Source: an uncultured Succinivibrionaceae bacterium
Lineage (GTDB): Bacteria > Pseudomonadota > Gammaproteobacteria > Enterobacterales > Succinivibrionaceae
Length of the DNA stretch: 64,000 nucleotides
Assembly (NCBI GenBank): GCA_944393045.1
Contig: CALXYT010000005.1
Coordinates: 1-64,000, forward strand
Reading direction: 5' to 3'
The notes below the pieces were generated by a model. That model was not told the origin of the DNA and ran no database searches. It saw nothing but the letters and a program-made list of their open reading frames with translations. The translations under genes and the position numbers were made by a program. This document shows positions 1 to 64,000 of this stretch, in pieces. Position 1 is the stretch's first letter. Each line of letters begins with the position of its first letter.

Positions 1-589
1 TAAGACCTACAAAAGTAGGCTAGATTTGTTGATACTAGAAACCCCCGCATTTATGCGTGGGGAGTATGTCATAATTAGGTTTTTACCATCCACTTATCGT
101 TAAAGTTTCCCATATGCATATTTGCATCTTATCTTTTTCCCATTACATCTTATAAGAGCATTAGCCTGATTACTTTAGGGGTTTACGTTAAATTTCACAT
201 TTAAGCAAAACTGACACCAAAATTAAATATATAAATATTATGTAAAACATGTAATATTTACAATGAATTTTTTTTTAAAATAACTGATTTTTAAAATTTT
301 TATGATAGAATGAAAGTGTATTTATTCTAAAAAGATTATTCTTTTTTGCTCCAAGTTTTGAGGAGCTATTCTTTAGTCATGATTTGACTTTTATAAACAA
401 AGAGTGAGATGAAAGATGTTTTAACTTAAAAGTTCGATAAAAAAGATGGTTCTTTTAAGGTGTGGTGTTAGACTAAGAGCAAAAATAATAATAGAAAAAA
501 AGCAGCTAAGAAAAAGTATACAGTAAAATTAAAGACTGCATAAGAAAAAGCATAATAAAGATTTGTTAGTAAGCATAACGAGGGAGCTT

Positions 590-1951
590 ATGAAAATTAT
601 TCATACAGGTGACTGGCATTTAGGCAGTACTATTTACGATTACGATCGCGCTAATGAGCATAAGGCATTTTTAGCGCAGATTTTAGCTATGCTAGCAGAA
701 GATAGTGAGATTAGTGCAGTTTTTATTACTGGTGATATTTTTCATGTAGGTAATCCTTCTAATGAAGCTGAAAGAATGTTTTGTGATTTTTTAGTAAGTG
801 CTAAAAAAATACGTCCTAATGTGCAGATTTTTGCGATTGCGGGTAATCATGACGGTGGTTTTAAGTTAGATACCGCAGGTGGTTACTGTTCCCTTACTAC
901 TGATATTCACCTTATAGGTTCAATTCCTTATGCAGAAGAAGCTAAAAAAGGCAAAAATAATGTCGATAAAATTGATTACGCTAAACTTGTGTTTCCGCTT
1001 TATGATAAAGCTCATAATGAGCAGGCATATGCAGTAGTAATTCCTTTTATCCGTACCTCACTTTTACGTAGTGGTGGACTTTTTGAGGATAGTATTGGTA
1101 ATCACACTTTAGCGGAATGTCTTGAGAAGATTTATAAAGAAGCTCTTTTATACGCTAAAAGTAAAAATGGGCGTAATTTACCAATTTTAGCGTTAGGTCA
1201 TTTAACTGTACATGGTTCAAAGGCTCATGATACTACCGATATAGGCATAAGTGCTATTAGCATTGGTGGTGAGGAGAGCGTTAATGTAAATATTTTTAAA
1301 GGTTATGATTATGTAGCCTTAGGTCATATTCATCTTGCCCAATCTATTGATAATGTGCATTATGCAGGATCTCCTATGCCTATAAATGCAGGTGAGGCAG
1401 ATTATCAAAATGGTCTTATAACTATTAGCATTAACGAAAATGGTGAGATTACAAAAGAATTTCAAAAATTACAGCGAGAAGTTGATTTAATTCGTATTCC
1501 TAAGAGTAAAGGTGCTGTTTCATACGGTGAATTAGCATCATGTATCAAAGCTTTAGGAGTAAGCAAAGAGCCTTTAAATAAGCGTCCATTTTTAACTATT
1601 CATATAGCGATAGATGAAGAAAATAGCGATACTAAAAGTAGATTTGCCATGCTTGATGAAGTGCGCAGCAAAATTAGTAATAGCGAATGTTTTAGGCTTG
1701 GTCCCATAGTCCTTGAAGCAATAAAAGCTACAACTAATCAAGATCCTTTTGATGACGCTCCATTAGAAACATTATCGGTATACGATGTCTTTGAAAAGTT
1801 ATATCAAACAACTTATCCTGATGCGCAAGGAGAGGTGCCTTCTTACTTAAAAGATGCTTTTACGCAATTGGTTGAGCTTTACCAAAAAGAGCAAGATGGT
1901 GATGCAAAGTTAGCTAATGAAGAAACAGCTTTAGTGAATAAGAATGAATAA
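590..1951 (+). CDS. sbcD: Exonuclease SbcCD, nuclease subunit SbcD (Mre11-family phosphoesterase)
   Basis: N-terminus MKIIHTGDWHLG is the calcineurin-like phosphoesterase motif I; GNHDG motif present. ATG at 590 is preceded by AGGGAG; the ORF track starts at a TTG at 563. Immediately followed by sbcC. Confidence 0.85.
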   Translation: MKIIHTGDWHLGSTIYDYDRANEHKAFLAQILAMLAEDSEISAVFITGDIFHVGNPSNEAERMFCDFLVSAKKIRPNVQIFAIAGNHDGGFKLDTAGGYCSLTTDIHLIGSIPYAEEAKKGKNNVDKIDYAKLVFPLYDKAHNEQAYAVVIPFIRTSLLRSGGLFEDSIGNHTLAECLEKIYKEALLYAKSKNGRNLPILALGHLTVHGSKAHDTTDIGISAISIGGEESVNVNIFKGYDYVALGHIHLAQSIDNVHYAGSPMPINAGEADYQNGLITISINENGEITKEFQKLQREVDLIRIPKSKGAVSYGELASCIKALGVSKEPLNKRPFLTIHIAIDEENSDTKSRFAMLDEVRSKISNSECFRLGPIVLEAIKATTNQDPFDDAPLETLSVYDVFEKLYQTTYPDAQGEVPSYLKDAFTQLVELYQKEQDGDAKLANEETALVNKNE

Positions 1952-1965
1952 ATGGGTGGCAAATC

Positions 1966-4900
1966 ATGAAAATTTTAAGTGTTAAAGGAAAGAATTTAGC
2001 TAGTATAGCGCAGGAGTTTACTATTGATTTTACAGATCCTCGTTTCGTGCGATCAGGTTTATTTGCTATAACCGGTAATACCGGTGCCGGTAAAAGTACC
2101 ATTTTAGATGCCATAAGTCTTGCTTTATATGCTACCACCCCAAGATTTGCGAACTCTAAAAGTACTAAGGTTGAGCTTAATAATATCGATATTAATATCA
2201 ATAACCCTTGCAATATCTTAACTTATGGTGCTAAGAAAGGTTATGCCGAGGTTAAGTTTATCGGAAATAACGGCTATCACTATATTTCACGTTGGGAGGT
2301 TGAAAGAACCAGGAGCAAATTACAAGAAAGTATGCGCTTAGAGGTGGAAGAAACAAATGTCTGTTTAACTAAAAAACGTGAAATTTTACAAACAGTAATT
2401 GAGGCCATCGGTCTTGATGCTGTGCAGTTTAATCAGGTAGTGTTATTACCACAAGGCGACTTTAGTAACTTTTTAAAGGCAGAACCAGATAAGCGATTGG
2501 CTCTGCTTGAAAAAATAACAGGCTCTACTATTTATAAATCGCTCTCTAAAATGGCTTTTGAAAAAAATAAGCAAATTGAAGAACAAATAAAAGAAGAGCG
2601 CTTATTAGTATCAGCTCTTGAAGTTTTAGATGATAAAGAGTTTCAAGAGTTAAGACAAGAACATGCTCAGGCACAAAGCATGGCGGAGCGTATTAAATTG
2701 CGTCTTGAGCATATTGACGATTATCAAGAAACTCTTTCTGAATATGAAATTATTCGTGCTAAGGTTACAAAATTAAAGCAGGATTTAATCAATAAAGAGG
2801 CCTCCAATAGCGCTTTGGAAATTGCCAATAAACGTAAGAAATACCAAGAGTATATTGAATATGCAGGCAATATTCATTTTATCAGTGAATTAAAGAGCTT
2901 ACAAAAAGAATGTCATGAATTAGCTATTAAAAAGCAAAGTATAGAGAAAGAGCTAAGTGAACTTGCCCTGGAGATTCATAAACTTGAACCAAAACTTGAT
3001 GAACAAAAGCTTAATGAGTTTAATTTTAGGCAAAAATGTCTTGCTCGTGAAGAAGAGGTTATTTGTGCTAAAAATTTTGATATAAAGATTACTAGCGCTC
3101 AGCAGTTATTAGCTGATTTAGCGCAGGACTTAAGTAAAAAACAAGCCCAAAAATGCGCTAAAAAAAAGGAAGTTGAGGAAAAGAATCTAGCAAAAGAGAA
3201 CCTCTTAGAACAAAATCAAGATTTATTGGCGCAAATAGCTGGTAATAAAACAGCAACTTACGTTTTTAGCTTAAATGATATAGAGGATAACTTACGTAAC
3301 TTTATTAAATTACAGTCTGAGATTGGTAATTACCAGGAGCAGGAAGAGCTCATAAAAGAAAAGTTAGGTAAGATTACTTTAAGGATTGAATCCTTAAAAC
3401 TTGAGCAAGGCAAGGTTGCTACTAACATCGAGCTGCTTAATGAGAAAATGAATCTTGTTAAGGAGCAAAATAAAAAGTTAGCTGCATCTTCTTTAGATGA
3501 GCTAAATATCTTAAATGAACAATTTAGAAAAATGCAATTACTTGCAACTCAAGTTGCTCTAATGCCTAAAAAAATTGGCAGTAAAATCGCTAATGACGAG
3601 CAAATTATTAGTTTAAAGAATAAAGAGCAAACATTACTTGACCAGATTTCAAAAGATGAGCAAAAGGTAACTCAATTAGAAAGTCAAGTCTTAAAGCTTA
3701 CGCAAGAGTATAAAAATAAAGAAAAACTAAGTATCTTTAAAGAGCAGCGTAAACACCTAATTGATAATGAGCCTTGTCCATTATGCGGAGCGGTGCATCA
3801 TCCATATGCAGATATTGAGTTTGATGATAAAGAGTTTGAGTTATTAAAATTTGAGTGTGATAACGTAACTGATAGCCTTAAAGCCATAAAAGAAAGCTTA
3901 GCTGATAAAAAAATCGCTTATTCATCAGAACATGCTAATTTAATGCACCTTACTAATAGCCAAAAAGATTTAGAGGCGGAAATTAGTGGTTATTTACAAA
4001 AAATTACTGAGCTCTGTCAAAGTGTTAATAAAACCACAGTCTACGCGTCAACTGTTCCTTTTTGGGATAAGTTTAATGATGAACTTAGCGCAAGTATTAA
4101 AGAGCAAGAGCAAAACATTAAAAAAATTAAAGATGATTTACAGCAAAAAGATACTAATCAGCATCAATTAAATGAGTTAAGTAATGAGCTTCTTAAATTA
4201 CAGGAGAGCTATAACTTATTTACTAACGAGATAAATACTTTAGAGCTTGATAAGCAAGATTTTGATATAAAAAGTATTAGCGCCGAAATTTCCTCACGTA
4301 AAGAGAGTGTAAAAAATTATCGAAGTTCTATCGATCGTTATTTAAAAGATGTACTCCCTTGGGAGAGTTATGTAATTAAAGAAGATGATAATAAGATTGA
4401 GCTTATTGATAGCGGTAGTGAAAAACTACTGAAGGTGCTCTTAGCTAATATTACCTCTTACAATAAGCAAGTTGAGGAACAGCAAAAAATTGAGGAGCAA
4501 ATAAGTAAATTAGCAGTGGAGATAGCTAAGGCTAATAGTGAATTGGCTTTATTTACAAGTGAAAGTGACAATAAAGCTAAAGATGTTCAAAGTAAAGAGC
4601 AGGAACTTAAAGATCTTACTGATAAACGTAAATTTTTATTAGATGGCAGAAGTGTTGAGCAATATGAAAAAGATATTCAAGATACTAAAGATGAATTTAG
4701 TAAGAGTATTGGCGAGCTTGAAAATAAAATAAACTTGACTAAGAGTAAGTATTCACATGTAAGTATTAACTTAACTGATGCGCAAACAAGCTTTATGGAG
4801 CATAGTGCTGAATTTGATAAGGTTGAAAGAGAGTTTGAACGTACGGCGCAATCTTATGGTGTGGAGATTTCGTATTTTAGGAATATCTTAGAGTTAGATA

Positions 4901-5751
4901 AAAAAGAATTAAGTTCATACCAGGTTGCATTTGACAGATATGATGAAGAAGTTGCGCAATTAAAAAATGATATTAGTAGCAATGAACAGATTGCTCTTAG
5001 ATTAGAAAGTAAAGTAAGAGAGCAGAAGTCATGCCTTAACCAGGAAGACTTAGCAGAAAATGGCACGATAAAAGCTCAAAGCGTATCAGCATTAACTACC
5101 AATCTCGCACAAAAGCAGGAGGAGGTAGATAATTTAAGTCATCGCATAAAATCAGATTTAGAAAATCGAGCCAAACGTGAGAATGCTGAGCAAAAGATTA
5201 AAAAGATTATGGAAGATAATTTGTGCTGGAGCAAATTAAATGAGTTAATTGGCTCCAGCACAGGCGAGAATTTTAGTAGATTTGCGCAAAGTATAACCTT
5301 TGATATGCTATTAAATGTGGCTAATCGTTATTTACGTGATTTTATGCCTCGATATGAACTTAAGAGAGTAGTTGATCGTAATTTTAAAGCGTATAACTTA
5401 CTAGTTATGGTTATTGACCATGAAAATGGCGATATGGAGCGACCATATGCCACAATTTCAGGGGGGGAAACTTTTGCTGTATCATTATCCTTAGCAATTG
5501 CGCTTTCTGATATAACATGTGGTGGTAAACGCATTGAATCATTATTTATTGATGAAGGTTTTGCGACTCTTGATCCTGATAACTTAGAGTGTGTTATGGG
5601 AGTATTAGAAAAATTAAATCGTAAAGGGCGAACTATTGGTATAATTTCGCATTTAGAGAGCATTCCAACAAGAGTAGATACCAGAGTTGCCCTTGAGCGA
5701 ATTTTAGATGAGCCAATGCATAGCAAAGTGGTTATTTATCCAAAATTATAG
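1966..5751 (+). CDS. sbcC: Exonuclease SbcCD, ATPase subunit SbcC (SMC/Rad50-like)
   Basis: Walker A GNTGAGKST at the N-terminus; ~900 aa of coiled coil; central CPLCG zinc hook; C-terminal ABC signature ISGGETFAVSLSLAIAL and Walker B LFIDEGFATLD. Length is 1261 aa. Confidence 0.9.
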   Translation: MKILSVKGKNLASIAQEFTIDFTDPRFVRSGLFAITGNTGAGKSTILDAISLALYATTPRFANSKSTKVELNNIDININNPCNILTYGAKKGYAEVKFIGNNGYHYISRWEVERTRSKLQESMRLEVEETNVCLTKKREILQTVIEAIGLDAVQFNQVVLLPQGDFSNFLKAEPDKRLALLEKITGSTIYKSLSKMAFEKNKQIEEQIKEERLLVSALEVLDDKEFQELRQEHAQAQSMAERIKLRLEHIDDYQETLSEYEIIRAKVTKLKQDLINKEASNSALEIANKRKKYQEYIEYAGNIHFISELKSLQKECHELAIKKQSIEKELSELALEIHKLEPKLDEQKLNEFNFRQKCLAREEEVICAKNFDIKITSAQQLLADLAQDLSKKQAQKCAKKKEVEEKNLAKENLLEQNQDLLAQIAGNKTATYVFSLNDIEDNLRNFIKLQSEIGNYQEQEELIKEKLGKITLRIESLKLEQGKVATNIELLNEKMNLVKEQNKKLAASSLDELNILNEQFRKMQLLATQVALMPKKIGSKIANDEQIISLKNKEQTLLDQISKDEQKVTQLESQVLKLTQEYKNKEKLSIFKEQRKHLIDNEPCPLCGAVHHPYADIEFDDKEFELLKFECDNVTDSLKAIKESLADKKIAYSSEHANLMHLTNSQKDLEAEISGYLQKITELCQSVNKTTVYASTVPFWDKFNDELSASIKEQEQNIKKIKDDLQQKDTNQHQLNELSNELLKLQESYNLFTNEINTLELDKQDFDIKSISAEISSRKESVKNYRSSIDRYLKDVLPWESYVIKEDDNKIELIDSGSEKLLKVLLANITSYNKQVEEQQKIEEQISKLAVEIAKANSELALFTSESDNKAKDVQSKEQELKDLTDKRKFLLDGRSVEQYEKDIQDTKDEFSKSIGELENKINLTKSKYSHVSINLTDAQTSFMEHSAEFDKVEREFERTAQSYGVEISYFRNILELDKKELSSYQVAFDRYDEEVAQLKNDISSNEQIALRLESKVREQKSCLNQEDLAENGTIKAQSVSALTTNLAQKQEEVDNLSHRIKSDLENRAKRENAEQKIKKIMEDNLCWSKLNELIGSSTGENFSRFAQSITFDMLLNVANRYLRDFMPRYELKRVVDRNFKAYNLLVMVIDHENGDMERPYATISGGETFAVSLSLAIALSDITCGGKRIESLFIDEGFATLDPDNLECVMGVLEKLNRKGRTIGIISHLESIPTRVDTRVALERILDEPMHSKVVIYPKL

Positions 5752-5763
5752 TAAAACTTACTA

Positions 5764-5797
5764 ATTCTGCTAAAAATTTTATTTTTATCAGAATTTT
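5764..5797 (+). terminator. Possible AT-rich hairpin terminator after sbcC
   Basis: attctgctaaaa / ttttatcagaat form an inverted repeat (one mismatch) with a 7-nt loop, followed by TTT. Weak, AT-only stem. Confidence 0.3.
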
Positions 5798-6126
5798 GCA
5801 AAAAACGTGGTAGCTTTTAATAGCGAAAAAGTAAGATAACAATTATGGATAATTGCCTTTTTAGAGTAACTTAAAAATACTGGATTTTTTTAAGGTTTAT
5901 GTTTAATACATCCATATAACATAAAGTAAATATAACATAGGCCAGAGATGTTTATGTTTAACTACTTACGTTAAAAATTAGGGATGGCGCATATTTTTGG
6001 ATATTTTAATAGCAAAAATTCTATTTACATTGTACAATATAATCATGTAATAAAATTGTAAAAACTGTTATAAATATGTAAATTTTTTTTGGTTTTAGGT
6101 ACTGGGGATTTGAGGTAGATATTTCT

Positions 6127-6900
6127 ATGCGAAAGACGTTTTTGGCTTTAATGGTAGTAGGACTTCCAGCGCTTATCATTTATGGCGCATTAGAGCATCT
6201 ACCAGCATTTATTCGCGCTCAGCAAGAATCACCGGAATCATCAGTACTAAATAAAGAGTTTAAAGACATTTATACTACTGATACCTCATCTAAGAAGGTA
6301 AAAGGCTCTAAAGATCAGATTGATGACTTTTTTTATCGTGGTATTGAGGTTGAGGAATCAGTAAGTAAAAATACTGAGTTTTATACTGTTAAAGCTGATA
6401 CTCCTTGGGAATTACGAGAAAAGATTTTAGCAAGCGCCCCTGAAAATACCACAACTGAACGCAAATCTATCGTTAAGGTTTCATATAGCGTCGATTGGAC
6501 TTTATCAACTACTCAGCTTGCTGGGGAATGTAAATTTAATGGTGCCAAGCTTAACACTGTTATTACTATGACCTTACCTCTTTGGGAGGGGGTGGAAATG
6601 CAAGATGAGTCAGTGCAAAAACAGTGGCAATATTATTTAGAACGAGTAAGCCACTATGAAAGTAGACATAATAAGATTTTAGAAAGAGCATCTCATCAAT
6701 TAGCACAAAAGATTAAATTTATTCCTAAGCAAGCCTTATGTGAAGATTTACTCGAAAAAGTTAATGAGCTAGGTGCTAATAATATCGAATACACTAAAAA
6801 TCTAGTAAAACGTTATAAGAGTGAAACTGGTGGTGGACGTCTATTAGGGGTGCAATTACCGAACTTTAGTCCTGATGAGTTAGCTCGATTTGCTAATTAA
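6127..6900 (+). CDS. Hypothetical secreted or membrane-anchored protein (N-terminal signal anchor)
   Basis: 257-aa ORF with a hydrophobic N-terminus LALMVVGLPALIIYGAL and good codon usage. Contains H-x-E-x-x-H (HYESRH), which may be a degenerate metallopeptidase-like motif. No confident family assignment. Confidence 0.5.
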   Translation: MRKTFLALMVVGLPALIIYGALEHLPAFIRAQQESPESSVLNKEFKDIYTTDTSSKKVKGSKDQIDDFFYRGIEVEESVSKNTEFYTVKADTPWELREKILASAPENTTTERKSIVKVSYSVDWTLSTTQLAGECKFNGAKLNTVITMTLPLWEGVEMQDESVQKQWQYYLERVSHYESRHNKILERASHQLAQKIKFIPKQALCEDLLEKVNELGANNIEYTKNLVKRYKSETGGGRLLGVQLPNFSPDELARFAN

Positions 6901-7550
6901 ACGCTCTTTATTAAGCATGCAACTATTATAGTTTCTGGAATGGCTCTGATGCTTAGGATCCAAAATGTTAAAATAGTGCCATAAATCTTGTTTATCTGGA
7001 TTATTTTTGGAGTTATTAGCTAAAAGTTCATATTTTTGCATGAGGTGATAAACTTTTTTGTGATTTACCTTTTTTCCCTCAGTTAGTTAAAACACGGCGA
7101 CAACCATAAGAGATATGTTCATTGGATATAGCCCAACTCTCGTAGTTTTTCATTCTTTGCGTTTTTATCAGATTTCTTATGTAAAGTAATAACCACAGCT
7201 ACTTATTTGAGCTAGTCATGCTGAAGAGTTATTAACATTTAAGATAATGCGTAGTGGGCAATTTAATTTATACCTAAGCTCCGTTATATATTGTGTTAAC
7301 TCTTCTATTGTAGCTTTTTATTGTTCTGTTTAAGAAGTTCAATTTTTTAACTATTCTTCCTTAACTAATTGGCTAATTCTTTGCTCATTAACTTCTTTAG
7401 TGAGCTTTTTGGTGGCCGTTAAGTTTTGAGGGATATCTGTTGGCATATTGTCTTCTCTTTTTATGTTTTTTAAAGTCTAAGAAAACCTTAAACTTAATGT
7501 TTAATTATACGCCAAAATTAAACGTCTAATGTATTCCTGAAATAACAGTC

Positions 7551-8297
7551 TTAAAATATTGGATAGGCTACTAACATCTCGCGTTTTCTACCAAAGCCTG
7601 GGCGTTTTTGAAGGGTAAAATTACAGGCTTGCAGATGTTCTCTTACCATGCGTGCTACACTAAAGGTAGCAAGTGAGGCTTCAGGAGTTAATAAATCATG
7701 TAATGCTTTAAAAACCTCAACTGACCACATTGCCTCATTTTGTTTGGGGGCAAAACCATCTAAAAACACGGCATCAACTTTATCACTAAGCTTTGAGTCA
7801 ATAGCTTTAATGGTAGTTACAATATCGCCAATGATAAGATAAAGAGTAAAGTTTTTATCAATTGGAATAATGTTTAAGCCACTTTTAAGGGAGGCAACAG
7901 TATAAGCATTTATGACTTTTTGGGCTTCTTTATTAAAAGGGGTAAACTTATGTGCTTTAAAAAAATCATCCTTACTTAAGGGCATAAGTTCAAAGGATAA
8001 AAAGCTTATATGCTTAGGTTTTTTGGCTAAGCTTTGGGTAAAGTTCATTAAGGTTATAAGATTTGAGCCTGTACCAAAGCCTGTTTCTAAAATAACAAAA
8101 TCCTTATAATCATTGGTTGAAAAACGCTCTTTAAGGTTATTGCCTGCAATAAAGACGTGTTTTGTTTCCTCAAAACCACCTGCATCAGAAAAATAGACAT
8201 CATTAAAATCAAGATTAGTTGGTTCATTGTGCTCATTAAAAGTAAGTTTGGCATAGGAAAAAGGAGCTAATGTTAAAGGTGTTAGGACAATATGCAT
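7551..8297 (-). CDS. mnmC: tRNA mnm5s2U34 methyltransferase, MnmC methyltransferase domain only (MnmC2-like); C-terminal FAD oxidase domain absent
   Basis: Matches the E. coli MnmC N-terminal domain: FSDAGGFEETKHVF, ETGFGTGSN (SAM motif), VDAVFLDGFAPKQNEAMWS, QKRPGFGRKREML. The ORF stops exactly where E. coli continues into the FAD domain. Divergent from fabB, as in E. coli. Confidence 0.8.
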   Translation of the reverse strand: MHIVLTPLTLAPFSYAKLTFNEHNEPTNLDFNDVYFSDAGGFEETKHVFIAGNNLKERFSTNDYKDFVILETGFGTGSNLITLMNFTQSLAKKPKHISFLSFELMPLSKDDFFKAHKFTPFNKEAQKVINAYTVASLKSGLNIIPIDKNFTLYLIIGDIVTTIKAIDSKLSDKVDAVFLDGFAPKQNEAMWSVEVFKALHDLLTPEASLATFSVARMVREHLQACNFTLQKRPGFGRKREMLVAYPIF

Positions 8298-8659
8298 AAG
8301 ATTATTAAGATTTTAAAAATAAAAAAAGTGAATTAATTTTTAGGTTCAATATGATATTTGGCAGTAAAAATATCCTAAGTTTAGCATATTTTAGGTACTT
8401 TATTACATTCTTGAGTAGTTTATGCAAAATTGTTATAATGTATAGTTAATTGGAGTAGATTAACTTTAAGTAATGATACGTGTATTTCATTACGTTTTAA
8501 ATAATTTTAACTTGCAAAAATAATTAACCTGTGGCATATATAAATACAGAAATTATCTACTTTGTAGAGTTGTAACTCCTCCGCTTTACATGGGGGCTTT
8601 AAATAGAACCTTTTCTGCGGTATGTTAGGTATAATAAAAATAATATTAGAGAAAATTAT

Positions 8660-9877
8660 ATGAAAAGAGCAGTTATTACTGGTATAGGAATTGTTTCTAG
8701 TATTGGTAACAATGTGCAGGAAGTTCTTGCTTCTCTCAAGCAAGGAAAATCAGGTATCACTTTCTCCGAACAATTTAAAGAGGTTGGTTTAAGATCTCAG
8801 GTTTGGGGTGATGTTAAGCTCTCATTAAGTGAGGCAATTGACCGTAAGATATTTAGATTTATGGGAGATGCTGCAGGGTATGCTTATTTATCTATGGAGC
8901 AGGCTATTAAGGATGCTAACTTGCCAGAAGATCAAGTCTCAAATGTCAGAACCGGTTTAATTTGTGGTTCAGGCGGTCCATCTACTCATCATCAGGTGGA
9001 GGCTTGTGATACTCTTAGAACTAAAGGTGTCAGAAAAATTGGACCTTATCAGGTGACTCGTTGTATGAGTTCCACAACTTCTGCATGTTTAGCCACTCCT
9101 TTTAAGATTAAAGGGGTAAATTACAGTATAAGCTCTGCATGTTCTACCTCAGCGCACTGCATTGGTAATGCTTATGAACAAATTATGTTAGGTAAGCAAG
9201 ATATAGTATTTGCAGGCGGTGGAGAAGATTTAGATTGGACATTAGCTTGTTTATTTGATGGAATGGGGGCATTAAGTACCAAGTATAACGATACTCCAGA
9301 AAAAGCTTCTCGTACTTACGATGCTGATCGTGATGGTTTTGTGATAGCTGGCGGCGGTGGTATGCTTGTAGTAGAAGAGTTAGAGCATGCTTTAGTTCGT
9401 GGTGCGAAGATTTATGCTGAAATCGTAGGTTATGGTGCAACATCTGATGGTTATAATATGGTGCAGCCTTCAGGTGAGGGGGCAGTAAGATGCATGCAGG
9501 ATGCGATGAGTTCTTTAGGGGAGCGTAAAGTGCAGTACATTAACACTCACGGTACCTCAACTCCTGTTGGTGATACTAAAGAGCTTGAGGCTATTAGAGA
9601 AACCTTTAAAGAAAATGTGCCATATATTAGCGCAACCAAGTCTTTAACTGGTCACTCTCTAGGGGCAGCTGGTGTACAAGAGGCAATTTATTCTATTTTA
9701 ATGCTTGAGCATAATTTTATTGCTCCAAGTATAAATATTGAGAACTTAGATTCTTTAGCCCAAGGTCTCCCAATTGTAACAAGTCCTAAGGAAATAGAGC
9801 TTGATACAGTTATGAGTAATAGTTTTGGGTTTGGTGGTACTAATGCAAGTTTAGTATTAAGTAAATACCTGGGATAA
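8660..9877 (+). CDS. fabB: 3-oxoacyl-ACP synthase I (KAS I)
   Basis: 405 aa. Active-site Cys context [23 protein letters not shown] and GHSLGAAG motifs. Conserved mnmC–fabB divergent arrangement supports KAS I over KAS II. Confidence 0.85.
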
Positions 9878-9894
9878 TTTAAGATATTCTAAGA

Positions 9895-9932
9895 ATACCG
9901 AAGATCGCAAAGAGGTTTTCGGTATTTTTTTT
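9895..9932 (+). terminator. Rho-independent terminator after fabB
   Basis: Stem ataccgaa / ttcggtat followed by TTTTTTTT. Confidence 0.55.
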
Positions 9933-9942
9933 GGGAAAAAAC

Positions 9943-10656
9943 ATGCGTTTAGATAAATGTTTAACGGAGAATTTAGCTGTTAGTCGTAAAGATGCAGGCA
10001 AACTTATTAAGCAAGGCAAAGTTTGTGTTAATGGCATAGTAGTAAAGGATAGTGCCTATAAAGTGGCTTTAAACGATGAACTAACCTTTATGGACGAAAA
10101 GCTTCATATTAAGGAAGAAGATTATAAAGCTTATTATATGTTAAATAAGCCTAAAGGTTACGTTTGCGCAAGTGATGATTCCTTAAATCCTTATGTAATA
10201 GCCCTTTTTAAAGATGAATATAAAGCTCGTGAGTTATTTTGTGTTGGGCGCCTGGATATTGATACCACTGGGTTGTTATTAGTAACTAACGATGGTCTTT
10301 GGAGTCATAAGATAACATCTCCTAAGCATCATGTATCAAAGGTATATCGAGCATTTTTAGCTGATCCTTGTCCAATTGATGCAATAGATACTTTTAAAGA
10401 AGGCATAGTTCTTAAAGGTGAGAGTAGTAAGACCAAGAGTGCCAAACTTACAATAATAAATCAGCATGAGGTATTATTAGAAATTACTGAAGGAAAATAT
10501 CATCAGGTAAAGCGCATGTTTGCAGCTATTGGCAATAAAGTCGAAAAACTTGAGCGTCTAACAATTGGGGGCGTATCTTTAGATAAGGAGCTTAAGCCTG
10601 GTGAGTTTCGTAAATTAACTCAGGAAGAGCTTAAGCTTTTAGGAGTGGGGGGATAA
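9943..10656 (+). CDS. rsuA: 16S rRNA pseudouridine(516) synthase RsuA
   Basis: Starts MRLDKCL like E. coli RsuA. S4 domain, catalytic GRLDIDTTGLLL, and C-terminal EGKYHQVKRMFAAIGN / GEFRKLTQEE. The ORF-track TTG at 9931 would overlap the terminator; ATG at 9943 preferred. Confidence 0.8.
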   Translation: MRLDKCLTENLAVSRKDAGKLIKQGKVCVNGIVVKDSAYKVALNDELTFMDEKLHIKEEDYKAYYMLNKPKGYVCASDDSLNPYVIALFKDEYKARELFCVGRLDIDTTGLLLVTNDGLWSHKITSPKHHVSKVYRAFLADPCPIDAIDTFKEGIVLKGESSKTKSAKLTIINQHEVLLEITEGKYHQVKRMFAAIGNKVEKLERLTIGGVSLDKELKPGEFRKLTQEELKLLGVGG

Positions 10657-10666
10657 GTTTAAATTT

Positions 10667-11029
10667 TTATGCAAAAATCTTAGAGCGAAAAGAAAAGAAG
10701 ATAGCGCCCATAATGCAAAGACCTGCCCAGGCATAATCCCAGTTCCATTTTTCATCAAAATAAAAAATGCTAATTGGGATAAATACTGATAAGGTGATAG
10801 CTTCCTGCATGATTTTTAGCTGACCAACAGTAAAATATTGGTTAGCATAACGGTTAGCAGGAACCATTAAACAATACTCAAAAAGTGCAATGCTCCAGGA
10901 AAATAAAATGGCATAGAATAATGGTTTATTGGCCATTTCCTTTAAATGAGCATACCACGCAAAATTCATAAAAATATTACTGCATATTAGCAGTAAAACA
11001 CAACCTAAGATAACTAATTGTGCTGGCAT
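10667..11029 (-). CDS. Small inner-membrane protein, DMT-superfamily-like (DUF486-type)
   Basis: 120 aa with four predicted transmembrane helices, resembling the small DMT/DUF486 family. No motif-level proof. Confidence 0.5.
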   Translation of the reverse strand: MPAQLVILGCVLLLICSNIFMNFAWYAHLKEMANKPLFYAILFSWSIALFEYCLMVPANRYANQYFTVGQLKIMQEAITLSVFIPISIFYFDEKWNWDYAWAGLCIMGAIFFSFRSKIFA

Positions 11030-11180
11030 TTAAAAACTCCTCTTAAAGTATCGGTGCATTATACAGGAATTTTACGCAAGAATATTGTAAAATGCTAAAT
11101 ATTCAAAAATATATTACGTATTTTTAGAGGTGGTAATTCTGTAATAAAATACAAATTTGGGTAAATAACGAGGAATCTTT

Positions 11181-11576
11181 ATGGCTAAACCAGGGGCAAA
11201 GGGCATTACACGCATCATTAATGCTACTTTTTATAGTATGAAAGGTTTAAAAGCTGCTTTAATTCATGAGGCAGCATTCAGGCAGGAGGCATTTTTAGCA
11301 GTAATTATGATTGTTGCCGCTTTCTTTATTGCCTCAAGTTTAGTAGAACTTATTTTACTTATCATAGGTCCGTTTTTAGTGATGACGGTGGAGATTTTAA
11401 ATTCTGCCATTGAAAGTGTAGTAGATCGCATCGGTAATGAATACCATGAACTGGCAGGTAGAGCTAAGGATATGGGAAGTGCTGCGGTATTTATCATGCT
11501 TATGTTTACCTTGATTGTTTGGGTATTGGTAGTTGATAATAAATATTTTAATGTATTAACAAAGGCTTTTAATTAA
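11181..11576 (+). CDS. dgkA: Diacylglycerol kinase
   Basis: 131 aa with three transmembrane helices. Conserved AAFRQE and EILNSAIE motifs as in E. coli DgkA. Confidence 0.85.
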   Translation: MAKPGAKGITRIINATFYSMKGLKAALIHEAAFRQEAFLAVIMIVAAFFIASSLVELILLIIGPFLVMTVEILNSAIESVVDRIGNEYHELAGRAKDMGSAAVFIMLMFTLIVWVLVVDNKYFNVLTKAFN

Positions 11577-12112
11577 TGAATATACCTAATAATGATAATT
11601 CTCTTATAACTAAAGAGTACGAAGATTTTGTAAAAGATCCTGGCTATGTGCAAATTTTAGCGGATATGCACCTGCGAATAAAGGCGGTATTTATCGCTAA
11701 AATTATTTTGCTTCTTATGGCGTTAAAGCCCTTTATCTTTAAAGTATATGGTTATTTAAGTGCTGATTTACCTCTAGCGCAAATCACCTTTACTTTTTAT
11801 GAACTTATCGAGGCTCTGGTTCCTTTTACTTTAGGTGTGTTGTGGTTTATTATAAAAAAATCTTTCTTTGCGATAATTTGCTGCTTGGGAATGCTAATTT
11901 TATTTTTATATTTAGTAGCTATCAATCCACAAGCAAGCCCAACTTTAATTGTTAATATTCTTATTTTAGTAGTACTTTATTTTGCAGTACGCATGCAGGC
12001 GCAGATAGAACGTTTTGACCGAAATTTTAAGTTGCTCCATGATATACCACGATATCGTCAATATAAAAAGTTACTTCTAAAAGAGCAGAAACGTAAACTT
12101 AAGGCTAAATAA
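11576..12112 (+). CDS. Hypothetical polytopic membrane protein
   Basis: 178 aa, about four hydrophobic helices and a basic C-terminus. Start overlaps the dgkA stop (ATGA), implying translational coupling. No family recognised. Confidence 0.45.
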   Translation: MNIPNNDNSLITKEYEDFVKDPGYVQILADMHLRIKAVFIAKIILLLMALKPFIFKVYGYLSADLPLAQITFTFYELIEALVPFTLGVLWFIIKKSFFAIICCLGMLILFLYLVAINPQASPTLIVNILILVVLYFAVRMQAQIERFDRNFKLLHDIPRYRQYKKLLLKEQKRKLKAK

Positions 12113-12322
12113 TATAATAATGTTTCTTAGATGTAAAAATTAAACCATGCTCAAATTATTAGCTGGCAGCATGCGTATTTTTATCCAAATTACTTACGTT
12201 TACTGTTAATATGTGAGTATTGGTTTAAGCTGTATATATTTACCCCAAGCGAGCGCTTAAAAATAAAGTTCTAATGTGCTTTTTGGAAGGTGGTAGATAT
12301 CTTATTTTATAATTAAAGGAGA

Positions 12323-12883
12323 GTGGTAATGATTGAGTATATCAATAGCCTCGATTTAATTTTGCAGGTATATTACGGTTTAGCAATCGTTGGCGGGATA
12401 ATCTTTTTAGCGCAGCTTTTAATGCTCTTTTTAGGTTTTAGTACAGATGGTATAACTACCGATGTGCCTGATTCTTCAACCTATGCTTTTAAGTTCTTTT
12501 CATTACAAGGATTATCAGGGTTCTTTTTAATCTTTGGGTTAATTGGTGCTTATACCCAAGATATTACTAATAATGGCATTATTTCTTTTATCGCAGGTTT
12601 AGTTGCAGGTTTAATCATGAACTTTATTATCTGCAAACTTATCAATATGCTCTTAAAGCTTCAAAGCAGTGGTAATTTAGATTACCAAAATGCAATAGGT
12701 CTTTCAGGTACCGTTTATTTAAGTATACATAAAGGAGAGGTTGGACAGGTTCAAATTAATATTCAAAATCGCTTAGTATTCCCCAAGGCAGTCTCAGCTG
12801 ATAATGAAGAGATAAAAACAGGGGAGCGAGTTAAAGTTGTTAGAGTTGATAGCGATAATATCTTAGTAGTTGAAAAGTGCTAG
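12323..12883 (+). CDS. yqiJ: NfeD-like (YqiJ-type) membrane protein, partner of flotillin
   Basis: N-terminal transmembrane helices plus a C-terminal OB-fold-like soluble domain (GQVQINIQNRLVFPKAV...GERVKVVRV). Immediately upstream of an SPFH/flotillin gene, as in E. coli yqiJK. Confidence 0.65.
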   Translation: MVMIEYINSLDLILQVYYGLAIVGGIIFLAQLLMLFLGFSTDGITTDVPDSSTYAFKFFSLQGLSGFFLIFGLIGAYTQDITNNGIISFIAGLVAGLIMNFIICKLINMLLKLQSSGNLDYQNAIGLSGTVYLSIHKGEVGQVQINIQNRLVFPKAVSADNEEIKTGERVKVVRVDSDNILVVEKC

Positions 12884-12936
12884 TTATTATTAAATTAAAG
12901 TTATAGTTATAAATACATTATAAAGGACAGTAAACA

Positions 12937-14412
12937 ATGCTTGTTATTATTTCGTTTGTTATTGGTGCGTTAATATTACTGGCACTCATAATATTCTTTG
13001 TTAATCGCTATAGACGATGCCAGTCTGACCAAATCTTAGTTATTTACGGTATGGTATCAGGGGAGAGAACTTCAAAATGTATGCATGGTGGTGGCGCATT
13101 TGTATGGCCATTAATCCAAGATTATAAATATATGAGCTTAACCCCAATTACCATTAATATTCCATTACAAGGGGCGCTTTCTTCGCAGAATATTCGTATT
13201 AATGTTCCTTCAGCATTTACTATTCGTATTAGTGAAGAACCAGGTATTATGGAAAACGCGGCTGTATGTTTGCTTGAGCTTGGGCAAGAGCAGATTGAAG
13301 ATATGGCAACAAATATTATCTTTGGTCAGTTGCGTTTGACAGTAGCATCTTTAACAATTGAAGAAATTAACCAAGACCGTGAAAGCTTCTTAGAAAAGAT
13401 TCGTAAGAATGTGGAACCTGAATTAAATCGTATCGGTTTAACATTACTTAACGTAAACGTTACAGATATTACCGATGATGCAGACTATATTGCAAGTATT
13501 GGTAAGAAGGCAGCTGCTGAGGCAGTAAACCAAGCTAAGATTGACGTGGCAACTCAAGAGAAGATTGGTTCTATTGGTGAATCTGCAGCAAATAAGGAAA
13601 AAGATATTTCTGTTGCGGTGAATATGGCGGAAGCACAAAAAGGTATGAAGCTTGCCGAAGCTGACCAGCGCTGCTACGTGGCAGAACAGGAATCTAATGC
13701 TATTGCAGGTGAAAATGACGCTAAAGCAAAGATTGCACAATCAAATGCTAATTTAAGTGTGATTGAGGCTGAGGCTCGTAGACAGGCTGAAGTTGCGCAG
13801 CGTATGGCAGAAGTTGAAATTCAGAAAGCTCAGTACGAAGCTGAAAAGCAACGTTTGAATGCTGCCGAAATTGCCCAGCAAGAAATTGATAAACAGAAGA
13901 TTATTATCGATGCACAAGCTGTTGCTGAAAAAGCTCGTCAGGAAGCTGCTGGTGAGGCTGATGCTATTTTACTTAAATATCAGGCTGAAGCAAAAGGTCA
14001 GCAAGCTTTACTTGAGGCAAAGGCTGAGGGGTATAAGAGATTGGTGCAGAGTGCTGGTAATAACGCATCTGATGCCGCAACTTTACTTATGATTGAAAAA
14101 CTTGAACAATTAGTTAGTATGCAAACAGAAGCTATTAGAAATATTAAGATTGATAAGGTTACTGTTTGGGATAAGGGGGAAGGAGCATCTGATGGTAAAA
14201 CCTCTACTGCTGACTTCTTATCTGGTATGGTAAAGAGTTTGCCACCACTACATGATGTAGCGCAGATGGCAGGCTTAAACTTACCTCAATACCTAGGCTC
14301 TTTAGGTAGTGCTCCAATAGATGTTAAAAATGCAAAGGTGGTAAAGGAAGATAAAAAAGTAGCAGCAACATCTAAAGCTACTAAAGAAGAAAGTGCTAAT
14401 AAAGCAGAGTAA
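12937..14412 (+). CDS. yqiK: Flotillin-like SPFH/band-7 protein (YqiK family)
   Basis: N-terminal transmembrane helix, SPFH domain, then a long Ala/Glu/Gln-rich coiled coil (AEAQK…AEARRQAEVAQR…). 491 aa. Confidence 0.8.
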   Translation: MLVIISFVIGALILLALIIFFVNRYRRCQSDQILVIYGMVSGERTSKCMHGGGAFVWPLIQDYKYMSLTPITINIPLQGALSSQNIRINVPSAFTIRISEEPGIMENAAVCLLELGQEQIEDMATNIIFGQLRLTVASLTIEEINQDRESFLEKIRKNVEPELNRIGLTLLNVNVTDITDDADYIASIGKKAAAEAVNQAKIDVATQEKIGSIGESAANKEKDISVAVNMAEAQKGMKLAEADQRCYVAEQESNAIAGENDAKAKIAQSNANLSVIEAEARRQAEVAQRMAEVEIQKAQYEAEKQRLNAAEIAQQEIDKQKIIIDAQAVAEKARQEAAGEADAILLKYQAEAKGQQALLEAKAEGYKRLVQSAGNNASDAATLLMIEKLEQLVSMQTEAIRNIKIDKVTVWDKGEGASDGKTSTADFLSGMVKSLPPLHDVAQMAGLNLPQYLGSLGSAPIDVKNAKVVKEDKKVAATSKATKEESANKAE

Positions 14413-14435
14413 TAAACTTTATTAAGCTTTACCTG

Positions 14436-14471
14436 GAACCTAGTTTATCTTTTTAGACTAGGTTCTTTTTT
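14436..14471 (+). terminator. Rho-independent terminator after yqiJK
   Basis: 9-bp stem gaacctagt / actaggttc, 12-nt loop, then TTTTTT. Confidence 0.6.
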
Positions 14472-14591
14472 ATGTAGAAAAAAGTGGAGAAAAGCAAAAT
14501 CATAAAGCAATGACTAAAACTAACACAAAAAAAAATAGTAAAATATAAACCACCGTAACCCCAATAAACTAATACAAAAAGGTAATAGCAA

Positions 14592-15122
14592 GTGATTGCA
14601 GAAGATAAGAAGCAAGTATGTGAAGAAAATAATGATGAATTTTTTATGCATGAGGCCATAGAAGAGGCTAAAAAATCATTAGCGCAAAATGAGGTACCGG
14701 TAGGGGCGATAATAGTCAAGGATAATACTATTATTGCTAGAGCCCATAATTTAATGATTAGTGATCATAGTCCAACGGCTCATGCTGAAATGCTTGCTAT
14801 AAAAACAGCTGGTGAGTTTTTAAAGAATTATCGCTTGGTAGATACTACACTTTATGTTACTTTAGAGCCTTGTGTTATGTGCGTAGGGGCTATTATTCAT
14901 GCAAGAATAAAAAGAGTAGTATTTGGAGCAAGTGATTATAAAACAGGGGCGGTAAATTCAGCTTTTAACTTACTGTTAGACCCAAAGCATAATCATCATC
15001 CTGAAGTTTTAGGGGGAGTTTTAGGGGAAGAAACCTCTAAGCTTTTATCAGATTTTTTTGCAAAAAGACGTCTTGAGATTAAAGAAGAAAAACTTAAGAA
15101 AAAACTTTTAGAAAAAAGGTAA
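14592..15122 (+). CDS. tadA: tRNA-specific adenosine-34 deaminase TadA
   Basis: CDA zinc motifs HAEMLAI and LEPCVMCVGAI. GTG start at 14592, or ATG at 14646 (MHEAIEEA). Lys/Glu-rich C-terminal tail. Confidence 0.85.
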   Translation: MIAEDKKQVCEENNDEFFMHEAIEEAKKSLAQNEVPVGAIIVKDNTIIARAHNLMISDHSPTAHAEMLAIKTAGEFLKNYRLVDTTLYVTLEPCVMCVGAIIHARIKRVVFGASDYKTGAVNSAFNLLLDPKHNHHPEVLGGVLGEETSKLLSDFFAKRRLEIKEEKLKKKLLEKR

Positions 15123-15294
15123 CAGATAAAAAACGCAAAAAAATAAAATCAGCCAAAAATAAAACACTAAAAATCCTAAAAAATCTCAAAAAAATTTGTA
15201 ACGTTAAAGCCTGCTAAACGTTTCCTTAATGCAATTGAGTTTAGTATGCATTAGGTATTTACTTAATTGTTCCTTTTTGTAACTGTAAAAAATT

Positions 15295-15327
15295 ATCCCT
15301 CAAACTTGTATTTGAGGGATTTTTTTA
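15295..15327. terminator. Bidirectional rho-independent terminator between convergent tadA and ppk
   Basis: Perfect 10-bp stem atccctcaaa / tttgagggat, 6-nt loop, T7 tract on the + strand and an A-tract upstream. Confidence 0.7.
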
Positions 15328-15356
15328 GCTTTCTAAGTATGTAATTAACCAACAAG

Positions 15357-17525
15357 CTATTTGTTATTGATTGTTACATCATTAGCTATTTCATCGGTAG
15401 TAATTTGAGTATCAGAAGACCCTGGTTCCTGGGCTAAACTTTCTTCTGTTATAGCTTCTTTATTGATACCTGATTCTACAGCTTGTAAGTAGTCATAAAT
15501 TGCGATTTGTGATCTAATCTTACGTCTATTACCACGTTTAACGTATTCATTTACCTGATCTTGATCGATAACACGAGCCTTCATGGTATCTTTAAATTGG
15601 ATATCGATAATATCTAAAATACGCTGCTTTAATATTGGAGAAAGTATAGGAGTACCAACTTCAATACGGTAATCAAGGTTACGAGTCATCCAGTCAGCAG
15701 ATGAAATATAAAGTTTAGTATTACCGTTATTATAGAAGAACATTACACGAGGGTGTTCTAGGTAACGGTCTACAATACTAATAACTGAGATGTTTTCACT
15801 TAAACCTTTAACACCCGGGCGAAGTGAGCACATGCCTCTAATAATCATCTTTATTTCTACCCCCGCTTGAGATGCAGCATAAAGACGAGCAATCAAGCCC
15901 TTATCAACGAGGTTATTAACCTTAAGGATAATCTGAGCCTTAAATCCAGCCTTAGCATTATTAATTTCATTATCAATTAAAGAGTAGATATTATTTCTTG
16001 AATTGATTGGTGATACTAGTAAGTGCTTGAAGTTCGGTCTGATGTATGGGTATTCAATAAACTCAAAGACATTTTCAACCTCGCCAGCAAGTTCTTCATT
16101 AGCTGTAAAGAGCGCAAAGTCGGTATAAATCTTGGCAGTTTTTTCATTAAAGTTACCAGTACCAATATGAGCGTAACGAACATGCTTATCATTTTCAATA
16201 CGAGTAACAATACAAAGCTTAGAGTGAATCTTTAAGCTTGGTACACCAAATAATACTTTAACGCCTGCATCAGTTAATCTGTTAGCCCATTGAATATTGT
16301 TTTCTTCATCAAAACGAGCTTTAAGTTCAACTACTACTGTTACGTTTTTACCGTTATTAGCAGCATCGATAAGTGAGTCAATAACACGGCTATTACGAGC
16401 TACACGATAAATGTTAATCTTAATAGATGTTACTGATGGGTCATATGATGCCTGACGGAGTAACTCAGTAAAATATCTAAATGAGTGATATGGATAGTAA
16501 AGTAAAATATCATTACGCTTAATAGCCTCAAAGATATTATTTGAAGCTTCAAAGTCCTTAGAACTTAAAGCTGGTAGCTTAGAGTTCTCAAGGTAATCAC
16601 GACCTACATTCGGGAAGCCGATAAAGTCTTTGAAGTTATGGTATCTGCCACCGTCCATAACAGAATCGAAGTCTTTCATAGAAAGTTCTTTAAGAAGGAA
16701 TCTCACCATGTCTCTTGGCATATCTTTGTCGTATGCAAAACGAACCGGCATAGCGATAAGACGCTGCTTAAGACTGTTAGACATGTTTTCCACAAAAGAT
16801 CTATCAAGCTGTGAGGTTAAATCATATTCCGCATCTCTATTCATCTTAATAGAGTAGGCTTTAATCTTGGTGTAATCAAAAAGACCACGGAAAATATCAT
16901 CAAGGCCAATTCTGATTACATTATCAAGGATCATCAATACCTTATCACGGCGATTAGCAGAAGGAACTTGAATAAAACGCTCTACCTTATCAGTAGGAAT
17001 TTCAATAAGAGCATACTGTGGCTTTTGGTCATCTTTAAGCATTTCTACTGCCAAATAAGTATATTTATCTTTTAAGAAGGCAATTAAGTCTACTGATTCA
17101 GAAAGAATTACAGGGCTAATGTGTTTTAATACATTATCTTTAAAATACTTCTTTACCCAAACTTTTTGGTCAGGAGTAATTTGTGTTTCATCAAGTAGGT
17201 AAATGCTATGAGAAGCTAATTCTTGTAATAAGGTCTGGTAAGTTTTATCAAACACAATACTTAATTGCTTCACACGATTTAAAGCTTCTTTTAAGATAGC
17301 CTTTGAACCTCTATCGGTGCCATTTTCTTCATCGATTAGGACACTACGCTTAAGTTCAGCAATCTTAACTTTAAAAAATTCATCTTGGTTGCTTGAATAG
17401 ATTCCTAAAAATCTCACTCGTTCAATAAGTGGTACGCTTTCATTTTGAGCTTCTTGAAGCACTCTTTCATTAAAGGAAAGCCAACTAATTTCTTTTGGTA
17501 TCCAATTCATTGCATCCGTTTTCAT
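15357..17525 (-). CDS. ppk: Polyphosphate kinase 1
   Basis: Collinear with E. coli PPK along its length: ELSWLSFNERVLQEA, RFLGIYSSNQDEF, TYLAVE, MNRDAEYD, HNFKDFIGFPNVG, LLYYPYHSF, HSKLC…RYAHIGTGNFNE, SSADWMTRN. Confidence 0.9.
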   Translation of the reverse strand: MKTDAMNWIPKEISWLSFNERVLQEAQNESVPLIERVRFLGIYSSNQDEFFKVKIAELKRSVLIDEENGTDRGSKAILKEALNRVKQLSIVFDKTYQTLLQELASHSIYLLDETQITPDQKVWVKKYFKDNVLKHISPVILSESVDLIAFLKDKYTYLAVEMLKDDQKPQYALIEIPTDKVERFIQVPSANRRDKVLMILDNVIRIGLDDIFRGLFDYTKIKAYSIKMNRDAEYDLTSQLDRSFVENMSNSLKQRLIAMPVRFAYDKDMPRDMVRFLLKELSMKDFDSVMDGGRYHNFKDFIGFPNVGRDYLENSKLPALSSKDFEASNNIFEAIKRNDILLYYPYHSFRYFTELLRQASYDPSVTSIKINIYRVARNSRVIDSLIDAANNGKNVTVVVELKARFDEENNIQWANRLTDAGVKVLFGVPSLKIHSKLCIVTRIENDKHVRYAHIGTGNFNEKTAKIYTDFALFTANEELAGEVENVFEFIEYPYIRPNFKHLLVSPINSRNNIYSLIDNEINNAKAGFKAQIILKVNNLVDKGLIARLYAASQAGVEIKMIIRGMCSLRPGVKGLSENISVISIVDRYLEHPRVMFFYNNGNTKLYISSADWMTRNLDYRIEVGTPILSPILKQRILDIIDIQFKDTMKARVIDQDQVNEYVKRGNRRKIRSQIAIYDYLQAVESGINKEAITEESLAQEPGSSDTQITTDEIANDVTINNK

Positions 17526-17983
17526 AAAGAATCCTTGATAAAGTTGAACTAAAAACTAAATCTAAATGATAAATTTAAAGGCTCAAGAGCGAGTTAAATT
17601 TATCCGAGATTGCTGGTTTATAAAGCTTTTATATGTTTTTAAGCACACAATGGCATAATAAAAAACTTAGCTAATTATACCATATGTTTGCTTATTTATG
17701 TTATTGACCTTCTTAGCTAAAGATGAATATTGCTTAAAAGGGGAAAAGCTTTTTTATGGTAAATTTGTGAGATAGACTGCAAAAAGATAAAAATCTTAAT
17801 AAAGTTCATTTTATAATCTTTGTGTTAAATTACTGCAAAAGAGAGGTAAAAATCTTAATAAAACCTTAAAAGGTGTTTTTTCATGAAAAATTCTTTTGTT
17901 AGATGAAATAAATTAGCCCCTGCTTGGAGCTGGGACCAAAGGGGGAGAGAAAAGGTACAGGTTAGGAAGAAGTGCAGGAATAA

Positions 17984-18817
17984 TTAGTTAAAGAGGTAAC
18001 TTGCAAAGTAATTTTTTATAAGATTAAAACTGAAGTGTCTGTCAAAGCCTATTAAATCATGCGCAAAAGTCTCTTCTGCCTCAATTAGTCTTAATGGGGT
18101 AAGTTCCTTGATAGCTTTAGCGATAAATAAGTTATTAAGTTTACTAAAAGACTTATGATTAGTTTTGTCTATGATGTAAGCTAAAACTTCACTATCATTA
18201 TATTGTGCCTGATACTGCTTAGTAAGCACAGAGCTAATAAGTAATGAACTTGGTATAAGTACCTTATAATCATTTACGCTAGCTAAATTTAATACATTAT
18301 CAAGTTCTGAATTATCAAGATTTACTAGAAAATATTGTACGTTTTTAACTTTGGAGCTTTTTATTCTTAGCAAGATAAATTTATTCGGCAAGTTCTCACT
18401 ATCCTTTAATTGCTCAAAGGTGGTGGCGTTAATTAGTACTTTGCTCTTTATTTGATTTAGATACAAATTAGTAAACTCTTGGGCGAGATTCTGGTAGATA
18501 CTGGTATCGAAGATATAGATTGTTTGCTTGTTGGATAACTCCTTAATTAAGCTATTTTTACAATGCTCGATTGCTTTATTATTTTTTTTGTTATTTTCTA
18601 ACTGCTCTTTAATTAAAGATTGGAGTTTTTTAAAGGAGAGCTGATGTAGGGGAGTCGGGTTTTTAGAGTATTTAAGAAGTGTATTATATTGATTTAAGTT
18701 TACAATTAGCTCTGTTAAAAGTGCGCAACGAGCCAGTAGTGGTGTTTCCTGGTTGCTAAGCTCTTTATGTAAGTTATTCCATGCGACAGGTTTGTTATTA
18801 AATAGGTTTTTAATCAT
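17984..18817 (-). CDS. Hypothetical protein (Asn/Lys-rich, no recognisable domain)
   Basis: 277-aa ORF with no signal peptide. Composition is strongly AT-driven. No family recognised. Confidence 0.4.
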   Translation of the reverse strand: MIKNLFNNKPVAWNNLHKELSNQETPLLARCALLTELIVNLNQYNTLLKYSKNPTPLHQLSFKKLQSLIKEQLENNKKNNKAIEHCKNSLIKELSNKQTIYIFDTSIYQNLAQEFTNLYLNQIKSKVLINATTFEQLKDSENLPNKFILLRIKSSKVKNVQYFLVNLDNSELDNVLNLASVNDYKVLIPSSLLISSVLTKQYQAQYNDSEVLAYIIDKTNHKSFSKLNNLFIAKAIKELTPLRLIEAEETFAHDLIGFDRHFSFNLIKNYFASYLFN

Positions 18818-18977
18818 AGCTTCACCTCTTCTTAAGTTGCTGTCTTAAGCTTGAGTTCATGATACATGTGCAAGATTAAAGTTTAATGCAATTGATGTAA
18901 AACTTAAGAAAAGAGTAAGAGCTAATTGTTAAAAATAAACCAGACTACCTTCATAGTCTGGTAAAAAGATCAAAATT

Positions 18978-19841
18978 TTAAAAAATACCTAAGAATTTTT
19001 TATGTTTTTTATAAAATGGTTTACAGCCTTTAATAGCGTTAGTAATAAAGCTACTTTCCTTATTATATTTAATAAAATCTTGTGGGATATTATTAACATA
19101 AGGCTTGCAAAGTTTGGCCATATCGGTAAATAGATGTGTTACATCCTCATCATCAGATTCAACTATGATTAAGTAGCTTAGCCCCTTATCAGGTCTTTCC
19201 ATTAAACGAAGCCAGGCATTATTAACGCAGTGGTGATTTTTTAAGACATTTGTCATGATATCAACTATTTTGGCGGGGTAAACTTTCGGGTTTCCTATTA
19301 GTACTTTAGTGCCCGATTCAATAGTGTAAGTGCGAGCAACTTCCACATTACCTGCTACATTAAGCATGGATTTGATAAGTGCCTTATTTAAGGTAATGCT
19401 CGCCCCAAATGGATTTATCACAATGCCATCATTATCTTTAAGCTTATCAACTAAATTGGTGGCAAGTTTAACAAAGCTTTGTTTTAAGGTGCCGGATTTT
19501 TGTTGGGTTAATTTATTAAGCTCTGTCTCATTGGTAAATACAGGGCAATAGATATCGCCATTTTCATTTTGGAGCATCATTAACGAAACATCAGAGGCTT
19601 TTGGGATTACTAGCTCATTGTTATTATTGATTGAGGCATCAGAAATATTAATAGGTGCTAGAACTTGTGAGGTAAGCAACTTTTGTAAAAAAATCTGACG
19701 GTTAATATCAGTTTGTGATTCATAAAAATGAGTAATAGCTTTATCTAATTCTTCATTATGAATCATCTGCTGAGTATTGTTTAACTTATCTACTACATCT
19801 TTGTTAGCTGCCATAAAATGACCTATCTTAAAACTTGTCAT
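18978..19841 (-). CDS. sseB: SseB-family protein (enhanced serine sensitivity protein-like)
   Basis: Patchy collinearity with E. coli SseB: IYCPVFTNETELNKL vs SVIPFFTSLEALQQ; YLIIVESDDEDVTHL vs LLIGIEADGDIEEI; C-terminal SSFITNAIKGCKPFYKKHKKF vs ISHFITEHIAPFYERRWGGF. Confidence 0.55.
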   Translation of the reverse strand: MTSFKIGHFMAANKDVVDKLNNTQQMIHNEELDKAITHFYESQTDINRQIFLQKLLTSQVLAPINISDASINNNNELVIPKASDVSLMMLQNENGDIYCPVFTNETELNKLTQQKSGTLKQSFVKLATNLVDKLKDNDGIVINPFGASITLNKALIKSMLNVAGNVEVARTYTIESGTKVLIGNPKVYPAKIVDIMTNVLKNHHCVNNAWLRLMERPDKGLSYLIIVESDDEDVTHLFTDMAKLCKPYVNNIPQDFIKYNKESSFITNAIKGCKPFYKKHKKFLGIF

Positions 19842-20110
19842 AAAACATACATTTATATCTTTAAGGGGATGATAATTCTTTAACAGTGGGTAATGTTTTT
19901 GATTGTAGCAGTTAGTTGCAATCTAGGCAAATAATACTAGGTGCTTTTTGGGCAAGATAATCGTAAAAATGCGATTTTTTAGGTAGATTTTGATGCTTAA
20001 AGAATGCAAGATAAGAGTAGATGGCTTATTTTATTTTTTGTCTTTTGTGCCGATAAGTAAGTATAGGAGGAGTAAATCTAGCGCATTTTTTTCTTGGTCA
20101 GGAGGTTCTT

Positions 20111-20383
20111 ATGGACGGACTATATGCCATTATCCCCAAAGGTATTAGGGAAGCTAAGGATTTACGCTTTAAAAAAGGTGTAGAGAAAGTTGCTAAAAAA
20201 GGTAAAAGTAGCGCCTTATTAGAAAATGAGGATAACTCAACTAAGTATGCTTTAGAAGATACTGCAACAAATAAGGAAGAAGCATTTACTGAGCAAGATA
20301 GTAATGATGAGAGCCTTGTTTACGGGCGTGAGGGGCAAGTAAAAGAGGACATTACTACTAAAAAAGTAGATTTTAGTACTTAA
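20111..20383 (+). CDS. Small acidic hypothetical protein (90 aa)
   Basis: Strong SD AGGAGG 5 nt upstream of the ATG. No transmembrane helix or signal peptide; Lys/Glu/Asp-rich. No homologue recognised. Confidence 0.35.
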   Translation: MDGLYAIIPKGIREAKDLRFKKGVEKVAKKGKSSALLENEDNSTKYALEDTATNKEEAFTEQDSNDESLVYGREGQVKEDITTKKVDFST

Positions 20384-20397
20384 TTTTAGAACTTTAC

Positions 20398-21153
20398 TTA
20401 AAAAGTATGGTTCTGGTAGATTATGGTTCTGAAGTTCTCTTGTAATTTTGGCTTATCTGCCCGGTAGAGGCGATAAGGCTTAGTATCGATTAAAATTAGC
20501 GCTTCTTTATATGAAAGTTTTGCACTAGCTTCTAGTAACTGATAGCCATAAGCTTTAATGTGTGGTTCATCTTTGTCAAAGAAATATTTTCCTAAAGTAA
20601 AAAATCCATGAGCATCACCTAAGGTAATACGATTTAAGTGTCTAATCCAGTGATTAGCTTCTTTATACTGTTTATTGCTATAAAAATCGTAAATAATCTC
20701 TAAGACCTTATCTACCTTAGTAACATTTGCCTGCTCTAAGGCAAGATGCGCTTTATTGGCTGCCTCAATTTCATAAGGGGTATAGGAGTGCTTAAATTCT
20801 TTACCGTCATAAGTTGTAAGTGGTGAGCTTATAGTTTTAATGGTATCACTTACGAGCATATTGCAAGTAGTGAAGGGTTTAGCAAAAACTTCTTGCTGAA
20901 AATATAAATAATTCGGGCTTTTTTTGGAAAGGGTTGATTTATAAAGATCAGCAAGTTTTTCAGCACTTGCAAAAATCCCATACGAGCATTCTTTAGCATA
21001 GCTAATAAAACTATTAGCAAGTGGGGTGTTTTCTGTGCGGGTGAAGTTATCAAGGGGTAATTTAAGATTACGAGAAACAAATTCTCTTTTTGGCGCACAA
21101 CCTGTGGTAATAATAAGGGTTATTAGAGCGCAAAGTAAGAGAAATTTGTTCAT
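20398..21153 (-). CDS. Hypothetical lipoprotein
   Basis: Signal peptide with lipobox ITTGC. 251 aa. 9-bp gap downstream of bamE on the same strand, so probably co-transcribed. Confidence 0.55.
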   Translation of the reverse strand: MNKFLLLCALITLIITTGCAPKREFVSRNLKLPLDNFTRTENTPLANSFISYAKECSYGIFASAEKLADLYKSTLSKKSPNYLYFQQEVFAKPFTTCNMLVSDTIKTISSPLTTYDGKEFKHSYTPYEIEAANKAHLALEQANVTKVDKVLEIIYDFYSNKQYKEANHWIRHLNRITLGDAHGFFTLGKYFFDKDEPHIKAYGYQLLEASAKLSYKEALILIDTKPYRLYRADKPKLQENFRTIIYQNHTF

Positions 21154-21162
21154 AAGAGGTTC

Positions 21163-21501
21163 TTATAATGGGATATTAAACTCAGGGCTTTTCTTAAAAT
21201 CGCCACGAATATCAAGTAATAAATTATTGTTATCAAAGGTTACTATTAACCTTTTAATTTCAGGATCTTGCCAACCTTGGCGCAAGAAGTACACGTAATA
21301 CCACTGTTTATTATTTAACTGATCTAGGAGCATTGGAGTTCCTAAAACAAACTTAACTTGCTCCTGGGTCATGCCTTTGCGTAGTTTATAAACATCTTTT
21401 TGCTCTGTAAAGTTCCCTTGCGCAAGATCTGGTCGATAGGCACAAGCTGAACATAAAAGAGCAGCTGACAAAATGATAGATAATAAAGTTATTAGCTTCA
21501 T
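21163..21501 (-). CDS. bamE: Outer-membrane protein assembly factor BamE (SmpA/OmlA)
   Basis: AYRPDLAQGNFTEQKDVYKLRKGMTQEQVKFVLGTPML…WYYVY tracks E. coli BamE (VYRPDINQGNYL…VGMTQQQVAYALGTP…WFYVF). Confidence 0.8.
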   Translation of the reverse strand: MKLITLLSIILSAALLCSACAYRPDLAQGNFTEQKDVYKLRKGMTQEQVKFVLGTPMLLDQLNNKQWYYVYFLRQGWQDPEIKRLIVTFDNNNLLLDIRGDFKKSPEFNIPL

Positions 21502-21679
21502 AAAATAAACCAAAATTTAGTAATTCTTATAGCTTAGTTATCTAAAGAAACTTAAGCATTTTAATAATAGCAGTTGTTATCTTTTGATACAAGTTTTGTT
21601 TTAGCTTTTACCTCCTTTAAGAAAGTATAAAGAAAGTAGCTAGCGCTGTAGCCCTAATTACGTTAGAGCTGTTTTCTTA

Positions 21680-22033
21680 TTACTCTTTATGAGCGCTTAT
21701 TTCTGTTTCTTGGTTCTTGGTTAATTTGGCCCTCATTCTTGCCTGCTCTTTTAGAGCTTCTTGCATAATTTCCTTACGAATGCGATAACAGCCAAAATGA
21801 CCTAAGAATAACGTTAAAATATAATCAAGCTTAGTAGGTTTGGAGATATCAGCTGTTAAAATTTTTAGACCTGCGCAGTATATGGCATTTAAGAGTAAAA
21901 TGCAGACTACCATAACCACAATGCCTACTTTCATATCATTTGAGGCATGTGGATAAAAAAAGTAAAAGTAAATGGCACCAAGCCAGATACCCAAAACGAT
22001 GAGTGCAAAGAAAATATTAACTATCAATCTCAT
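21680..22033 (-). CDS. Small membrane protein, YhhL (DUF1145)-like
   Basis: Three transmembrane helices. Sits immediately downstream of rsmD, as yhhL does in E. coli. Assignment rests mainly on position and size. Confidence 0.4.
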   Translation of the reverse strand: MRLIVNIFFALIVLGIWLGAIYFYFFYPHASNDMKVGIVVMVVCILLLNAIYCAGLKILTADISKPTKLDYILTLFLGHFGCYRIRKEIMQEALKEQARMRAKLTKNQETEISAHKE

Positions 22034-22151
22034 AGCTTTATTCCAATAACAAATTACTTACGCAAAAAATTTTGGCTATTGTAGATGAGAAAACTTAAAA
22101 AACACAGCATCTTAACTATATTGTGTGAGCAAGTATAGTTAATTTAAACTC

Positions 22152-22730
22152 TTATGTTCTTTCTACCTTATAGAGGCGGTAAATTACCTGTCCTGCCGTT
22201 CCTTCTTTAAGCATCGTTAAATAGGCTGGAGGAATAAATTGTGCCTCTTTTTCTTGTTCGATATAAATTAACGTACCATTTGGGGCTATTTGAGTCGTTA
22301 AAAGGGTAAAAACTTGCGTTAAGATATCATGCCTAAAAGGAGGGTCTAAAAATATAATATCAAAACTTTCTTTTGTGGTACGTAGAAATTCCAGGGCGCA
22401 TATATTAAGAAGGGTAAGGTTATTAGGCTTAAGAAGCTCAGCCCCTTTTTTAAGGTTTACATAGACCTTTTTATCTTTTTCAATCATAGTTACGCTTTTA
22501 GCATAACGAGATAGTGCCTCAAATCCTAAACTACCTGCTCCGGCAAATAAGTCAAGGCACTTTTTATCACGAATGGTAAACATTAACCAGTTAAAAAGTG
22601 TTTCTTTAACGCGATCGGTTGTAGGACGCAAACCTTTGCTGTCAATTACTGTAAGCTTTCGACCTTTATATTGCCCGCCAATAATGCGAATATTACCTTG
22701 GACTGAAGTTTTTGGGGTAGGTTTAGGCAT
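22152..22730 (-). CDS. rsmD: 16S rRNA (guanine966-N2)-methyltransferase RsmD
   Basis: LDLFAGAGSLGFEALSR (SAM motif I) and DIIFLDPPF (motif IV). Divergent from ftsY, as in E. coli. Confidence 0.85.
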   Translation of the reverse strand: MPKPTPKTSVQGNIRIIGGQYKGRKLTVIDSKGLRPTTDRVKETLFNWLMFTIRDKKCLDLFAGAGSLGFEALSRYAKSVTMIEKDKKVYVNLKKGAELLKPNNLTLLNICALEFLRTTKESFDIIFLDPPFRHDILTQVFTLLTTQIAPNGTLIYIEQEKEAQFIPPAYLTMLKEGTAGQVIYRLYKVERT

Positions 22731-22853
22731 GATTTTCTCCTAGAATATGCCGTAATATTGTACCTAAAAACCTAAAAAGTTGTTACAAATTTTGCGCTCA
22801 TGATTACTTTTTGATATAGTAGGTTCGGAAAATTGGTTATTGAGAAGATAAAC

Positions 22854-24203
22854 ATGGCTAAAAAAGGTTTATTCTCATGGTTTCACCGTAAAGATGAAAA
22901 CCCTGAGCAAGTAGAAAAAGCAGGTAAAACTTCAAAAGTTTCAGAGCAAAATAGAGCAGAAGCTAATGATTTAGCTAAAAAGGAACAAGCAGTAAAACAG
23001 GAAGTTGTTATCACTAAAGAAGAAAAGACTGCAACACCTAAGGAAGATTTAGGTAAGGTAGAACTTAATAAAGAAGAGCTTTCTAAAGCAAAAGAAGAAC
23101 CTTCTATTAAGGAAGAGTCCTTAGTAGCTAAAGAAGAGTTAAAGGAAGAACTAAAGGAAAAGGTTGAGGCTAAAGAGCTTAAAGAAGAAACTCCTAAAGA
23201 ACTTGAGCCAAAGGTTGAGGTAGTAAAACCACAGGATGAGGTTGCACCTTTAGAAGAAAAAATTCCAGAACCTCAGAATAAACCTGGATTTTTTAAGCGT
23301 TTACTTAAGAGCTTAAGGAAAACACGTGAAAATATCGGTTTTGGGTTAGTTGCCTTATTTAAAGGTCGCAAGATCGATGATGAGCTTTTTGAGGATATTG
23401 AAACTGCGTTAATTACTGCTGATGTTGGCATTGAAACAACTACTAAGATCATGAATAAGATAACCTCTGAGGCATCCTTGCGTGAATTAAAAGATGCTGA
23501 TAGTCTCATGAAGAGATTATCAGAGGAGCTGCGTGTAATTTTAGCTCCAGTATCGGAGAAATTAGTAATTGATACCTCTAAAAAGCCTTTTGTGATTTTA
23601 ATGGTGGGCGTAAATGGCGTAGGTAAGACTACAACCATTGGTAAAATGGCGAAACTTTTTGAGAAAGAAGGCAAAAAGGTTATGTTAGCCGCAGGCGATA
23701 CTTTCAGAGCCGCAGCTGTTGAGCAGCTTAAAGTATGGGGGCAGCGTAATAATATACCAGTAATTGCTCAAGAAACTGGTGCTGATAGTGCATCGGTGAT
23801 TTTTGATGCGATTACTAGTGCTAAGGCAAAAGGCTATGATGTAGTGATTGCCGACACTGCGGGAAGATTACAAAATAAAGCATATCTAATGGAAGAGCTT
23901 AAAAAGATTGTGCGTGTTATGAAAAAAGTTTCTCCTGATGCCCCACATGAGGTAATGCTTACCCTTGATGCCTGTACAGGGCAAAATGCAATAAGTCAGG
24001 CTAAGTTATTTGGTGAGGTAGTGCCATTAACTGGTATTAATTTAACTAAGCTTGATGGTACCGCAAAAGGTGGGGTGATATTTAATATTGCCAGTCAATT
24101 TAAAGTACCAATTCGTTATATCGGTATTGGTGAGGGTATTGATGATCTTAAAGAATTTAATGCTGATGATTTTGTTAATGCACTCTTTAGTTCTGAAGAA
24201 TAA
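22854..24203 (+). CDS. ftsY: Signal recognition particle receptor FtsY
   Basis: ATG at 22854 preceded by GAGAAG. Lys/Glu-rich acidic A-domain, then NG domain with GVNGVGKTT, DTAGR and TKLDGTAKGG. Confidence 0.9.
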   Translation: MAKKGLFSWFHRKDENPEQVEKAGKTSKVSEQNRAEANDLAKKEQAVKQEVVITKEEKTATPKEDLGKVELNKEELSKAKEEPSIKEESLVAKEELKEELKEKVEAKELKEETPKELEPKVEVVKPQDEVAPLEEKIPEPQNKPGFFKRLLKSLRKTRENIGFGLVALFKGRKIDDELFEDIETALITADVGIETTTKIMNKITSEASLRELKDADSLMKRLSEELRVILAPVSEKLVIDTSKKPFVILMVGVNGVGKTTTIGKMAKLFEKEGKKVMLAAGDTFRAAAVEQLKVWGQRNNIPVIAQETGADSASVIFDAITSAKAKGYDVVIADTAGRLQNKAYLMEELKKIVRVMKKVSPDAPHEVMLTLDACTGQNAISQAKLFGEVVPLTGINLTKLDGTAKGGVIFNIASQFKVPIRYIGIGEGIDDLKEFNADDFVNALFSSEE

Positions 24204-24215
24204 CTCTTAGCGTAA

Positions 24216-24250
24216 ATGGACAGTAAAAACACTGCTGTCCATTTTGTTTA
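24216..24250 (+). terminator. Rho-independent terminator between ftsY and ftsE
   Basis: Stem atggacag / ctgtccat with a 10-nt loop, followed by TTTTGTTT. Confidence 0.55.
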
Positions 24251-24313
24251 TAGTAAGTTTAAGTATGGTTATCTTTGGTAGCTTCCTTGGTAAATTTGGG
24301 TAAAAAATAAAAA

Positions 24314-24994
24314 ATGATTAAATTTGATAAGGTAAGCAAAGTATATTTGCAAGGACAAAGCGCCTTACAAAAAATTAGTTTTCATGTAAAAAAGGGTGAA
24401 ATGGTTTATTTAACAGGTCACTCAGGCGCTGGTAAAACTACTATTTTACGCATCATTACTGCCCAGGAGCATGTATCTTTAGGTAAAGTATATTTTAATA
24501 ACCATTCAATAACCGATATTACAAAGCAAGATATACCTTTTTTACGTCGCAGATGTGGAATGATTTTTCAGGAACCACATTTAATGATGAATAAGACTAT
24601 CGTTGAAAATGTAGCCTTACCGTTATTGATTCAAGGAATGAGTGTCGAGCAGATTGTGCCACTTGTGCATCAAACGCTTCTTAAAGTTCATCTTGAAGGT
24701 AAAGGTAATCTTTATCCTATTAACTTAAGTACTGGTGAGCAGCAACGAGTAGGGATAGCAAGAGCAATAGTTAATAAGCCGTTAGTATTACTGGCCGATG
24801 AGCCTACTGGTAATTTAGACCCTCATTTATCAGCCGAAATTTTTTCCCTTTTTACTAAGCTTAATGAGGAAGGGATGACAATTTTAGTAGCAACACACGA
24901 TATTTCGCTGATAAATCAATTTGCCCGCCGTACTATTAGATTAAAAAATGGCAATATTATTTCCGATGGACCTTTTAATTTAAAGGATTATTAG
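24314..24994 (+). CDS. ftsE: Cell-division ABC transporter ATPase FtsE
   Basis: GHSGAGKTT Walker A, LSTGEQQRVGIARA signature, LLADEPTGNLD Walker B. Confidence 0.9.
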   Translation: MIKFDKVSKVYLQGQSALQKISFHVKKGEMVYLTGHSGAGKTTILRIITAQEHVSLGKVYFNNHSITDITKQDIPFLRRRCGMIFQEPHLMMNKTIVENVALPLLIQGMSVEQIVPLVHQTLLKVHLEGKGNLYPINLSTGEQQRVGIARAIVNKPLVLLADEPTGNLDPHLSAEIFSLFTKLNEEGMTILVATHDISLINQFARRTIRLKNGNIISDGPFNLKDY

Positions 24995-24998
24995 TAAT

Positions 24999-25937
24999 AT
25001 GAACAAGCAAACAGGTGTTTCTTCTTTAAGAACTCATATCAATGAAGCAAAAAATGCCTTTGATGCTATTTTGCGTTTTAGGTTTATGGCAAGTTTGCTT
25101 ACTATTGCGGTAATAGGGATAAGTATCGCAATTCCAGGATTTTTTTACTTAATGGTAAAAAATGTCTCCCTTCTTGCTGATAATTTATCTCTAGAAAAAA
25201 ATATCACCGTTTATTTAAGTGCACAAACTTCTAATGAGGCGGTAAATATATTTGCTAATACTCTTAAGAAGGATCCACACATTAGCAAGGTAAGAGTAAT
25301 TTTAAATAACGAAGGACTTGCGCAATTTGAAAGGGCTATTGGTATGGAAACAGGGGAGGTTTTTGCAGAAAATGAAAATCCGCTACCTCATGCCATAATT
25401 GTAACTCCCGGTAATGATGCACAAACCCAAGAGGAATTAACTAAACTTGTGCAGTATATAAACAGCAATAATCATGTAGAATCAGTAAGGCTTGATAAAG
25501 ATTGGTTTACTAAAATTAATAGTTTTATCAATGTGTTAAGTTTCTTATGCTTCTTTGTTGGAGTGATTTTATTCTTTTCATTACTTCTTACTGTAATAAA
25601 CTCTATTTCCAATCGTGTAATTCTTCATGCCGATGAAATTGAGGTTATGAAACTTGTTGGCGCAACTGATAATTATATTTGCCGTACTTATGCTTATATG
25701 GGAGCATGTTTTGGGGGATTAGGTGGCTTTTGGGGGATTTGGCTTGCAACGTTAGCTTTATTTTTAACAAGCATCTTTTTTGATGAATTAACTCAGGCTT
25801 ATGGCTTTGATTATTCAATGCAAGGTTTTAGTTTTGGGGAGTTTATCTTCCTCTTACTTTTTAGTACGCTTTCATCTTTGGTTGTTGCAGTTTTTAGTGC
25901 TAGAAGGGCAATAGCTCGCATTGAATTAGTAGAGTAA
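24999..25937 (+). CDS. ftsX: Cell-division ABC transporter permease FtsX
   Basis: Follows ftsE by 4 bp. Four transmembrane helices with a large periplasmic loop. 312 aa. Confidence 0.85.
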   Translation: MNKQTGVSSLRTHINEAKNAFDAILRFRFMASLLTIAVIGISIAIPGFFYLMVKNVSLLADNLSLEKNITVYLSAQTSNEAVNIFANTLKKDPHISKVRVILNNEGLAQFERAIGMETGEVFAENENPLPHAIIVTPGNDAQTQEELTKLVQYINSNNHVESVRLDKDWFTKINSFINVLSFLCFFVGVILFFSLLLTVINSISNRVILHADEIEVMKLVGATDNYICRTYAYMGACFGGLGGFWGIWLATLALFLTSIFFDELTQAYGFDYSMQGFSFGEFIFLLLFSTLSSLVVAVFSARRAIARIELVE

Positions 25938-26263
25938 AGGAACTTCTAAAAAGTTTTCATGAAAACATGCTCAAAACTTAAAAGCATAAGTATTTTATAA
26001 ATTTTATAAAAAAAAATTACAAACTAGTTAACAATTAACCAAAAACAAGCTAAGATGTAAATTAATAAAGATTGTGACACGTATCGAATTTATTGGCTAA
26101 AATTTTGTAAACTTTTGTGAAAAAAATTTATAAATCGTTACGATAGCAACAATTATAAAAACTTTGCTTTTTTATCTAGCGATAATTTTTAGCAGAGTTA
26201 TGGAAAAAACTGATACACTGATAAAGATTATCAGGCATAAAACAAGGTAGGATACAGAATAAT

Positions 26264-27139
26264 ATGTTATTACAGAAAGATGAATCAATGATGCTTGTTC
26301 CAAGTGACAACATCGATGGTTATATTCGTGCAATTAACTCTATTCCGTTACTTACTGCAGAAGAAGAGCTTGAGTTAGCAACTAAGTTACGTGACACCGG
26401 TGATGTCGAAGCAGCGCGCAAACTTGTATTATCTCATTTGCGTTTTGTAGTAAGTATCGCACGTGGTTATGATGGTTATGGTTTACCTCTTGCAGATTTA
26501 ATACAGGAAGGTACTTTAGGCTTAATGAAAGCGGTTAAGCGTTTTGATGTATCGCAAGGTGTAAGACTAGCAGCTTTTGCGGTTCATTGGATTAAAGCTG
26601 AAATTACTGATTATGTAATGAAGAATTGGCGCTTAGTGAAAGTAGCAACTACTAAGGCGCAAAGAAAGTTATTCTTTAAGCTCCGTAAACTTAAAAAACG
26701 TATCGGCTGGTTTACTAATGAAGAGCGTGAAAATGTAGCTAATGATTTAGGGGTTGATGCGAAAGATGTAGAAGAAATGGAAAGTCGTTTAAGCGCACAA
26801 GATGTAGCTTTTGAGGGCTTTTCAGATGAGGAGGAAGATAATCAATTCGTTCCTTCTAATTATCTGGTAGATGAATCTTCTGATTTTGAGGAGGCGCTTT
26901 CTCAAAAAGATGACAAGAGAGTATTATCTTTAACTTTAAATAATGTGTTAGGTCAGCTTGATGATAGAGCTTACCACATTATTAAGCGCCGTTGGTTAGA
27001 CGAGGATAAAGCAACATTGCAAGAGCTAAGTGCTGAGCTTGGTGTATCAATTGAAAGAGTGCGTCAATTAGAGAAATCAACACTTGCTAAGATTAAGAAT
27101 ATGATGACTAATACAAATGCTTTAACATATGAGCACTAA
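26264..27139 (+). CDS. rpoH: RNA polymerase sigma-32 (heat-shock sigma factor RpoH)
   Basis: Collinear with E. coli RpoH, including the RpoH box QRKLFFKLRK. A 325-bp AT-rich leader lies upstream. Confidence 0.9.
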   Translation: MLLQKDESMMLVPSDNIDGYIRAINSIPLLTAEEELELATKLRDTGDVEAARKLVLSHLRFVVSIARGYDGYGLPLADLIQEGTLGLMKAVKRFDVSQGVRLAAFAVHWIKAEITDYVMKNWRLVKVATTKAQRKLFFKLRKLKKRIGWFTNEERENVANDLGVDAKDVEEMESRLSAQDVAFEGFSDEEEDNQFVPSNYLVDESSDFEEALSQKDDKRVLSLTLNNVLGQLDDRAYHIIKRRWLDEDKATLQELSAELGVSIERVRQLEKSTLAKIKNMMTNTNALTYEH

Positions 27140-27184
27140 AAGAGTCATTAGGTAAATAAGTTTATACTAAATAAATCTTAAATA

Positions 27185-27219
27185 AAAGCCCTTAGGAGTT
27201 TCTCTTAACGGCTTTTTTT
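27185..27219 (+). terminator. Rho-independent terminator after rpoH
   Basis: Imperfect GC-containing stem followed by TTTTTTTA. Confidence 0.45.
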
Positions 27220-27324
27220 ATGCATAAAATAACTTTCTTTCTCATTAAGTTCCCCTCAAAAATTCCTCCTTAACTAGAAATTAAAATTTTTTTAGCAAAA
27301 AATGTAAAAAATCTTGCATAAAGT

Positions 27325-27352
27325 CTTGAAATACAAAATTGTGACCATATAT
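27325..27352 (+). promoter_or_regulatory. Sigma-32 (heat-shock) promoter upstream of grpE
   Basis: CTTGAAA – 13 nt – CCATATAT fits the sigma-32 consensus TTGAAA-N13-15-CCCCATNT. Sits ~40 nt upstream of grpE. Confidence 0.55.
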
Positions 27353-27389
27353 ATGAAGTAGACAAGAAAATATTTAGGAGTTGATGTTC

Positions 27390-27998
27390 ATGTCAGATAA
27401 GAAAGAAGAAGCACAAGTAGAACTTGAAAAAGAACAGGAAGCGGCTAATGCTACTAATGAAGAAGTTCAGGCTACTGATGCTTGTCAGGGTGAAAATACT
27501 GAATCTTTAAATAGTGAAATTGAAGAACTTAAAGGTCTTTTAGATAAGAGTAAAGATGATTTACTACGAGCCCAGGCTGAATTACAGAATATGCGCCGTA
27601 GATGCGAAACAGAAGTTGCTAAAGCTAAGAACTTTGCCATTGAACGTTTTGTGCAGTCTTTACTACCTGCAATCGATCCTTTAGAGAAGTCAGTTCAGTA
27701 TATGGATCGCACCAATGAACAGCTTAAACCAATACTTGATGGTGTTGAACAAACTCTTAGTTTATTGATTCAGGCATTAACAAATAACGGTATTAGTGCA
27801 ATTGATCCTAAGGTTGGGGAAGATGTACTAGATCCAAATATTCACCATGCTATTCAGATGGTGGAAAATGAAGAAACTCCGACAAACACTATTTTAACTG
27901 TAGTGCAAAAGGGGTATCAGTTAAATGGTCGTGTAATCAGACCTGCATTAGTAGTTGTGTCAAAGGGTGGGGTTGGACAAGTTGATGCGCAGGCTTAA
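27390..27998 (+). CDS. grpE: Nucleotide exchange factor GrpE
   Basis: Coiled-coil LRAQAELQNMRRR and the conserved C-terminal beta-domain. ATG at 27390 has TAGGAG at proper spacing; the ORF-track start at 27381 is a TTG. Confidence 0.85.
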   Translation: MSDKKEEAQVELEKEQEAANATNEEVQATDACQGENTESLNSEIEELKGLLDKSKDDLLRAQAELQNMRRRCETEVAKAKNFAIERFVQSLLPAIDPLEKSVQYMDRTNEQLKPILDGVEQTLSLLIQALTNNGISAIDPKVGEDVLDPNIHHAIQMVENEETPTNTILTVVQKGYQLNGRVIRPALVVVSKGGVGQVDAQA

Positions 27999-28015
27999 AA
28001 AATCCTTAAAAAGGT

Positions 28016-28043
28016 CTTGAAATTAAAAAAAACGACCTTACGT
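28016..28043 (+). promoter_or_regulatory. Candidate sigma-32 promoter upstream of dnaK
   Basis: CTTGAAA – 13 nt – CCTTACGT; weaker -10 match. Confidence 0.35.
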
Positions 28044-28139
28044 AAGAGTTAGAGAAGATTAAAAATAAAACCTAGTTAGTTTAGGTATTACTTTAAAAAG
28101 ACAACTAGGTGATTTAAAGATTATTGGAGCATATATAAA

Positions 28140-30056
28140 ATGGGTAAGATTATTGGTATAGACTTAGGTACAACAAATTCATGTGTTGCCGTACTTGAGA
28201 ATGGTACAGCTCGTGTACTTGAAAATTCTGAAGGTCATCGTACTACACCTTCTGTTATTGCATACACAAATGATGGTGAAATTCTAGTTGGTGATGTAGC
28301 AAAGCGTCAGGCTGTAACTAATCCACAAAATACATTATTTGCTATTAAGCGTTTAATCGGTCGTCGTTATGAAGATGCTGAAGTTCAGCGTGATATTAAG
28401 ATCATGCCATTTAAGATTGTTAAGAACGACAACGGTGATGCTTGGGTTGACGTTAAGGGTAAGAGAATGGCTCCACCACAGATTTCTGCAGAAGTTTTAA
28501 AGAAGATGAAAAAGACTGCAGAAGATATTCTTGGTGAAACAATTACTGAAGCGGTTATTACTGTTCCTGCATACTTCAATGACCAGCAGCGTCAAGCTAC
28601 TAAGGACGCTGGCCGTATTGCAGGTCTTGATGTAAAGCGTATTATTAACGAACCTACCGCTGCGGCAATGGCCTACGGTGAAGATAAGGTTAAGGGCGAA
28701 AAGAAGATTGCTGTATACGACCTTGGTGGTGGTACATTCGATATTTCAATTATTGATATCGATGAAGTTGATGGTGAAAAGACTTTCGAAGTTCTTTCAA
28801 CTAACGGTGATACCCACTTAGGCGGTGAAGATTTTGATAATATTTTAATCAACTACTTAATTGAAGAATTTAAGAAAGATCAAGGCGTTGATTTAAGTAA
28901 GGATATGTTAGCTCTTCAGCGTTTAAAGGAAGCTGCTGAAAAGGCTAAGATTGAATTGTCATCTGCTCAGCAGACTCAAATCAACCTTCCTTACATCACT
29001 GCTGATGCAACAGGTCCAAAGCACATGAACATTACTTTAACACGTGCAAAACTTGAAGCATTAGTTGAAGACTTAGTAATGAACTCATTAAATCCTGTAA
29101 GAACAGCCTTAAGCGATGCTGGTTTAACAGTTAATGATGTTGATGAAGTATTATTGGTTGGTGGTCAGACACGTATGCCATTAGTACAGAAGGTTGTAGC
29201 AGACTTCTTCGGTAAGGAACCTCGCAAGGATGTAAATCCAGATGAAGCCGTTGCTCAGGGTGCTGCAATTCAGGGTGCAGTATTAGCAGGCGATAAGAAG
29301 GACGTATTATTACTTGATGTTACACCATTATCACTTGGTATTGAAACCATGGGTGGTGTGATGACTACTCTTATCGAAAAGAATACTACAATTCCTACTA
29401 AGAAGAGTCAGGTATTCTCAACTGCTGAAGATAACCAGCCTGCTGTAACTATTAGAGTATTACAGGGTGAACGTAAGAGAGCTGCTGATAATAAGCTTTT
29501 AGGTAACTTTGATTTAACTGGTATTGCTCCAGCTCCACGTGGGGTACCTCAGATTGAAGTATCATTTGACATCGATGCTGATGGTTGTATCCATGTAAGT
29601 GCTAAAGATAAGAATACTGGTAAGGAACAGAAGATTACTATTCAGTCATCATCTGGTCTGTCAGAAGAAGAAATTCAGAAGATGGTAAGAGAAGCAGAAG
29701 ATCACGCTGCTGAAGATAAGAAGTTCGAAGAACTAGCTAATGCTCGTAACCGTGCTGATGCTACTGTTCATGCAGTTAAGAAACAGCTTGCTGAAGCTGG
29801 TGATAAGGTTCCGGCAGATCTTAAGAGCCAGATTGAATCTGCTTGCAATGACCTTGATCAAGCTGCAAGAGGCGATGTGAAGGAAGATATTGAAAACGCT
29901 GAAAAGAAACTCATGGATGTATGCGGTGCTTTAGGTCAGTATACACAGCAAGGTTCTAACGGTCAGGCTCAGCAGCAGGAGTCTAATACTCAGAGTTCAT
30001 CTGGTAAAGACGGTCAGTACGATGCAGAGTTTGAAGAAGTTAAGTCAGATAAGTAA
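28140..30056 (+). CDS. dnaK: Molecular chaperone DnaK (Hsp70)
   Basis: [18 protein letters not shown]…, DLGGGTFD, and about 80% identity by eye to E. coli DnaK across the visible stretch. Confidence 0.95.
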
Positions 30057-30150
30057 TAGTCATCTTATCTAAGTGTTAAGGTAACGGATGCCGTCAAATG
30101 ATGGTGTCCGTTAGTTGTATAAGTCAGATAACGTAATAGGTAAACTTAAT

Positions 30151-31305
30151 ATGGCGAAACGTGACTATTATGAAGTGCTAGGCGTTGATAAAAGTGCTGA
30201 TGAACAGACTATAAAGAGATCTTATAAGCGCTTAGCAATGAAATACCATCCAGACCGTAATCATGAAGCAGGTGCTGAGGAAAAGTTTAAGGAAATTAAT
30301 GAAGCGTATGCTGTATTAAGCGATCCTCAAAAGAAACAAGCTTACGATCAGTTTGGTTTTGCAGGTGTTGATCCTAACCAGGCAGGCGGAGCTGGTGGTT
30401 TTGGCGGCTTCGGTGGAGCTGGATTTAGTGGCTTTGGTGGCTTTGAGGATATTTTTGAGAATATCTTCGGTGGTGGCAGTGCTCGAGGAGGTCGTGCTCG
30501 TCCAGGTCCAAGACCTGGTGATGATATTCAGCAAGTAGTAGAAATTACTCTTGAAGAAGCGTTTAAAGGTTGTACCAAGACTGTTTCTTATCGCGCAAAG
30601 TGTACTTGTGAAACTTGTAAGGGATCTGGTAGTAAAGATAATTCTAAACCTGTGCAGTGTCCTCGTTGTGGTGGTACAGGTATTATTCAGATGCGTCAAG
30701 GTTTCTTTGCCGTACAGCAAACTTGTCCGGATTGTGGTGGTAGCGGTAAGAAGATTGCCAATCCTTGTCCAGATTGTCATGGGGAAGGTAGAGTTTATTG
30801 CAAGAAAACAATAAACGTTAAGATTCCAGCAGGTATGGATAATGGTAATACTCTACGTATGGCAGGCGCTGGTGAGGCAGGAGAACTTGGGGCACAAAAT
30901 GGTGATTTATATGTAATCATTAAATTAAAGCCACATGCTTTATTTGAACGTGAAAACTTAAATTTACATGTAAATGTACCTATTAGCTTTGCAACTGCAG
31001 CTCTTGGTGGTAAGATTGAGGTGCCAACTTTATCAGGTAAGATTATGCTTACTATTAAAGAAGGTACACAAACAGGGGCTGTATTATGCGCTAATGGTAA
31101 AGGTTTTACCTCAGTAAATGGTTCTAGAGTTGGTAATTTACTATGTCACATTTGTGTGGAAACTCCAGTACATTTAAATGAAAAGCAAAAAGAATTATTA
31201 CGTGAATTTGAAGGTACTTTTAAATCAGGTGAAGAAAGTCATCGTCCGATGCTAGATAGTTTTATCTCTAAAGTAAAAGGCTTTATTGATGATCTAAAAG
31301 GCTAA
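30151..31305 (+). CDS. dnaJ: Co-chaperone DnaJ (Hsp40)
   Basis: Starts MAKRDYYEVLGV. J-domain HPD motif, Gly/Phe-rich region, and four CxxCxGxG zinc-finger repeats. Confidence 0.95.
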   Translation: MAKRDYYEVLGVDKSADEQTIKRSYKRLAMKYHPDRNHEAGAEEKFKEINEAYAVLSDPQKKQAYDQFGFAGVDPNQAGGAGGFGGFGGAGFSGFGGFEDIFENIFGGGSARGGRARPGPRPGDDIQQVVEITLEEAFKGCTKTVSYRAKCTCETCKGSGSKDNSKPVQCPRCGGTGIIQMRQGFFAVQQTCPDCGGSGKKIANPCPDCHGEGRVYCKKTINVKIPAGMDNGNTLRMAGAGEAGELGAQNGDLYVIIKLKPHALFERENLNLHVNVPISFATAALGGKIEVPTLSGKIMLTIKEGTQTGAVLCANGKGFTSVNGSRVGNLLCHICVETPVHLNEKQKELLREFEGTFKSGEESHRPMLDSFISKVKGFIDDLKG

Positions 31306-31320
31306 TTAGCTCTTTTAATA

Positions 31321-31362
31321 AAAAGCGATACTTAAAGATTTTTTAGGTATCGTTTTTATTAT
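31321..31362 (+). terminator. Probable terminator after dnaJ
   Basis: Stem gatac…gtatc with a long loop, followed by GTTTTTATT. Confidence 0.4.
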
Positions 31363-31599
31363 TTATAAGCAGTGGTAATTAACCTTCTTATATGGCAATT
31401 GTAAGATTTTTCACTTGACATATTTACAGTATCTTTTATATTAGTACCTGTAAAATTAGTTATTAGAACTTCTATTTAAGTAATACTGCAAAAGCTTTCT
31501 TAAATTTTTTAAATTATAGCTGGATTCATATTTATATGAGTCTAGGTTTTTTTATTATTTAAAAAAAGATAATAATATAAGTAAATAAGGAATAGAAAA

Positions 31600-32082
31600 A
31601 TGGATAAGACTCCAATGACTGTACGTGGTGCCAAGATGATGCGTGAGCAGCTAGAACATCTTAAAACTGTTGAACGCCCTCGCATCAGTGCACAGATTGC
31701 TGAGGCTAGAGAGCATGGTGATTTGAAAGAAAATGCTGAATACCATGCAGCTCGTGAAGAGCAGGGTATTTGTGAAGCACATATTAAAGATATGGAAGCT
31801 AAGTTAGGTTCAGCTGAAATTATTGATGTCACTAAATTACCTGCAACTAAAGATCCAAAGGTAGTATTTGGTGCAACTGTTACTATTGAAAAAGACGAGA
31901 CTGGTGAGCAAATTACTTATAAGATTGTTGGTGAGGATGAGGCTGATATTGAAAATGGTTTAATTTCATATAAGACTCCAATCGCTAAGGGCTTAATGGG
32001 TAAATATGCTGATGATGATGTAGTAATCAATACTCCAAAGGGCGGGGTAAATTATTACATTGTGAAGGTTGAGTATATTTAA
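31600..32082 (+). CDS. greA: Transcription elongation factor GreA
   Basis: Collinear with E. coli GreA (…PMT(V/L)RGA…[18 protein letters not shown]…). 160 aa. Confidence 0.9.
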
Positions 32083-32229
32083 TTTAGTTTAAACAAGTCA
32101 AATAACACCAACTTTGAAATACATCTTGCTAAGGTTTTATGCTCAATATTTTAGAGCAGAACTGCAAGCTAGAAGTTGTATGTTAAAAGTTTCAGGCCTG
32201 AAGCCCACTGTCAAAAGTTAAAATTAAAA

Positions 32230-32271
32230 ATAACCCCACTGAAGTTTTTAAAGTTTAGTGGGGTGTTTTTT
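32230..32271. terminator. Bidirectional terminator between convergent greA and yhbY
   Basis: Stem ccccact / agtgggg flanked by an A-tract upstream and TGTTTTTT downstream. Confidence 0.6.
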
Positions 32272-32298
32272 AGTTAGTAAGGTTGTATTGAAGGAATG

Positions 32299-32598
32299 TT
32301 ATTCTTTTGGTAAAACAAACTTACTATTATTTTTAGCTTTTTTAAATAAGGTAAGGTTATTACCAAGGTATTGCACAATAGTTGATTCAGTTAATTTAGC
32401 AATTTCTTCGGCAACAGCCTCTTTTTGTTCTTTATCCTCAAGAGCAATCTTTACTTTAATAAGTTCATGATGATTAATTGAAGTGATAATTTCATTGATA
32501 ACAGATTCAGCAAGACCTTTTTTACCAATCATTACTACTGGCTTTAATTCATGAGCTTTATTCTTTAAAAAAAGTTTTTGTTTGGTAGTTAATTCCAT
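32299..32598 (-). CDS. yhbY: RNA-binding protein YhbY (CRS1/YhbY domain)
   Basis: 99 aa. KLFLKNKAHELKPVVMIGKKGL…ELIKVK is the CRM-domain signature. Convergent with greA and upstream of rlmE, as in E. coli. Confidence 0.85.
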   Translation of the reverse strand: MELTTKQKLFLKNKAHELKPVVMIGKKGLAESVINEIITSINHHELIKVKIALEDKEQKEAVAEEIAKLTESTIVQYLGNNLTLFKKAKNNSKFVLPKE

Positions 32599-33113
32599 TA
32601 AATGTTCACCTGTAATTTTTTATTGAGTAAGTTTGAGCTTAGGCATTTATTAGTATATATCATAACAAGATTTAAGCATTTTTGTTAGATGTGCAACAAG
32701 CTTACGATGATAGATGCAAAATAATTTTGTGCAATTCTAACAATATTTAAAGAATTTGATAAGTTTTTCTTAATCTTATAGGAGTATCTTATATAAGTTA
32801 TTGGCAAATCATCATTTGGGTAAGGGTTAAGATTAGTAGAGATTAGCTAGTAAAATAAGAAATTTTCTAGTTTACAGAAAGTTTTATTGCAAATTAGTAA
32901 GATTGACCTTATATAAAAGAAAAGAGAGTCTTATGAAAAGTAATTCTCGTTATTAAAGGTATACTAAGAGCGCTCTTATTTAGTAAGAATAATGCTGCTT
33001 TATCATATTTAGCCTTAGGCGCAATTATTGTCGTAAAACAAATTTTAGTATACAATAATACAAAATTAGCATCAGAAGAAGATTTCCAAAGAGATTAAAG
33101 TATATAAAACTTC

Positions 33114-33767
33114 ATGGCCAAGAAAAAAAGAACAGCTAGTCAAGCAAGATGGCTACAAGAGCATTTTAGTGATATCTATGTTCAAGAAGCTCATAAACAG
33201 GGTCTACGTTCTAGAGCAAGCTTTAAACTAGAAGAAATACAAGGTAAAGATCGTATTATTAAATCTGGGTATAAAGTCGTAGACCTTGGGGCAGCTCCTG
33301 GCGGTTGGTCACAATACGCTATAACTTGCGTTGGCGATCAAGGAAGAGTTGTTGCTTGTGATATATTACCGATGACTCCAATTAATGGAGTTGATTTTTT
33401 ACAAGGCGACTTCAGAGAACAGGAAGTATTAGATAAGCTCTTAGCAATAGTTGGCGATACTAAAGTTGATGTAATTCTTTCGGATATGGCACCTAATATG
33501 TCAGGCAATGTAGGTGTTGATCAGCCAAGAGCCATGTACTTAGTGGAGCTTGCATTTGAGATGTGTAACCAAATCCTTCGTGAAGGTGGTTCCTTTGTAG
33601 TTAAAGTATTTAATGGTGAAGGAACAGAACAATATTTAAAGATGGTACGCCAGGCATTTAAAGAGGTGCGTGTGCGTAAACCTGACGCCTCCCGAGCTCG
33701 TTCCAGAGAGGTTTATTATGTATGCACGGGCTTTAAGGGATCGCAGGAACAACAGTTTTTTAGGTAA
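33114..33767 (+). CDS. rlmE: 23S rRNA (uridine2552-2'-O)-methyltransferase RlmE (FtsJ/RrmJ)
   Basis: [16 protein letters not shown] motif; catalytic K-D-K-E context (…DMAPNMSG…VKVF). Precedes ftsH. Confidence 0.9.
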
Positions 33768-33791
33768 TTGCCTAGCAAAAGGGAAGATATA

Positions 33792-35729
33792 ATGGCAAGA
33801 AATCTTACAATATGGATCGTTGTTGCTTTATTGATAGTATTTTTTTGGGATACTATGAACTCCAATGGTTCGAGTTCATCATCTAACCAGAATAACTATG
33901 TAAGCTTTAAGCAAGAACTTGAACAAGGGCGTATTGGTAAAGTTACTATTAAAGATCGTGAGTTATTGGTAACTAGCACCTCAGGTGAAAAGTATACGGT
34001 TATTATGCCTTTATTTGATGATACTTTATTACCTAAACTAGAGGAAAAAGGCGTTGCAACAGTTGGTGTAAAACCAGAAGAAACTAGTATCTTCTTATCG
34101 ATTTTGATCTCTTGGTTCCCAATGATTTTGCTTATTGGTGTATGGCTTTATTTCATGCATAGTATGCAAGGTGGTGGTAAAGGTGGTGCTTTAAGCTTCT
34201 CAAAGAGTAAAGCTAAACTTTTAAGCGAAGATCAAGTTAAGACAACCTTCGCAGATGTTGCAGGTTGTGATGAAGCGAAAGAAGAAGTAAAAGAGCTGGT
34301 TGATTACCTTAAAGATCCGTCTAAATTCCAAAAGCTTGGCGGTAAGATTCCAAGAGGTGTGCTCTTAGTAGGTCAGCCAGGTACTGGTAAAACTCTGTTA
34401 GCCAAGGCTATTGCAGGTGAGGCTAAAGTTCCATTCTTCTCAATTTCAGGTTCTGACTTTGTGGAAATGTTTGTTGGTGTTGGTGCTAGCCGTGTACGTG
34501 ATATGTTCGAGCAGGCTAAGAAAAAATGTCCATGCATTATCTTTATAGATGAAATTGATGCGGTGGGTCGTAAAAGAGGTATTGCAGTAGGCGGTGGTCA
34601 TGATGAACGAGAACAGACATTAAATCAGCTATTAGTAGAAATGGATGGTTTTGATGGTCATGAGGCTGTTATAGTAGTTGCTGCTACTAACCGTCCTGAT
34701 GTTCTTGATCCAGCATTGTTACGACCTGGTCGTTTTGACAGACAAGTAACTGTTGGCTTGCCTGATGTTAAGGGGCGTGAACAAATATTAAAGGTACACA
34801 CTAAAAAGGTTCCTGTTGCTGAGGATGTAGATGTGGCGTTAATTGCTCGTGGTACTCCAGGTTTCTCAGGAGCAGAACTTGCAAACTTGGTTAATGAGGC
34901 AGCGTTAGCCGCAGCTCGAGCTAATAAAAAGCAAGTTGGTATGGCAGAGTTTGAATTTGCGAAAGATAAGCTTTTAATGGGTACTGAACGTCGTTCTTTA
35001 GCAATGAGCGAAGATGAAAAGATAAATACTGCTTACCATGAGGCAGGTCATGCTATTGTTGGTAAGTTGGTACCTGATCATGATCCTGTTTATAAAGTTT
35101 CAATTATTCCAAGAGCACGTGCTTTAGGTGTTACTACTTACTTACCTGAAAATGATCGCTTCAGTTACACCAAGCAGCATATTGAATCACTGATTAGTTC
35201 CTTATTTGGTGGTCGTATTGCTGAAGAGATTATTTGTGGTGAGGAAAAGGTAACTACTGGTGCCTCTAACGATATTGAGCGTGCTACAGATTTAGCTTCT
35301 AAAATGGTATTACGCTGGGGGATGAGTAATAAGATTGGTCCTCAGCTTATGATTGAACCTGAGCAAGAATCATTCTTAGGTTCACAAGGAGCTAGAACTA
35401 AGACTATCGGTTTAGAAACGCAGAAAGTAATCGATTTAGAAATTAAAGAAATATTAGAGCGCAATTATCAGCGTGCTAAGAAAATCTTAGAAGATAATAT
35501 CGATATTCTTCATGCTATGAAAGATGCACTTATGCAATATGAAACCTTAGATTCTGAGCAAATTGATGATTTACTTGCTAGAAGACCTGTGCGTGAAGTT
35601 AGTAAGCCAGCTGAGAATAAGCAAGATAAAGGTTCTAAGAGTAGTGATGCTCCTAAGGTGGAGAGTGTTAATATTAACGCTCCAAAAGAAGAGAGCAGAG
35701 GTGCTGAAGATAACAAAGAAGATAAATAA
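33792..35729 (+). CDS. ftsH: ATP-dependent zinc metalloprotease FtsH
   Basis: Starts MARNL… like E. coli FtsH. Two transmembrane helices, AAA Walker A GQPGTGKT, second region of homology, zinc site HEAGHAIVG. Confidence 0.95.
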
Positions 35730-35749
35730 AAATTTTAACTAGATAATGA

Positions 35750-35788
35750 AAAGCTTCACTTAGGAATTTTCTTGGGTGAGGCTTTTTT
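35750..35788 (+). terminator. Rho-independent terminator after ftsH
   Basis: Stem aagcttcac / gtgaggctt (one G·U pair) followed by TTTTT. Confidence 0.5.
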
Positions 35789-35965
35789 AGTATAAAAATG
35801 TTATTTTTTCGCGTAAACTGTCATTTTTACTGGTAACATCTTGCATAGGGCAGATAATATTGATATTGTGCTAACATTTGGCAAGCTTAAGGATAAATAG
35901 TAATTAGAAAGTACGTTATTGATGTTTAGAGAGACATCATTGGTTACTACTTTAAAGGAATTTGT

Positions 35966-36853
35966 ATGAAACTTTTTGCTCATGGTTCTTCTCTAGATTT
36001 ATCAACTCCTAAGGTAATGGGGATTTTAAATGTAACTCCGGATTCATTCTCAGATGGAGGTACTCATAATAAATTTGCTGATGCTTTAGCATTTGCTCGC
36101 AAGATGATTTCCGACGGTGCTGATATCATTGATATTGGGGGTGAATCAACTCGCCCAGGAGCTTCTTTAGTATCTGAGCAAGAAGAACTTGACCGTGTAG
36201 TTCCAGTAGTTGAGGCACTTGCTAAGGAATCCGATGTTTGGATTTCTGTTGATACCTCCAAACCTAAAGTTATGAGTGAGAGTGTAAAAGCTGGTGCGCA
36301 TTTAATTAATGACATTAGAGCATTACAAGTTCCTGGAGCTATCGAGGTATGTGCTGAGTTAAAAGTACCTGTATGCTTAATGCATATGCAAGGTGAACCT
36401 CAGAACATGCAAGATAACCCCGTTTATAATGATTTATTAGGAGATATAAATCAGTTCTTTTATGAAAGAATCCATGAATGTTTAAATAAAGGTATGAGGC
36501 GATCTAATTTATTAATTGATCCTGGTTTTGGGTTTGGTAAGACTTTAGATCAAAATTATGAATTATTAGGTCGTTTAGATACTTTTAAGAGTTTTTCGTT
36601 ACCAATTTTAATTGGTTTATCACGTAAATCACTTATTGGTAATTATTTAAATGTTCCTGTTAATGAGCGTTTAGCAGGCTCACTAGCCCTTGCTTTATAT
36701 AGCATTATGAAAGGGGCGCGTATTGTGCGTGTGCATGATGTATTAGAAACAGTGCAGGCAATTAAGTGCTGGACTTTTGCAGATGAGCATGATCATAAAG
36801 TTCATAAGATTGGTGAGATTTTCAAAGGGAAACACTCGGCTGCGACTAAGTAA
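35966..36853 (+). CDS. folP: Dihydropteroate synthase
   Basis: GILNVTPDSFSDGG, DIGGESTRPGA and the pterin-binding barrel motifs. 295 aa. Confidence 0.9.
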   Translation: MKLFAHGSSLDLSTPKVMGILNVTPDSFSDGGTHNKFADALAFARKMISDGADIIDIGGESTRPGASLVSEQEELDRVVPVVEALAKESDVWISVDTSKPKVMSESVKAGAHLINDIRALQVPGAIEVCAELKVPVCLMHMQGEPQNMQDNPVYNDLLGDINQFFYERIHECLNKGMRRSNLLIDPGFGFGKTLDQNYELLGRLDTFKSFSLPILIGLSRKSLIGNYLNVPVNERLAGSLALALYSIMKGARIVRVHDVLETVQAIKCWTFADEHDHKVHKIGEIFKGKHSAATK

Positions 36854-36957
36854 TGCAGCATTTTAAGCAAAAGATTCACACAGTAATTTTTTTTCTATAA
36901 AAGTAATGAAAGCTACAACGAAAGCTAATAATCTAGTAGCAGATATGGAATGATATT

Positions 36958-38298
36958 ATGCAGAGAAAGTATTTTGGGACTGATGGTGTACGTGGTAAGG
37001 TTGGGGTATTGCCCATTGTGCCTGATTTTGTTATGAAATTAGGTTGGGCTGCTGGTAAGGTGCTTTCTGAAAAAGGTACTAAGAAGGTTATTATCGGTAA
37101 AGATACCCGCATTTCAGGTTATATGCTTGAGGCTGCCTTAGAGGCTGGTTTTTCTGCAGCAGGTGTTAAATCTGTATTACTTGGGCCTATGCCAACTCCT
37201 GCTATTGCTTATTTAACTCGTGCTTTTCGTGCAGAGGCAGGGGTAGTTATTAGCGCTTCCCATAATCCATTTTACGATAATGGTATTAAGTTTTTTTCAA
37301 AAGACGGCACTAAACTTCCTGATGAAATAGAAGCTAGGATTGAAGCGCTCTTAGATGAAGAGATGACTGTGGTTGAACCTGAAAAACTTGGTAAAGCCTC
37401 ACGTAAAGATGATGCTCCAGGTCGATATGTAGAGTTTTGTAAAGGCTCATTTCCTAATTCTTTAACCATGGATGGCATTAGAGTTGTTCTTGACTGTGCG
37501 CATGGTGCAACTTACCAGGTAGCTCCACATGTATTTAATGAGCTTGGTGCTGAAGTTATTGTTATTGGTAATGAACCAAATGGTACTAATATCAATGATA
37601 TGTACGGCTCAACTCATCCTGATAACTTGATTGCCAAAGTACTGCAAACCAGAGCCGATATCGGTATTGCTTTTGATGGTGATGGCGATAGAGTAATGAT
37701 GGTTGATAAGGATGGAACCTTACTTGATGGCGATGTTTTGTTATATATTATTGCCAAGTGGCAAAAAGAAAATAATAAGCTTGATGGCGGGGTTGTAGGC
37801 ACTTTAATGTCTAACTTAGGACTTGAGCAGGCATTAGGAAGATTAGGTGTTCCATTTGCTCGTGCTAAAGTAGGTGACCGCTACGTTATGGAGCAGCTAC
37901 TTGAAAAAGGTTGGAAGCTTGGTGGCGAAAACTCAGGCCACATTATAAGTTTACGTCATACCACAACAGGCGATGGTATAATCTCCGCTCTTCAGGTTAT
38001 TAGAGCTATGTGTGATACTCACTTAAGTATTAAAGAACTACGTAAGGATTTAGTGCTTTATCCACAAGTATTAAAGAACGTTCGCCTAACTGCTGGCTTT
38101 AATGCTCTTACTGATGAAAAAGTAAAGAAAGTGATAGCAGAAGCTGAAAAAACCTTAGGTGATAAGGGGCGAGTATTATTACGTAATTCTGGTACCGAAC
38201 CATTAGTTAGAGTAATGGTTGAAGGTGAGGATGGACAATTAGTAAATCAACTTGCTACCAAAATTGCAAATGTAATTGTAAAGGAGAGTCAGATATAG
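36958..38298 (+). CDS. glmM: Phosphoglucosamine mutase
   Basis: [13 protein letters not shown] at the N-terminus; active-site serine loop SASHNP; GDGDR Mg-binding loop. 446 aa. Confidence 0.95.
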
Positions 38299-38429
38299 TA
38301 GTGGTGGGCGTTTTTTAAGCAATTTAAACAGTATTTAATAAAAAATTTAAAAAAAGCTTGAAAAGTTAAATATTCTTGCTAGAATAGCGCCCATTGAAAT
38401 TTGCTTGATAAGCTAAGGGTAAGATAAGC

Positions 38430-38945
38430 ATGACCTTATTAACTACAATATTATTAGTGCTATTTTTATTAGTATCAATTTTCCTTGTTATCTTAATTTT
38501 GGTGCAACAGGGTAAAGGTGCTGGTATGGGCGCATCATTTGGTGCAGGTGCATCTAATACTTTATTTGGTTCAGTTGGTAGTGCTGGTTTCTTAACTAAG
38601 TTTACTTGGTCGCTCACTTTCTTATTTTTTGCATTAAGTATTGCATTAGGTTATTTAAATGCTCATCGTGTAAAGAACGATGCCAGCGGTTCATTTGAGC
38701 AGATTGAAGAAGTAGCAGCTCCTGCAACAGTAAAGGCAGTTGATGTTAATCAAGAACTTAATAAAGATGTTAAAGATGCAGGAACTAAAGATTCTGCTAA
38801 AAAGGCTGGTGGTCCTGCTGTTGAGATTAAGAAGTCTCAAGAAGTGGCTCAGCCAAAAGAAGTTAAGGCTCCAGAAGCTCAGCCTCCTAAGGTTCAAGAA
38901 GTACCTCAAACACAGGAAGCTCCTAAGACTCAAGAAGCTAAATAG
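38430..38945 (+). CDS. secG: Preprotein translocase subunit SecG with a ~60-aa low-complexity C-terminal extension
   Basis: N-terminal ~110 aa match SecG (LVQQGKGAGMGASFGAGASNTLFGS). The C-terminus is Lys/Glu/Pro/Gln-rich (…AQPKEVKAPEAQPPKVQEVPQTQEAPKTQEAK). Confidence 0.85.
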   Translation: MTLLTTILLVLFLLVSIFLVILILVQQGKGAGMGASFGAGASNTLFGSVGSAGFLTKFTWSLTFLFFALSIALGYLNAHRVKNDASGSFEQIEEVAAPATVKAVDVNQELNKDVKDAGTKDSAKKAGGPAVEIKKSQEVAQPKEVKAPEAQPPKVQEVPQTQEAPKTQEAK

Positions 38946-38951
38946 TTTTTT

Positions 38952-39036
38952 GCCCGGGTGGTGGAATTGGTAGACACGCTACCTTGAGGTGGTAGTGCGT
39001 AACGGCGTACGGGTTCAAGTCCCGTCTCGGGTACCA
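38952..39036 (+). tRNA. leuU: tRNA-Leu (anticodon GAG), copy 1
   Basis: 85-nt cloverleaf. Anticodon loop cTTGAGGt. Long variable arm typical of Leu. Near-identical to E. coli leuU, which likewise follows secG. Ends in CCA. Confidence 0.9.
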
Positions 39037-39141
39037 TTAAAAAACTTAATAGTCAATATCTAGCTACTAAATTGGCTCTTAAGTAATCTTAAAATTAGTA
39101 GCAACCGTTTAATTAAGCTTAATGCTTAAATTTACAATTAT

Positions 39142-39226
39142 GCCCGGGTGGTGGAATTGGTAGACACGCTACCTTGAGGTGGTAGTGCGTAACGGCGTAC
39201 GGGTTCAAGTCCCGTCTCGGGTACCA
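39142..39226 (+). tRNA. leuU: tRNA-Leu (anticodon GAG), copy 2
   Basis: Sequence identical to copy 1, 105 bp downstream; the short upstream tgcccggg context is also repeated. Confidence 0.9.
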
Positions 39227-39617
39227 ACTTTTTTCCTCTTATAAATAAAGTTAGTGAAAGAGTAATGCAAATTACTCTTTTGCTTACTTATTTTTTTAAC
39301 CTTTTGCAAAAGATTCACTTTCTGTATGTTGATTGCATAAATTTACATATTAGTTCTATCTTCCTCAATTATTCGCAAAAGTATACTTTCTGCGATACAA
39401 TACTTTTTATCAAAGTTTAAGTAATTTAAATTTTAAAATTCTGTAAAAAATTACTTGATTTGTGCGTATAAAAACTATATTATAACAAATATAATGTTGT
39501 GCTAAATCATTGCCATTGGCTCATATTTGTTATAAGCGTCAGCTAGGTTTATAATTAGCAATAACAAAAATATAATTATAAATACAAATATAAATTGAAG
39601 AAACACAAGGAATAACT

Positions 39618-40478
39618 GTGAAAAAATTTTTACTTTTATTAGCGTTTGTTGCTACTATTCCTTTTACTTTAGCTCACGGAGCTCCTGCAAAATATAGAGT
39701 AGCAGTAGGTGAATTAGTAGTAAGCGATCAGGTTAATCCAAAGCAAGCTAAGATTGTTAAGGAATCTAGTTTAATTGCTGATATTGAGAATGCTATTCGA
39801 AATGGTAGAAAGTTTGATTTACTTTCACGCCGTCAGGAAACTTTAACTGCTATTCGTAATGAACAGAAGTTTGCGCAAAGTGGTTTAGCTGCTAAAGATG
39901 CTGCTTTTACAGGTCAGCTTTCTAACGCTCAGGCTATTGTTCAGGTTGAGGTATTAGTCTTTAGTTTTGGGAGAAACGCCTCTAAAGTTCCTCACCTAGA
40001 AAATAAATACCGTGTAAGTGATAATTGTTCTATTGAATTAGCAGTACAAATCGTTGATACCACCAAAGGCACAGTACTAGGAGCTTTTCCGATTAAAGCA
40101 TCTTCAGGCAGTGGTACTTTTGTGAATAATGGTATTGGTGGTGCTAGTCGTTTAATCTTAGATAAAACTATGCAAAAAGCTGCTGCCTCACTAGCCAATC
40201 AGCTTTCTGATACTGTTTATCCAATCACTGTTATTACCGTAAAAGGTAATGATATCTATATTAACCGTGGTAATGATTCAGGTATAAAACAAGGCGAAAT
40301 ATTTGAAGTATTTGCTCCGGGTGAAGAACTCATTGACCCACAAACAGGTGAAAATCTTGGTACAACTGAAACCTTAGTAGGTAAGGTTAAAGTTAAAAAG
40401 ATTAACCCAAAAGTAACTATCGTAAGACCATTAACTTCTAATTTAGAAGTGCAAGCTGGCTATATTCTTCGTAGATAA
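39618..40478 (+). CDS. Secreted protein with an N-terminal LpoB/TolB-N-like domain and a C-terminal beta-rich domain (paralogue of the next gene)
   Basis: Signal peptide (…TLAHG|APAK). N-domain pattern YRVAVGELVV…IADIENAIRNGRKFDLLSRRQ matches the LpoB/CsgG/FlgT-N type fold signature. The C-terminal ~80 aa align clearly with the C-terminus of the 40576 product. Confidence 0.6.
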   Translation: MKKFLLLLAFVATIPFTLAHGAPAKYRVAVGELVVSDQVNPKQAKIVKESSLIADIENAIRNGRKFDLLSRRQETLTAIRNEQKFAQSGLAAKDAAFTGQLSNAQAIVQVEVLVFSFGRNASKVPHLENKYRVSDNCSIELAVQIVDTTKGTVLGAFPIKASSGSGTFVNNGIGGASRLILDKTMQKAAASLANQLSDTVYPITVITVKGNDIYINRGNDSGIKQGEIFEVFAPGEELIDPQTGENLGTTETLVGKVKVKKINPKVTIVRPLTSNLEVQAGYILRR

Positions 40479-40575
40479 GCTTTTTTTATGGTAGTTTTTT
40501 TTAAAGAATGCTTTAGTAAAGAATAACTTTTACTAAAAGTTATATGCCCAAGTTTTTTATCTTGTAGGTCTTTTT

Positions 40576-41814
40576 ATGAGAAAATTATTTTTAGTTTTGC
40601 TAACTGCTTTTGTCTTTTTATTTGCCCATTTTGCTTATGCTGCCAGTGTTAAGCAACGAGCAGTTGAGGTAACAGCAGTAGGCGCAAATCGTGATGCTGC
40701 AATTCAGGCAGCCTTAGTTGAGGCTGTTTCCCAAGTTACTGGTGTTAAGATTGATTCCAATAACTCTTCATATATTGAAACAAAGTATAGTTCTACCGAA
40801 TCTTCTGAAGATGATGAAGATTCGTTTATCAATAATCTTGATGAGGTGCAAAGTAAGAATATTGAAGCTAAAGCTCAAGGTCATGTGTTAAGTTATGAGC
40901 TTTTAAGTGAAAAAACTTCAGCTGCTAATGAAAAGAATGTTGAGGTAACTATTAGAGCACTAGTTTCTTATTATGATGCAGGTGCGCAGGTAAACCGTCA
41001 GCGCTTGGCAGTGCTTAATTTTAAGATTGACGATGACTCAAAAGTTGCTCGTTCTTTTGCACGTTTACTTGAGCAATCAGTTTCTTCTTATTTAACGCAG
41101 GCTCGTAACTTTGCGGTACTTGATAGAGAGTATTTAGCTGAGCGTGATAGTGAACTTGCGCAATTATTACGTAGTGATGTGTTGCCAGTTGAAAGAGCTC
41201 GTATTGGTAATTCTTTAGGAGCTGACTATATGTTAGTAGGCACTATAAATCACTTTAGTATTAAGCGTGAGCAAGAGGTTATTGCCGTAGTTAATGAAGA
41301 GGCATTAGTTGCTAAAGGTAATGCTGCAATTTCTTGGCGTTTAATCAATGTGCCAACCGGAATGGTAGTTGCCTCTAAGCTTGAGAATATCTCCTTTAAT
41401 GAACCAATAGCTGATTCTTTTGAGAGTGCTTTAGTTCGTCCGGCAGAAAAAGTAGGTACTAATATCGCAAGTAGAATCAACGAAACTATTTATCCAATCT
41501 TAGTGGTAGCTAATCGTAATGGCACTCTAACTATTGGTAGAGGTGGCGATTATATCTCTCAAGGAGAAACTTACGATTTAATTGAATATGGTCAAGGAAT
41601 GTATGATCCATATACTAACGAGCCAATTGCTTATGAGGAATATGTTATTGGTAAGGTAGAAATTACTAAAGTAGATCCAAAACTTTCATATGCGAAAGTT
41701 ATTAGTATTACTAAAGATTTACCTGCGCAAATTATACCTAATACTTTAATTATCAGAAAAAGTGCACACATAAATCAGGAGAAACACGTAAAAACATTAC
41801 AACCAAATTGGTAA
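40576..41814 (+). CDS. Secreted protein with an LpoB/TolB-N-like domain and a C-terminal beta-rich domain (paralogue of the previous gene)
   Basis: Signal peptide (…HFAYA|ASVK). RLAVLNFKIDDDSKVARSFARLLEQSVSSYL…LGADYMLVGTINHF is a TolB-N/LpoB-like signature. C-terminus YPILVVANRNGTLTIGRGGDYISQGETYDL…DPYTNEPIAYEEYVIGKVEITKVDPK parallels the 39618 protein. Confidence 0.6.
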   Translation: MRKLFLVLLTAFVFLFAHFAYAASVKQRAVEVTAVGANRDAAIQAALVEAVSQVTGVKIDSNNSSYIETKYSSTESSEDDEDSFINNLDEVQSKNIEAKAQGHVLSYELLSEKTSAANEKNVEVTIRALVSYYDAGAQVNRQRLAVLNFKIDDDSKVARSFARLLEQSVSSYLTQARNFAVLDREYLAERDSELAQLLRSDVLPVERARIGNSLGADYMLVGTINHFSIKREQEVIAVVNEEALVAKGNAAISWRLINVPTGMVVASKLENISFNEPIADSFESALVRPAEKVGTNIASRINETIYPILVVANRNGTLTIGRGGDYISQGETYDLIEYGQGMYDPYTNEPIAYEEYVIGKVEITKVDPKLSYAKVISITKDLPAQIIPNTLIIRKSAHINQEKHVKTLQPNW

Positions 41815-41833
41815 ATAAGGGAAAATAATTACA

Positions 41834-43318
41834 ATGAATAAGAATTTACAGTTTAAAAAGTGCCTGTTAAGTATGATCGTTGCTTCATCAGTAGTATTTG
41901 CAAGTGAAGCTCTGGCAGAGGAGGCTGTTTTAGGGCAATCAACTCCTGTTACCACAGGACAAGAGCTTGCAATGAGTAATGTAGCATCACAATCAAAGGT
42001 TGATTTATCAAATATTGGTACTGAATTAAACGATGTATCCCAAACTGATGATAAGTTATTACAAGACGCTCCTCAAGAAGTTAAGCAAAATGTATTATTA
42101 GATGTTTTAGTGCAGCAAAAAATCGATAACTTCTTAGCAGATCATGGTATTTCTAATGGTTTTGGGAAATCTGCGGATACTGAAGGCAAAATTGGTTTTG
42201 GGGCTGCACAAATTGTTGATAAACCAGTTTCTCATGCTGAATATGCTAAGTATCGTGTAATGGCTTATGAAAAAGCTTACGAAAAAGCATTAAAGACTTT
42301 TATTCAAGATAATGCAGTAATGATTCAGGCGCAAACTTTATCAGAACTTTATACTGACGCCTCAACTCCAATGCCCCCTGAAACCGTATTAAAAGAAGGT
42401 AAAGGTTCATTTGGGGCTTTATGGGATAAGGTAGTAGCTTTAGCAGATTCTGAAGTTAGTGGCATGCTTGAGAAAAATGGCGTTGATCCAAAGCAGTATA
42501 ATGCTCGCAATCCTGATCAAAAGAAAGAGCTTATTCGTGATATGATTGCCAAAAAAGAAGTAGCTAATATTGCCAAGACTCTATCTGGTTTAACTGTGGC
42601 GCAGACCTTCTTTGAGGTTAATGGTGAAGATTCAGCTGTGGGGGTTGTGATTTTCTATTCACCAAAGACTCAGGCTTTGGCTGAAAGCTTACGTGCAGGT
42701 TTAAAGCCTGCAATTAACAATACTGGTAAGGCTTTGACTGACCTTTTACCATTAAATGAACCTGCCAAGCTTTACGATATGATTGGTACCAGATTATTAG
42801 TAGATGAAACTGGTCCAGTTATTGTAAGTTTTGGGCAATGGGCAAATGTAAGTACTGCAAATTCTCAATCAGTAAAGGCTCGTTATAGAAATGCAGCTAT
42901 TAGACAAGCAGATCAGATGTCTTTAAGTCAGATAGCATCATTTTTAAACTTAAGCTTTAGTGCAAAAAATGAAACTGAACGTAGTTCTCTTTTAGTAGAG
43001 GCGGCTATTACCGATGGGGATACTGGTATGATTACCAATGAAAGCAGAAGCCAAATCGTTGATATTGTAAGAGAACATTCAAGATCTCGTGCCAGTGAGT
43101 TATTACGTGGTGCAAGAACTCTTAAGCAGTGGGTATATATCACTCCTCAAGGTCAAGAGGTAGTAGGGGTAATCAAGGCTTATAGTTTTGCAAGTATGCA
43201 GCAGGCCATTAATATGGGCAAGAAAACTATTAACTCTAATAATCCTAACACCACCAACAGTGCTGCCGGTACAAGTTCTCGTCAAGGTGAGGTAGTTACT
43301 GACTTTAATGTATTTTAG
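41834..43318 (+). CDS. Hypothetical secreted protein (494 aa)
   Basis: Signal peptide (…FASEALA|EEA). Gene start 19 bp after the preceding stop, so probably co-transcribed. No family recognised. Confidence 0.5.
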   Translation: MNKNLQFKKCLLSMIVASSVVFASEALAEEAVLGQSTPVTTGQELAMSNVASQSKVDLSNIGTELNDVSQTDDKLLQDAPQEVKQNVLLDVLVQQKIDNFLADHGISNGFGKSADTEGKIGFGAAQIVDKPVSHAEYAKYRVMAYEKAYEKALKTFIQDNAVMIQAQTLSELYTDASTPMPPETVLKEGKGSFGALWDKVVALADSEVSGMLEKNGVDPKQYNARNPDQKKELIRDMIAKKEVANIAKTLSGLTVAQTFFEVNGEDSAVGVVIFYSPKTQALAESLRAGLKPAINNTGKALTDLLPLNEPAKLYDMIGTRLLVDETGPVIVSFGQWANVSTANSQSVKARYRNAAIRQADQMSLSQIASFLNLSFSAKNETERSSLLVEAAITDGDTGMITNESRSQIVDIVREHSRSRASELLRGARTLKQWVYITPQGQEVVGVIKAYSFASMQQAINMGKKTINSNNPNTTNSAAGTSSRQGEVVTDFNVF

Positions 43319-43416
43319 TATATAAAGCCGTACTCATTATTATTCCCACTATCATCATGGTGGGAATATAAGATATAAAGATGTAAGTTACAAGTTACTT
43401 TGAAAAAATTAATCAT

Positions 43417-44868
43417 ATGAAGATAAAACTAATTATTCCGCTTTTATGTTTGCTTTTTAGTATAACAGGTTGCGCCACAAGAAGTGATTCATTGGGCCTG
43501 ACTGATAATTCAGATATCTTCACAAATTATTCTCAATCTTATAAGCCTGCAAGAGAGGCATTATTAGCTGGTAATACTACTGATATTATTCAGAGATTTA
43601 AACTTCGTTTTACCACAGAAGATGGTGTAAAGCTTTCGCGTGATGAAATGCTCGATCTTATGATTGAGAACGATAGCGCTCTTTCGATGATAGAAAAAGG
43701 ACTTATTTTATTAAATAGTGGGGAATTTGAGACAGCGTTAATTTTTTTTGATGCCGCAGAAAAGTCTATTAAATTAGATGAGGAAGAAGGCTTTACTGCT
43801 GGTGATTTCTTAAAGTCTAGTGTTTCAGTATTATTTGGTACTGAAGAGTTAGAGGATTATGAATTACGTAGTTATGAAAAAGTAATGATGCTCAATTACA
43901 AGGCATTATGTTATATGCTCTTAGGGGATCGTAAAGCATATAATGTAACTCGTAGAGCTATTGATTTACAGCAAAGAGAATGGGAAAAATTTAAAGCCAA
44001 GCAACTAGAATTACAAAAAGATATTGAAGAAGAAAAGCGCATAGCTAATAACGAAAATAAAGATACTGATATTGACGTAGATACCTTATCGCAACAGGCA
44101 AAAGAAGAGGCTAAATTAGTTACTAGTGCTTATGTTAATCCATTTAGTGATTATATGAACGGTCTACTGATGGAATTAGATAGCTTTGAGGATGTGGCTA
44201 TTGGTGATAATGCTAGTATTTCATATAGTAAAGTTATTGCTAATAATAAACGCTGCAAAGCTGCAAAAGAGGCAATAAAGGATTTAAAAAAGTCCAAAAA
44301 ACCAAGAGGTAAAAAGTTAGTACAGGTACTTTTAGCTGATGGTTTTGCGCCAACACGCGATATAGTTACTAAAGATATTGAAGGTTTTGCGACAGTAAAT
44401 TTTGCGGATCCTGTTGAAGTTCCTTCTATGGTCGAAAGCGCAAAAGTTATTGTAAAGCGCAAAAAATATAACTTCTCCTCATTAAGTGAAATTCAGGCTA
44501 TTGTTTATCGTGATGAAATGGATAATTTACTTTATCGTTATTTCATGGTGCTTGGACAGATGCTCCGTTCTGGATTTTTATATGTTGATGGAGAAGAGGG
44601 GGGTGGCTTATTAAATAAGCTTATAACAAGACTCCAGGTGCCTGATACTCGCTCTTGGTTATCATTACCTAAGAAGGTGCAGGTAGCTAGATTTTTTGTG
44701 CCAAATAAAGTTAATGAAATAACAATACAGACTTTTGATAAAAATAGTGGTAAGTTAGCATCAGTAGATATAGCTCTTGCTAAGAAGGGACCTACCGTTG
44801 TTTATGCTGTTAGCTACGATAAGTCATTAAAGGCTTATGCTAATATGAAGTCTTGGATTGATGAGTAA
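43417..44868 (+). CDS. Hypothetical lipoprotein with a helical (TPR-like) N-terminal region (483 aa)
   Basis: Lipobox FSITGC. A helical repeat-like N-terminal third, a charged Lys/Glu-rich linker, then a C-terminal α/β region. No family recognised. Confidence 0.5.
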   Translation: MKIKLIIPLLCLLFSITGCATRSDSLGLTDNSDIFTNYSQSYKPAREALLAGNTTDIIQRFKLRFTTEDGVKLSRDEMLDLMIENDSALSMIEKGLILLNSGEFETALIFFDAAEKSIKLDEEEGFTAGDFLKSSVSVLFGTEELEDYELRSYEKVMMLNYKALCYMLLGDRKAYNVTRRAIDLQQREWEKFKAKQLELQKDIEEEKRIANNENKDTDIDVDTLSQQAKEEAKLVTSAYVNPFSDYMNGLLMELDSFEDVAIGDNASISYSKVIANNKRCKAAKEAIKDLKKSKKPRGKKLVQVLLADGFAPTRDIVTKDIEGFATVNFADPVEVPSMVESAKVIVKRKKYNFSSLSEIQAIVYRDEMDNLLYRYFMVLGQMLRSGFLYVDGEEGGGLLNKLITRLQVPDTRSWLSLPKKVQVARFFVPNKVNEITIQTFDKNSGKLASVDIALAKKGPTVVYAVSYDKSLKAYANMKSWIDE

Positions 44869-44890
44869 TAATTAAAATTAAGGGAAGATA

Positions 44891-45349
44891 ATGAAAACTA
44901 AATTACTATTAGCTATGGCAGTAATGCTTTCATTAGGTGGCTGCGCGTCTAATAATACCGAGCAAGAAGTGCAAGTTCCATTAGAGATTCGTTCTAATCC
45001 TCAGCTTGCCATTATCTATTCAGATGAAATGGCTGCCAGAGCACTGGTACCAATGAGTATTAATGTTGATAATTCACAAAAATTACCACGAGCTGTGGTG
45101 CGCATGAAAAATCGTGCTACTATTGATGTTCCAATGGAATATCAGGTGCAGTGGGAAGATGCTTATGGAGCACCTATTCAGATTAAGGCTGCCTGGCAAA
45201 GAATGGTAATGCCTGCAAATGCCGAAAAAACTATTGTTAATCTTGGTAAGAGCGAAGATGCTAAAACTGCTACTATTCACATTCGTTTAGCAACTGATGT
45301 AGAAATTTGGGTACCATATCCTGATCCGGTAGAGTTAATTAGACAGTAG
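44891..45349 (+). CDS. ycfL: YcfL-family lipoprotein (DUF1425)
   Basis: Lipobox SLGGC. YQVQWEDAYGAPI matches the YcfL YRFYWYDERG core. Sits immediately upstream of lpoB, as in E. coli. Confidence 0.6.
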   Translation: MKTKLLLAMAVMLSLGGCASNNTEQEVQVPLEIRSNPQLAIIYSDEMAARALVPMSINVDNSQKLPRAVVRMKNRATIDVPMEYQVQWEDAYGAPIQIKAAWQRMVMPANAEKTIVNLGKSEDAKTATIHIRLATDVEIWVPYPDPVELIRQ

Positions 45350-45366
45350 GAAAAATAATTAAGGAG

Positions 45367-45894
45367 ATGCTTGTGAAATTATTAACATCAGTAGTACTTA
45401 CATTATCTGCACTAACTGCTTTAACAGCATGTTCAAGAAATGATGCTTATTATGGTAGAACTACCAGTGTTTCCATAGTTGATTCATCAGAACGTTTAAA
45501 GTTAAATACTAAAATTAGCTTATCAGATGTTATTGCTTTTGCGGAAAATCTTACTAATAAGATGCTCACCTCAAAGTATATTGCACGTGCTAAGAAGCCA
45601 CCACGAGTGATTGTGGCAGAACTACGCCAAAATACTCATGATGAAAATCTTCGTATTGAGGATATTCAGGACCGCATTACTGAGGTGTTGTTAAACTCAG
45701 CTCAAGTGCGTATTGTAGATGAAAGCGCAAATCGTTTTGATTATATTATGCGTACCGAAATTACTGATATGATAACTTATGCGCCTGATGGACAGAAGTT
45801 AGTAGATTACACCATGAAAATTAAGCTTTTTGATATAAATGGAGAGCTTAAAGGTCAGTGGTCTGATGATTTATCCTTGTTTAAGAATAGATAG
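45367..45894 (+). CDS. lpoB: Penicillin-binding protein activator LpoB-family lipoprotein
   Basis: Lipobox ALTAC. Matches the E. coli LpoB C-terminal domain pattern (AENLTNKML…RVIVAELRQNTHDENLRIEDIQDRITEVLLNSAQVRIVD…ANRFDYIMRTEITDM). The true start may be the GTG at 45373, which has AAGGAG 6 nt upstream. Confidence 0.65.
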   Translation: MLVKLLTSVVLTLSALTALTACSRNDAYYGRTTSVSIVDSSERLKLNTKISLSDVIAFAENLTNKMLTSKYIARAKKPPRVIVAELRQNTHDENLRIEDIQDRITEVLLNSAQVRIVDESANRFDYIMRTEITDMITYAPDGQKLVDYTMKIKLFDINGELKGQWSDDLSLFKNR

Positions 45895-45940
45895 TTAAGG
45901 GTTGAAAGGATTATTCTTAAAAGGAATAATAAATAAGAGT

Positions 45941-45971
45941 AACGGGTAAGTATGAGCTTATCCGTTTTTTA
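45941..45971 (+). terminator. Rho-independent terminator after lpoB
   Basis: Stem aacgggtaag / cttatccgtt (one G·U pair), 6-nt loop, then TTTTTTATT. Confidence 0.6.
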
Positions 45972-46079
45972 TTGGTAGTAACTATTGGTATTTAATTTAG
46001 TAGCCACAATAACAGCAAATACTAAGTAGCAAATACTAGATAGCTAAAAGGTAAAAACTAAAAGTAAAGATAAACTTAA

Positions 46080-46883
46080 TTAAAAAGTCCTTTCCACAAT
46101 GGTTTTTGGGAAAAGGGCAGTTATTACATCTTTAAGTTCATCGGTGTAATTTACGCCACTCATAGACATGGATAATACTTCTTTAATGCCTCGAGCTTTT
46201 AAATGACTAAAGATGGTAATCCAGTTTGAGAGTGATTCTTTTGGCATAAAAGGAAGACCCAGCATACTTGCATGTCCCTCAAAATCCAGTCCCAGAATAA
46301 GAAATGCTATATGGTTTTGCATTTCTCCTTCTTGATTAGGAAGCTCTACATAAATTCTTGATACTAATATATTTGAGTAGGAAGATTTTAATTTTTTGAT
46401 AAGCCATTTTTTTATGGAATTAGCAACAGCGTCTTTTATAAGGTCAATTTTTTCTTGGGGTAATAAAGAGGTATAAAGGTCATTGATAATAGGAGTGATA
46501 TCTTTTTGGTTCATTCCTTGGGTATATAACGCCAATACCTTACTATCTCTCCATAAAACATCAGTTTGTCTTTTAGAGATGATAATAGGTTTAAAGGTTG
46601 CCTCTCTATCACGAGGGTTTTTTATAATAATTTTACCAAAAGTTCCGTTAATAGTTTTTAGGGTGTGACCATTACGTCTATTAGCTGTGTTTTTTGGGGA
46701 GGTATCATTTTTTCTAAAACCTATATGAGCTTCAAGTTCAGCGTTAAGTAAGCTCTCAAAAATAAGAGTATAAGCCTCCTGCAAACCTTGGTGATGATCT
46801 AAAAAAGAAAGTTGGTGTTCTAATTTAGAAGTTTGATTATTGTTTGGCATGTCATTTCGATTTTGCAAGGAGGTTTTTGTCAT
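46080..46883 (-). pseudogene. IS256-family (Mutator-type) transposase, N-terminal ~2/3 fragment; IS remnant
   Basis: LEAHIGF…NRRNGH…KTINGTFGKIIIKNPRDREATFKP…ISKRQ follows the IS256 transposase N-terminal signature. The C-terminal W..IF..LK.RG…MSMSGV…ITALFPKTIVER region is present, but the ORF stops before the rest of the catalytic domain. Only ~180 bp remain before lpoB, so the element is truncated. I did not identify inverted repeats. Confidence 0.65.
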
Positions 46884-46975
46884 GCTTTTTTGTCCATTTT
46901 CCCTAGAGTATTTAAGTGTTACTAAACTTAATTGGGTTACTTTACTTTGTTAAGTTAAGTATTTATCTACTTTAT

Positions 46976-48436
46976 TTACAATTGTTCCTTTTCTTTTTTA
47001 GTATCATAACGAGCAATCTTAAAGCCAATAAAGGCAAAGAATATCGCTAAAAATGGGTTTATGATATTAAAGAAGCAGTAAGGCAGATATTCATAAGTAG
47101 AAATACCTAATACTCCTGAAATATATACTGCACAAGTATTCCATGGCACTAAAACTGAGGTGATAGTACCACCATCTTCAAGGGATCTAGATAGAGCGGT
47201 TGGTTTTAAATTAAGTCTTTTATATGATTCAGCATACATTCTACCTGGCATAATAATAGACATGTACTGATCGCCTGTCACAAAGTTTATCCCAAAAGAG
47301 GTAAAGATAGTTGTGGTAATAACACTTCTTGCAGAATTGGTAAAATGTAAAAAGCGACTAATTAAAAAGTTTAAGGCTCCATTTGCCTCCATAGCTGATC
47401 CGAAAGAAAGAGCCGCAAGCACCAAGAAAATGGTGTTGAGCATTTTTGTCATGCCACCGCCACTTAATAGGCTATTTAAAGCTGTGTTATCAGAATGAAA
47501 GGCAACGCCATTAGCAGCAACTTTCCATAAGTTAATTAAATTTGAGCCAATAGAGGATGATTCATTAAAAATCTGCGCAAGAGCCTGAGGCTGTAAAAAT
47601 AAGGCTACTAAGACACCTGCTAAAATTCCCATAAAGATAGTAAGTAGTGTTGGCAGTTTTAAGACTGCAAAAACTATTAACACCAGTAAGGGGATTAAAT
47701 TAAATACCGAAATCCTAAAACTTGCAGAAAGCTCATCGATAAGTGTTAAATTAACATCAGTAGCTGAAACATCGGTATAAAAGCCAATAAACATAAAAAT
47801 AATAACAGCGATAATAAAGCTTGGTACAGTAGTCCAGAGCATGTTTTTTATATGACCAAAAAGGTTAGTTTCAGCAACAGCTGCTGCTAAATTAGTAGTT
47901 TCAGAAATAGGTGAGAGTTTATCACCCAAATACGCCCCAGAAATTATGGCTCCGGCAGTAATTACTGGATCAAGTCCTAGAGTCTGAGCCATACCGATAA
48001 AAGCCACACCAATAGTACCTGAGGTAGTCCATGAGCTACCAATACTTAAGGCAACCAGGGCGCTGGTAATAATAGTGCAGGCATAAAACCATTTAACAGA
48101 GATGATATTAACACCATAATAAATGATGGTTGCCACAGTACCTGAGGTAAGCCAAACACCAATTAAGGCACCAATAAAGAGTAAAATTAGACATGCACCA
48201 ATAGCTGAGCTAATACCTCTAACGATACCTTCTTCAAGTTGTTCATATTTCTGTCCTCGATAAATCCCCATAACAATGGCAACTAAAGTGCCAATAAATA
48301 GGGCTATTTGATTAGTACCACTTGAGGCGTCTTCTTTAAATACCAAAACGCTTGTTGCTAGTAAGCTAACAAGTACTATAATCGGAAAAAGTGCAGTAAA
48401 TAGATTATGGGGCTTTAAAAGAGTATGATGTGTCAT
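46976..48436 (-). CDS. nhaC: Na+/H+ antiporter, NhaC family
   Basis: About 12 transmembrane helices in NhaC-like arrangement. The ORF track extends to 48535, but the internal ATG at 48436 (MTHHTLLKP…) gives a typical 487-aa protein and leaves a 116-bp divergent promoter region with rlmL. Confidence 0.7.
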   Translation of the reverse strand: MTHHTLLKPHNLFTALFPIIVLVSLLATSVLVFKEDASSGTNQIALFIGTLVAIVMGIYRGQKYEQLEEGIVRGISSAIGACLILLFIGALIGVWLTSGTVATIIYYGVNIISVKWFYACTIITSALVALSIGSSWTTSGTIGVAFIGMAQTLGLDPVITAGAIISGAYLGDKLSPISETTNLAAAVAETNLFGHIKNMLWTTVPSFIIAVIIFMFIGFYTDVSATDVNLTLIDELSASFRISVFNLIPLLVLIVFAVLKLPTLLTIFMGILAGVLVALFLQPQALAQIFNESSSIGSNLINLWKVAANGVAFHSDNTALNSLLSGGGMTKMLNTIFLVLAALSFGSAMEANGALNFLISRFLHFTNSARSVITTTIFTSFGINFVTGDQYMSIIMPGRMYAESYKRLNLKPTALSRSLEDGGTITSVLVPWNTCAVYISGVLGISTYEYLPYCFFNIINPFLAIFFAFIGFKIARYDTKKEKEQL

Positions 48437-48552
48437 GCCTATCGCTTCTGTAAATAAAAATATTTTATGCCATTTTACCAATTTCTCATAGCTTTGGGGA
48501 TTTTTTGGTATAATAATCCCGATTTTTTTATGCATTTATAGACGGAACGTTA

Positions 48553-50784
48553 ATGTTTAAATATTTTGCTACATGTCCGAGGGGACTTGAAGGTTTATTA
48601 CAAGATGAGCTCATTTCTTTAGGTGCTCAGAATGTGACCCAGACTGTAAGTGGTGTCAGTTTTACAGGTGATGCGCAAGTTGGTATTAAAGCTTGTTTAT
48701 GGAGTAGATTTGCCTCCAGAGTATTACTTAAATTAGTTTCCTACCATGCAGGTAGTGACCTTGAACTTTATATGGGTGCCTATAATATTAGGTATGAGGA
48801 TTATTTTACAGTAGACTCTACTATTATGGTAAGTTTTAATGGGCAAAATGATTTTATTCGTCATACCAATTACGGTGCGTTACGTATTAAAGATGCTATC
48901 TGCGATCATTTTGTAAAACTTTGTGATAAACGCCCAAATGTTGATAAAGATAAGCCTGATGTGCGCATTAACGTTCATTTAGATAAAAGAAATGAGGTAA
49001 CTTTATCCTTAGATTTATCAGGCAATGCTCTTCATAGACGTAATTACCGTGAAGCGCAAGGTGTAGCTCCCTTAAAAGAAAACTTGTCAGCAGCAATAGT
49101 TGCTCGTAGCGGCTACACTGGTGGTAATGTTATTGACCCTATGTGTGGTAGTGGTACTTTACTTATTGAGGCTGCTATGAAAGCTGCCCAAATTGCCCCT
49201 GGTATTTACCGTCAGAACTTTGGTTTTACAAAACTTAAATGTTTTAAGTATGCTGACTTTTTAGCAGAAAAAGAAAAAGCCCAAGAAATTGCTAAGGCTT
49301 CTATTGAACGCTTAAAAAAGGCACAAGTATCCTTTATCGGGTTTGATAATGATCCATCGGTAATTGCTAAGGCTAAAGAGAATGTTGAACGAGCAGGTCT
49401 CGGTGGGTTAATTGATATTCGTCTGCAAGACTTAAATGATTTAACCAACCCAATTACTGATAAAGCCAAAGGCACTATTATCTGTAACCCCCCTTATGGT
49501 GAAAGATTAGGAAATTTTGCGCAATTACTTAAAGTTTATACTACCTTAGGTATGCGCATTAAAGAGCATTTTAAAGGTTATAAAGTTGCAATTATTTCCT
49601 CTGATGAAAAGTTATTAGGATGCTTACGCTTAAGAGCAAATAAAGTTTATAAGCTCTTTAATGGTGCACTTGCCTGTCAGCTTCGAGTTTTTGAGATAAA
49701 CGATGAGCAAAATGATAAGGTAAATGATAAGGCAACCACTCAGGAAAACATGCAAGACAAGGCACCAGAAAACAGCCAAGATGCACAGGTTAAGCCTCTT
49801 TATGATGAAAAGCCTGTAAATAAAGATGCTAAAACTAAAGCACTCGTTGCTATTGAGTTTGCCAATCGTCTCCAGAAGAATATTAAATACCTTGATAAAT
49901 GGGCTAAAAAAGAAGGTATTGATGCTTACCGTATTTATGATGCTGATTTACCAAATTATGCGGCAGCCATCGATCGCTATGGTGATTATATTGTTATTAA
50001 CGAATATCAAGCACCTAAGAATATCCCTGAATATGAGGCACGTGAGCGCTTCTTAGATATGATTCAGGCAGTAGTTGAGGTAACGCATGTTGATGGCGAC
50101 AAAGTAATTTTAAAAGTGCGTGAGCGTAAAAAAGGTGAGGCGCAATACGAAAAACTCTCCGATAGTAAACATACCTTACTTATTCGTGAATATGGGGCAG
50201 TGTTTATTGTAAATCTTTGGGATTATTTAGATACAGGTCTGTTTTTAGATCATCGCCTAACTAGACGCCTAATTATGAAAGAAGCGCAAGGGAAAGACTT
50301 TTTAAATGTCTTTGCCTATACAGGTTCTGCTACTGTCTATGCAGCTTTAGGCGGAGCAAAAACTACTACCACGGTCGATATGAGCCGCACGTATTTAAAC
50401 TGGGCTAAAGATAACTTAAAAGCTAATAATATTCCATTAGCTAATCATTTATTTGTGCAAGAAGATTGCATTGAGTGGTTAAAACATGCATCAGAGAAAT
50501 ACGATTTAATTTTTGCGGACCCTCCAACTTTCTCTAACTCTAAACGTATGCAGGATATTTTTGATGTGCAGCGTGATCATGTTTCTTTGCTACAAAGTTT
50601 AAGTGCCTTACTAAAAGAGGGCGGTAAGATTATTTTCTCTAATAATAACCGAAACTTTAATATGGATTTTGAGGGACTTAAGGAGATTGGTTTACAAGTT
50701 TCAGATATTACTGCTAAAACCATTCCTCAAGATTTTAAACGTAACAAAAAAATACATCATTGCTACATTGTAACAAAGGTATAG
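48553..50784 (+). CDS. rlmL: Bifunctional 23S rRNA m2G2445/m7G2069 methyltransferase RlmKL (RlmL)
   Basis: N-terminal THUMP plus first methyltransferase domain (DPMCGSGTLLIEAAM, NPPYGERL), then a second C-terminal methyltransferase domain (DPPTFSNSK). A ~50-aa low-complexity insert (NDEQNDKVNDKATTQENMQDK…) lies between the domains. Confidence 0.9.
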   Translation: MFKYFATCPRGLEGLLQDELISLGAQNVTQTVSGVSFTGDAQVGIKACLWSRFASRVLLKLVSYHAGSDLELYMGAYNIRYEDYFTVDSTIMVSFNGQNDFIRHTNYGALRIKDAICDHFVKLCDKRPNVDKDKPDVRINVHLDKRNEVTLSLDLSGNALHRRNYREAQGVAPLKENLSAAIVARSGYTGGNVIDPMCGSGTLLIEAAMKAAQIAPGIYRQNFGFTKLKCFKYADFLAEKEKAQEIAKASIERLKKAQVSFIGFDNDPSVIAKAKENVERAGLGGLIDIRLQDLNDLTNPITDKAKGTIICNPPYGERLGNFAQLLKVYTTLGMRIKEHFKGYKVAIISSDEKLLGCLRLRANKVYKLFNGALACQLRVFEINDEQNDKVNDKATTQENMQDKAPENSQDAQVKPLYDEKPVNKDAKTKALVAIEFANRLQKNIKYLDKWAKKEGIDAYRIYDADLPNYAAAIDRYGDYIVINEYQAPKNIPEYEARERFLDMIQAVVEVTHVDGDKVILKVRERKKGEAQYEKLSDSKHTLLIREYGAVFIVNLWDYLDTGLFLDHRLTRRLIMKEAQGKDFLNVFAYTGSATVYAALGGAKTTTTVDMSRTYLNWAKDNLKANNIPLANHLFVQEDCIEWLKHASEKYDLIFADPPTFSNSKRMQDIFDVQRDHVSLLQSLSALLKEGGKIIFSNNNRNFNMDFEGLKEIGLQVSDITAKTIPQDFKRNKKIHHCYIVTKV

Positions 50785-50795
50785 GATAACTAGTA

Positions 50796-52715
50796 GTGGC
50801 TATTTTAACTTTAAACGATCTTTATCTGTCTTATAGTGCAGCTCCGTTATTTGATCATGCAGACCTGGCAATTGAACAGACTGATCGCATTGCCATTGTT
50901 GGGCGCAATGGTGCTGGTAAATCTACTTTACTTAAGATTATTGCCCGAGAAATTACTCCTGATGAGGTGGTGCGTAATGAAAAACAAAACTTACGTATCG
51001 CTCGACTTGAGCAAGATCCTCCTGCTCATTTACCATTATCAGTTTATGCTTATGTAGCAAGTGGTATTCCTAAGGTAGGTAAGTTTTTAGCGCAGTTTTT
51101 TTTAATAACTCAAGATCTTGATGAGCAAAAGGATAATGAGCTTACTGATGATTTTGATGAATTATCTACGCAAATTGAGGAACTTGAGGGTTGGCAATAC
51201 GATATAATTATTCGTAGATTATTAAGCTTGCTTAATCTTGATCCTTTAACACCAATGTCCCAACTGTCTGGTGGCTGGCTTAGAAAAGTAGCTCTTGCTA
51301 AAGCTTTGGCTTATGAGCCTGATTTATTATTACTTGATGAGCCTACCAACCACTTGGATATTACCACTATTGAGTGGCTGCAAGAGTTTTTACAAAGTTT
51401 TAAAGGGGCGGTAGTATTTATTTCCCATGACCGTGCTTTTATTGATAATGTAGCAACAAGAATAGTTGATATTGACCGAGGAAGGATATCATGTTTTTCA
51501 GGGAAATTTGCTCGCTATAAAGCTGAAAAAGAAGAAGCTATGCGTCTTGAGCAATTAGCTAATGAGGACTTTGATAGAATTTTAGGGCAAGAAGAGGCGT
51601 GGATTAGAAAAGGTATTAAAGCTCGCTTAACTAGATCTGATAGCCGAGTCAGAAGACTTAAAGAAATGCGTGCTGAGCATAAGAATCGCCGTGCTCGTAT
51701 AGGTAATGTTAATTTACGTATTGATGATAAAGAAACTTCAGGTAAAATTGTTTTAGAACTGGAAAATTTATCATTTAAGCTTGGTGATAAGGAACTTATT
51801 CGTAATTTTAATGCCTTAGTAATGCGTGGTGATAAAATTGGGATAGTTGGTAATAATGGTTGTGGTAAAACCAGCCTTATTAAGCTTATCCTAGGTGAAT
51901 ATACTGATTATCAAGGCAAGTTAAAGCTTGGAAGTAATTTACAGATAGCGTATTTTGATCAATATCGTGAGCAACTTGACCCTGAAAAAACAGTAATGGA
52001 TAATTTAGCGCATGGTAAGACTATGGTCGATGTTGCAGGTAAGCAGCAGCATGTGCTCGGTTATTTACAGGATTTTTTATTTTCACCACAAAGAAGCCGT
52101 ACACCTGTTAAAGCTTTAAGTGGTGGTGAAAAGAATAGATTATTATTAGCAAGAATCTTTTTAAAGCCTTGCAATTTACTGATACTTGATGAACCTACTA
52201 ACGATCTTGATATGGAAACGTTAGATTTATTAGAAGAGCTGTTAGTAGATTTTAAGGCAACACTAATAGTAGTAAGTCATGACCGTTACTTCTTAGATAA
52301 TGTCGTAACTGAGACCTGGTATTTTAAAGGTGATGGCTCGGTAGAAGAATTTATCGGTGGGTATTCTGATTTAAAAGAAGCTCTAACAGCCAGAGCAGTG
52401 CAGGAGCAGGCAAAGAGCGAGGAAGATACTTCTATAAATAATTCTACGAAACAGAATAAAAAGACTTTAGTTGGTATTGAAAGAAAGCGTAAGTTATCTT
52501 TCAATGAAAAACGAGAGCTTGAACGTTTACCAGAAAGGATTCAGGAGCTTGAACAGCAAATTGCTGATTTTGAGTCGCTATTTGCAAGCAGTGCTTATGG
52601 CCAAAAATCAGCAAGTGATATTAAAGAAATCACACAAAATTATAATGAGGCGAATGAAGAATTGACTAGATCATATACTCGCTGGGAAGAATTAGAAGCA
52701 ATTGCACAAGGATAA
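50796..52715 (+). CDS. uup: ABC-F family ATPase Uup
   Basis: Two ABC cassettes (GRNGAGKSTLLK / LSGGWLRKVALAKAL / LLLDEPTNHLD, and GNNGCGKTSLIK / LSGGEKNRLLLARI / LILDEPTNDLD) plus a C-terminal coiled-coil domain. GTG start. Follows rlmL, as in E. coli. Confidence 0.9.
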   Translation: MAILTLNDLYLSYSAAPLFDHADLAIEQTDRIAIVGRNGAGKSTLLKIIAREITPDEVVRNEKQNLRIARLEQDPPAHLPLSVYAYVASGIPKVGKFLAQFFLITQDLDEQKDNELTDDFDELSTQIEELEGWQYDIIIRRLLSLLNLDPLTPMSQLSGGWLRKVALAKALAYEPDLLLLDEPTNHLDITTIEWLQEFLQSFKGAVVFISHDRAFIDNVATRIVDIDRGRISCFSGKFARYKAEKEEAMRLEQLANEDFDRILGQEEAWIRKGIKARLTRSDSRVRRLKEMRAEHKNRRARIGNVNLRIDDKETSGKIVLELENLSFKLGDKELIRNFNALVMRGDKIGIVGNNGCGKTSLIKLILGEYTDYQGKLKLGSNLQIAYFDQYREQLDPEKTVMDNLAHGKTMVDVAGKQQHVLGYLQDFLFSPQRSRTPVKALSGGEKNRLLLARIFLKPCNLLILDEPTNDLDMETLDLLEELLVDFKATLIVVSHDRYFLDNVVTETWYFKGDGSVEEFIGGYSDLKEALTARAVQEQAKSEEDTSINNSTKQNKKTLVGIERKRKLSFNEKRELERLPERIQELEQQIADFESLFASSAYGQKSASDIKEITQNYNEANEELTRSYTRWEELEAIAQG

Positions 52716-52723
52716 GATGTTAA

Positions 52724-54505
52724 ATGAAGATTAAAGCAGCGCTTGGGGCGTTAATTTTTGGGGTGGCAACTCCAGTTGTAGCAGCAACTACGCCTTTTTA
52801 TAACATTGAAGTGGTTAATAGTGGAACATATGATTTTAAGTATGGTCCTTTTGCGAAGGCTTTAAGTGAAGGGGAAACCCCAAAAGCAACATCAATGCTC
52901 TTAAAAAATAATATGTTTAATTATTTTTTATTAGCACCACATCAATATGACTTCGGGCAAAGAATGAACCGTAAAAGAGGTTGCTCTGCGCTTCAGAGTG
53001 ATGTTTGTGGGGCTTATTGGGATGGCATAGGTAATACTATGGCATCAGCTTGGAATCATGATATTGTTTATTATACCCCTCAGCAGAAATCACTAATCAA
53101 TAATGAGGCAACCACAGTCTTTACTGAAAATCAGATGATTTATAATAAGATTGCCTCTGATGGCGTATCAGGTGTTGGTTTTAAGGTTGATGAAGCAACA
53201 AAGACTAATATTTCTCGCCATGAGGTTTATGGTATTGCTAAATTTAATAATAAGACCTTTATTTTAAAAAGCCCAATAAGCTATACCTATCGAGGACAGG
53301 ATATTGGTGGATATGCTACGGCACTAACTTATTTAGAGCTTGATAGTGGTAAAATCCTAGTTGGTGGCTATGCATCTTATGATAGAAATCATGAAGATGA
53401 CTGGTTTGAGGATTGTTACGGATCATATGATTACGATAACGATTATATTTATTATTATTCTTGTCCTTCTTTCAAGATGCAGGCTACTTTATGGTTAATT
53501 GATCCTGAAAATGATCTTGATAATGCCCAAATTATCGGAACTCAGGCGCCTGAATATTATAATTATAGTACCACTGATGATGAGTTAGCAGAAGCTGCAG
53601 TAACTAACTTAGTTAAGTTTAATGATAAGATTGTAGCATTAGGTTATTTGCCTACTGATGAATGGGGGATAACTTCTCTTGCTGTATATTGGGAAATAGC
53701 TCTTGATGAGGCTAATAATAAGGTAAGTTTTAATGGACGTAAGACCTTCAGAAACCTTGAAGATCCAGGTGAGGGCGATGAAAGACATGACTATACATAC
53801 GCTCAAGATGCTAACACCCAAGGTTATGCAATCATTAATACTCAGTATGATAAATCAGTAAACTCTAATTACCCTGCAATTTTTGGGATAAGTAAGTTTA
53901 CTGCTGATTTAAATACTGAAAGCATTTATATGCCACTTGAAAATAATCCTATTCGTGGCGCAAACTCTGTTGCCGAGGATATTAACAATAATAACTTTAT
54001 TGTAGGTTTTCGTGATGCTCGTGGTGAAATTTCTCCTGTAAATGAAAGTGTGGCACGTAGTTCTGAAGGCTTTTTATTTGATATTGAAACTAATAAAGCT
54101 TATTACTTAAATGATACTATCTGCCATATTACTGATAGTGGCGATGCTGACTGTTCTCAAAATGGTAAGTATTACTTTATTGAATGGGCAGTAGCTATTA
54201 ACGATGAGCAGATAGTGCTTGCCTCAGGTTATGAGTATGATTCCTATAATGATTGGGTAAATCGTGAAAATGCTCGTATTGTAACTATGAAACTTGTGCC
54301 AAGTGAAACAGCTTATATAGTTGATCCAAATAATAAGGTGTTAATTAATACCTCATCTGAAAACCCATCTCCAATGGTGTATTACAATCGCCCACAAGAA
54401 AGCTTTGCAGATGATGGTAATGGTGGCGCTATTGGGTCATTTATTCTCATGCTTTTAGGGGGTTTTGTAGGATTAAATTTATTTAGACGTAAAAAGCAGG
54501 TCTAA
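52724..54505 (+). CDS. DUF3466-like secreted protein with a probable GlyGly-CTERM sorting signal
   Basis: Signal peptide ending VVAATTPF. 593 aa is within the DUF3466 size range. The C-terminus GNGGAIGSFILMLLGGFVGLNLFRRKKQV has a Gly-Gly motif, a hydrophobic helix and a basic tail, which is the GlyGly-CTERM/rhombosortase-target architecture. Confidence 0.55.
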   Translation: MKIKAALGALIFGVATPVVAATTPFYNIEVVNSGTYDFKYGPFAKALSEGETPKATSMLLKNNMFNYFLLAPHQYDFGQRMNRKRGCSALQSDVCGAYWDGIGNTMASAWNHDIVYYTPQQKSLINNEATTVFTENQMIYNKIASDGVSGVGFKVDEATKTNISRHEVYGIAKFNNKTFILKSPISYTYRGQDIGGYATALTYLELDSGKILVGGYASYDRNHEDDWFEDCYGSYDYDNDYIYYYSCPSFKMQATLWLIDPENDLDNAQIIGTQAPEYYNYSTTDDELAEAAVTNLVKFNDKIVALGYLPTDEWGITSLAVYWEIALDEANNKVSFNGRKTFRNLEDPGEGDERHDYTYAQDANTQGYAIINTQYDKSVNSNYPAIFGISKFTADLNTESIYMPLENNPIRGANSVAEDINNNNFIVGFRDARGEISPVNESVARSSEGFLFDIETNKAYYLNDTICHITDSGDADCSQNGKYYFIEWAVAINDEQIVLASGYEYDSYNDWVNRENARIVTMKLVPSETAYIVDPNNKVLINTSSENPSPMVYYNRPQESFADDGNGGAIGSFILMLLGGFVGLNLFRRKKQV

Positions 54506-54729
54506 ATAAAAAAGTAGATCTAAATAGCACTTACGTAAAAATCTAACAAAATATTTTAAAGCATAGCGCATAGTCGTTATGCTTTTTTTTTACTATTTCC
54601 TACCTTTTATATAGAGCTTTATCTTTTATTTGTGCTACATTATGATATGATAAACTAAGTAGTAATAGTCATACCTATCAGATGCCTGGTGGTTTTTGAT
54701 AGGTATGATTAGTATATTATGAGGAATTT

Positions 54730-55626
54730 ATGGAGAGCGTTTTATTAGAAGAATTAAAGAATATTAGAATTTGGGAAAAACAATATACCTTTGACTTGCA
54801 TACTCATACCAAGGCATCTGATGGATTTTATGCCCCAAAAGATTTGGTAGAACTTGCGCATCATAAGCGTATTGATGTGTTAGGCATAACAGATCATGAT
54901 ACTTGTTTGGGGGTGTATGAGGCTATAGAGGCTGGTAAACAGTATGGGCTGCATATTGTAGCAGGCATTGAGCTTTCTACTATGTGGTTAGGTAGACAAA
55001 TTCATATCACAGGTTTGGCAATAAATCCTGATGATGAGAAATTAAATGCTCTTATTCAATTACAAAAAGATAAACGTCATGCTCGAGCAATCAAGATAGG
55101 GGAGCAGCTTGCAAAATGTGGTTTTAAAGATGCTTATGAAAGAACTAAAGCCATGGCGCAAGATGGCGCTACTTTAACAAGAGGTAACTTTGCGGCATTT
55201 TTATTTGAGCAGGGAGCAGCTCCTACTATCGATAAGTGTTTTAAGCAGTACTTAGCTCGTGGCTGTATAGGTTATGTTATGGCTGACTGGGTTTCTATTG
55301 GGGAGGCGATAGAGGCTATTAAGGGGGCAGGTGGTATTGCGATACTTGCTCACCCAAAGAGATATAATATTAATAATAAATGGCTCTTAAAACTTATTAC
55401 TGAATTTAAGCAGGCAGGTGGTGAGGGCATGGAGGTTAGTGGTGCTATGCAGGCAAGTGGTGAACGCGAATTATTAGCATCGCTTTGTCAGAAACATGAG
55501 CTTTATGCCTCATGCGGCTCTGATTTTCATAGAGAAAAAGCGTATTTAGATTTAGGTATTAATTTAACTATTCCACCACTAGCAACTCCAATTTGGCATC
55601 ACCCAAAATTTAAGATAGAGTGTTAA
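54730..55626 (+). CDS. yciV: PHP-domain 5'-3' exoribonuclease (TrpH/YciV, RNase AM)
   Basis: DLHTHTKASDG…GITDHDT PHP metal-binding motifs. Followed by yciO, as in E. coli. Confidence 0.8.
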   Translation: MESVLLEELKNIRIWEKQYTFDLHTHTKASDGFYAPKDLVELAHHKRIDVLGITDHDTCLGVYEAIEAGKQYGLHIVAGIELSTMWLGRQIHITGLAINPDDEKLNALIQLQKDKRHARAIKIGEQLAKCGFKDAYERTKAMAQDGATLTRGNFAAFLFEQGAAPTIDKCFKQYLARGCIGYVMADWVSIGEAIEAIKGAGGIAILAHPKRYNINNKWLLKLITEFKQAGGEGMEVSGAMQASGERELLASLCQKHELYASCGSDFHREKAYLDLGINLTIPPLATPIWHHPKFKIEC

Positions 55627-55628
55627 AA

Positions 55629-56249
55629 ATGGCAAAAATTATAGCAATTCATCCTGTCACCCCACAGCAGCGTAATGTTGCGCAAGTAACAGAACTTCTG
55701 TGTGAAGGAGTAGTAGCTGTTTTACCAACAGATTCAGGTTATGCTCTTGCTTGTACTTTAGAGAATAAACAGGCACGTGAGCGTATTTGTCATATTAGAG
55801 ATGTTGATAAATATCATAACTTTACGCTACTTTGTGCTGATTTAAGTGAACTTTCATTATACGCACATGTAGATAATCAAGTATTCAGGTTAATTAAGAA
55901 TAATACCCCAGGACCTTATACTTTTATTTTAAAAGCTACCAAAGAAGTGCCTCGTAAGCTTATGAACGAAAAGCGTAAAACTATCGGGCTTCGAGTTCCT
56001 TCAAATCCGATATTAAAAGAAATTTTAAAATCCTTAAATGAACCGTTAATGAGTGTATCACTTATTTTACCAGGTAGTGAAATGGCAGAAAACGATCCTT
56101 ATGAAATCGATGATAAACTCGGTAATTTAGTAGATCTTATAGTTGATGGTGGTTATTTAGTCGAAAAACCTACCACAGTTGTAAGCATGATTGATGGCAA
56201 TATTGAGATTGTGCGTGAAGGTTCAGGCGATATAACTCCTTTTAAGTAA
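55629..56249 (+). CDS. yciO: YciO/TsaC (Sua5/YrdC)-family protein
   Basis: YrdC-fold motifs (VAVLPTDSGYALAC, TVVSM…). ATG at 55629; the ORF track starts at a GTG at 55620. Confidence 0.75.
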   Translation: MAKIIAIHPVTPQQRNVAQVTELLCEGVVAVLPTDSGYALACTLENKQARERICHIRDVDKYHNFTLLCADLSELSLYAHVDNQVFRLIKNNTPGPYTFILKATKEVPRKLMNEKRKTIGLRVPSNPILKEILKSLNEPLMSVSLILPGSEMAENDPYEIDDKLGNLVDLIVDGGYLVEKPTTVVSMIDGNIEIVREGSGDITPFK

Positions 56250-56321
56250 TGCATTAAAGGAATGTTAGACTGTTTGCTCTTAAAAGTTTACTTCTTTAAA
56301 AGTGCTCTTTTTTAAAAGTTT

Positions 56322-56345
56322 AATCCCTCATACTTATGAGGGATT
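56322..56345. terminator. Palindromic hairpin between convergent yciO and trhP, possibly a bidirectional terminator
   Basis: Near-perfect 11-bp inverted repeat aatccctcata / tatgagggatt, with T/A-rich flanks on both sides. Confidence 0.45.
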
Positions 56346-56387
56346 AAAGTCTATGCAGGAATAAACTCTATGCTTGTAAGTAAAGAG

Positions 56388-57734
56388 TTATTTTGAGGCT
56401 CTTGTAGTAAGCCCATCTTTAAAACGGCGCACTAAAATTGCCATATGCGCAAGCTTGTCATCTAAAGGTGCTTTAAAATATACGATATGACCATCGCCTT
56501 TTGCGATATCTATTGGGTTATCCTTTTTATCAAAAAGATTATCTAAAGTAATGGTGTAGTTTTTTGTTGGGGTAAGAATTTCTAAGGTATCACCAAGCTC
56601 AAAGTGATTGCGCACTAACACTTCCCATTTGCCATTCTTAATGCCAGAGACTTCTCCAACAAATTGACTTTTATCAGAGATGCTATAACCATAATCATAG
56701 TTTTGGTATTGATTGATAGGTTTACGTACTAAAAAGCCATCGGTATAGCCTCGATGCGCTAAACTTTCAAGTTCAGCTTTTAACTCTTCAATAATATCCT
56801 CATTATTTAATGCTGCATCAATAGCACGGCGATAAACGCTTGCTGTTCTTGCGCAGTAGTAAAATGATTTAGTACGTCCTTCAATCTTTAATGAATCAAC
56901 GCCAATTTCGCATAAACGCTTAACATGCTCAACAGCTCGCAAATCACGAGAGTTCATAATATAAGTGCCGTGTTCATCCTCATCGCATGGCATAAGTTCC
57001 CCAACACGCTTAGGCTCTTCAATTAAAAAACTATGCTCTGTTATTTTATCAGTGCCTAAATCAGGAGTTTTTAAAGTTTCATTCGGACAATAAAGGTTAC
57101 CAGCATCATCAAGAGCTGCTTTTTTAAGTTTATACTCCCATCTGCAAGCATTAGTGCAGGCACCTTGATTAGAATCACGGTGATTTAAGTAGCCACTTAA
57201 TAAGCATCTACCGGAATAGGCCATACATAATGCCCCATGAATAAAGACCTCAAGTTCAATATCAGGGCATTCCTGTCTTATTTGAGTGATTTCTTCCAGG
57301 GTTAATTCACGTGATAAGATAATACGCTTTACACCTATTTTCTCCCAAAACTTCACTGCCTGATAATTTATGGTATTGGCCTGTACTGAAAGGTGAATAG
57401 GGATTTGCGGAAAGTTCTCAAGAGCGAGCATAATCATGCCAGGGTCTGACATAATTAAGGCATCAGGATTTAGATCTACTACCTCTTTAAGATCGCTGAC
57501 AAAGTTCTTAAGTTTTATGTTATGAGGCTGAATATTAGATACTACGTAAAGTTTTTTATTAACACTATGAAGCTCATCAATTGCTATTTTAAGGTTTTCA
57601 AGGTTAAATTCATTATTACGTACACGTAAACTATAACGAGGCTGACCTGCATAGATAGCATCTGCACCGTAAGCAGCTGCATAACGAAGATTTTTTAAGG
57701 TGCCAGCTGGTGATAAAAGTTCAGGTTTTTTCAT
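56388..57734 (-). CDS. trhP: Peptidase U32 family protein, YegQ/TrhP-type (tRNA hydroxylation-associated)
   Basis: 448 aa matches YegQ (453 aa) rather than YhbU. Conserved U32 N-terminal barrel (…IYAGQPRYSLR…) and a Cys-rich region. Confidence 0.7.
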   Translation of the reverse strand: MKKPELLSPAGTLKNLRYAAAYGADAIYAGQPRYSLRVRNNEFNLENLKIAIDELHSVNKKLYVVSNIQPHNIKLKNFVSDLKEVVDLNPDALIMSDPGMIMLALENFPQIPIHLSVQANTINYQAVKFWEKIGVKRIILSRELTLEEITQIRQECPDIELEVFIHGALCMAYSGRCLLSGYLNHRDSNQGACTNACRWEYKLKKAALDDAGNLYCPNETLKTPDLGTDKITEHSFLIEEPKRVGELMPCDEDEHGTYIMNSRDLRAVEHVKRLCEIGVDSLKIEGRTKSFYYCARTASVYRRAIDAALNNEDIIEELKAELESLAHRGYTDGFLVRKPINQYQNYDYGYSISDKSQFVGEVSGIKNGKWEVLVRNHFELGDTLEILTPTKNYTITLDNLFDKKDNPIDIAKGDGHIVYFKAPLDDKLAHMAILVRRFKDGLTTRASK

Positions 57735-57765
57735 AAAGACTCCGTAATAACCTTAAAATAACAGT

Positions 57766-57789
57766 AAACCCTATCAGTAGATAGGGTTT
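57766..57789 (-). terminator. Rho-independent terminator after rdgC
   Basis: Perfect 10-bp stem aaaccctatc / gatagggttt with loop agta. T-rich sequence follows on the minus strand. Confidence 0.55.
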
Positions 57790-57855
57790 GTAATTTTAGT
57801 ATATTATAGTGTCTTAGAACTTTTGACTCAAGTAGTGAGCAGGTTTTAAGGAAAA

Positions 57856-58758
57856 TTATTCCATTTCTCCACCAAAGGCCTCAATAAGGATTGGGATCAG
57901 TCTGGCGTATTCACCCCCCATAAGAGCAAGATCGGCATCTAATTGAGCTTGCGGATCAAGATCAACGCCTGCATTTTGTTCAACTAAAGTATCAGATAAT
58001 TTAATGCGCTTAATCGCAAAGTTTTCATCAATAATAAAGGAAATATCATCATTTACGCTTAAAGCTAAACTTGTTACTACTTTGCCTGCATCGATATGGA
58101 CAGTAATTTCCTCAGCACTTAAATCTTGCTTTTTAGCTCTAATAATAGAACCATCGCCATCGATATTCTTTAATTCAGTTTCATCCCCAATCTCAAAACC
58201 TTCCGGCGCATCACCTGTTTGTACCCACTTAGTTAAGCAGTCGGTAATTTCATTATTAAAGGCTAAAGGCTGAACCGGGAAGGAACCTAAACTCTTACGT
58301 AAAAGAGCCATAACATCTTCAGCGACTTTATCAGAAGAAGCGCTAACGATAACTAAATTGCTTTTAAGATTAACCCAGAGCCAGGTTTCACGGTGGGTAG
58401 CAAAGGCACGAGGTAATAAATTGATGATAATTTGTTCCTTAAGTTCAGTTTTTTCTTTTTTCTTAAGGGTTCTACCATGTTCTAACTCAAAGTTTTCTAC
58501 TTTTTCTGCTAATTCATCGTTAATAACGCTGGCAGGGAGCATTTTCTTTTCAGTGCGACATCTAAAAAATAGATCATCACCAATTTGATGGACTAAGGCA
58601 TCAGTATCTTTGCCTAAAACATCCACCCAGCCCATGCGCTCGAGATCTTGACCTTTGCATGGTACAAATCTATGTGTTGCTAAGAGCTTTTCAAGATCGG
58701 TAATATCATGCTTAAAAGGTTCTTGTAAACGGTATACCCTGATGTTTTTAAACCACAT
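57856..58758 (-). CDS. rdgC: Recombination-associated protein RdgC
   Basis: MWFKNIRVYRL… and collinearity throughout with E. coli RdgC (LLPRAF, LLRKSLGS(F/L)PV, IRAKKQDL(S/T)(A/S)EEIT.HI.AGKVVT.LAL). Confidence 0.9.
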   Translation of the reverse strand: MWFKNIRVYRLQEPFKHDITDLEKLLATHRFVPCKGQDLERMGWVDVLGKDTDALVHQIGDDLFFRCRTEKKMLPASVINDELAEKVENFELEHGRTLKKKEKTELKEQIIINLLPRAFATHRETWLWVNLKSNLVIVSASSDKVAEDVMALLRKSLGSFPVQPLAFNNEITDCLTKWVQTGDAPEGFEIGDETELKNIDGDGSIIRAKKQDLSAEEITVHIDAGKVVTSLALSVNDDISFIIDENFAIKRIKLSDTLVEQNAGVDLDPQAQLDADLALMGGEYARLIPILIEAFGGEME

Positions 58759-59419
58759 ATGTCCTCTTGTATGTTTTTTTTTGGCTTTATTGTAAATGGA
58801 AAGAAGCTAATACCATCAACTTATTATTTATAAGGGGTAAATAACTTTTCAGGTTTTGGTAAACGCTAAAAAAATATAAAGTAGCGCACTTTAAAAGTCA
58901 AATACTCTATGTGATTTATTAAGGATGAGTAACTATAATTATTTTTTAAGTTAAAGCGTAAAATGGAAAGTTAGAATCTTTAAAAAAACTTCTAAAAACC
59001 TTTGTTTAAAGGTAGCTTTAGGTAAGGCTTAATCGTTTAAAGAAGGCTTAAAGCTTAGCTTAAACAACGTTTGTTAAGGCAAATTTAAGTTTTGTTCTTA
59101 AAAACCTAGGTGATTTATGTAAAAATCATTATGAAAAAATTATCACTTTTTACTTAAAAGCTATAAGAGTAACTAGGCGGTAATATAAAAATAAATTCTC
59201 TAAAAATATCAATAAAATTATATAGTGATAATTTTTTAAGACATAAGGTAATTAAAGTGTGATCATATTAAAAAAGTAGATATTAACCATTTTTACAATG
59301 TAATTTTTTTGTGTAAAAAGGTATACAATAAACGTATTAAACGTGTTGCCCGTTTAGTTTTTTTTGAGTAGCTTATAGGGCCGGGATTTCTTTTTTAGTA
59401 AAGCAAAAGTCGATTTTTC

Positions 59420-61576
59420 ATGACTAAAAGAACGTTATCAATATTTCAGTTTCAATTGCTCTTTTCCATTGTAATGGTTGGGCTTCTTTTAGTTTGTTCA
59501 GTTTTTTTTACTCAAACATTAAATAAATACGAAATAAATAATAACCGTCATGCCTTTGCCCTTGAGGGTGAATATATTGCCGAAAATGTTTCTATTACCT
59601 TAAATAGCTTAGTGTATGCAATGCTTAGCTACGCTACAGCTGATAATTTAATTGGTGCGCAAGATGAAATTGCCAAGCAGCAATTTGAAACACTAATAAA
59701 TACTTATCCTATGATTTCTAGTGTCTATATCACAGGTTTTGATGGGATGGTACTACATCAGGTGCAAGGCGCCCCAAAGAAGTATTTTGAGATTAGTGCT
59801 TCTATTCAAAATGTACTTTATGCGGTGTTGGATGAATTTGATAGAGGTAATAACCGTGGTGCGATTGCCCTAATAAATGATCCTAATCTTGTAAGCTATG
59901 AAGATACTCATGCCTTTGTGGTATTACAGCCAATTTATCGCCGTAACACTTGTTACTTTAAAGAAATTTACCAAGGTTATAAAGTAACTCTTTATTGTGA
60001 AAATGCCGATGTATTAGGTTTTGTAGCGGCTGTTGTACCTTTTGAGATGGTAAAAAATTCCATAAAAATTCCATTATATTCCTCAGGTATTGACTGGAAA
60101 CATTTAGTAATAAGCCCAGTGCAAGAGGCGGGACCCGATACCATTATTGCCGCCCGCAGTGCCGAATTTGCTATACCAGGGGAAGAACCTTTCTTAGTTG
60201 AGCATAAAATATTGGTATCAAATCCGTTCTTTGATAAAGGTGCTACTTTTTATGTAACATTAAGCTCGAATAAGCATTTCTTAAAGAACTCAAAAGTCAA
60301 GATTCGTACTATGATAATGGTTTATTCTATTATCATGATAGGTATTGTGATTCTCTTTAGTATTGGGATGTATTTAACTGGTAATATCTTCAAAAAAATC
60401 CGTCTTATGATTGATAAGAATCAGGTAGATAAGAGTGAATATACTTTTACACCAGCCTTCTTAAAAGAAGTTAATGATATTGATAGAATGCTTCATCGTT
60501 TCTGGAGTCGTTCAAAGCAGCAACTTACTACTATTGAGGAGCAAAGTGAGCAATTAAAAGAATATCGTAAGCGCTTAGAGGAACGTAACAAAGACTTGAG
60601 TAACCAAGTTGATGCACAGCTTGTTGAGCTCAATAAAACTATGGCGATAAAGTCTGATATGTTAGCAAGTTACCGCGTGGTGGTTGATCTTAGTGAGGCG
60701 CTTTATGGGCAAATAAAGTCCCTGGATGAAATTTCATTAGAAATTCTCCGTGCTATTGATTCATTGCGTATTATCTATAAGTTCTGTTTTAGGATTAGTT
60801 TAGGTGGTGAATATCAGAAATTTTACCAAAGCCCTGGTATGACGCATCAGTTTGTAAAGGGCGATAAGATTGATTATTCACGCTATTACTATTATGAAGA
60901 CATTAATGATGCAGATAAGTTTATTGTCTTTCCAATAAAGAGCTTTGTAGGTGGTCATAGCTTCTTTGCAGTGGAATTATTGAATGATGCAACTTTAAGT
61001 TCTTCAAAGATTGATGGTTTAGCACTATTTTCTAAGGTGCTTGGTAACTGTCTTGATAATATTGCCATGAGTAAGCGTATGGAAATGCTTGCTAATCAAG
61101 ATCAGCTTACCATGCTTTATAACCGCAATGCTTACATTGAAGAGCGTAAGAGATTAGCTGATAGCAATGAAGAAATTGGTATTTTCTTAATTGATATCAA
61201 TGGTCTTAAGGAAATTAATGATACTTTTGGGCATGGCGCAGGTGATTGGCTCATTCGCGAATGTGCGTCAATTCTTAAAAAGGCTACAAAAGCTCATAAT
61301 ATGTCAATCTACCGTTTAGGTGGTGATGAATTTGGTATTTTATATTTAACACCAAAGAAAGGAGTAGTTGATAAGGTAATAGCGTGCTTTAATGAAGAAA
61401 TGGCAGCAGTGCGCGATTTTGGGCATGGTGATTATAAGCTTACCTTCTCTTATGGTTATAGTGAGGGAAGTTGCAAGAATATCGATGCTGTATTCTCAAA
61501 AGCTGATGCCTTACTTTATGACTATAAGAAGAATTTCTATCAAGGTAAGCGTGACCGCAGAGCGCATGATAGATAA
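59420..61576 (+). CDS. Membrane diguanylate cyclase: periplasmic Cache-like sensor, transmembrane helix, coiled coil, GGDEF
   Basis: Transmembrane helix at ~aa 10–30, a ~270-aa periplasmic domain, a second helix at ~aa 297–317. C-terminal GGDEF domain has an intact RLGGDEFGIL active site. No RxxD I-site upstream of GGDEF. Confidence 0.8.
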   Translation: MTKRTLSIFQFQLLFSIVMVGLLLVCSVFFTQTLNKYEINNNRHAFALEGEYIAENVSITLNSLVYAMLSYATADNLIGAQDEIAKQQFETLINTYPMISSVYITGFDGMVLHQVQGAPKKYFEISASIQNVLYAVLDEFDRGNNRGAIALINDPNLVSYEDTHAFVVLQPIYRRNTCYFKEIYQGYKVTLYCENADVLGFVAAVVPFEMVKNSIKIPLYSSGIDWKHLVISPVQEAGPDTIIAARSAEFAIPGEEPFLVEHKILVSNPFFDKGATFYVTLSSNKHFLKNSKVKIRTMIMVYSIIMIGIVILFSIGMYLTGNIFKKIRLMIDKNQVDKSEYTFTPAFLKEVNDIDRMLHRFWSRSKQQLTTIEEQSEQLKEYRKRLEERNKDLSNQVDAQLVELNKTMAIKSDMLASYRVVVDLSEALYGQIKSLDEISLEILRAIDSLRIIYKFCFRISLGGEYQKFYQSPGMTHQFVKGDKIDYSRYYYYEDINDADKFIVFPIKSFVGGHSFFAVELLNDATLSSSKIDGLALFSKVLGNCLDNIAMSKRMEMLANQDQLTMLYNRNAYIEERKRLADSNEEIGIFLIDINGLKEINDTFGHGAGDWLIRECASILKKATKAHNMSIYRLGGDEFGILYLTPKKGVVDKVIACFNEEMAAVRDFGHGDYKLTFSYGYSEGSCKNIDAVFSKADALLYDYKKNFYQGKRDRRAHDR

Positions 61577-62111
61577 TTTTGTTAAAAGCTTAAAGGAAAC
61601 TAAAAAGAAACTAAAAAACAGGACTTAAAAATCAACCCCAAAAAATTAAGCTTGAAAACTACAAATTACAATTATAGGCATAAGTAAACATTTCATGTTT
61701 CTTATGCTTTCTTTTTTCCGTAAAAGAGCTTTAAAAAGATCCATAAAAAGAGCTAAGAATTAACCAGTGTTTGGGAAATAGTTAGTTTAATTTATATTAT
61801 AACAAGCTTAAAATTCTACAATCGTAAAAAAACATTTTTCTTAAGTCTAAAAACACCCTAATAACTGCAATTTTATGGTAAAATACCATTTTATAAAGCA
61901 AAAGATTACATATGTTTTAATAGGTTTTAGGACTATGTAATTAAAAAAAATCTAAAAGGATATTTGGATATACTATATCCCTTTAAGTTTTTAGGATAAA
62001 AGATTCTTCTGTTTGCTTGAGTAAAGAATCAAGCCGGCAGCAGAGGATTTTTTATGCTTTTAGTTAAGAGTGCGCACCTTGGGGTGATGCAATAGTGGTA
62101 GTTTTTATTGA

Positions 62112-64000
62112 GAAGTGAAGATGAGTGATAACGATATAACTCAATCTAACATATCTGCTAATGTGAAGACGGTTAAGATCACAGATCAGCTTAAGACCTC
62201 GTTTATCAATTATGCTATGAGCGTAATTGTTGATCGTGCCTTACCTGATGTACGTGATGGTTTAAAGCCTGTACACCGCCGCTCACTATATGCGATGTAT
62301 GGATTAAAAAATTTCTATGGTACACCGACAAAAAAATCAGCTCGTATCGTAGGTGATGTAATCGGTAAATATCACCCACATGGTGATACAGCTGTGTATG
62401 ATACGTTAGTGCGTATGGCGCAGCCTTTCTCGATGCGTTACCCATTAGTAGATGGTCAAGGTAATTTTGGTAATATCGATGGCGATAAAGCAGCGGCTAT
62501 GCGTTATACCGAAATTCGTATGTCCAAAATCGCTAATGAAATGATTGGCGATTTGGAAAAAGAAACCGTTGATACCGTTCCAAATTACGATAATACTGAA
62601 GAAATACCAGTGGTTTTACCTAATAAGTTCCCTAACTTATTAGTAAATGGTTCTAGTGGTATTGCTGTTGGTATGGCTACCAATATTCCACCTCATAATT
62701 TAACTGAGGTAATCAACGCTACTTTAGCATTAATTAAAGACCCAAATATTACTGTTGATGGATTAATGCAACATCTTCCTGCACCAGATTTTCCGACAGG
62801 TGGTTTAATCTACGGTCTTGAAGGTGTAAGAGAGGCATATGCGACGGGTAATGGTCGTGTGATTATGCGTGCAAAGGTACATTTTGAGGGGGAAGAGGAT
62901 AATAAGCCTGCAATCGTTATCGATGAAATTCCTTACAATGTATCTAAGAAGCGTTTAGTAGAAAAAATCAGTGAGTGCATTCGTGATAAGAGTGTTGAAG
63001 GCATTACTGAAATTAATGACTACTCTGGTAAAGATCATGAGGTTAGAGTAGTTATTAAATTACGCCGTGGTGAGGTACCTGAGATTGTGCTTAATAAATT
63101 ATATAAGCATACTCAGATGCAATCTTCTTTTGCTATCAATATGTTAGCATTAGTTGATAACCAGCCTGAAATCTTAACCTTAAAGCTGATTTTAGAGCAC
63201 TTTGTAAAGCACCGCCGTGAAATTGTAACTAGAAGAACAGTATTTGATCTTAAGAAGTGCCGTGAAAGAGCCCATAAATTAGAGGGGTTTGCGGTTGCTC
63301 TTAAGAATATCGAAGAGATTATTCAGGTAATTAGAAGTAGTGCTAACCGTCCTGAGGCGAAGATTCGCTTGATGGAGCGTGGTTGGAATTACGGCATGCT
63401 TGATAAGCTTATTGAAAGAGCTGCTGATGGTCGTGAGTTATGTAAACCTGAAACTATCAGCGCGCAATTTGGTTGCCGTGATGGGTTATATTACTTATCA
63501 GAACCACAGGTTGAAGCAATCTTAGATATGCAATTGCACCGCTTAACAGGACTTGAATACGATAAGATTGTAGCGGAGTATGGCGATTTAGTTAAGAGTA
63601 TTAAGGAGTTCTTACACATTTTAACTTCCGAAGAACGTCTATTAGAGGTTATTTGTGAGGAATTAGTAGAGATTCGTGAAACTTATGGAGATAAGCGCCG
63701 TAGTGAAATTAAGGGCGTAAGTATTGCTATTACTAAGGCTGACTTAATTGAATCAGCTGAGGCAGTAATTACTCTTTCTAATGCAGGTTACATTAAGTAT
63801 CAGCCTGTAGAAGAATTTGAGGAGCAACATCGTGGTGGTAGAGGTCGTAAAGCCGCCAAGATGAAGGAAGAGGATTTAATCCATAGTTTCTATATTGCTA
63901 ATACTCACGATGATATTTTACTTATTACTTCTATTGGCCGAGTATTTAAACTTAAGACTTATGATCTACCGTTAGCCTCATTTAATACTAAGGGTATACC
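62112..64000 (+). CDS. gyrA: DNA gyrase subunit A (5' partial; continues beyond the window)
   Basis: MSDNDI…[24 protein letters not shown]… Active-site and QRDR region (…[17 protein letters not shown]…). Open frame runs to the window end. Confidence 0.95.

Follow-up and report, generated by a model that had tools for sequence, protein, structure and literature searches.

The window, a 64,000-nt stretch of DNA from an uncultured Succinivibrionaceae bacterium, contains an unnamed and mechanistically uncharacterised cluster of six genes, P1 to P6, which recurs in many unrelated diderm bacteria. The cluster does not encode a flagellar, curli or Pel system, nor a PBP1B activator of the E. coli type. 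It looks like a larger form of the Cj0089-91, HP0018/HP1457 and FTT_1537c-1540c loci of Campylobacter jejuni, Helicobacter pylori and Francisella. We give roughly an even chance to the reading that the six genes constitute one operon and encode a self-contained envelope complex, which is one lineage's version of a widespread module and serves as a periplasmic scaffold anchored to the outer membrane.

The six ORFs are co-directional on the + strand, span 39618-45894, and are separated by gaps of 97, 19, 98, 22 and 17 bp from P1 to P6. These values agree exactly with those of the preliminary description, which also placed the cluster correctly between a tRNA-Leu pair and an IS remnant. The features of the region are as follows.

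38952-39036 and 39142-39226: tRNA-Leu(GAG), two identical copies, upstream of the cluster.
39527..39576, + strand: two overlapping sigma-70-like promoter candidates in the AT-rich 391-bp gap 5' of P1.
39618-40478, + strand: P1, 286 aa, GTG start, secreted.
40576-41814, + strand: P2, 412 aa, secreted.
41834-43318, + strand: P3, 494 aa, secreted.
43417-44868, + strand: P4, 483 aa, lipoprotein.
44891-45349, + strand: P5, 152 aa, lipoprotein.
45367-45894, + strand: P6, 175 aa, lipoprotein.
45941-45966, + strand: intrinsic-terminator-like hairpin followed by a T run, 47 bp past the stop codon of P6.
46080-46883, minus strand: Transposase_mut fragment, 267 aa, downstream of the cluster.

In the public gene calls, P6 has an alternative start at 45373, which gives a protein of 173 aa.

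All six products are exported, as had been proposed. The translations contain cleavable signal sequences without a lipobox cysteine in P1, P2 and P3, and lipoboxes in P4 (ITG-C), P5 (LGG-C) and P6 (LTA-C). Asp at position +2 is absent from all three lipoproteins. The sigma-70-like sites upstream of P1, TTGTTA-17-TATAAT and TTTATA-17-TATAAT, each match the consensus at 10 of 12 positions, but are regarded only as candidates, because the region has no more promoter-like sites (19) than expected from shuffling (24.9). A Shine-Dalgarno sequence, AAGGA, is located 7 nt 5' of the start codon of P1. The hairpin downstream of P6 consists of an 11-pair stem and a 4-nt loop, followed by TTTTATTGGT. It corresponds to the structure previously called a strong terminator. 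Taken alone it is weak evidence, because the scan yields 5 terminator-like sites and 4.1 are expected by chance, but its position directly past the last stop codon counts. Flagellar, curli and Pel genes are not found nearby among the annotated genes of the window, in agreement with the preliminary description.

P1 and P2 are paralogues as judged by sequence. Their C-terminal 112 aa align with a BLASTP E value of 6e-16, and comparison of the family profiles aligns P1 16-286 with P2 132-394 (hhalign probability 100%, E 1.5e-66), so that the beta-rich C-terminal domain previously assigned to both proteins is indeed common to them. The signature '...LGADY.L.G.I...', which had also been assigned to both, occurs literally in P2 (LGADYMLVGTI) and is missing from P1. 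Both proteins pass the gathering score of Pfam CsgG (PF03783, 20.8 bits), P2 with 29.1 bits and P1 with 21.0 bits, the profile being covered only partially, at positions 8-146 of 210. P2 also matches LpoB (E 1.5e-4), FlgO (E 4e-4) and FlgT_M (0.035), and P1 matches FlgT_C (E 3.8e-4). The gathering scores of the FlgT families are not reached (FlgT_M, 14.7 for P2 versus 31.2; FlgT_C, 21.3 for P1 versus 27), and neither protein has a Pfam match to FlgT_N. Residues 211-267 of P1 match the type IV pilus protein TsaP (6VE2_O, E 0.0096), and the P2 profile matches TsaP and CsgG in the PDB with E values of 3e-10 and 8e-5, respectively. P1 consists of a FlgT_M/CsgG-like domain and a FlgT_C/TsaP-like beta domain, and lacks the N domain of P2. 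It is conserved across the related loci with E values of 1e-42 to 1e-111.

The AF2 model of P2 (pLDDT 70.8) is composed of an N domain (24-134), an M domain (142-305) and a C domain (308-395). The domains of V. cholerae FlgT extend over 24-109, 121-287 and 292-377 (bioRxiv 10.64898/2025.12.02.691832). Foldseek aligns the P2 model with Vibrio FlgT (3W1E) over 411 columns and all three domains with an E value of 2.5e-20, and with the LPHT ring determined by cryo-EM (8Z5N) with an E value of 2.8e-19. The next-best matches, CsgG, PelC, HpaA and GNA1162, have E values of about 1e-5. P2 therefore has the three-domain N-M-C architecture of FlgT, but the global TM-score is only 0.29-0.33 and the confidence of the model is moderate, so the domains match while their relative orientation is not fixed. 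These results indicate that P1 and P2 are specifically FlgT-like, the best match of the P2 model being FlgT by 14 orders of magnitude. The LpoB/CsgG/FlgT-N fold proposed for them in the preliminary description is supported by the Pfam matches to CsgG, LpoB, FlgO and FlgT_C, but a generic LpoB/TolB-N assignment is not.

The gene order P1-P2-(P3)-P4-P5-P6 is kept in 43 of the 45 loci with enough flanking sequence, which represent about a dozen lineages. The carriers belong to Sutterellaceae, Desulfovibrionaceae, Desulfobulbales, Methylococcaceae, Cycloclasticus, Sedimenticola, Neptunomonas, Terasakiella, Rhodocyclaceae, Opitutaceae and others. No flanking gene is common to the carrier loci. Because the same order is found in unrelated genomic contexts, chance is far from sufficient to explain the arrangement. 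The order P4-(P5)-P6-P3-P2 is found as a permuted form. Locus L090 has the order P4-P5-P6-P3-P2, L091 (Oceanisphaera) has P4-LpoB-P3-P2, and L093 has PEGA-P1/P2-like-P4-P5-P6, so that the same families remain linked in these loci despite the permuted order. The P4-P5-P6 trio, with P4 as its first gene, is found in all but a few loci. These results show that the core of the module is the trio of P4 (TPR-like), P5 (YcfL-like) and P6 (LpoB-family), and that this trio is always accompanied by at least one secreted FlgT-like protein, here P1 (M+C) and P2 (N+M+C). The preliminary description would have been abandoned if the genes had belonged to a well-characterised named system or if the neighbourhood had not been conserved elsewhere. 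Neither applies, because the module is unnamed and its neighbourhood is strongly conserved.

P3, for which no family had been recognised, belongs to DUF6844 (PF20891; E 1e-20, 74.1 bits versus a gathering score of 27). Its residues 7-488 align with residues 25-487 of 4QVR_A, the solved structure of Francisella FTT_1539c, with an E value of 1.7e-17, which makes FTT_1539c a full-length homologue. P3 is present in 12 loci, each with a short P2, and absent from 46 loci, in 43 of which P2 has 620-997 aa. This result shows that the slot between P2 and P4 is variable and is occupied either by a DUF6844 protein or by one or two additional FlgT-like modules that are fused in tandem to P2. P3 is an accessory component. 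The variation in the number of tandem M+C modules in the P2 homologues (one, two or three), which is traded off against P3, fits a repetitive structural scaffold.

P4 was previously described as a TPR-like lipoprotein, and its N-terminal half (~38-291) does consist of helix-turn-helix units in tandem, which can be superposed on TPR domains. Its C-terminal alpha/beta domain (299-475) has no structural match. The P4 family is large and unnamed, with 2381 cluster representatives. Of its alignment columns 38 are invariant, and many of these are polar. A passive scaffold would need fewer, so that P4 might contain a binding site or act as an enzyme. P4 is not lipid-anchored in every carrier, as its Neptunomonas homologue has an ordinary signal peptide without a lipobox. 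P5, with the lipobox LGGC, is a YcfL/DUF1425 protein (PF07233; 44.9 bits versus a cut-off of 28.3), and its gene adjoins that of P4 in nearly all loci.

The module is unnamed, as the preliminary description stated, but not wholly unstudied. In C. jejuni, Cj0089-Cj0090-Cj0091 have the same order as P4-P5-P6, namely a TPR lipoprotein, a small lipoprotein and an LpoB-family lipoprotein. The TPR lipoprotein of C. jejuni or H. pylori has 453 or 469 aa (P4, 483 aa), and the other two have 122 aa (P5, 152 aa) and 207 aa (P6, 175 aa). From the gene order, the sizes and the TPR annotation, we infer that P4 is homologous to Cj0089 and HP0018. The Campylobacter operon as described differs in having three genes and no FlgT-like P1/P2. 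In H. pylori, the LpoB-like HP1457 is encoded in one operon with HP1454, a secreted three-domain protein with an Lpp20-like first domain, which is reminiscent of P6 and P2, but the genes are scattered (HP0018, HP1454-HP1457). In Francisella, FTT_1540c (annotated as LpoB-like) is located directly upstream of the P3 homologue FTT_1539c. The same LpoB-like to DUF6844 order, followed by a P2-like gene, is found in L090 and L091, whereas the Francisella order is permuted relative to that of the window.

P6 passes the threshold of Pfam LpoB (PF13036; 28.6 bits versus 22.3), but matches only positions 4-71 of the 147 of the profile, and fails the LpoB equivalog TIGR02722 (26.9 bits versus a cut-off of 110.55). 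A profile of the P6 family (12 sequences) matches no PDB chain, and hence no solved LpoB, at E<=1, and the same is true of P6 alone. Cys22 of the lipobox LTAC is invariant in the family and is followed by a linker of only ~13 residues, not rich in proline, up to V35, the first conserved column. The proline-rich linker of E. coli LpoB reportedly has ~55 residues and lets the protein cross the peptidoglycan layer; P6 does not have such a long disordered linker. Thus P6 is a member of the broad LpoB family rather than an LpoB equivalog, and the YcfL-LpoB pair named in the preliminary description holds for P5 as DUF1425 and for P6 at the level of Pfam only. In E. coli, as in the window, a DUF1425 lipoprotein gene is directly followed by a Pfam LpoB lipoprotein gene, with ycfL-lpoB in the same order as P5-P6. 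None of P1-P4 is known to have a counterpart beside ycfL-lpoB in E. coli.

The pair raises the question of whether the cluster encodes an elaborated activator of peptidoglycan synthase, in which P6, like E. coli LpoB, the outer-membrane activator of PBP1B, would extend from the outer membrane to a class A PBP and activate it, while the other five proteins modulate or localise P6. The Pfam score of P6 and the order shared with ycfL-lpoB are consistent with this explanation, and so are the KEGG label K07337, penicillin-binding protein activator, of FTT_1540c (PMC8149597) and the peptidoglycan link that the authors of the HP0018 study propose (PMC11394524). However, the FlgT-like proteins are left unexplained. 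The trio is also present in Campylobacter and Helicobacter, which to our knowledge do not have PBP1B and its UB2H domain. Because P6 fails the equivalog, matches no solved LpoB and has a short linker, an elaborated PBP1B activator is the weaker option, and we consider it unlikely.

It is similarly doubtful that the module forms a ring accessory to a trans-envelope machine whose genes lie elsewhere, for example the flagellar LP ring or the secretin of a type II secretion system or type IV pilus. TsaP binds peptidoglycan and forms a ring that encircles the type IV pilus secretin PilQ, and both of the closest structural relatives, FlgT and TsaP, encircle outer-membrane machines. The C-terminal beta domain of P1/P2 matches the FlgT_C-like domains of TsaP (6VE2, 3JC8), but the cluster proteins have no LysM domain and their genes are not linked to pilus genes. 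The Oceanisphaera cluster adjoins coaE-pilD-pilC-pilB-pilA, but pilus, secretin or flagellar genes lie beside the cluster in none of the other inspected loci. The cluster resembles the Vibrio H-ring in that P2 has the N-M-C layout of FlgT, the M and C domains are found in P1, and soluble FlgT-type proteins are co-encoded with small lipoproteins of the outer membrane that belong to the LpoB/FlgO fold class. In contrast to the H-ring, the cluster has no flagellar context, MotX or MotY, and its FlgT_M and FlgT_C scores are below the Pfam thresholds. The H-ring does not contain the TPR-like P4, the YcfL-like P5 or the DUF6844 protein P3, nor the up to three tandem M+C modules of P2 homologues. None of the cluster proteins matches the FlgP/LPP20 family, and co-encoding with flgO, flgP, motX, motY and the LP ring is found neither in the window nor in the inspected loci. 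Related clusters are also present in Francisella, Sutterella and Parasutterella, which are non-motile, and the hp0018 mutant of H. pylori still makes sheathed flagella (PMC11394524).

A CsgG/PelC-type outer-membrane export channel for a polymer or a protein, with P1 and P2 as pore or funnel, is very unlikely. The M domain of P1/P2 has the same fold class as CsgG, PelC and GNA1162 (DUF799), which are lipoproteins that form rings at the outer membrane, the Pfam CsgG threshold is passed by both proteins, and the structural matches of P2 include CsgG and PelC. CsgG and PelC are lipoproteins, however, whereas P1 and P2 have no lipobox and carry an extra FlgT_C domain, to which P2 adds the N domain. 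The CsgG profile is matched only in part, and the match to FlgT is ~14 orders of magnitude better than those to CsgG and PelC. The partner genes csgE/F, pelA-G and those of DUF4810 proteins are missing, curli subunit genes are not found nearby, and no locus has a synthase, substrate or csgE/F-like gene within the cluster or next to it. A role as a locus for surface adhesion or virulence is also very improbable. Cj0091 has been proposed to be an adhesin and FTT1538c a host-trafficking effector, and the adherence and colonisation defects of the cj0091 mutant (PMC3100323) and the attenuation and yeast two-hybrid host partners of FTT1538c speak for such a role. Against it, the module is frequent in bacteria that live freely in the sea and in sediments, in methanotrophs and in sulfate reducers, all its domains have folds of periplasmic scaffolds, the phenotypes are those of an indirect defect of the envelope as well, and surface exposure of Cj0091, which fractionates with the outer membrane, could not be demonstrated (PMC3100323).

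These comparisons confirm the observation made in the preliminary description and partly support its interpretation. In the outer-membrane-anchored scaffold favoured here, the lipoproteins P4, P5 and P6 would serve as a platform for the soluble P1, P2 and P3, which may oligomerise there into a periplasmic ring, disk or lattice, by analogy with FlgT and TsaP. The parallel would be the Vibrio H-ring, built from soluble FlgT and the lipoproteins FlgO and FlgP, here without a flagellum. The complex would link the outer membrane mechanically and organisationally to the cell wall, probably through positioning or regulating peptidoglycan-remodelling enzymes. We infer a role in envelope or peptidoglycan maintenance. 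The phenotypes of the presumed relatives HP0018, Cj0091 and FTT1538c count for this scaffold. The HP0018 mutant hypervesiculates and loses its helical shape, and HP0018 forms foci and co-precipitates with AmiA and MltD (PMC11394524). An insertion in FTT1538c attenuates Francisella mildly, and outer membrane vesicles contain the protein (PMC4696196, PMC6795709). On fractionation, Cj0089 was recovered with the inner membrane (PMC3100323), which does not fit a purely outer-membrane platform. The reported phenotypes of the relatives are mild, and some may be polar effects.

A bolder proposal, which we regard as possible but rather unlikely, is that the module is a non-flagellar ring or disk organelle under the outer membrane, an 'orphan H-ring' of FlgT-like subunits on a TPR/YcfL/LpoB-type platform, widespread in diderms and representing the ancestral context from which parts of the flagellar H-ring and basal disk and the enterobacterial ycfL-lpoB pair were recruited. 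As a speculation, ycfL-lpoB of E. coli may be a reduced and repurposed remnant of the module. If the scaffold model is correct, loss of the module would be expected to cause vesiculation, shape and envelope-barrier defects, rather than a specific loss of secretion or motility.

Six co-directional open reading frames (ORFs) of the window encode two FlgT-like proteins (P1 and P2), a DUF6844 protein (P3), a TPR-like lipoprotein (P4), a YcfL-like protein (P5) and an LpoB-like protein (P6).

Features of the six-gene cluster and its borders
38952-39036 and 39142-39226: two tandem tRNA-Leu(GAG) genes of identical sequence, upstream of P1
39618-40478, + strand: P1, ORF of 286 aa
40576-41814, + strand: P2, ORF of 412 aa
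41834-43318, + strand: P3, ORF of 494 aa
43417-44868, + strand: P4, ORF of 483 aa
44891-45349, + strand: P5, ORF of 152 aa
45367-45894, + strand: P6, ORF of 175 aa
46080-46883, - strand: Transposase_mut ORF (IS256/mutator family) of 267 aa, apparently truncated, immediately downstream of the cluster

The intergenic gaps calculated from the ORF coordinates are 97, 19, 98, 22 and 17 bp, exactly as in the preliminary description. Its claim that all six products are exported also holds, and a terminator-like element follows the cluster. According to the translations, P1, P2 and P3 carry ordinary signal peptides, and P4, P5 and P6 carry lipoboxes (ITG-C, LGG-C and LTA-C, respectively). This element is an 11-pair hairpin with a T run at 45941-45966. 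Two promoter-like sites are located at 39527-39576, upstream of P1, and a hairpin scan detected no terminator of any strength inside the cluster. The simplest reading is that P1 to P6 probably form one operon.

The neighbours of the cluster are housekeeping genes (sbcCD, ppk, ftsY, dnaK-dnaJ, rlmE-ftsH-folP-glmM-secG, rlmL and the genes for an ABC-F protein and a DUF3466 protein). The tRNA-Leu(GAG) pair lies directly after secG, is divided by a 105-bp AT-rich spacer and is followed on its 3' side by a terminator-like hairpin at 39253-39284; leuU holds the same position after secG in E. coli. SecG of the window (38430-38945) consists of 171 aa, as compared to the usual length of about 110 aa, and its C-terminal tail of about 60 aa contains short repeats and many K, E, P and Q residues (...PKEVKAPEAQPPKVQEVPQTQEAPKTQEAK). 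The Transposase_mut ORF is found at the same place in all metagenomic contigs with identical P4, which marks it as a fixed remnant rather than an artefact of assembly.

P1 and P2 had been described as paralogues with a shared C-terminal domain and a generic LpoB/TolB-N fold. The paralogy and the shared domain are borne out: BLASTP aligns the two proteins across the C-terminal 112 residues (E 6e-16), and hhalign with profiles from orthologues aligns P1 16-286 with P2 132-394 at a probability of 100% (E 1.5e-66). The fold, however, is to be corrected to FlgT-like. According to Pfam, the central domain of both proteins falls into the CsgG/LpoB/FlgO/FlgT_M group and the C-terminal one into FlgT_C, and their sequence profiles also match those domains of the secretin-associated TsaP that resemble FlgT_C. 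The AlphaFold model of P2 (pLDDT 70.8) contains domains at 24-134, 142-305 and 308-395. Its best PDB match is Vibrio FlgT (3W1E, E 2.5e-20, 411 aligned columns), and FlgT in the cryo-EM LPHT ring is matched at 2.8e-19 (8Z5N), whereas CsgG, PelC, HpaA and GNA1162 rank below, at about 1e-5. The N, M and C domains of V. cholerae FlgT (24-109, 121-287 and 292-377; bioRxiv 10.64898/2025.12.02.691832) closely parallel those of P2 in their boundaries. These structural matches and parallel boundaries, together with the paralogy, indicate that P2, as modelled, is a structural homologue of FlgT with three domains and that P1 is its two-domain M+C version. An LPP20/FlgP-like domain was considered for the N domain of P2 and for P3, but was dropped when Pfam searches with the isolated segments found nothing. 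Comparison of the P2 and P3 families by hhalign aligned only the signal peptides. Comparison of the P1 and P2 families with the P6 family by hhalign was not significant; nevertheless, shared Pfam matches and the match of the LpoB-like protein of L093, a related locus, to the P2 HMM (E 4e-9) provide a sequence-level connection between the LpoB-like fold and the M domain.

P3, for which no family had been recognised, belongs to DUF6844 (Pfam E 1e-20) and is a full-length homologue of Francisella FTT_1539c, a structural-genomics entry (4QVR, E 1.7e-17); a word-indexed search for homologues of P3 yielded no more than 4 proteins. P4 represents a family of >2000 clusters at 50% identity with no Pfam model and no solved structure. 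Its members are often 550-830 aa long, extended at the N terminus by as many as about 340 residues ahead of the conserved region, and the Neptunomonas marina homologue (L058 9788-11347) has an ordinary signal peptide without a lipobox cysteine; the anchoring of P4 therefore differs between lineages. The number of invariant polar residues in P4 is also unusually high, and these may form a binding or catalytic site rather than belong to a passive scaffold. P5 is a YcfL/DUF1425 protein as proposed (44.9 bits against a threshold of 28.3).

To assess conservation, the six proteins were searched against six-frame ORFs of 78 loci, from which P4 relatives had been taken on contigs at one genome per species. 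The neighbourhood recurs: P1, P2, P4, P5 and P6 are present in this order at 43 of the 45 loci whose flanks are long enough, and P3 is also present at 9 of these 43. The flanking genes are unrelated between loci, and the hosts include Sutterellaceae, Desulfovibrionaceae, Desulfobulbales, Desulfobacterales, Methylococcaceae, Cycloclasticus, Sedimenticola, Neptunomonas, Thalassolituus, Terasakiella, Rhodocyclaceae, Opitutaceae and Nitrospinaceae. The space that separates P2 from P4 is filled variably. All 12 loci with P3 have a P2 of 412-445 aa; in 43 of the 46 loci that lack P3, P2 is 620-997 aa long and abuts P4. P2 of N. marina, with 894 aa, consists of three tandem M+C modules. A few Sutterella and Mailhella loci (L010 7099-9927; also L011, L019 and L034) carry two unrelated genes in this space, encoding a 388-aa protein with a C-terminal TPR_17 match (E 4.7e-5) and a 548-aa protein with weak coiled-coil-type matches only. 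This insert is a third way to fill the space, beside P3 and extra P2 modules.

The order of the genes is permuted at some loci: P4-P5-P6-P3-P2 at L090, P4-LpoB-P3-P2 at L091 (Oceanisphaera sediminis, 9203-14364) and PEGA-P1/P2-like-P4-P5-P6 at L093. The families are kept together despite this reshuffling, which is good evidence that they are functionally coupled. The PEGA-domain protein of L093 (5041-6117) consists of 358 aa, and a 137-aa ORF without a Pfam match follows the LpoB-like gene there. A Chlorobium-like metagenome contig (L092 5409-9637) encodes a P2-like protein of 424 aa (P2 HMM E 7e-71) within a co-directional five-gene set, whose other products (390, 244, 204 and 122 aa) have no Pfam matches; P4, P5 and P6 are not present at this locus. 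FlgT-like proteins may therefore also work in other modules.

The cluster does not differ from its flanks in GC content (0.33-0.37), and composition thus gives no support for recent horizontal acquisition. Its placement, with tRNA genes on one side and an IS fragment on the other, hints at acquisition. The nearest relatives of all six proteins are found in Desulfovibrionaceae (Mailhella) and Sutterellaceae, with P4 49-51% identical to Desulfovibrionaceae homologues, whereas the flanking synteny (rlmE-ftsH-folP-glmM-secG-tRNA-Leu) looks gammaproteobacterial, and the six-gene form with P3 is limited to the lineage of the window and these two families. This distribution suggests that the P3-bearing version spread laterally, despite the lack of a GC anomaly.

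Literature searches on the component families found no published description of the whole six-gene cluster, but parts of it have relatives. Francisella FTT_1540c, annotated as LpoB-like (K07337), lies directly upstream of FTT_1539c (DUF6844) (PMC8149597). FTT1537c-1540c is a predicted operon, of which an FTT1538c insertion mutant shows mild attenuation and the FTT1538c protein is abundant in outer membrane vesicles (PMC4696196, PMC6795709); its LpoB-like-DUF6844 order matches the permuted arrangement of L090 and L091, not that of the window. A C. jejuni operon encodes Cj0089 (453-aa TPR lipoprotein), Cj0090 (122 aa) and Cj0091 (207 aa, COG3417/LpoB-type); Cj0091 is located in the outer membrane and required for adherence and early chick colonisation, and Cj0089 was recovered in the inner-membrane fraction (PMC3100323). 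The H. pylori homologue of Cj0089, HP0018, is concentrated in foci and co-precipitates with AmiA and MltD, deletion of its gene causes hypervesiculation and loss of helical shape, and in enterohepatic Helicobacter species it adjoins the LpoB-like HP1457 (PMC11394524). HP1457 is encoded in one operon with Lpp20 and the secreted three-domain protein HP1454. P4 is presumed to correspond to Cj0089 and HP0018, and P5 to Cj0090, from gene order, size and annotation.

P4, P5 and P6 have no Asp at +2, which in E. coli marks sorting of lipoproteins to the outer membrane. Large periplasmic rings are built from FlgT and from TsaP, the closest relatives of P1 and P2. In the case of FlgT, two outer-membrane lipoproteins with a related fold join the assembly (bioRxiv 10.64898/2025.12.02.691832). 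Because all six proteins are exported, and because of these properties and the tandem FlgT-like modules, whose varying number suggests a repetitive structural assembly, we infer that P4, P5 and P6 may form a platform tethered to the outer membrane, on which P1, P2 and P3 would oligomerise into a ring, disk or lattice. This scaffold would serve to link outer membrane and cell wall and to organise the enzymes that remodel peptidoglycan, which would explain how vesiculation, shape and colonisation are affected in mutants of the presumed homologues. The only moderate confidence of the P2 model, the inner-membrane recovery of Cj0089, the non-lipidated Neptunomonas P4 and the many invariant polar residues of P4 weigh against it.

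The module could also be an accessory ring of a pilus, secretin or flagellum whose genes lie elsewhere. The cluster of O. sediminis adjoins coaE-pilD-pilC-pilB-pilA on the opposite strand, but no other locus seen has type IV pilus genes next to the module, and the adjacency may be due to chance; gene neighbourhoods otherwise give no support. The proposal that the cluster is an elaborated PBP activator, of the E. coli PBP1B type, is disfavoured. P6 does belong to the Pfam LpoB family as claimed (28.6 against a threshold of 22.3), but it scores 26.9 with the LpoB equivalog model, below the cut-off of 110.55; the P6-family profile matches no solved LpoB, or any other PDB chain, at E<=1; and the tether of P6 is short. 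A CsgG/PelC-like export channel is unlikely, since neither P1 nor P2 is a lipoprotein and no substrate or synthase genes are linked to the cluster. Flagellar, curli and Pel systems are rejected, their partner genes being absent beside the cluster, and the broad occurrence in free-living bacteria speaks against a direct role as adhesin or effector.

Thus, the earlier interpretation was largely right, apart from the identities of P1/P2, P3 and P6, and the locus is a larger version of the lipoprotein-tethered periplasmic scaffolds of FlgT/CsgG/LpoB-fold proteins, with a putative function. To our knowledge, FlgT-type proteins were previously known only as builders of flagellar rings; they are much commoner outside flagella, where they are coupled with LpoB-like and YcfL-like lipoproteins. 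The module would give one genomic frame to findings that are scattered and lack an explanation: impaired colonisation by C. jejuni cj0091 mutants, the hypervesiculation and shape loss of H. pylori hp0018, the Francisella FTT_1537c-1540c genes with the orphan structure 4QVR and antigens in outer membrane vesicles, and ycfL beside lpoB in E. coli. It is directly testable in cultivable carriers (N. marina, Parasutterella muris, Oceanisphaera, F. novicida and C. jejuni). Knowing the role of the complex would fill a gap in the understanding of outer membrane-cell wall coupling, vesiculation control and peptidoglycan enzyme regulation, and its function also bears on whether LpoB evolved from a structural scaffold component.

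Follow-up and report, generated by a model that had tools for sequence, protein, structure and literature searches.

Proteins of FlgT type build rings around the LP ring of the flagellum, and the barrel that they carry is also found in TsaP, at the secretin of the type IV pilus. The stoichiometry differs between ring formers, CsgG being a 9-mer and PelC a 12-mer. In the H ring of Vibrio, FlgT forms a 26-mer ring with clefts that bind the tails of FlgP and FlgH, and TsaP, which contains two FlgT_C-like barrels, forms a heptamer around the 14-mer of PilQ. Here we analyse a stretch of 64,000 nucleotides from an uncultured Succinivibrionaceae bacterium (the window; contig CALXYT010000005.1), in which two neighbouring genes, A and B, encode proteins with FlgT-like domains. 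A and B are paralogues and are homologous in both of the domains that they share. Their features are the following.

39618..40478, + strand: ORF A, 286 aa (ORF list, Pfam; AF2 pLDDT 81)
A residues 1-21: predicted Sec signal peptide (cleavage AHG/AP), without lipobox, by inspection
39684..40214, + strand: A middle (M) domain, residues 23-199, α/β fold like CsgG, TolB-N and FlgT-M
40215..40475, + strand: A C-terminal β-barrel, residues 200-286, of FlgT_C/TsaP type
40576..41814, + strand: ORF B, 412 aa, with N-domain, M-domain, C-barrel and conserved C-terminal tail (AF2 pLDDT 72.5)
B residues 1-22: predicted Sec signal peptide (AYA/AS), without lipobox, by inspection
40645..40989, + strand: B N-terminal domain, residues 24-138, strand-helix-(insert)-strand-strand, conserved across the B family
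40750..40878, + strand: acidic, Ser/Thr-rich loop, B residues 59-101, segment SSTESSEDDEDS, pLDDT below 50
40990..41490, + strand: B middle (M) domain, residues 139-305, homologue of the middle domain of A
41491..41769, + strand: B C-terminal β-barrel, residues 306-398, homologue of the barrel of A
41770..41811, + strand: B C-terminal tail, with the conserved end motif K-T-x-x-P-x-W

Since both proteins have a Sec signal and no lipobox, they are probably periplasmic, as the initial annotation of this DNA had proposed.

That annotation had also described the two genes as tandem paralogues with a common two-domain architecture, from peptides that correspond to A residues 201-265 and B residues 306-369; both reading frames lie where it had placed them. 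The C-termini do align. The barrels are 29% identical over 112 residues (BLASTP, E 6e-16), the Smith-Waterman score of the C-terminal similarity is 130 against 27 +/- 5 in 1000 shuffles (z = 20.7), and profiles of the barrel families alone match at E 4e-28. For the middle domains the pairwise similarity is undetectable in shuffles (z = 0.7), and their homology becomes visible with family profiles only, which align over 170 columns with a probability of 96.4% (E 1.2e-9). When full-length family profiles were compared with hhalign, all of mature A (residues 23-286) fell onto residues 139-398 of B with E 3.4e-31, so that the two-domain architecture is borne out as well. Control profile comparisons (middle against N-domain, and barrel against middle) gave no significance. 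A similarity due to chance or composition is ruled out by BLASTP, the shuffles and the profile comparisons. The two proteins do not evolve at the same pace, B being much faster, with 30-42% identity to the same relatives to which A is 44-64% identical.

The structural matches point to FlgT for both proteins. Foldseek places FlgT (3W1E, 8Z5N) at the top for A (E 4e-14, about 280 columns) and for B (3W1E, E 7e-20 over 422 columns), with TM-scores that are low (0.3-0.36) despite the strong E-values; the inter-domain geometry of the AF2 models is uncertain, with pTM values of 0.56 and 0.69. The model of A also matches CsgG, TolB and the ATPase barrel, and the C-domain barrel of both proteins resembles the N-terminal barrel of the F1/FliI ATPases. 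With Pfam, A matches CsgG (E 2e-4) and FlgT_C (E 4e-4) and B matches CsgG (E 7.5e-7). The gathering cut-off of CsgG (PF03783), 20.8 bits, is reached by A marginally (21.0 bits) and by B with 29.1 bits, in partial matches to the 210-position profile (50-154 for A, 8-146 for B). The FlgT families of Pfam stay below their thresholds (A, FlgT_C 21.3 bits vs 27; B, FlgT_M 14.7 vs 31.2), and FlgT_N has no match in either protein. The shared domain had been called LpoB-like, which is right at the level of the superfamily, but Pfam CsgG scores better and neither A nor B reaches the LpoB thresholds. The C-domain, which had been taken for a small SH3-like barrel, is by Pfam, profile and structure matches instead a barrel of FlgT_C/TsaP type, with the motif NRG..G...G...GE.L.DP.TGE.LG..E..G...V..V.PK in A.

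The supposed acidic, Ser-rich insertion of about 120 aa in B is a separate N-terminal domain (residues 24-138), conserved in the family, and the acidic and Ser/Thr-rich character is confined to the loop at 59-101. This loop sits inside the domain, between the helix and the second strand; it has 11 D/E and 11 S/T in 43 residues, and it differs in length and sequence among homologues. A variant of B that is 21 residues shorter (P0122) was uninformative in this respect, as its deletion is in the barrel, outside the loop. The N-domain motif G.G..R..A...AL..AV.QV.GV is conserved among B homologues, and we liken the strand order to that of the SHS2 fold of FlgT-N and FlgP (PMC12222027). With this extra domain, B has the full three-domain layout of FlgT, and the succession of secondary-structure elements in its AF2 model is in agreement. 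The N-domain has no Pfam match, and a sequence search of the PDB with the domain alone gave nothing. The profile of the whole B family has a weak match (E 0.17) in the PDB to chain C of 9HMF, a 171-aa putative lipoprotein, presumably FlgP, in an entry of the C. jejuni flagellar motor; we did not use this match as evidence.

The initial annotation regarded the pair as an adaptor, a label that is too narrow, for A and B are part of a conserved lipoprotein cassette of six genes. The other genes and the borders are as follows.

38952..39226, + strand: two tRNA-Leu(GAG) genes between secG and the cassette, left border
39527..39576, + strand: two overlapping sigma-70-like promoter matches 5' of A, consensus match only
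41834..43318, + strand: ORF C, 494 aa, Sec signal by inspection, DUF6844 domain (E 1e-20)
43417..44868, + strand: ORF D, 483 aa lipoprotein (lipobox ITG/C by inspection), weakly TPR-like
44891..45349, + strand: ORF E, 152 aa lipoprotein, DUF1425/YcfL family (DUF1425 44.9 bits vs cut-off 28.3)
45367..45894, + strand: ORF F, 175 aa lipoprotein, LpoB-like domain (PF13036 28.6 bits vs 22.3)
45941..45966, + strand: terminator-like hairpin followed by a T-run directly after F, probable operon end
46080..46883, - strand: truncated Mutator/IS256-family transposase (profile positions 14-252 of 379), right border

Scans for promoters and terminators found no more sites than in shuffled sequence, and the matches listed here thus lend weak support to the operon limits. 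Some orthologues of D carry PG_binding_1 (E 1e-19) or SH3_3 domains; a profile search with D gave close relatives only, which filled the matches listed before any Campylobacter or Helicobacter homologue. Compared by hhalign, E matches E. coli YcfL with a probability of 95.9% (E 5.5e-9) and F matches residues 74-211 of E. coli LpoB with 96.2% (E 2.4e-9). Sequence searches of the PDB with E and F alone gave no matches, and on the LpoB equivalog TIGR02722 F scores 26.9 bits, below the 110.55 of that model. The cassette encodes no secretin, outer-membrane barrel or flagellar part that a ring could surround, and the 64-kb window around it contains housekeeping genes only, with no flagellar or secretin gene.

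The order A - B - (C) - D - E - F is kept across many phyla, in varied non-flagellar neighbourhoods, and three loci (L001-L003) have the same six genes in a different chromosomal neighbourhood. ORF C is found only in the cassettes of the gut clade. D-E-F lies downstream of the module genes in 41 of 80 related loci, with 1 to 4 M-C modules per cassette, and in 18 related loci a lone M-C gene occurs without D-E-F, which indicates that the module can work in other contexts. In most cassettes, and across the phyla, the A-type gene adjoins a second gene in a constant order. This second gene carries one to three M-C modules, with (M-C)x2 or (M-C)x3 as its form in Methylococcaceae, Desulfobacterota and others, and the fusion of two or three modules in one chain implies that modules function as neighbours in the same protein. 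In cassettes of PVC type, one complete M-C gene is accompanied by an M-only gene. In a wider search, the A profile finds 5822 cluster representatives of any context at E <= 1e-3.

A neighbour-joining tree of 96 modules puts the A-type modules in one clade, apart from those of B and the other second genes. The members of this clade come from gut Proteobacteria, Desulfobacterota, Methylococcaceae, PVC bacteria and others, and as modules from so many phyla form one clade, the split between A and B must be old. The idea of a tandem duplication followed by divergence is therefore correct in that the genes are true paralogues, but the duplication is not a local one. One locus (L015, 772 aa) looked like a "Rosetta" fusion of A and B, which we rejected; the stop codon of A is replaced by GAG while B still has a ribosome-binding site, a Met and a signal peptide of its own, and the lost stop looks like a point change or a sequencing error in a metagenome-assembled genome. 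The closest named relatives in the genome scan are metagenome-assembled genomes at 60-64% identity (Proteobacteria bacterium, Mailhella, Desulfovibrionaceae). The cassette is also present in cultivable gut bacteria, e.g. Parasutterella muris DSM 111000 (L010), which makes the question open to experiment. In the literature on its families (FlgT-like, CsgG-like, YcfL/LpoB, DUF6844) we found no description of the cassette, and non-flagellar FlgT-like pairs are not described there either, or under FlgT_C/PF16538 and FTT_1539c/FTT_1540c.

The closest structural relatives of A and B (FlgT, TsaP, CsgG and PelC) all form rings, and a hetero-oligomeric ring or scaffold, which the initial annotation had suggested, is hence a reasonable inference. 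The most likely role of the pair is, judging from these relatives, that of a periplasmic ring or scaffold associated with the outer membrane. As the best explanation, and with moderate confidence, we propose that A and B are ancient FlgT-like M-C paralogues that are exported and co-assemble beneath the outer membrane as a hetero-oligomeric ring or lattice. After export to the periplasm the two proteins would assemble laterally with each other, in the manner of FlgT, CsgG, PelC and TsaP, and the ring would be held at the outer membrane by the lipoproteins D (TPR-like), E (YcfL-like) and F (LpoB-like). Flexible tails could dock in the grooves between subunits, by analogy with the tails of FlgP and FlgH, and the K-T-x-x-P-x-W end of B may be such a docking peptide. 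The complex might then act in the maintenance of the outer membrane and peptidoglycan. This is the most speculative step, and it is suggested by the pair of genes resembling ycfL and lpoB, by the PG_binding_1 and SH3_3 domains on some D orthologues, and by the envelope phenotype reported for HP0018 of H. pylori, a candidate homologue of D.

A wider hypothesis is that the cassette specifies a flagellum-independent ring or lattice of FlgT type, built from 2-4 M-C paralogues and anchored by YcfL-like, LpoB-like and TPR lipoproteins, which we put forward only tentatively. If it is true, an envelope structure that has so far escaped notice would be widespread across Gram-negative phyla. The orphan families YcfL/DUF1425 and DUF6844/FTT_1539c, and possibly HP0018/Cj0089, would gain a common structural context, and the pool of FlgT-like modules could be the source of the H-ring proteins (FlgT/FlgO/FlgP) and of the TsaP barrels. 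What the locus shows in any case is a FlgT-type module outside a flagellar or pilus context, as two genes or as 2-3 repeats per chain, and fixed in an operon with YcfL-like, LpoB-like and TPR-like lipoproteins. Even if there is no ring, A and B, which are nameless in the sequence collections consulted, now have a clean domain annotation.

There are other hypotheses as well. A, B or both could form an outer-membrane secretion channel of CsgG/HfaB type, like those for curli and holdfast, with C or another product of the cassette as its substrate. CsgG and HfaB have a lipobox Cys and Gly-rich amphipathic TM1/TM2 hairpins, whereas A and B have no lipobox, and in an alignment with E. coli CsgG and a CsgG-like protein (L058) their equivalents are shorter by 3-14 residues, carry charges and are not rich in Gly, and TM2 is nearly deleted in B. 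It is the missing lipobox together with the shortened and charged hairpins that makes such a pore improbable. At its tip, the hairpin equivalent to TM1 is polar and strongly conserved among A-family members (F115, F117, R119, P125, N126, K130), which fits a contact with protein better than a strand facing lipid, and the best full-length structural match is FlgT, a soluble ring protein. CsgG and HfaB furthermore lack the FlgT_C barrel, and the partners CsgE/F/A/B or HfaA/D are not there; Pfam and NCBIfam find no families other than DUF6844, DUF1425 and LpoB in the four proteins downstream. A and B could also be monomeric regulators of peptidoglycan synthases of LpoB type, which the label LpoB-like in the initial annotation would imply, rather than ring subunits. 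The weak matches to Pfam LpoB (PF13036; B 22.2 bits vs the cut-off 22.3, A 12.7 bits, E 0.12), the fact that 15 of 21 members of the B family match it, the ycfL-lpoB-like pair at the end of the cassette and the peptidoglycan-binding domains on some D orthologues would all agree with this. The LpoB-like member of the cassette is however F, whose relation to the A and B middle domains is weak (probability 48-65%), and TIGR02722 gives A 12.6 bits, far below its 110.55, and does not match B. A and B are moreover no lipoproteins, the long disordered linker of LpoB is missing from them, and neither the FlgT_C barrel nor tandem M-C modules in one chain resemble LpoB, so that we give this explanation a small chance of being right.

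That A and B work independently, in separate complexes or under separate conditions, and are neighbours for the sake of common regulation only, would fit the much faster evolution of B, the existence of lone M-C genes and the PVC-type cassettes with their one complete M-C gene. Against it stand the constant order of the A-type gene and its neighbour in most cassettes across phyla, and the fusion of two or three modules in one polypeptide beside A in many lineages, and we think that it is rather unlikely. Several host genera, e.g. Sutterella and Parasutterella, are described as non-motile. It is very improbable that B is a true flagellar FlgT orthologue and a subunit of an H ring, even if FlgT is its best structural match over the full length and the order and sizes of the three domains agree; no flagellar genes were found in the window, or next to the cassette in those related loci that were inspected (a statement about local context), a sequence search of the PDB with the profile of the B family yields no FlgT chain, and the partners that are conserved are D, E and F instead of FlgO, FlgP or MotX/Y.

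The barrels of TsaP (6VE2, 3JC8) match the C-barrels of A and B by sequence profile (6VE2_O, E 2e-10 and 8.5e-8). TsaP has a LysM domain, which Pfam does not find in A or B, and has no CsgG-like middle domain, and it associates with the PilQ secretin, for which there is no counterpart in the cassette or the window. LpoB, the activator of PBP1b, shares its fold superfamily with the middle domains of A and B. The E. coli genes ycfL and lpoB are homologous to E and F and have the same gene order, but no A, B or D genes lie alongside, and the stretch from lipobox to domain is shorter in F, where the domain starts near residue 49 compared with 74 in E. coli LpoB. By size, lipoprotein nature and gene order, and for D also by its weak TPR signal, D-E-F can be likened to the three consecutive lipoprotein genes Cj0089-Cj0090-Cj0091 of C. 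jejuni and to HP0018/HP1457 of H. pylori, a set of one TPR lipoprotein (about 450-480 aa), one small lipoprotein and one that is LpoB-like; the literature consulted on the Cj0089/HP0018 operons does not mention A/B-type genes. ORF C is a full-length homologue of FTT_1539c of Francisella tularensis (PDB 4QVR; E 1.7e-17, residues 7-488), known only as an immunodominant antigen. The adjacent FTT_1540c is annotated as LpoB-like (K07337), and FTT1537c-1540c are one predicted operon.

The most extensive likeness is to FlgT, although its identity to A and B is 14-16%. FlgT is flagellar and has the partners FlgO, FlgP, FlgH and MotY, whereas A and B are two paralogous genes, or 2-3 tandem modules per chain, in a non-flagellar context with the partners D, E and F. 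A corresponds to the M and C domains of FlgT only, while B has in common with it the order of all three domains (SHS2-like N, TolB-N/CsgG-like M and β-barrel C) and their similar sizes, the limits 24-138, 139-305 and 306-398 being parallel to 24-109, 121-287 and 292-377 in FlgT of V. cholerae. FlgT, like A and B, is exported by Sec and is not lipidated. Lipoproteins keep it at the outer membrane, and the A/B cassette likewise encodes three lipoproteins.

The paralogous genes A and B lie 97 nt apart, and are followed by four genes on the same strand, C to F, with gaps of 17-98 nt:

39618-40478, + strand: A, open reading frame of 286 aa
40576-41814, + strand: B, open reading frame of 412 aa
41834-43318, + strand: C, DUF6844 protein
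43417-44868, + strand: D, lipoprotein with a weak TPR signal
44891-45349, + strand: E, lipoprotein, DUF1425/YcfL
45367-45894, + strand: F, lipoprotein with an LpoB domain

The C-terminal similarity of A and B, for which the initial annotation had quoted peptides from A 201-265 and B 306-369, is real. In BLASTP, A 170-279 pairs with B 275-385 (29% identity, E 6e-16), and the C-terminal domains score 130 in a Smith-Waterman alignment against 27 +/- 5 in 1000 shuffles (z = 20.7). The domains upstream of the C-terminal barrels have no pairwise similarity detectable by the shuffle test (z = 0.7), and the common two-domain architecture that had also been proposed is visible by HMM-HMM comparison, not by pairwise alignment. 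When family alignments of 32 A homologues and 21 B homologues were compared by hhalign, mature A (23-286) matched B 139-398 with a probability of 99.9% (E 3.4e-31). Taken per domain, the middle (M) domains matched at 96.4% (E 1.2e-9, 170 columns) and the C-domains at 99.8% (E 4e-28). The control comparisons, A M domain against B N-terminal domain and A barrel against B M domain, were not significant, and A and B thus share two homologous domains that are arranged alike. By inspection, both proteins start with Sec-type signal peptides (...LAHG|AP in A, ...FAYA|AS in B) that lack a lipobox cysteine.

The M domain was first described as LpoB-like, which holds at the superfamily level, but its best Pfam match is CsgG, which A hits at E 2e-4 and B at E 7.5e-7, neither of them below the gathering score; LpoB, FlgO and FlgT_M match more weakly. 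The CsgG match is found in 26 of 32 A-family and 20 of 21 B-family members, and the B family profile of this domain finds CsgG in the PDB. The C-domain had been taken for a small SH3-like barrel; it is instead of the FlgT_C type. In A it matches FlgT_C at E 4e-4, under the gathering score. A FlgT_C hit is found in 24 of the 32 A-family members, and the barrel profiles of both families find TsaP, the secretin-associated protein of type IV pili, in the PDB (6VE2, E 2e-10 and 8.5e-8; also 3JC8). For both predicted models Foldseek also puts FlgT at the top of the PDB matches: B matches 3W1E at E 7e-20 across 422 columns and 8Z5N at E 7e-19, and A matches these two entries at E about 4e-14 across some 280 columns. 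CsgG, PelC, HpaA, TolB and LptE come next. The domain limits of B (24-138, 139-305, 306-398) run parallel to those of Vibrio cholerae FlgT (24-109, 121-287, 292-377), and judged by the models B shows the complete layout of FlgT, and A its middle and C domains.

The greater length of B is due to its extra N-terminal domain (residues 24-138), which is absent from A and conserved throughout the B homologues (motif G.G..R..A...AL..AV.QV.GV). It has no Pfam match, and no PDB match by sequence. What had been read as an acidic, Ser-rich insertion of about 120 aa is therefore a separate conserved domain, and the acidic, Ser/Thr-rich character is confined to residues 59-101 (11 D/E and 11 S/T in 43 residues), a segment that varies in length and sequence between homologues. 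In the AlphaFold2 model of B (mean pLDDT 72.5) the domain runs as a strand (24-36), a helix (39-55), the low-confidence segment 59-101 and two strands (103-114 and 122-134). This predicted order is that of the SHS2-like fold (strand-helix-strand-strand) described for FlgP, Lpp20 and the FlgT N-domain (PMC12222027). In that family ring formation is reported to correlate with an insert that separates the helix from the second strand (PMC12222027), and the acidic loop of the B model is placed at this site. At the other end of B, residues 399-412 (window 41770-41811) form a variable linker after the barrel and then a conserved K-T-[LM]-x-P-x-W-COOH in the alignments A1 and A7. More distant B homologues terminate in GGVKLPFD or W, and a Methylococcaceae two-module protein in KPAF. 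By analogy with the FlgP and FlgO C-terminal loops that bind the FlgT ring, this end may be a docking tail.

The partner proteins place the pair in a lipoprotein context. By profile comparison the E family is homologous to Escherichia coli YcfL (probability 95.9%, E 5.5e-9) and the F family to the globular domain (74-211) of E. coli LpoB (96.2%, E 2.4e-9), and the E-F gene order is that of ycfL-lpoB. F scores under the LpoB equivalog cut-off and is weakly related to the M domains of A and B. Over its full length, C is homologous to Francisella tularensis FTT_1539c, a protein of unknown function that is an immunodominant antigen and has a solved structure (PDB 4QVR). FTT1537c-1540c is a predicted operon, and since FTT_1540c, beside the C homologue, is annotated as LpoB-like, Francisella may carry a reduced version of the cassette. 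Some orthologues of D at related loci have added domains, an inserted PG_binding_1 (L020, 5892-7760; E 1e-19) or an SH3_3 (L024, 13635-16133), which hint at peptidoglycan contact. By layout and type D can be likened to HP0018 of Helicobacter pylori and Cj0089 of Campylobacter jejuni: HP0018 is a TPR lipoprotein whose gene adjoins an LpoB homologue in other Helicobacter species, and for which hypervesiculation and the co-immunoprecipitation partners MltD and AmiA are reported in H. pylori (PMC11394524), while the Cj0089-90-91 operon encodes three lipoproteins (PMC3100323), the same layout as D-E-F.

The cassette is widespread. More than 527 relatives were found in the genome scan, and a profile search of 1.84 billion representatives gave 5822 at E <= 1e-3 and 2145 at E <= 1e-10, many of them with 2-5 matched stretches. 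Among the listed relatives the closest (53-64% identity) are from gut Mailhella/Desulfovibrionaceae, Sutterella and Parasutterella; a Turicimonas metagenome-assembled genome has one at 44%, and distant ones occur in Methylococcaceae, Cycloclasticus, Desulfobacterota, Verrucomicrobiota, Planctomycetota, Nitrospirota and others. That such close relatives sit in two different phyla suggests horizontal spread. HMM domain mapping on 86 loci, 80 of them new, found D-E-F downstream in 41 of the new loci and D before the contig end in 7 more. The first gene nearly always encodes an A-type protein of about 295 aa with a single M domain and barrel (M-C module). The second varies: N-M-C in the gut clade, two M-C modules (about 620 aa) in Methylococcaceae, and three (about 970 aa) in Desulfobacterota, Pseudomonadales and Cycloclasticus-like genomes. 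A two-module protein is encoded, for instance, at L028 (10831-12693) and a three-module protein at L020 (2912-5821). Parasutterella muris DSM 111000 is a cultivable carrier of the cassette. Some Verrucomicrobiota and Planctomycetota instead have an M-only gene ahead of the A-type gene, which is a different module pairing; at locus L063 (8629-9813) this gene encodes an M domain and a PEGA domain without a barrel, and similar loci are L061, L070, L073, L075 and L086. Complete cassettes (n = 41) have one module in 12 cases, two in 13, three in 10 and four in 6, and C is restricted to the gut clade. In one Sutterella metagenome-assembled genome (L015, 904-3222) the stop codon of A is changed to GAG, which joins A and B in a single open frame of 772 aa. 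Since B still has a ribosome-binding site, a start Met and a signal peptide of its own there, a point change or assembly error is the probable cause, and not a true fusion.

Ninety-six M-C modules were placed in a neighbour-joining tree that has no support values. In it the A-type modules from every lineage fall into a single clade with B-type and second-gene repeat modules outside it, and B clusters with the first module of two-module proteins. Identity to the same relatives is 44-64% for A, 30-42% for B, 29-43% for C, 36-51% for D, 28-45% for E and 50-68% for F, A being far better conserved than B. The single A-type clade and this conservation pattern indicate that the pair is an old, fixed feature of the cassette and did not arise by a recent local duplication; tandem duplication with later divergence had originally been assumed.

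The cassette itself may be mobile. Its immediate upstream neighbours are secG and then two tRNA-Leu(GAG) genes (38952-39226), with folP and glmM also upstream, and a truncated Mutator/IS256-family transposase (46080-46883) lies downstream. The identical six-gene order recurs on a 2.8-Mb chromosome (L001-L003) in a different neighbourhood, beside defence-type genes. These borders, the differing neighbourhood and the close relatives in two phyla suggest a mobile island, although its GC content is no different from that of its flanks. There is a terminator-like hairpin after F and there are promoter-like sites before A, but the counts of such sites do not exceed those in shuffled sequence. Elsewhere the window carries housekeeping genes (sbcCD, fabF-like, ppk, ftsY, ftsX, dnaK), and no flagellar or pilus genes are present in the 64 kb. 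A DUF3466 protein of 593 aa (52724-54505), which has no bearing on the cassette, ends in a hydrophobic segment followed by RRKKQV.

The structurally characterised relatives on which we rely, FlgT, TsaP, CsgG and PelC, are all oligomeric ring formers. FlgT makes a 26-mer ring around the LP ring. The FlgH lipoprotein clamps its middle domain with a lipidated N-terminal loop, FlgP, also a lipoprotein, inserts its C-terminal tails into the clefts between subunits, and the FlgT C-domain lies underneath as a scaffold. TsaP, with two FlgT_C-like barrels, is a heptamer around 14-mer PilQ, and the matched PDB entries give CsgG as a 9-mer and PelC as a 12-mer ring. By analogy we hypothesize that A and B, once exported to the periplasm as their signal peptides predict, would line up next to each other in a hetero-oligomeric ring or lattice under the outer membrane. 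The lipoproteins D, E and F would tether it, and the B tail is a candidate for docking. What the data show is homology, predicted folds, a conserved cassette and an old duplication; that the proteins co-assemble, form a ring, are tethered and serve a given function is inference. Side-by-side action is supported by the lineages that link two or three modules covalently beside an A-type gene. The ycfL-lpoB-like pair, the peptidoglycan-binding fusions of D orthologues and the reported HP0018 findings suggest a role in outer-membrane/peptidoglycan maintenance. The paralogy of A and B is in itself ordinary; it is the wider picture, a widespread FlgT-type module cassette tied to YcfL-like, LpoB-like and TPR-like lipoproteins, to which the gut clade adds an FTT_1539c homologue, that merits a targeted experiment. 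Full-text literature searches found no prior description of the cassette or of non-flagellar FlgT-like pairs, an absence that is not proof.

A and B could be thought of as CsgG-type channels. Aligned with E. coli CsgG and a strongly CsgG-like protein from locus L058 (CsgG E 8e-43), their equivalents of the two transmembrane hairpins are shortened, carry charges and are not rich in Gly, and the second is nearly missing in B, which together with the missing lipobox argues against a CsgG-type channel. At eighteen loci a more CsgG-like M-C gene stands alone, with no D-E-F (e.g. L057 7746-8672 and L058 9824-10753). These lone proteins have strong CsgG matches (E 8e-43), Gly-rich TM1/TM2-like hairpins and a FlgT_C barrel. 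They may represent CsgG-type channels to which a barrel was added, and a step in evolution that links CsgG with the FlgT-like proteins.

Compared with the known families, the fold and layout of B match FlgT, but B is no FlgT family member: it scores below the Pfam thresholds and flagellar partners are absent. The M domain is a marginal Pfam member of the CsgG/HfaB family, whose lipobox, transmembrane hairpins and partner genes A and B lack. LpoB is related to them at the superfamily level only, and TsaP has only the barrel in common with them. A and B are best described as a separate and uncharacterised branch within the CsgG/FlgT module family, in a conserved lipoprotein cassette of their own.
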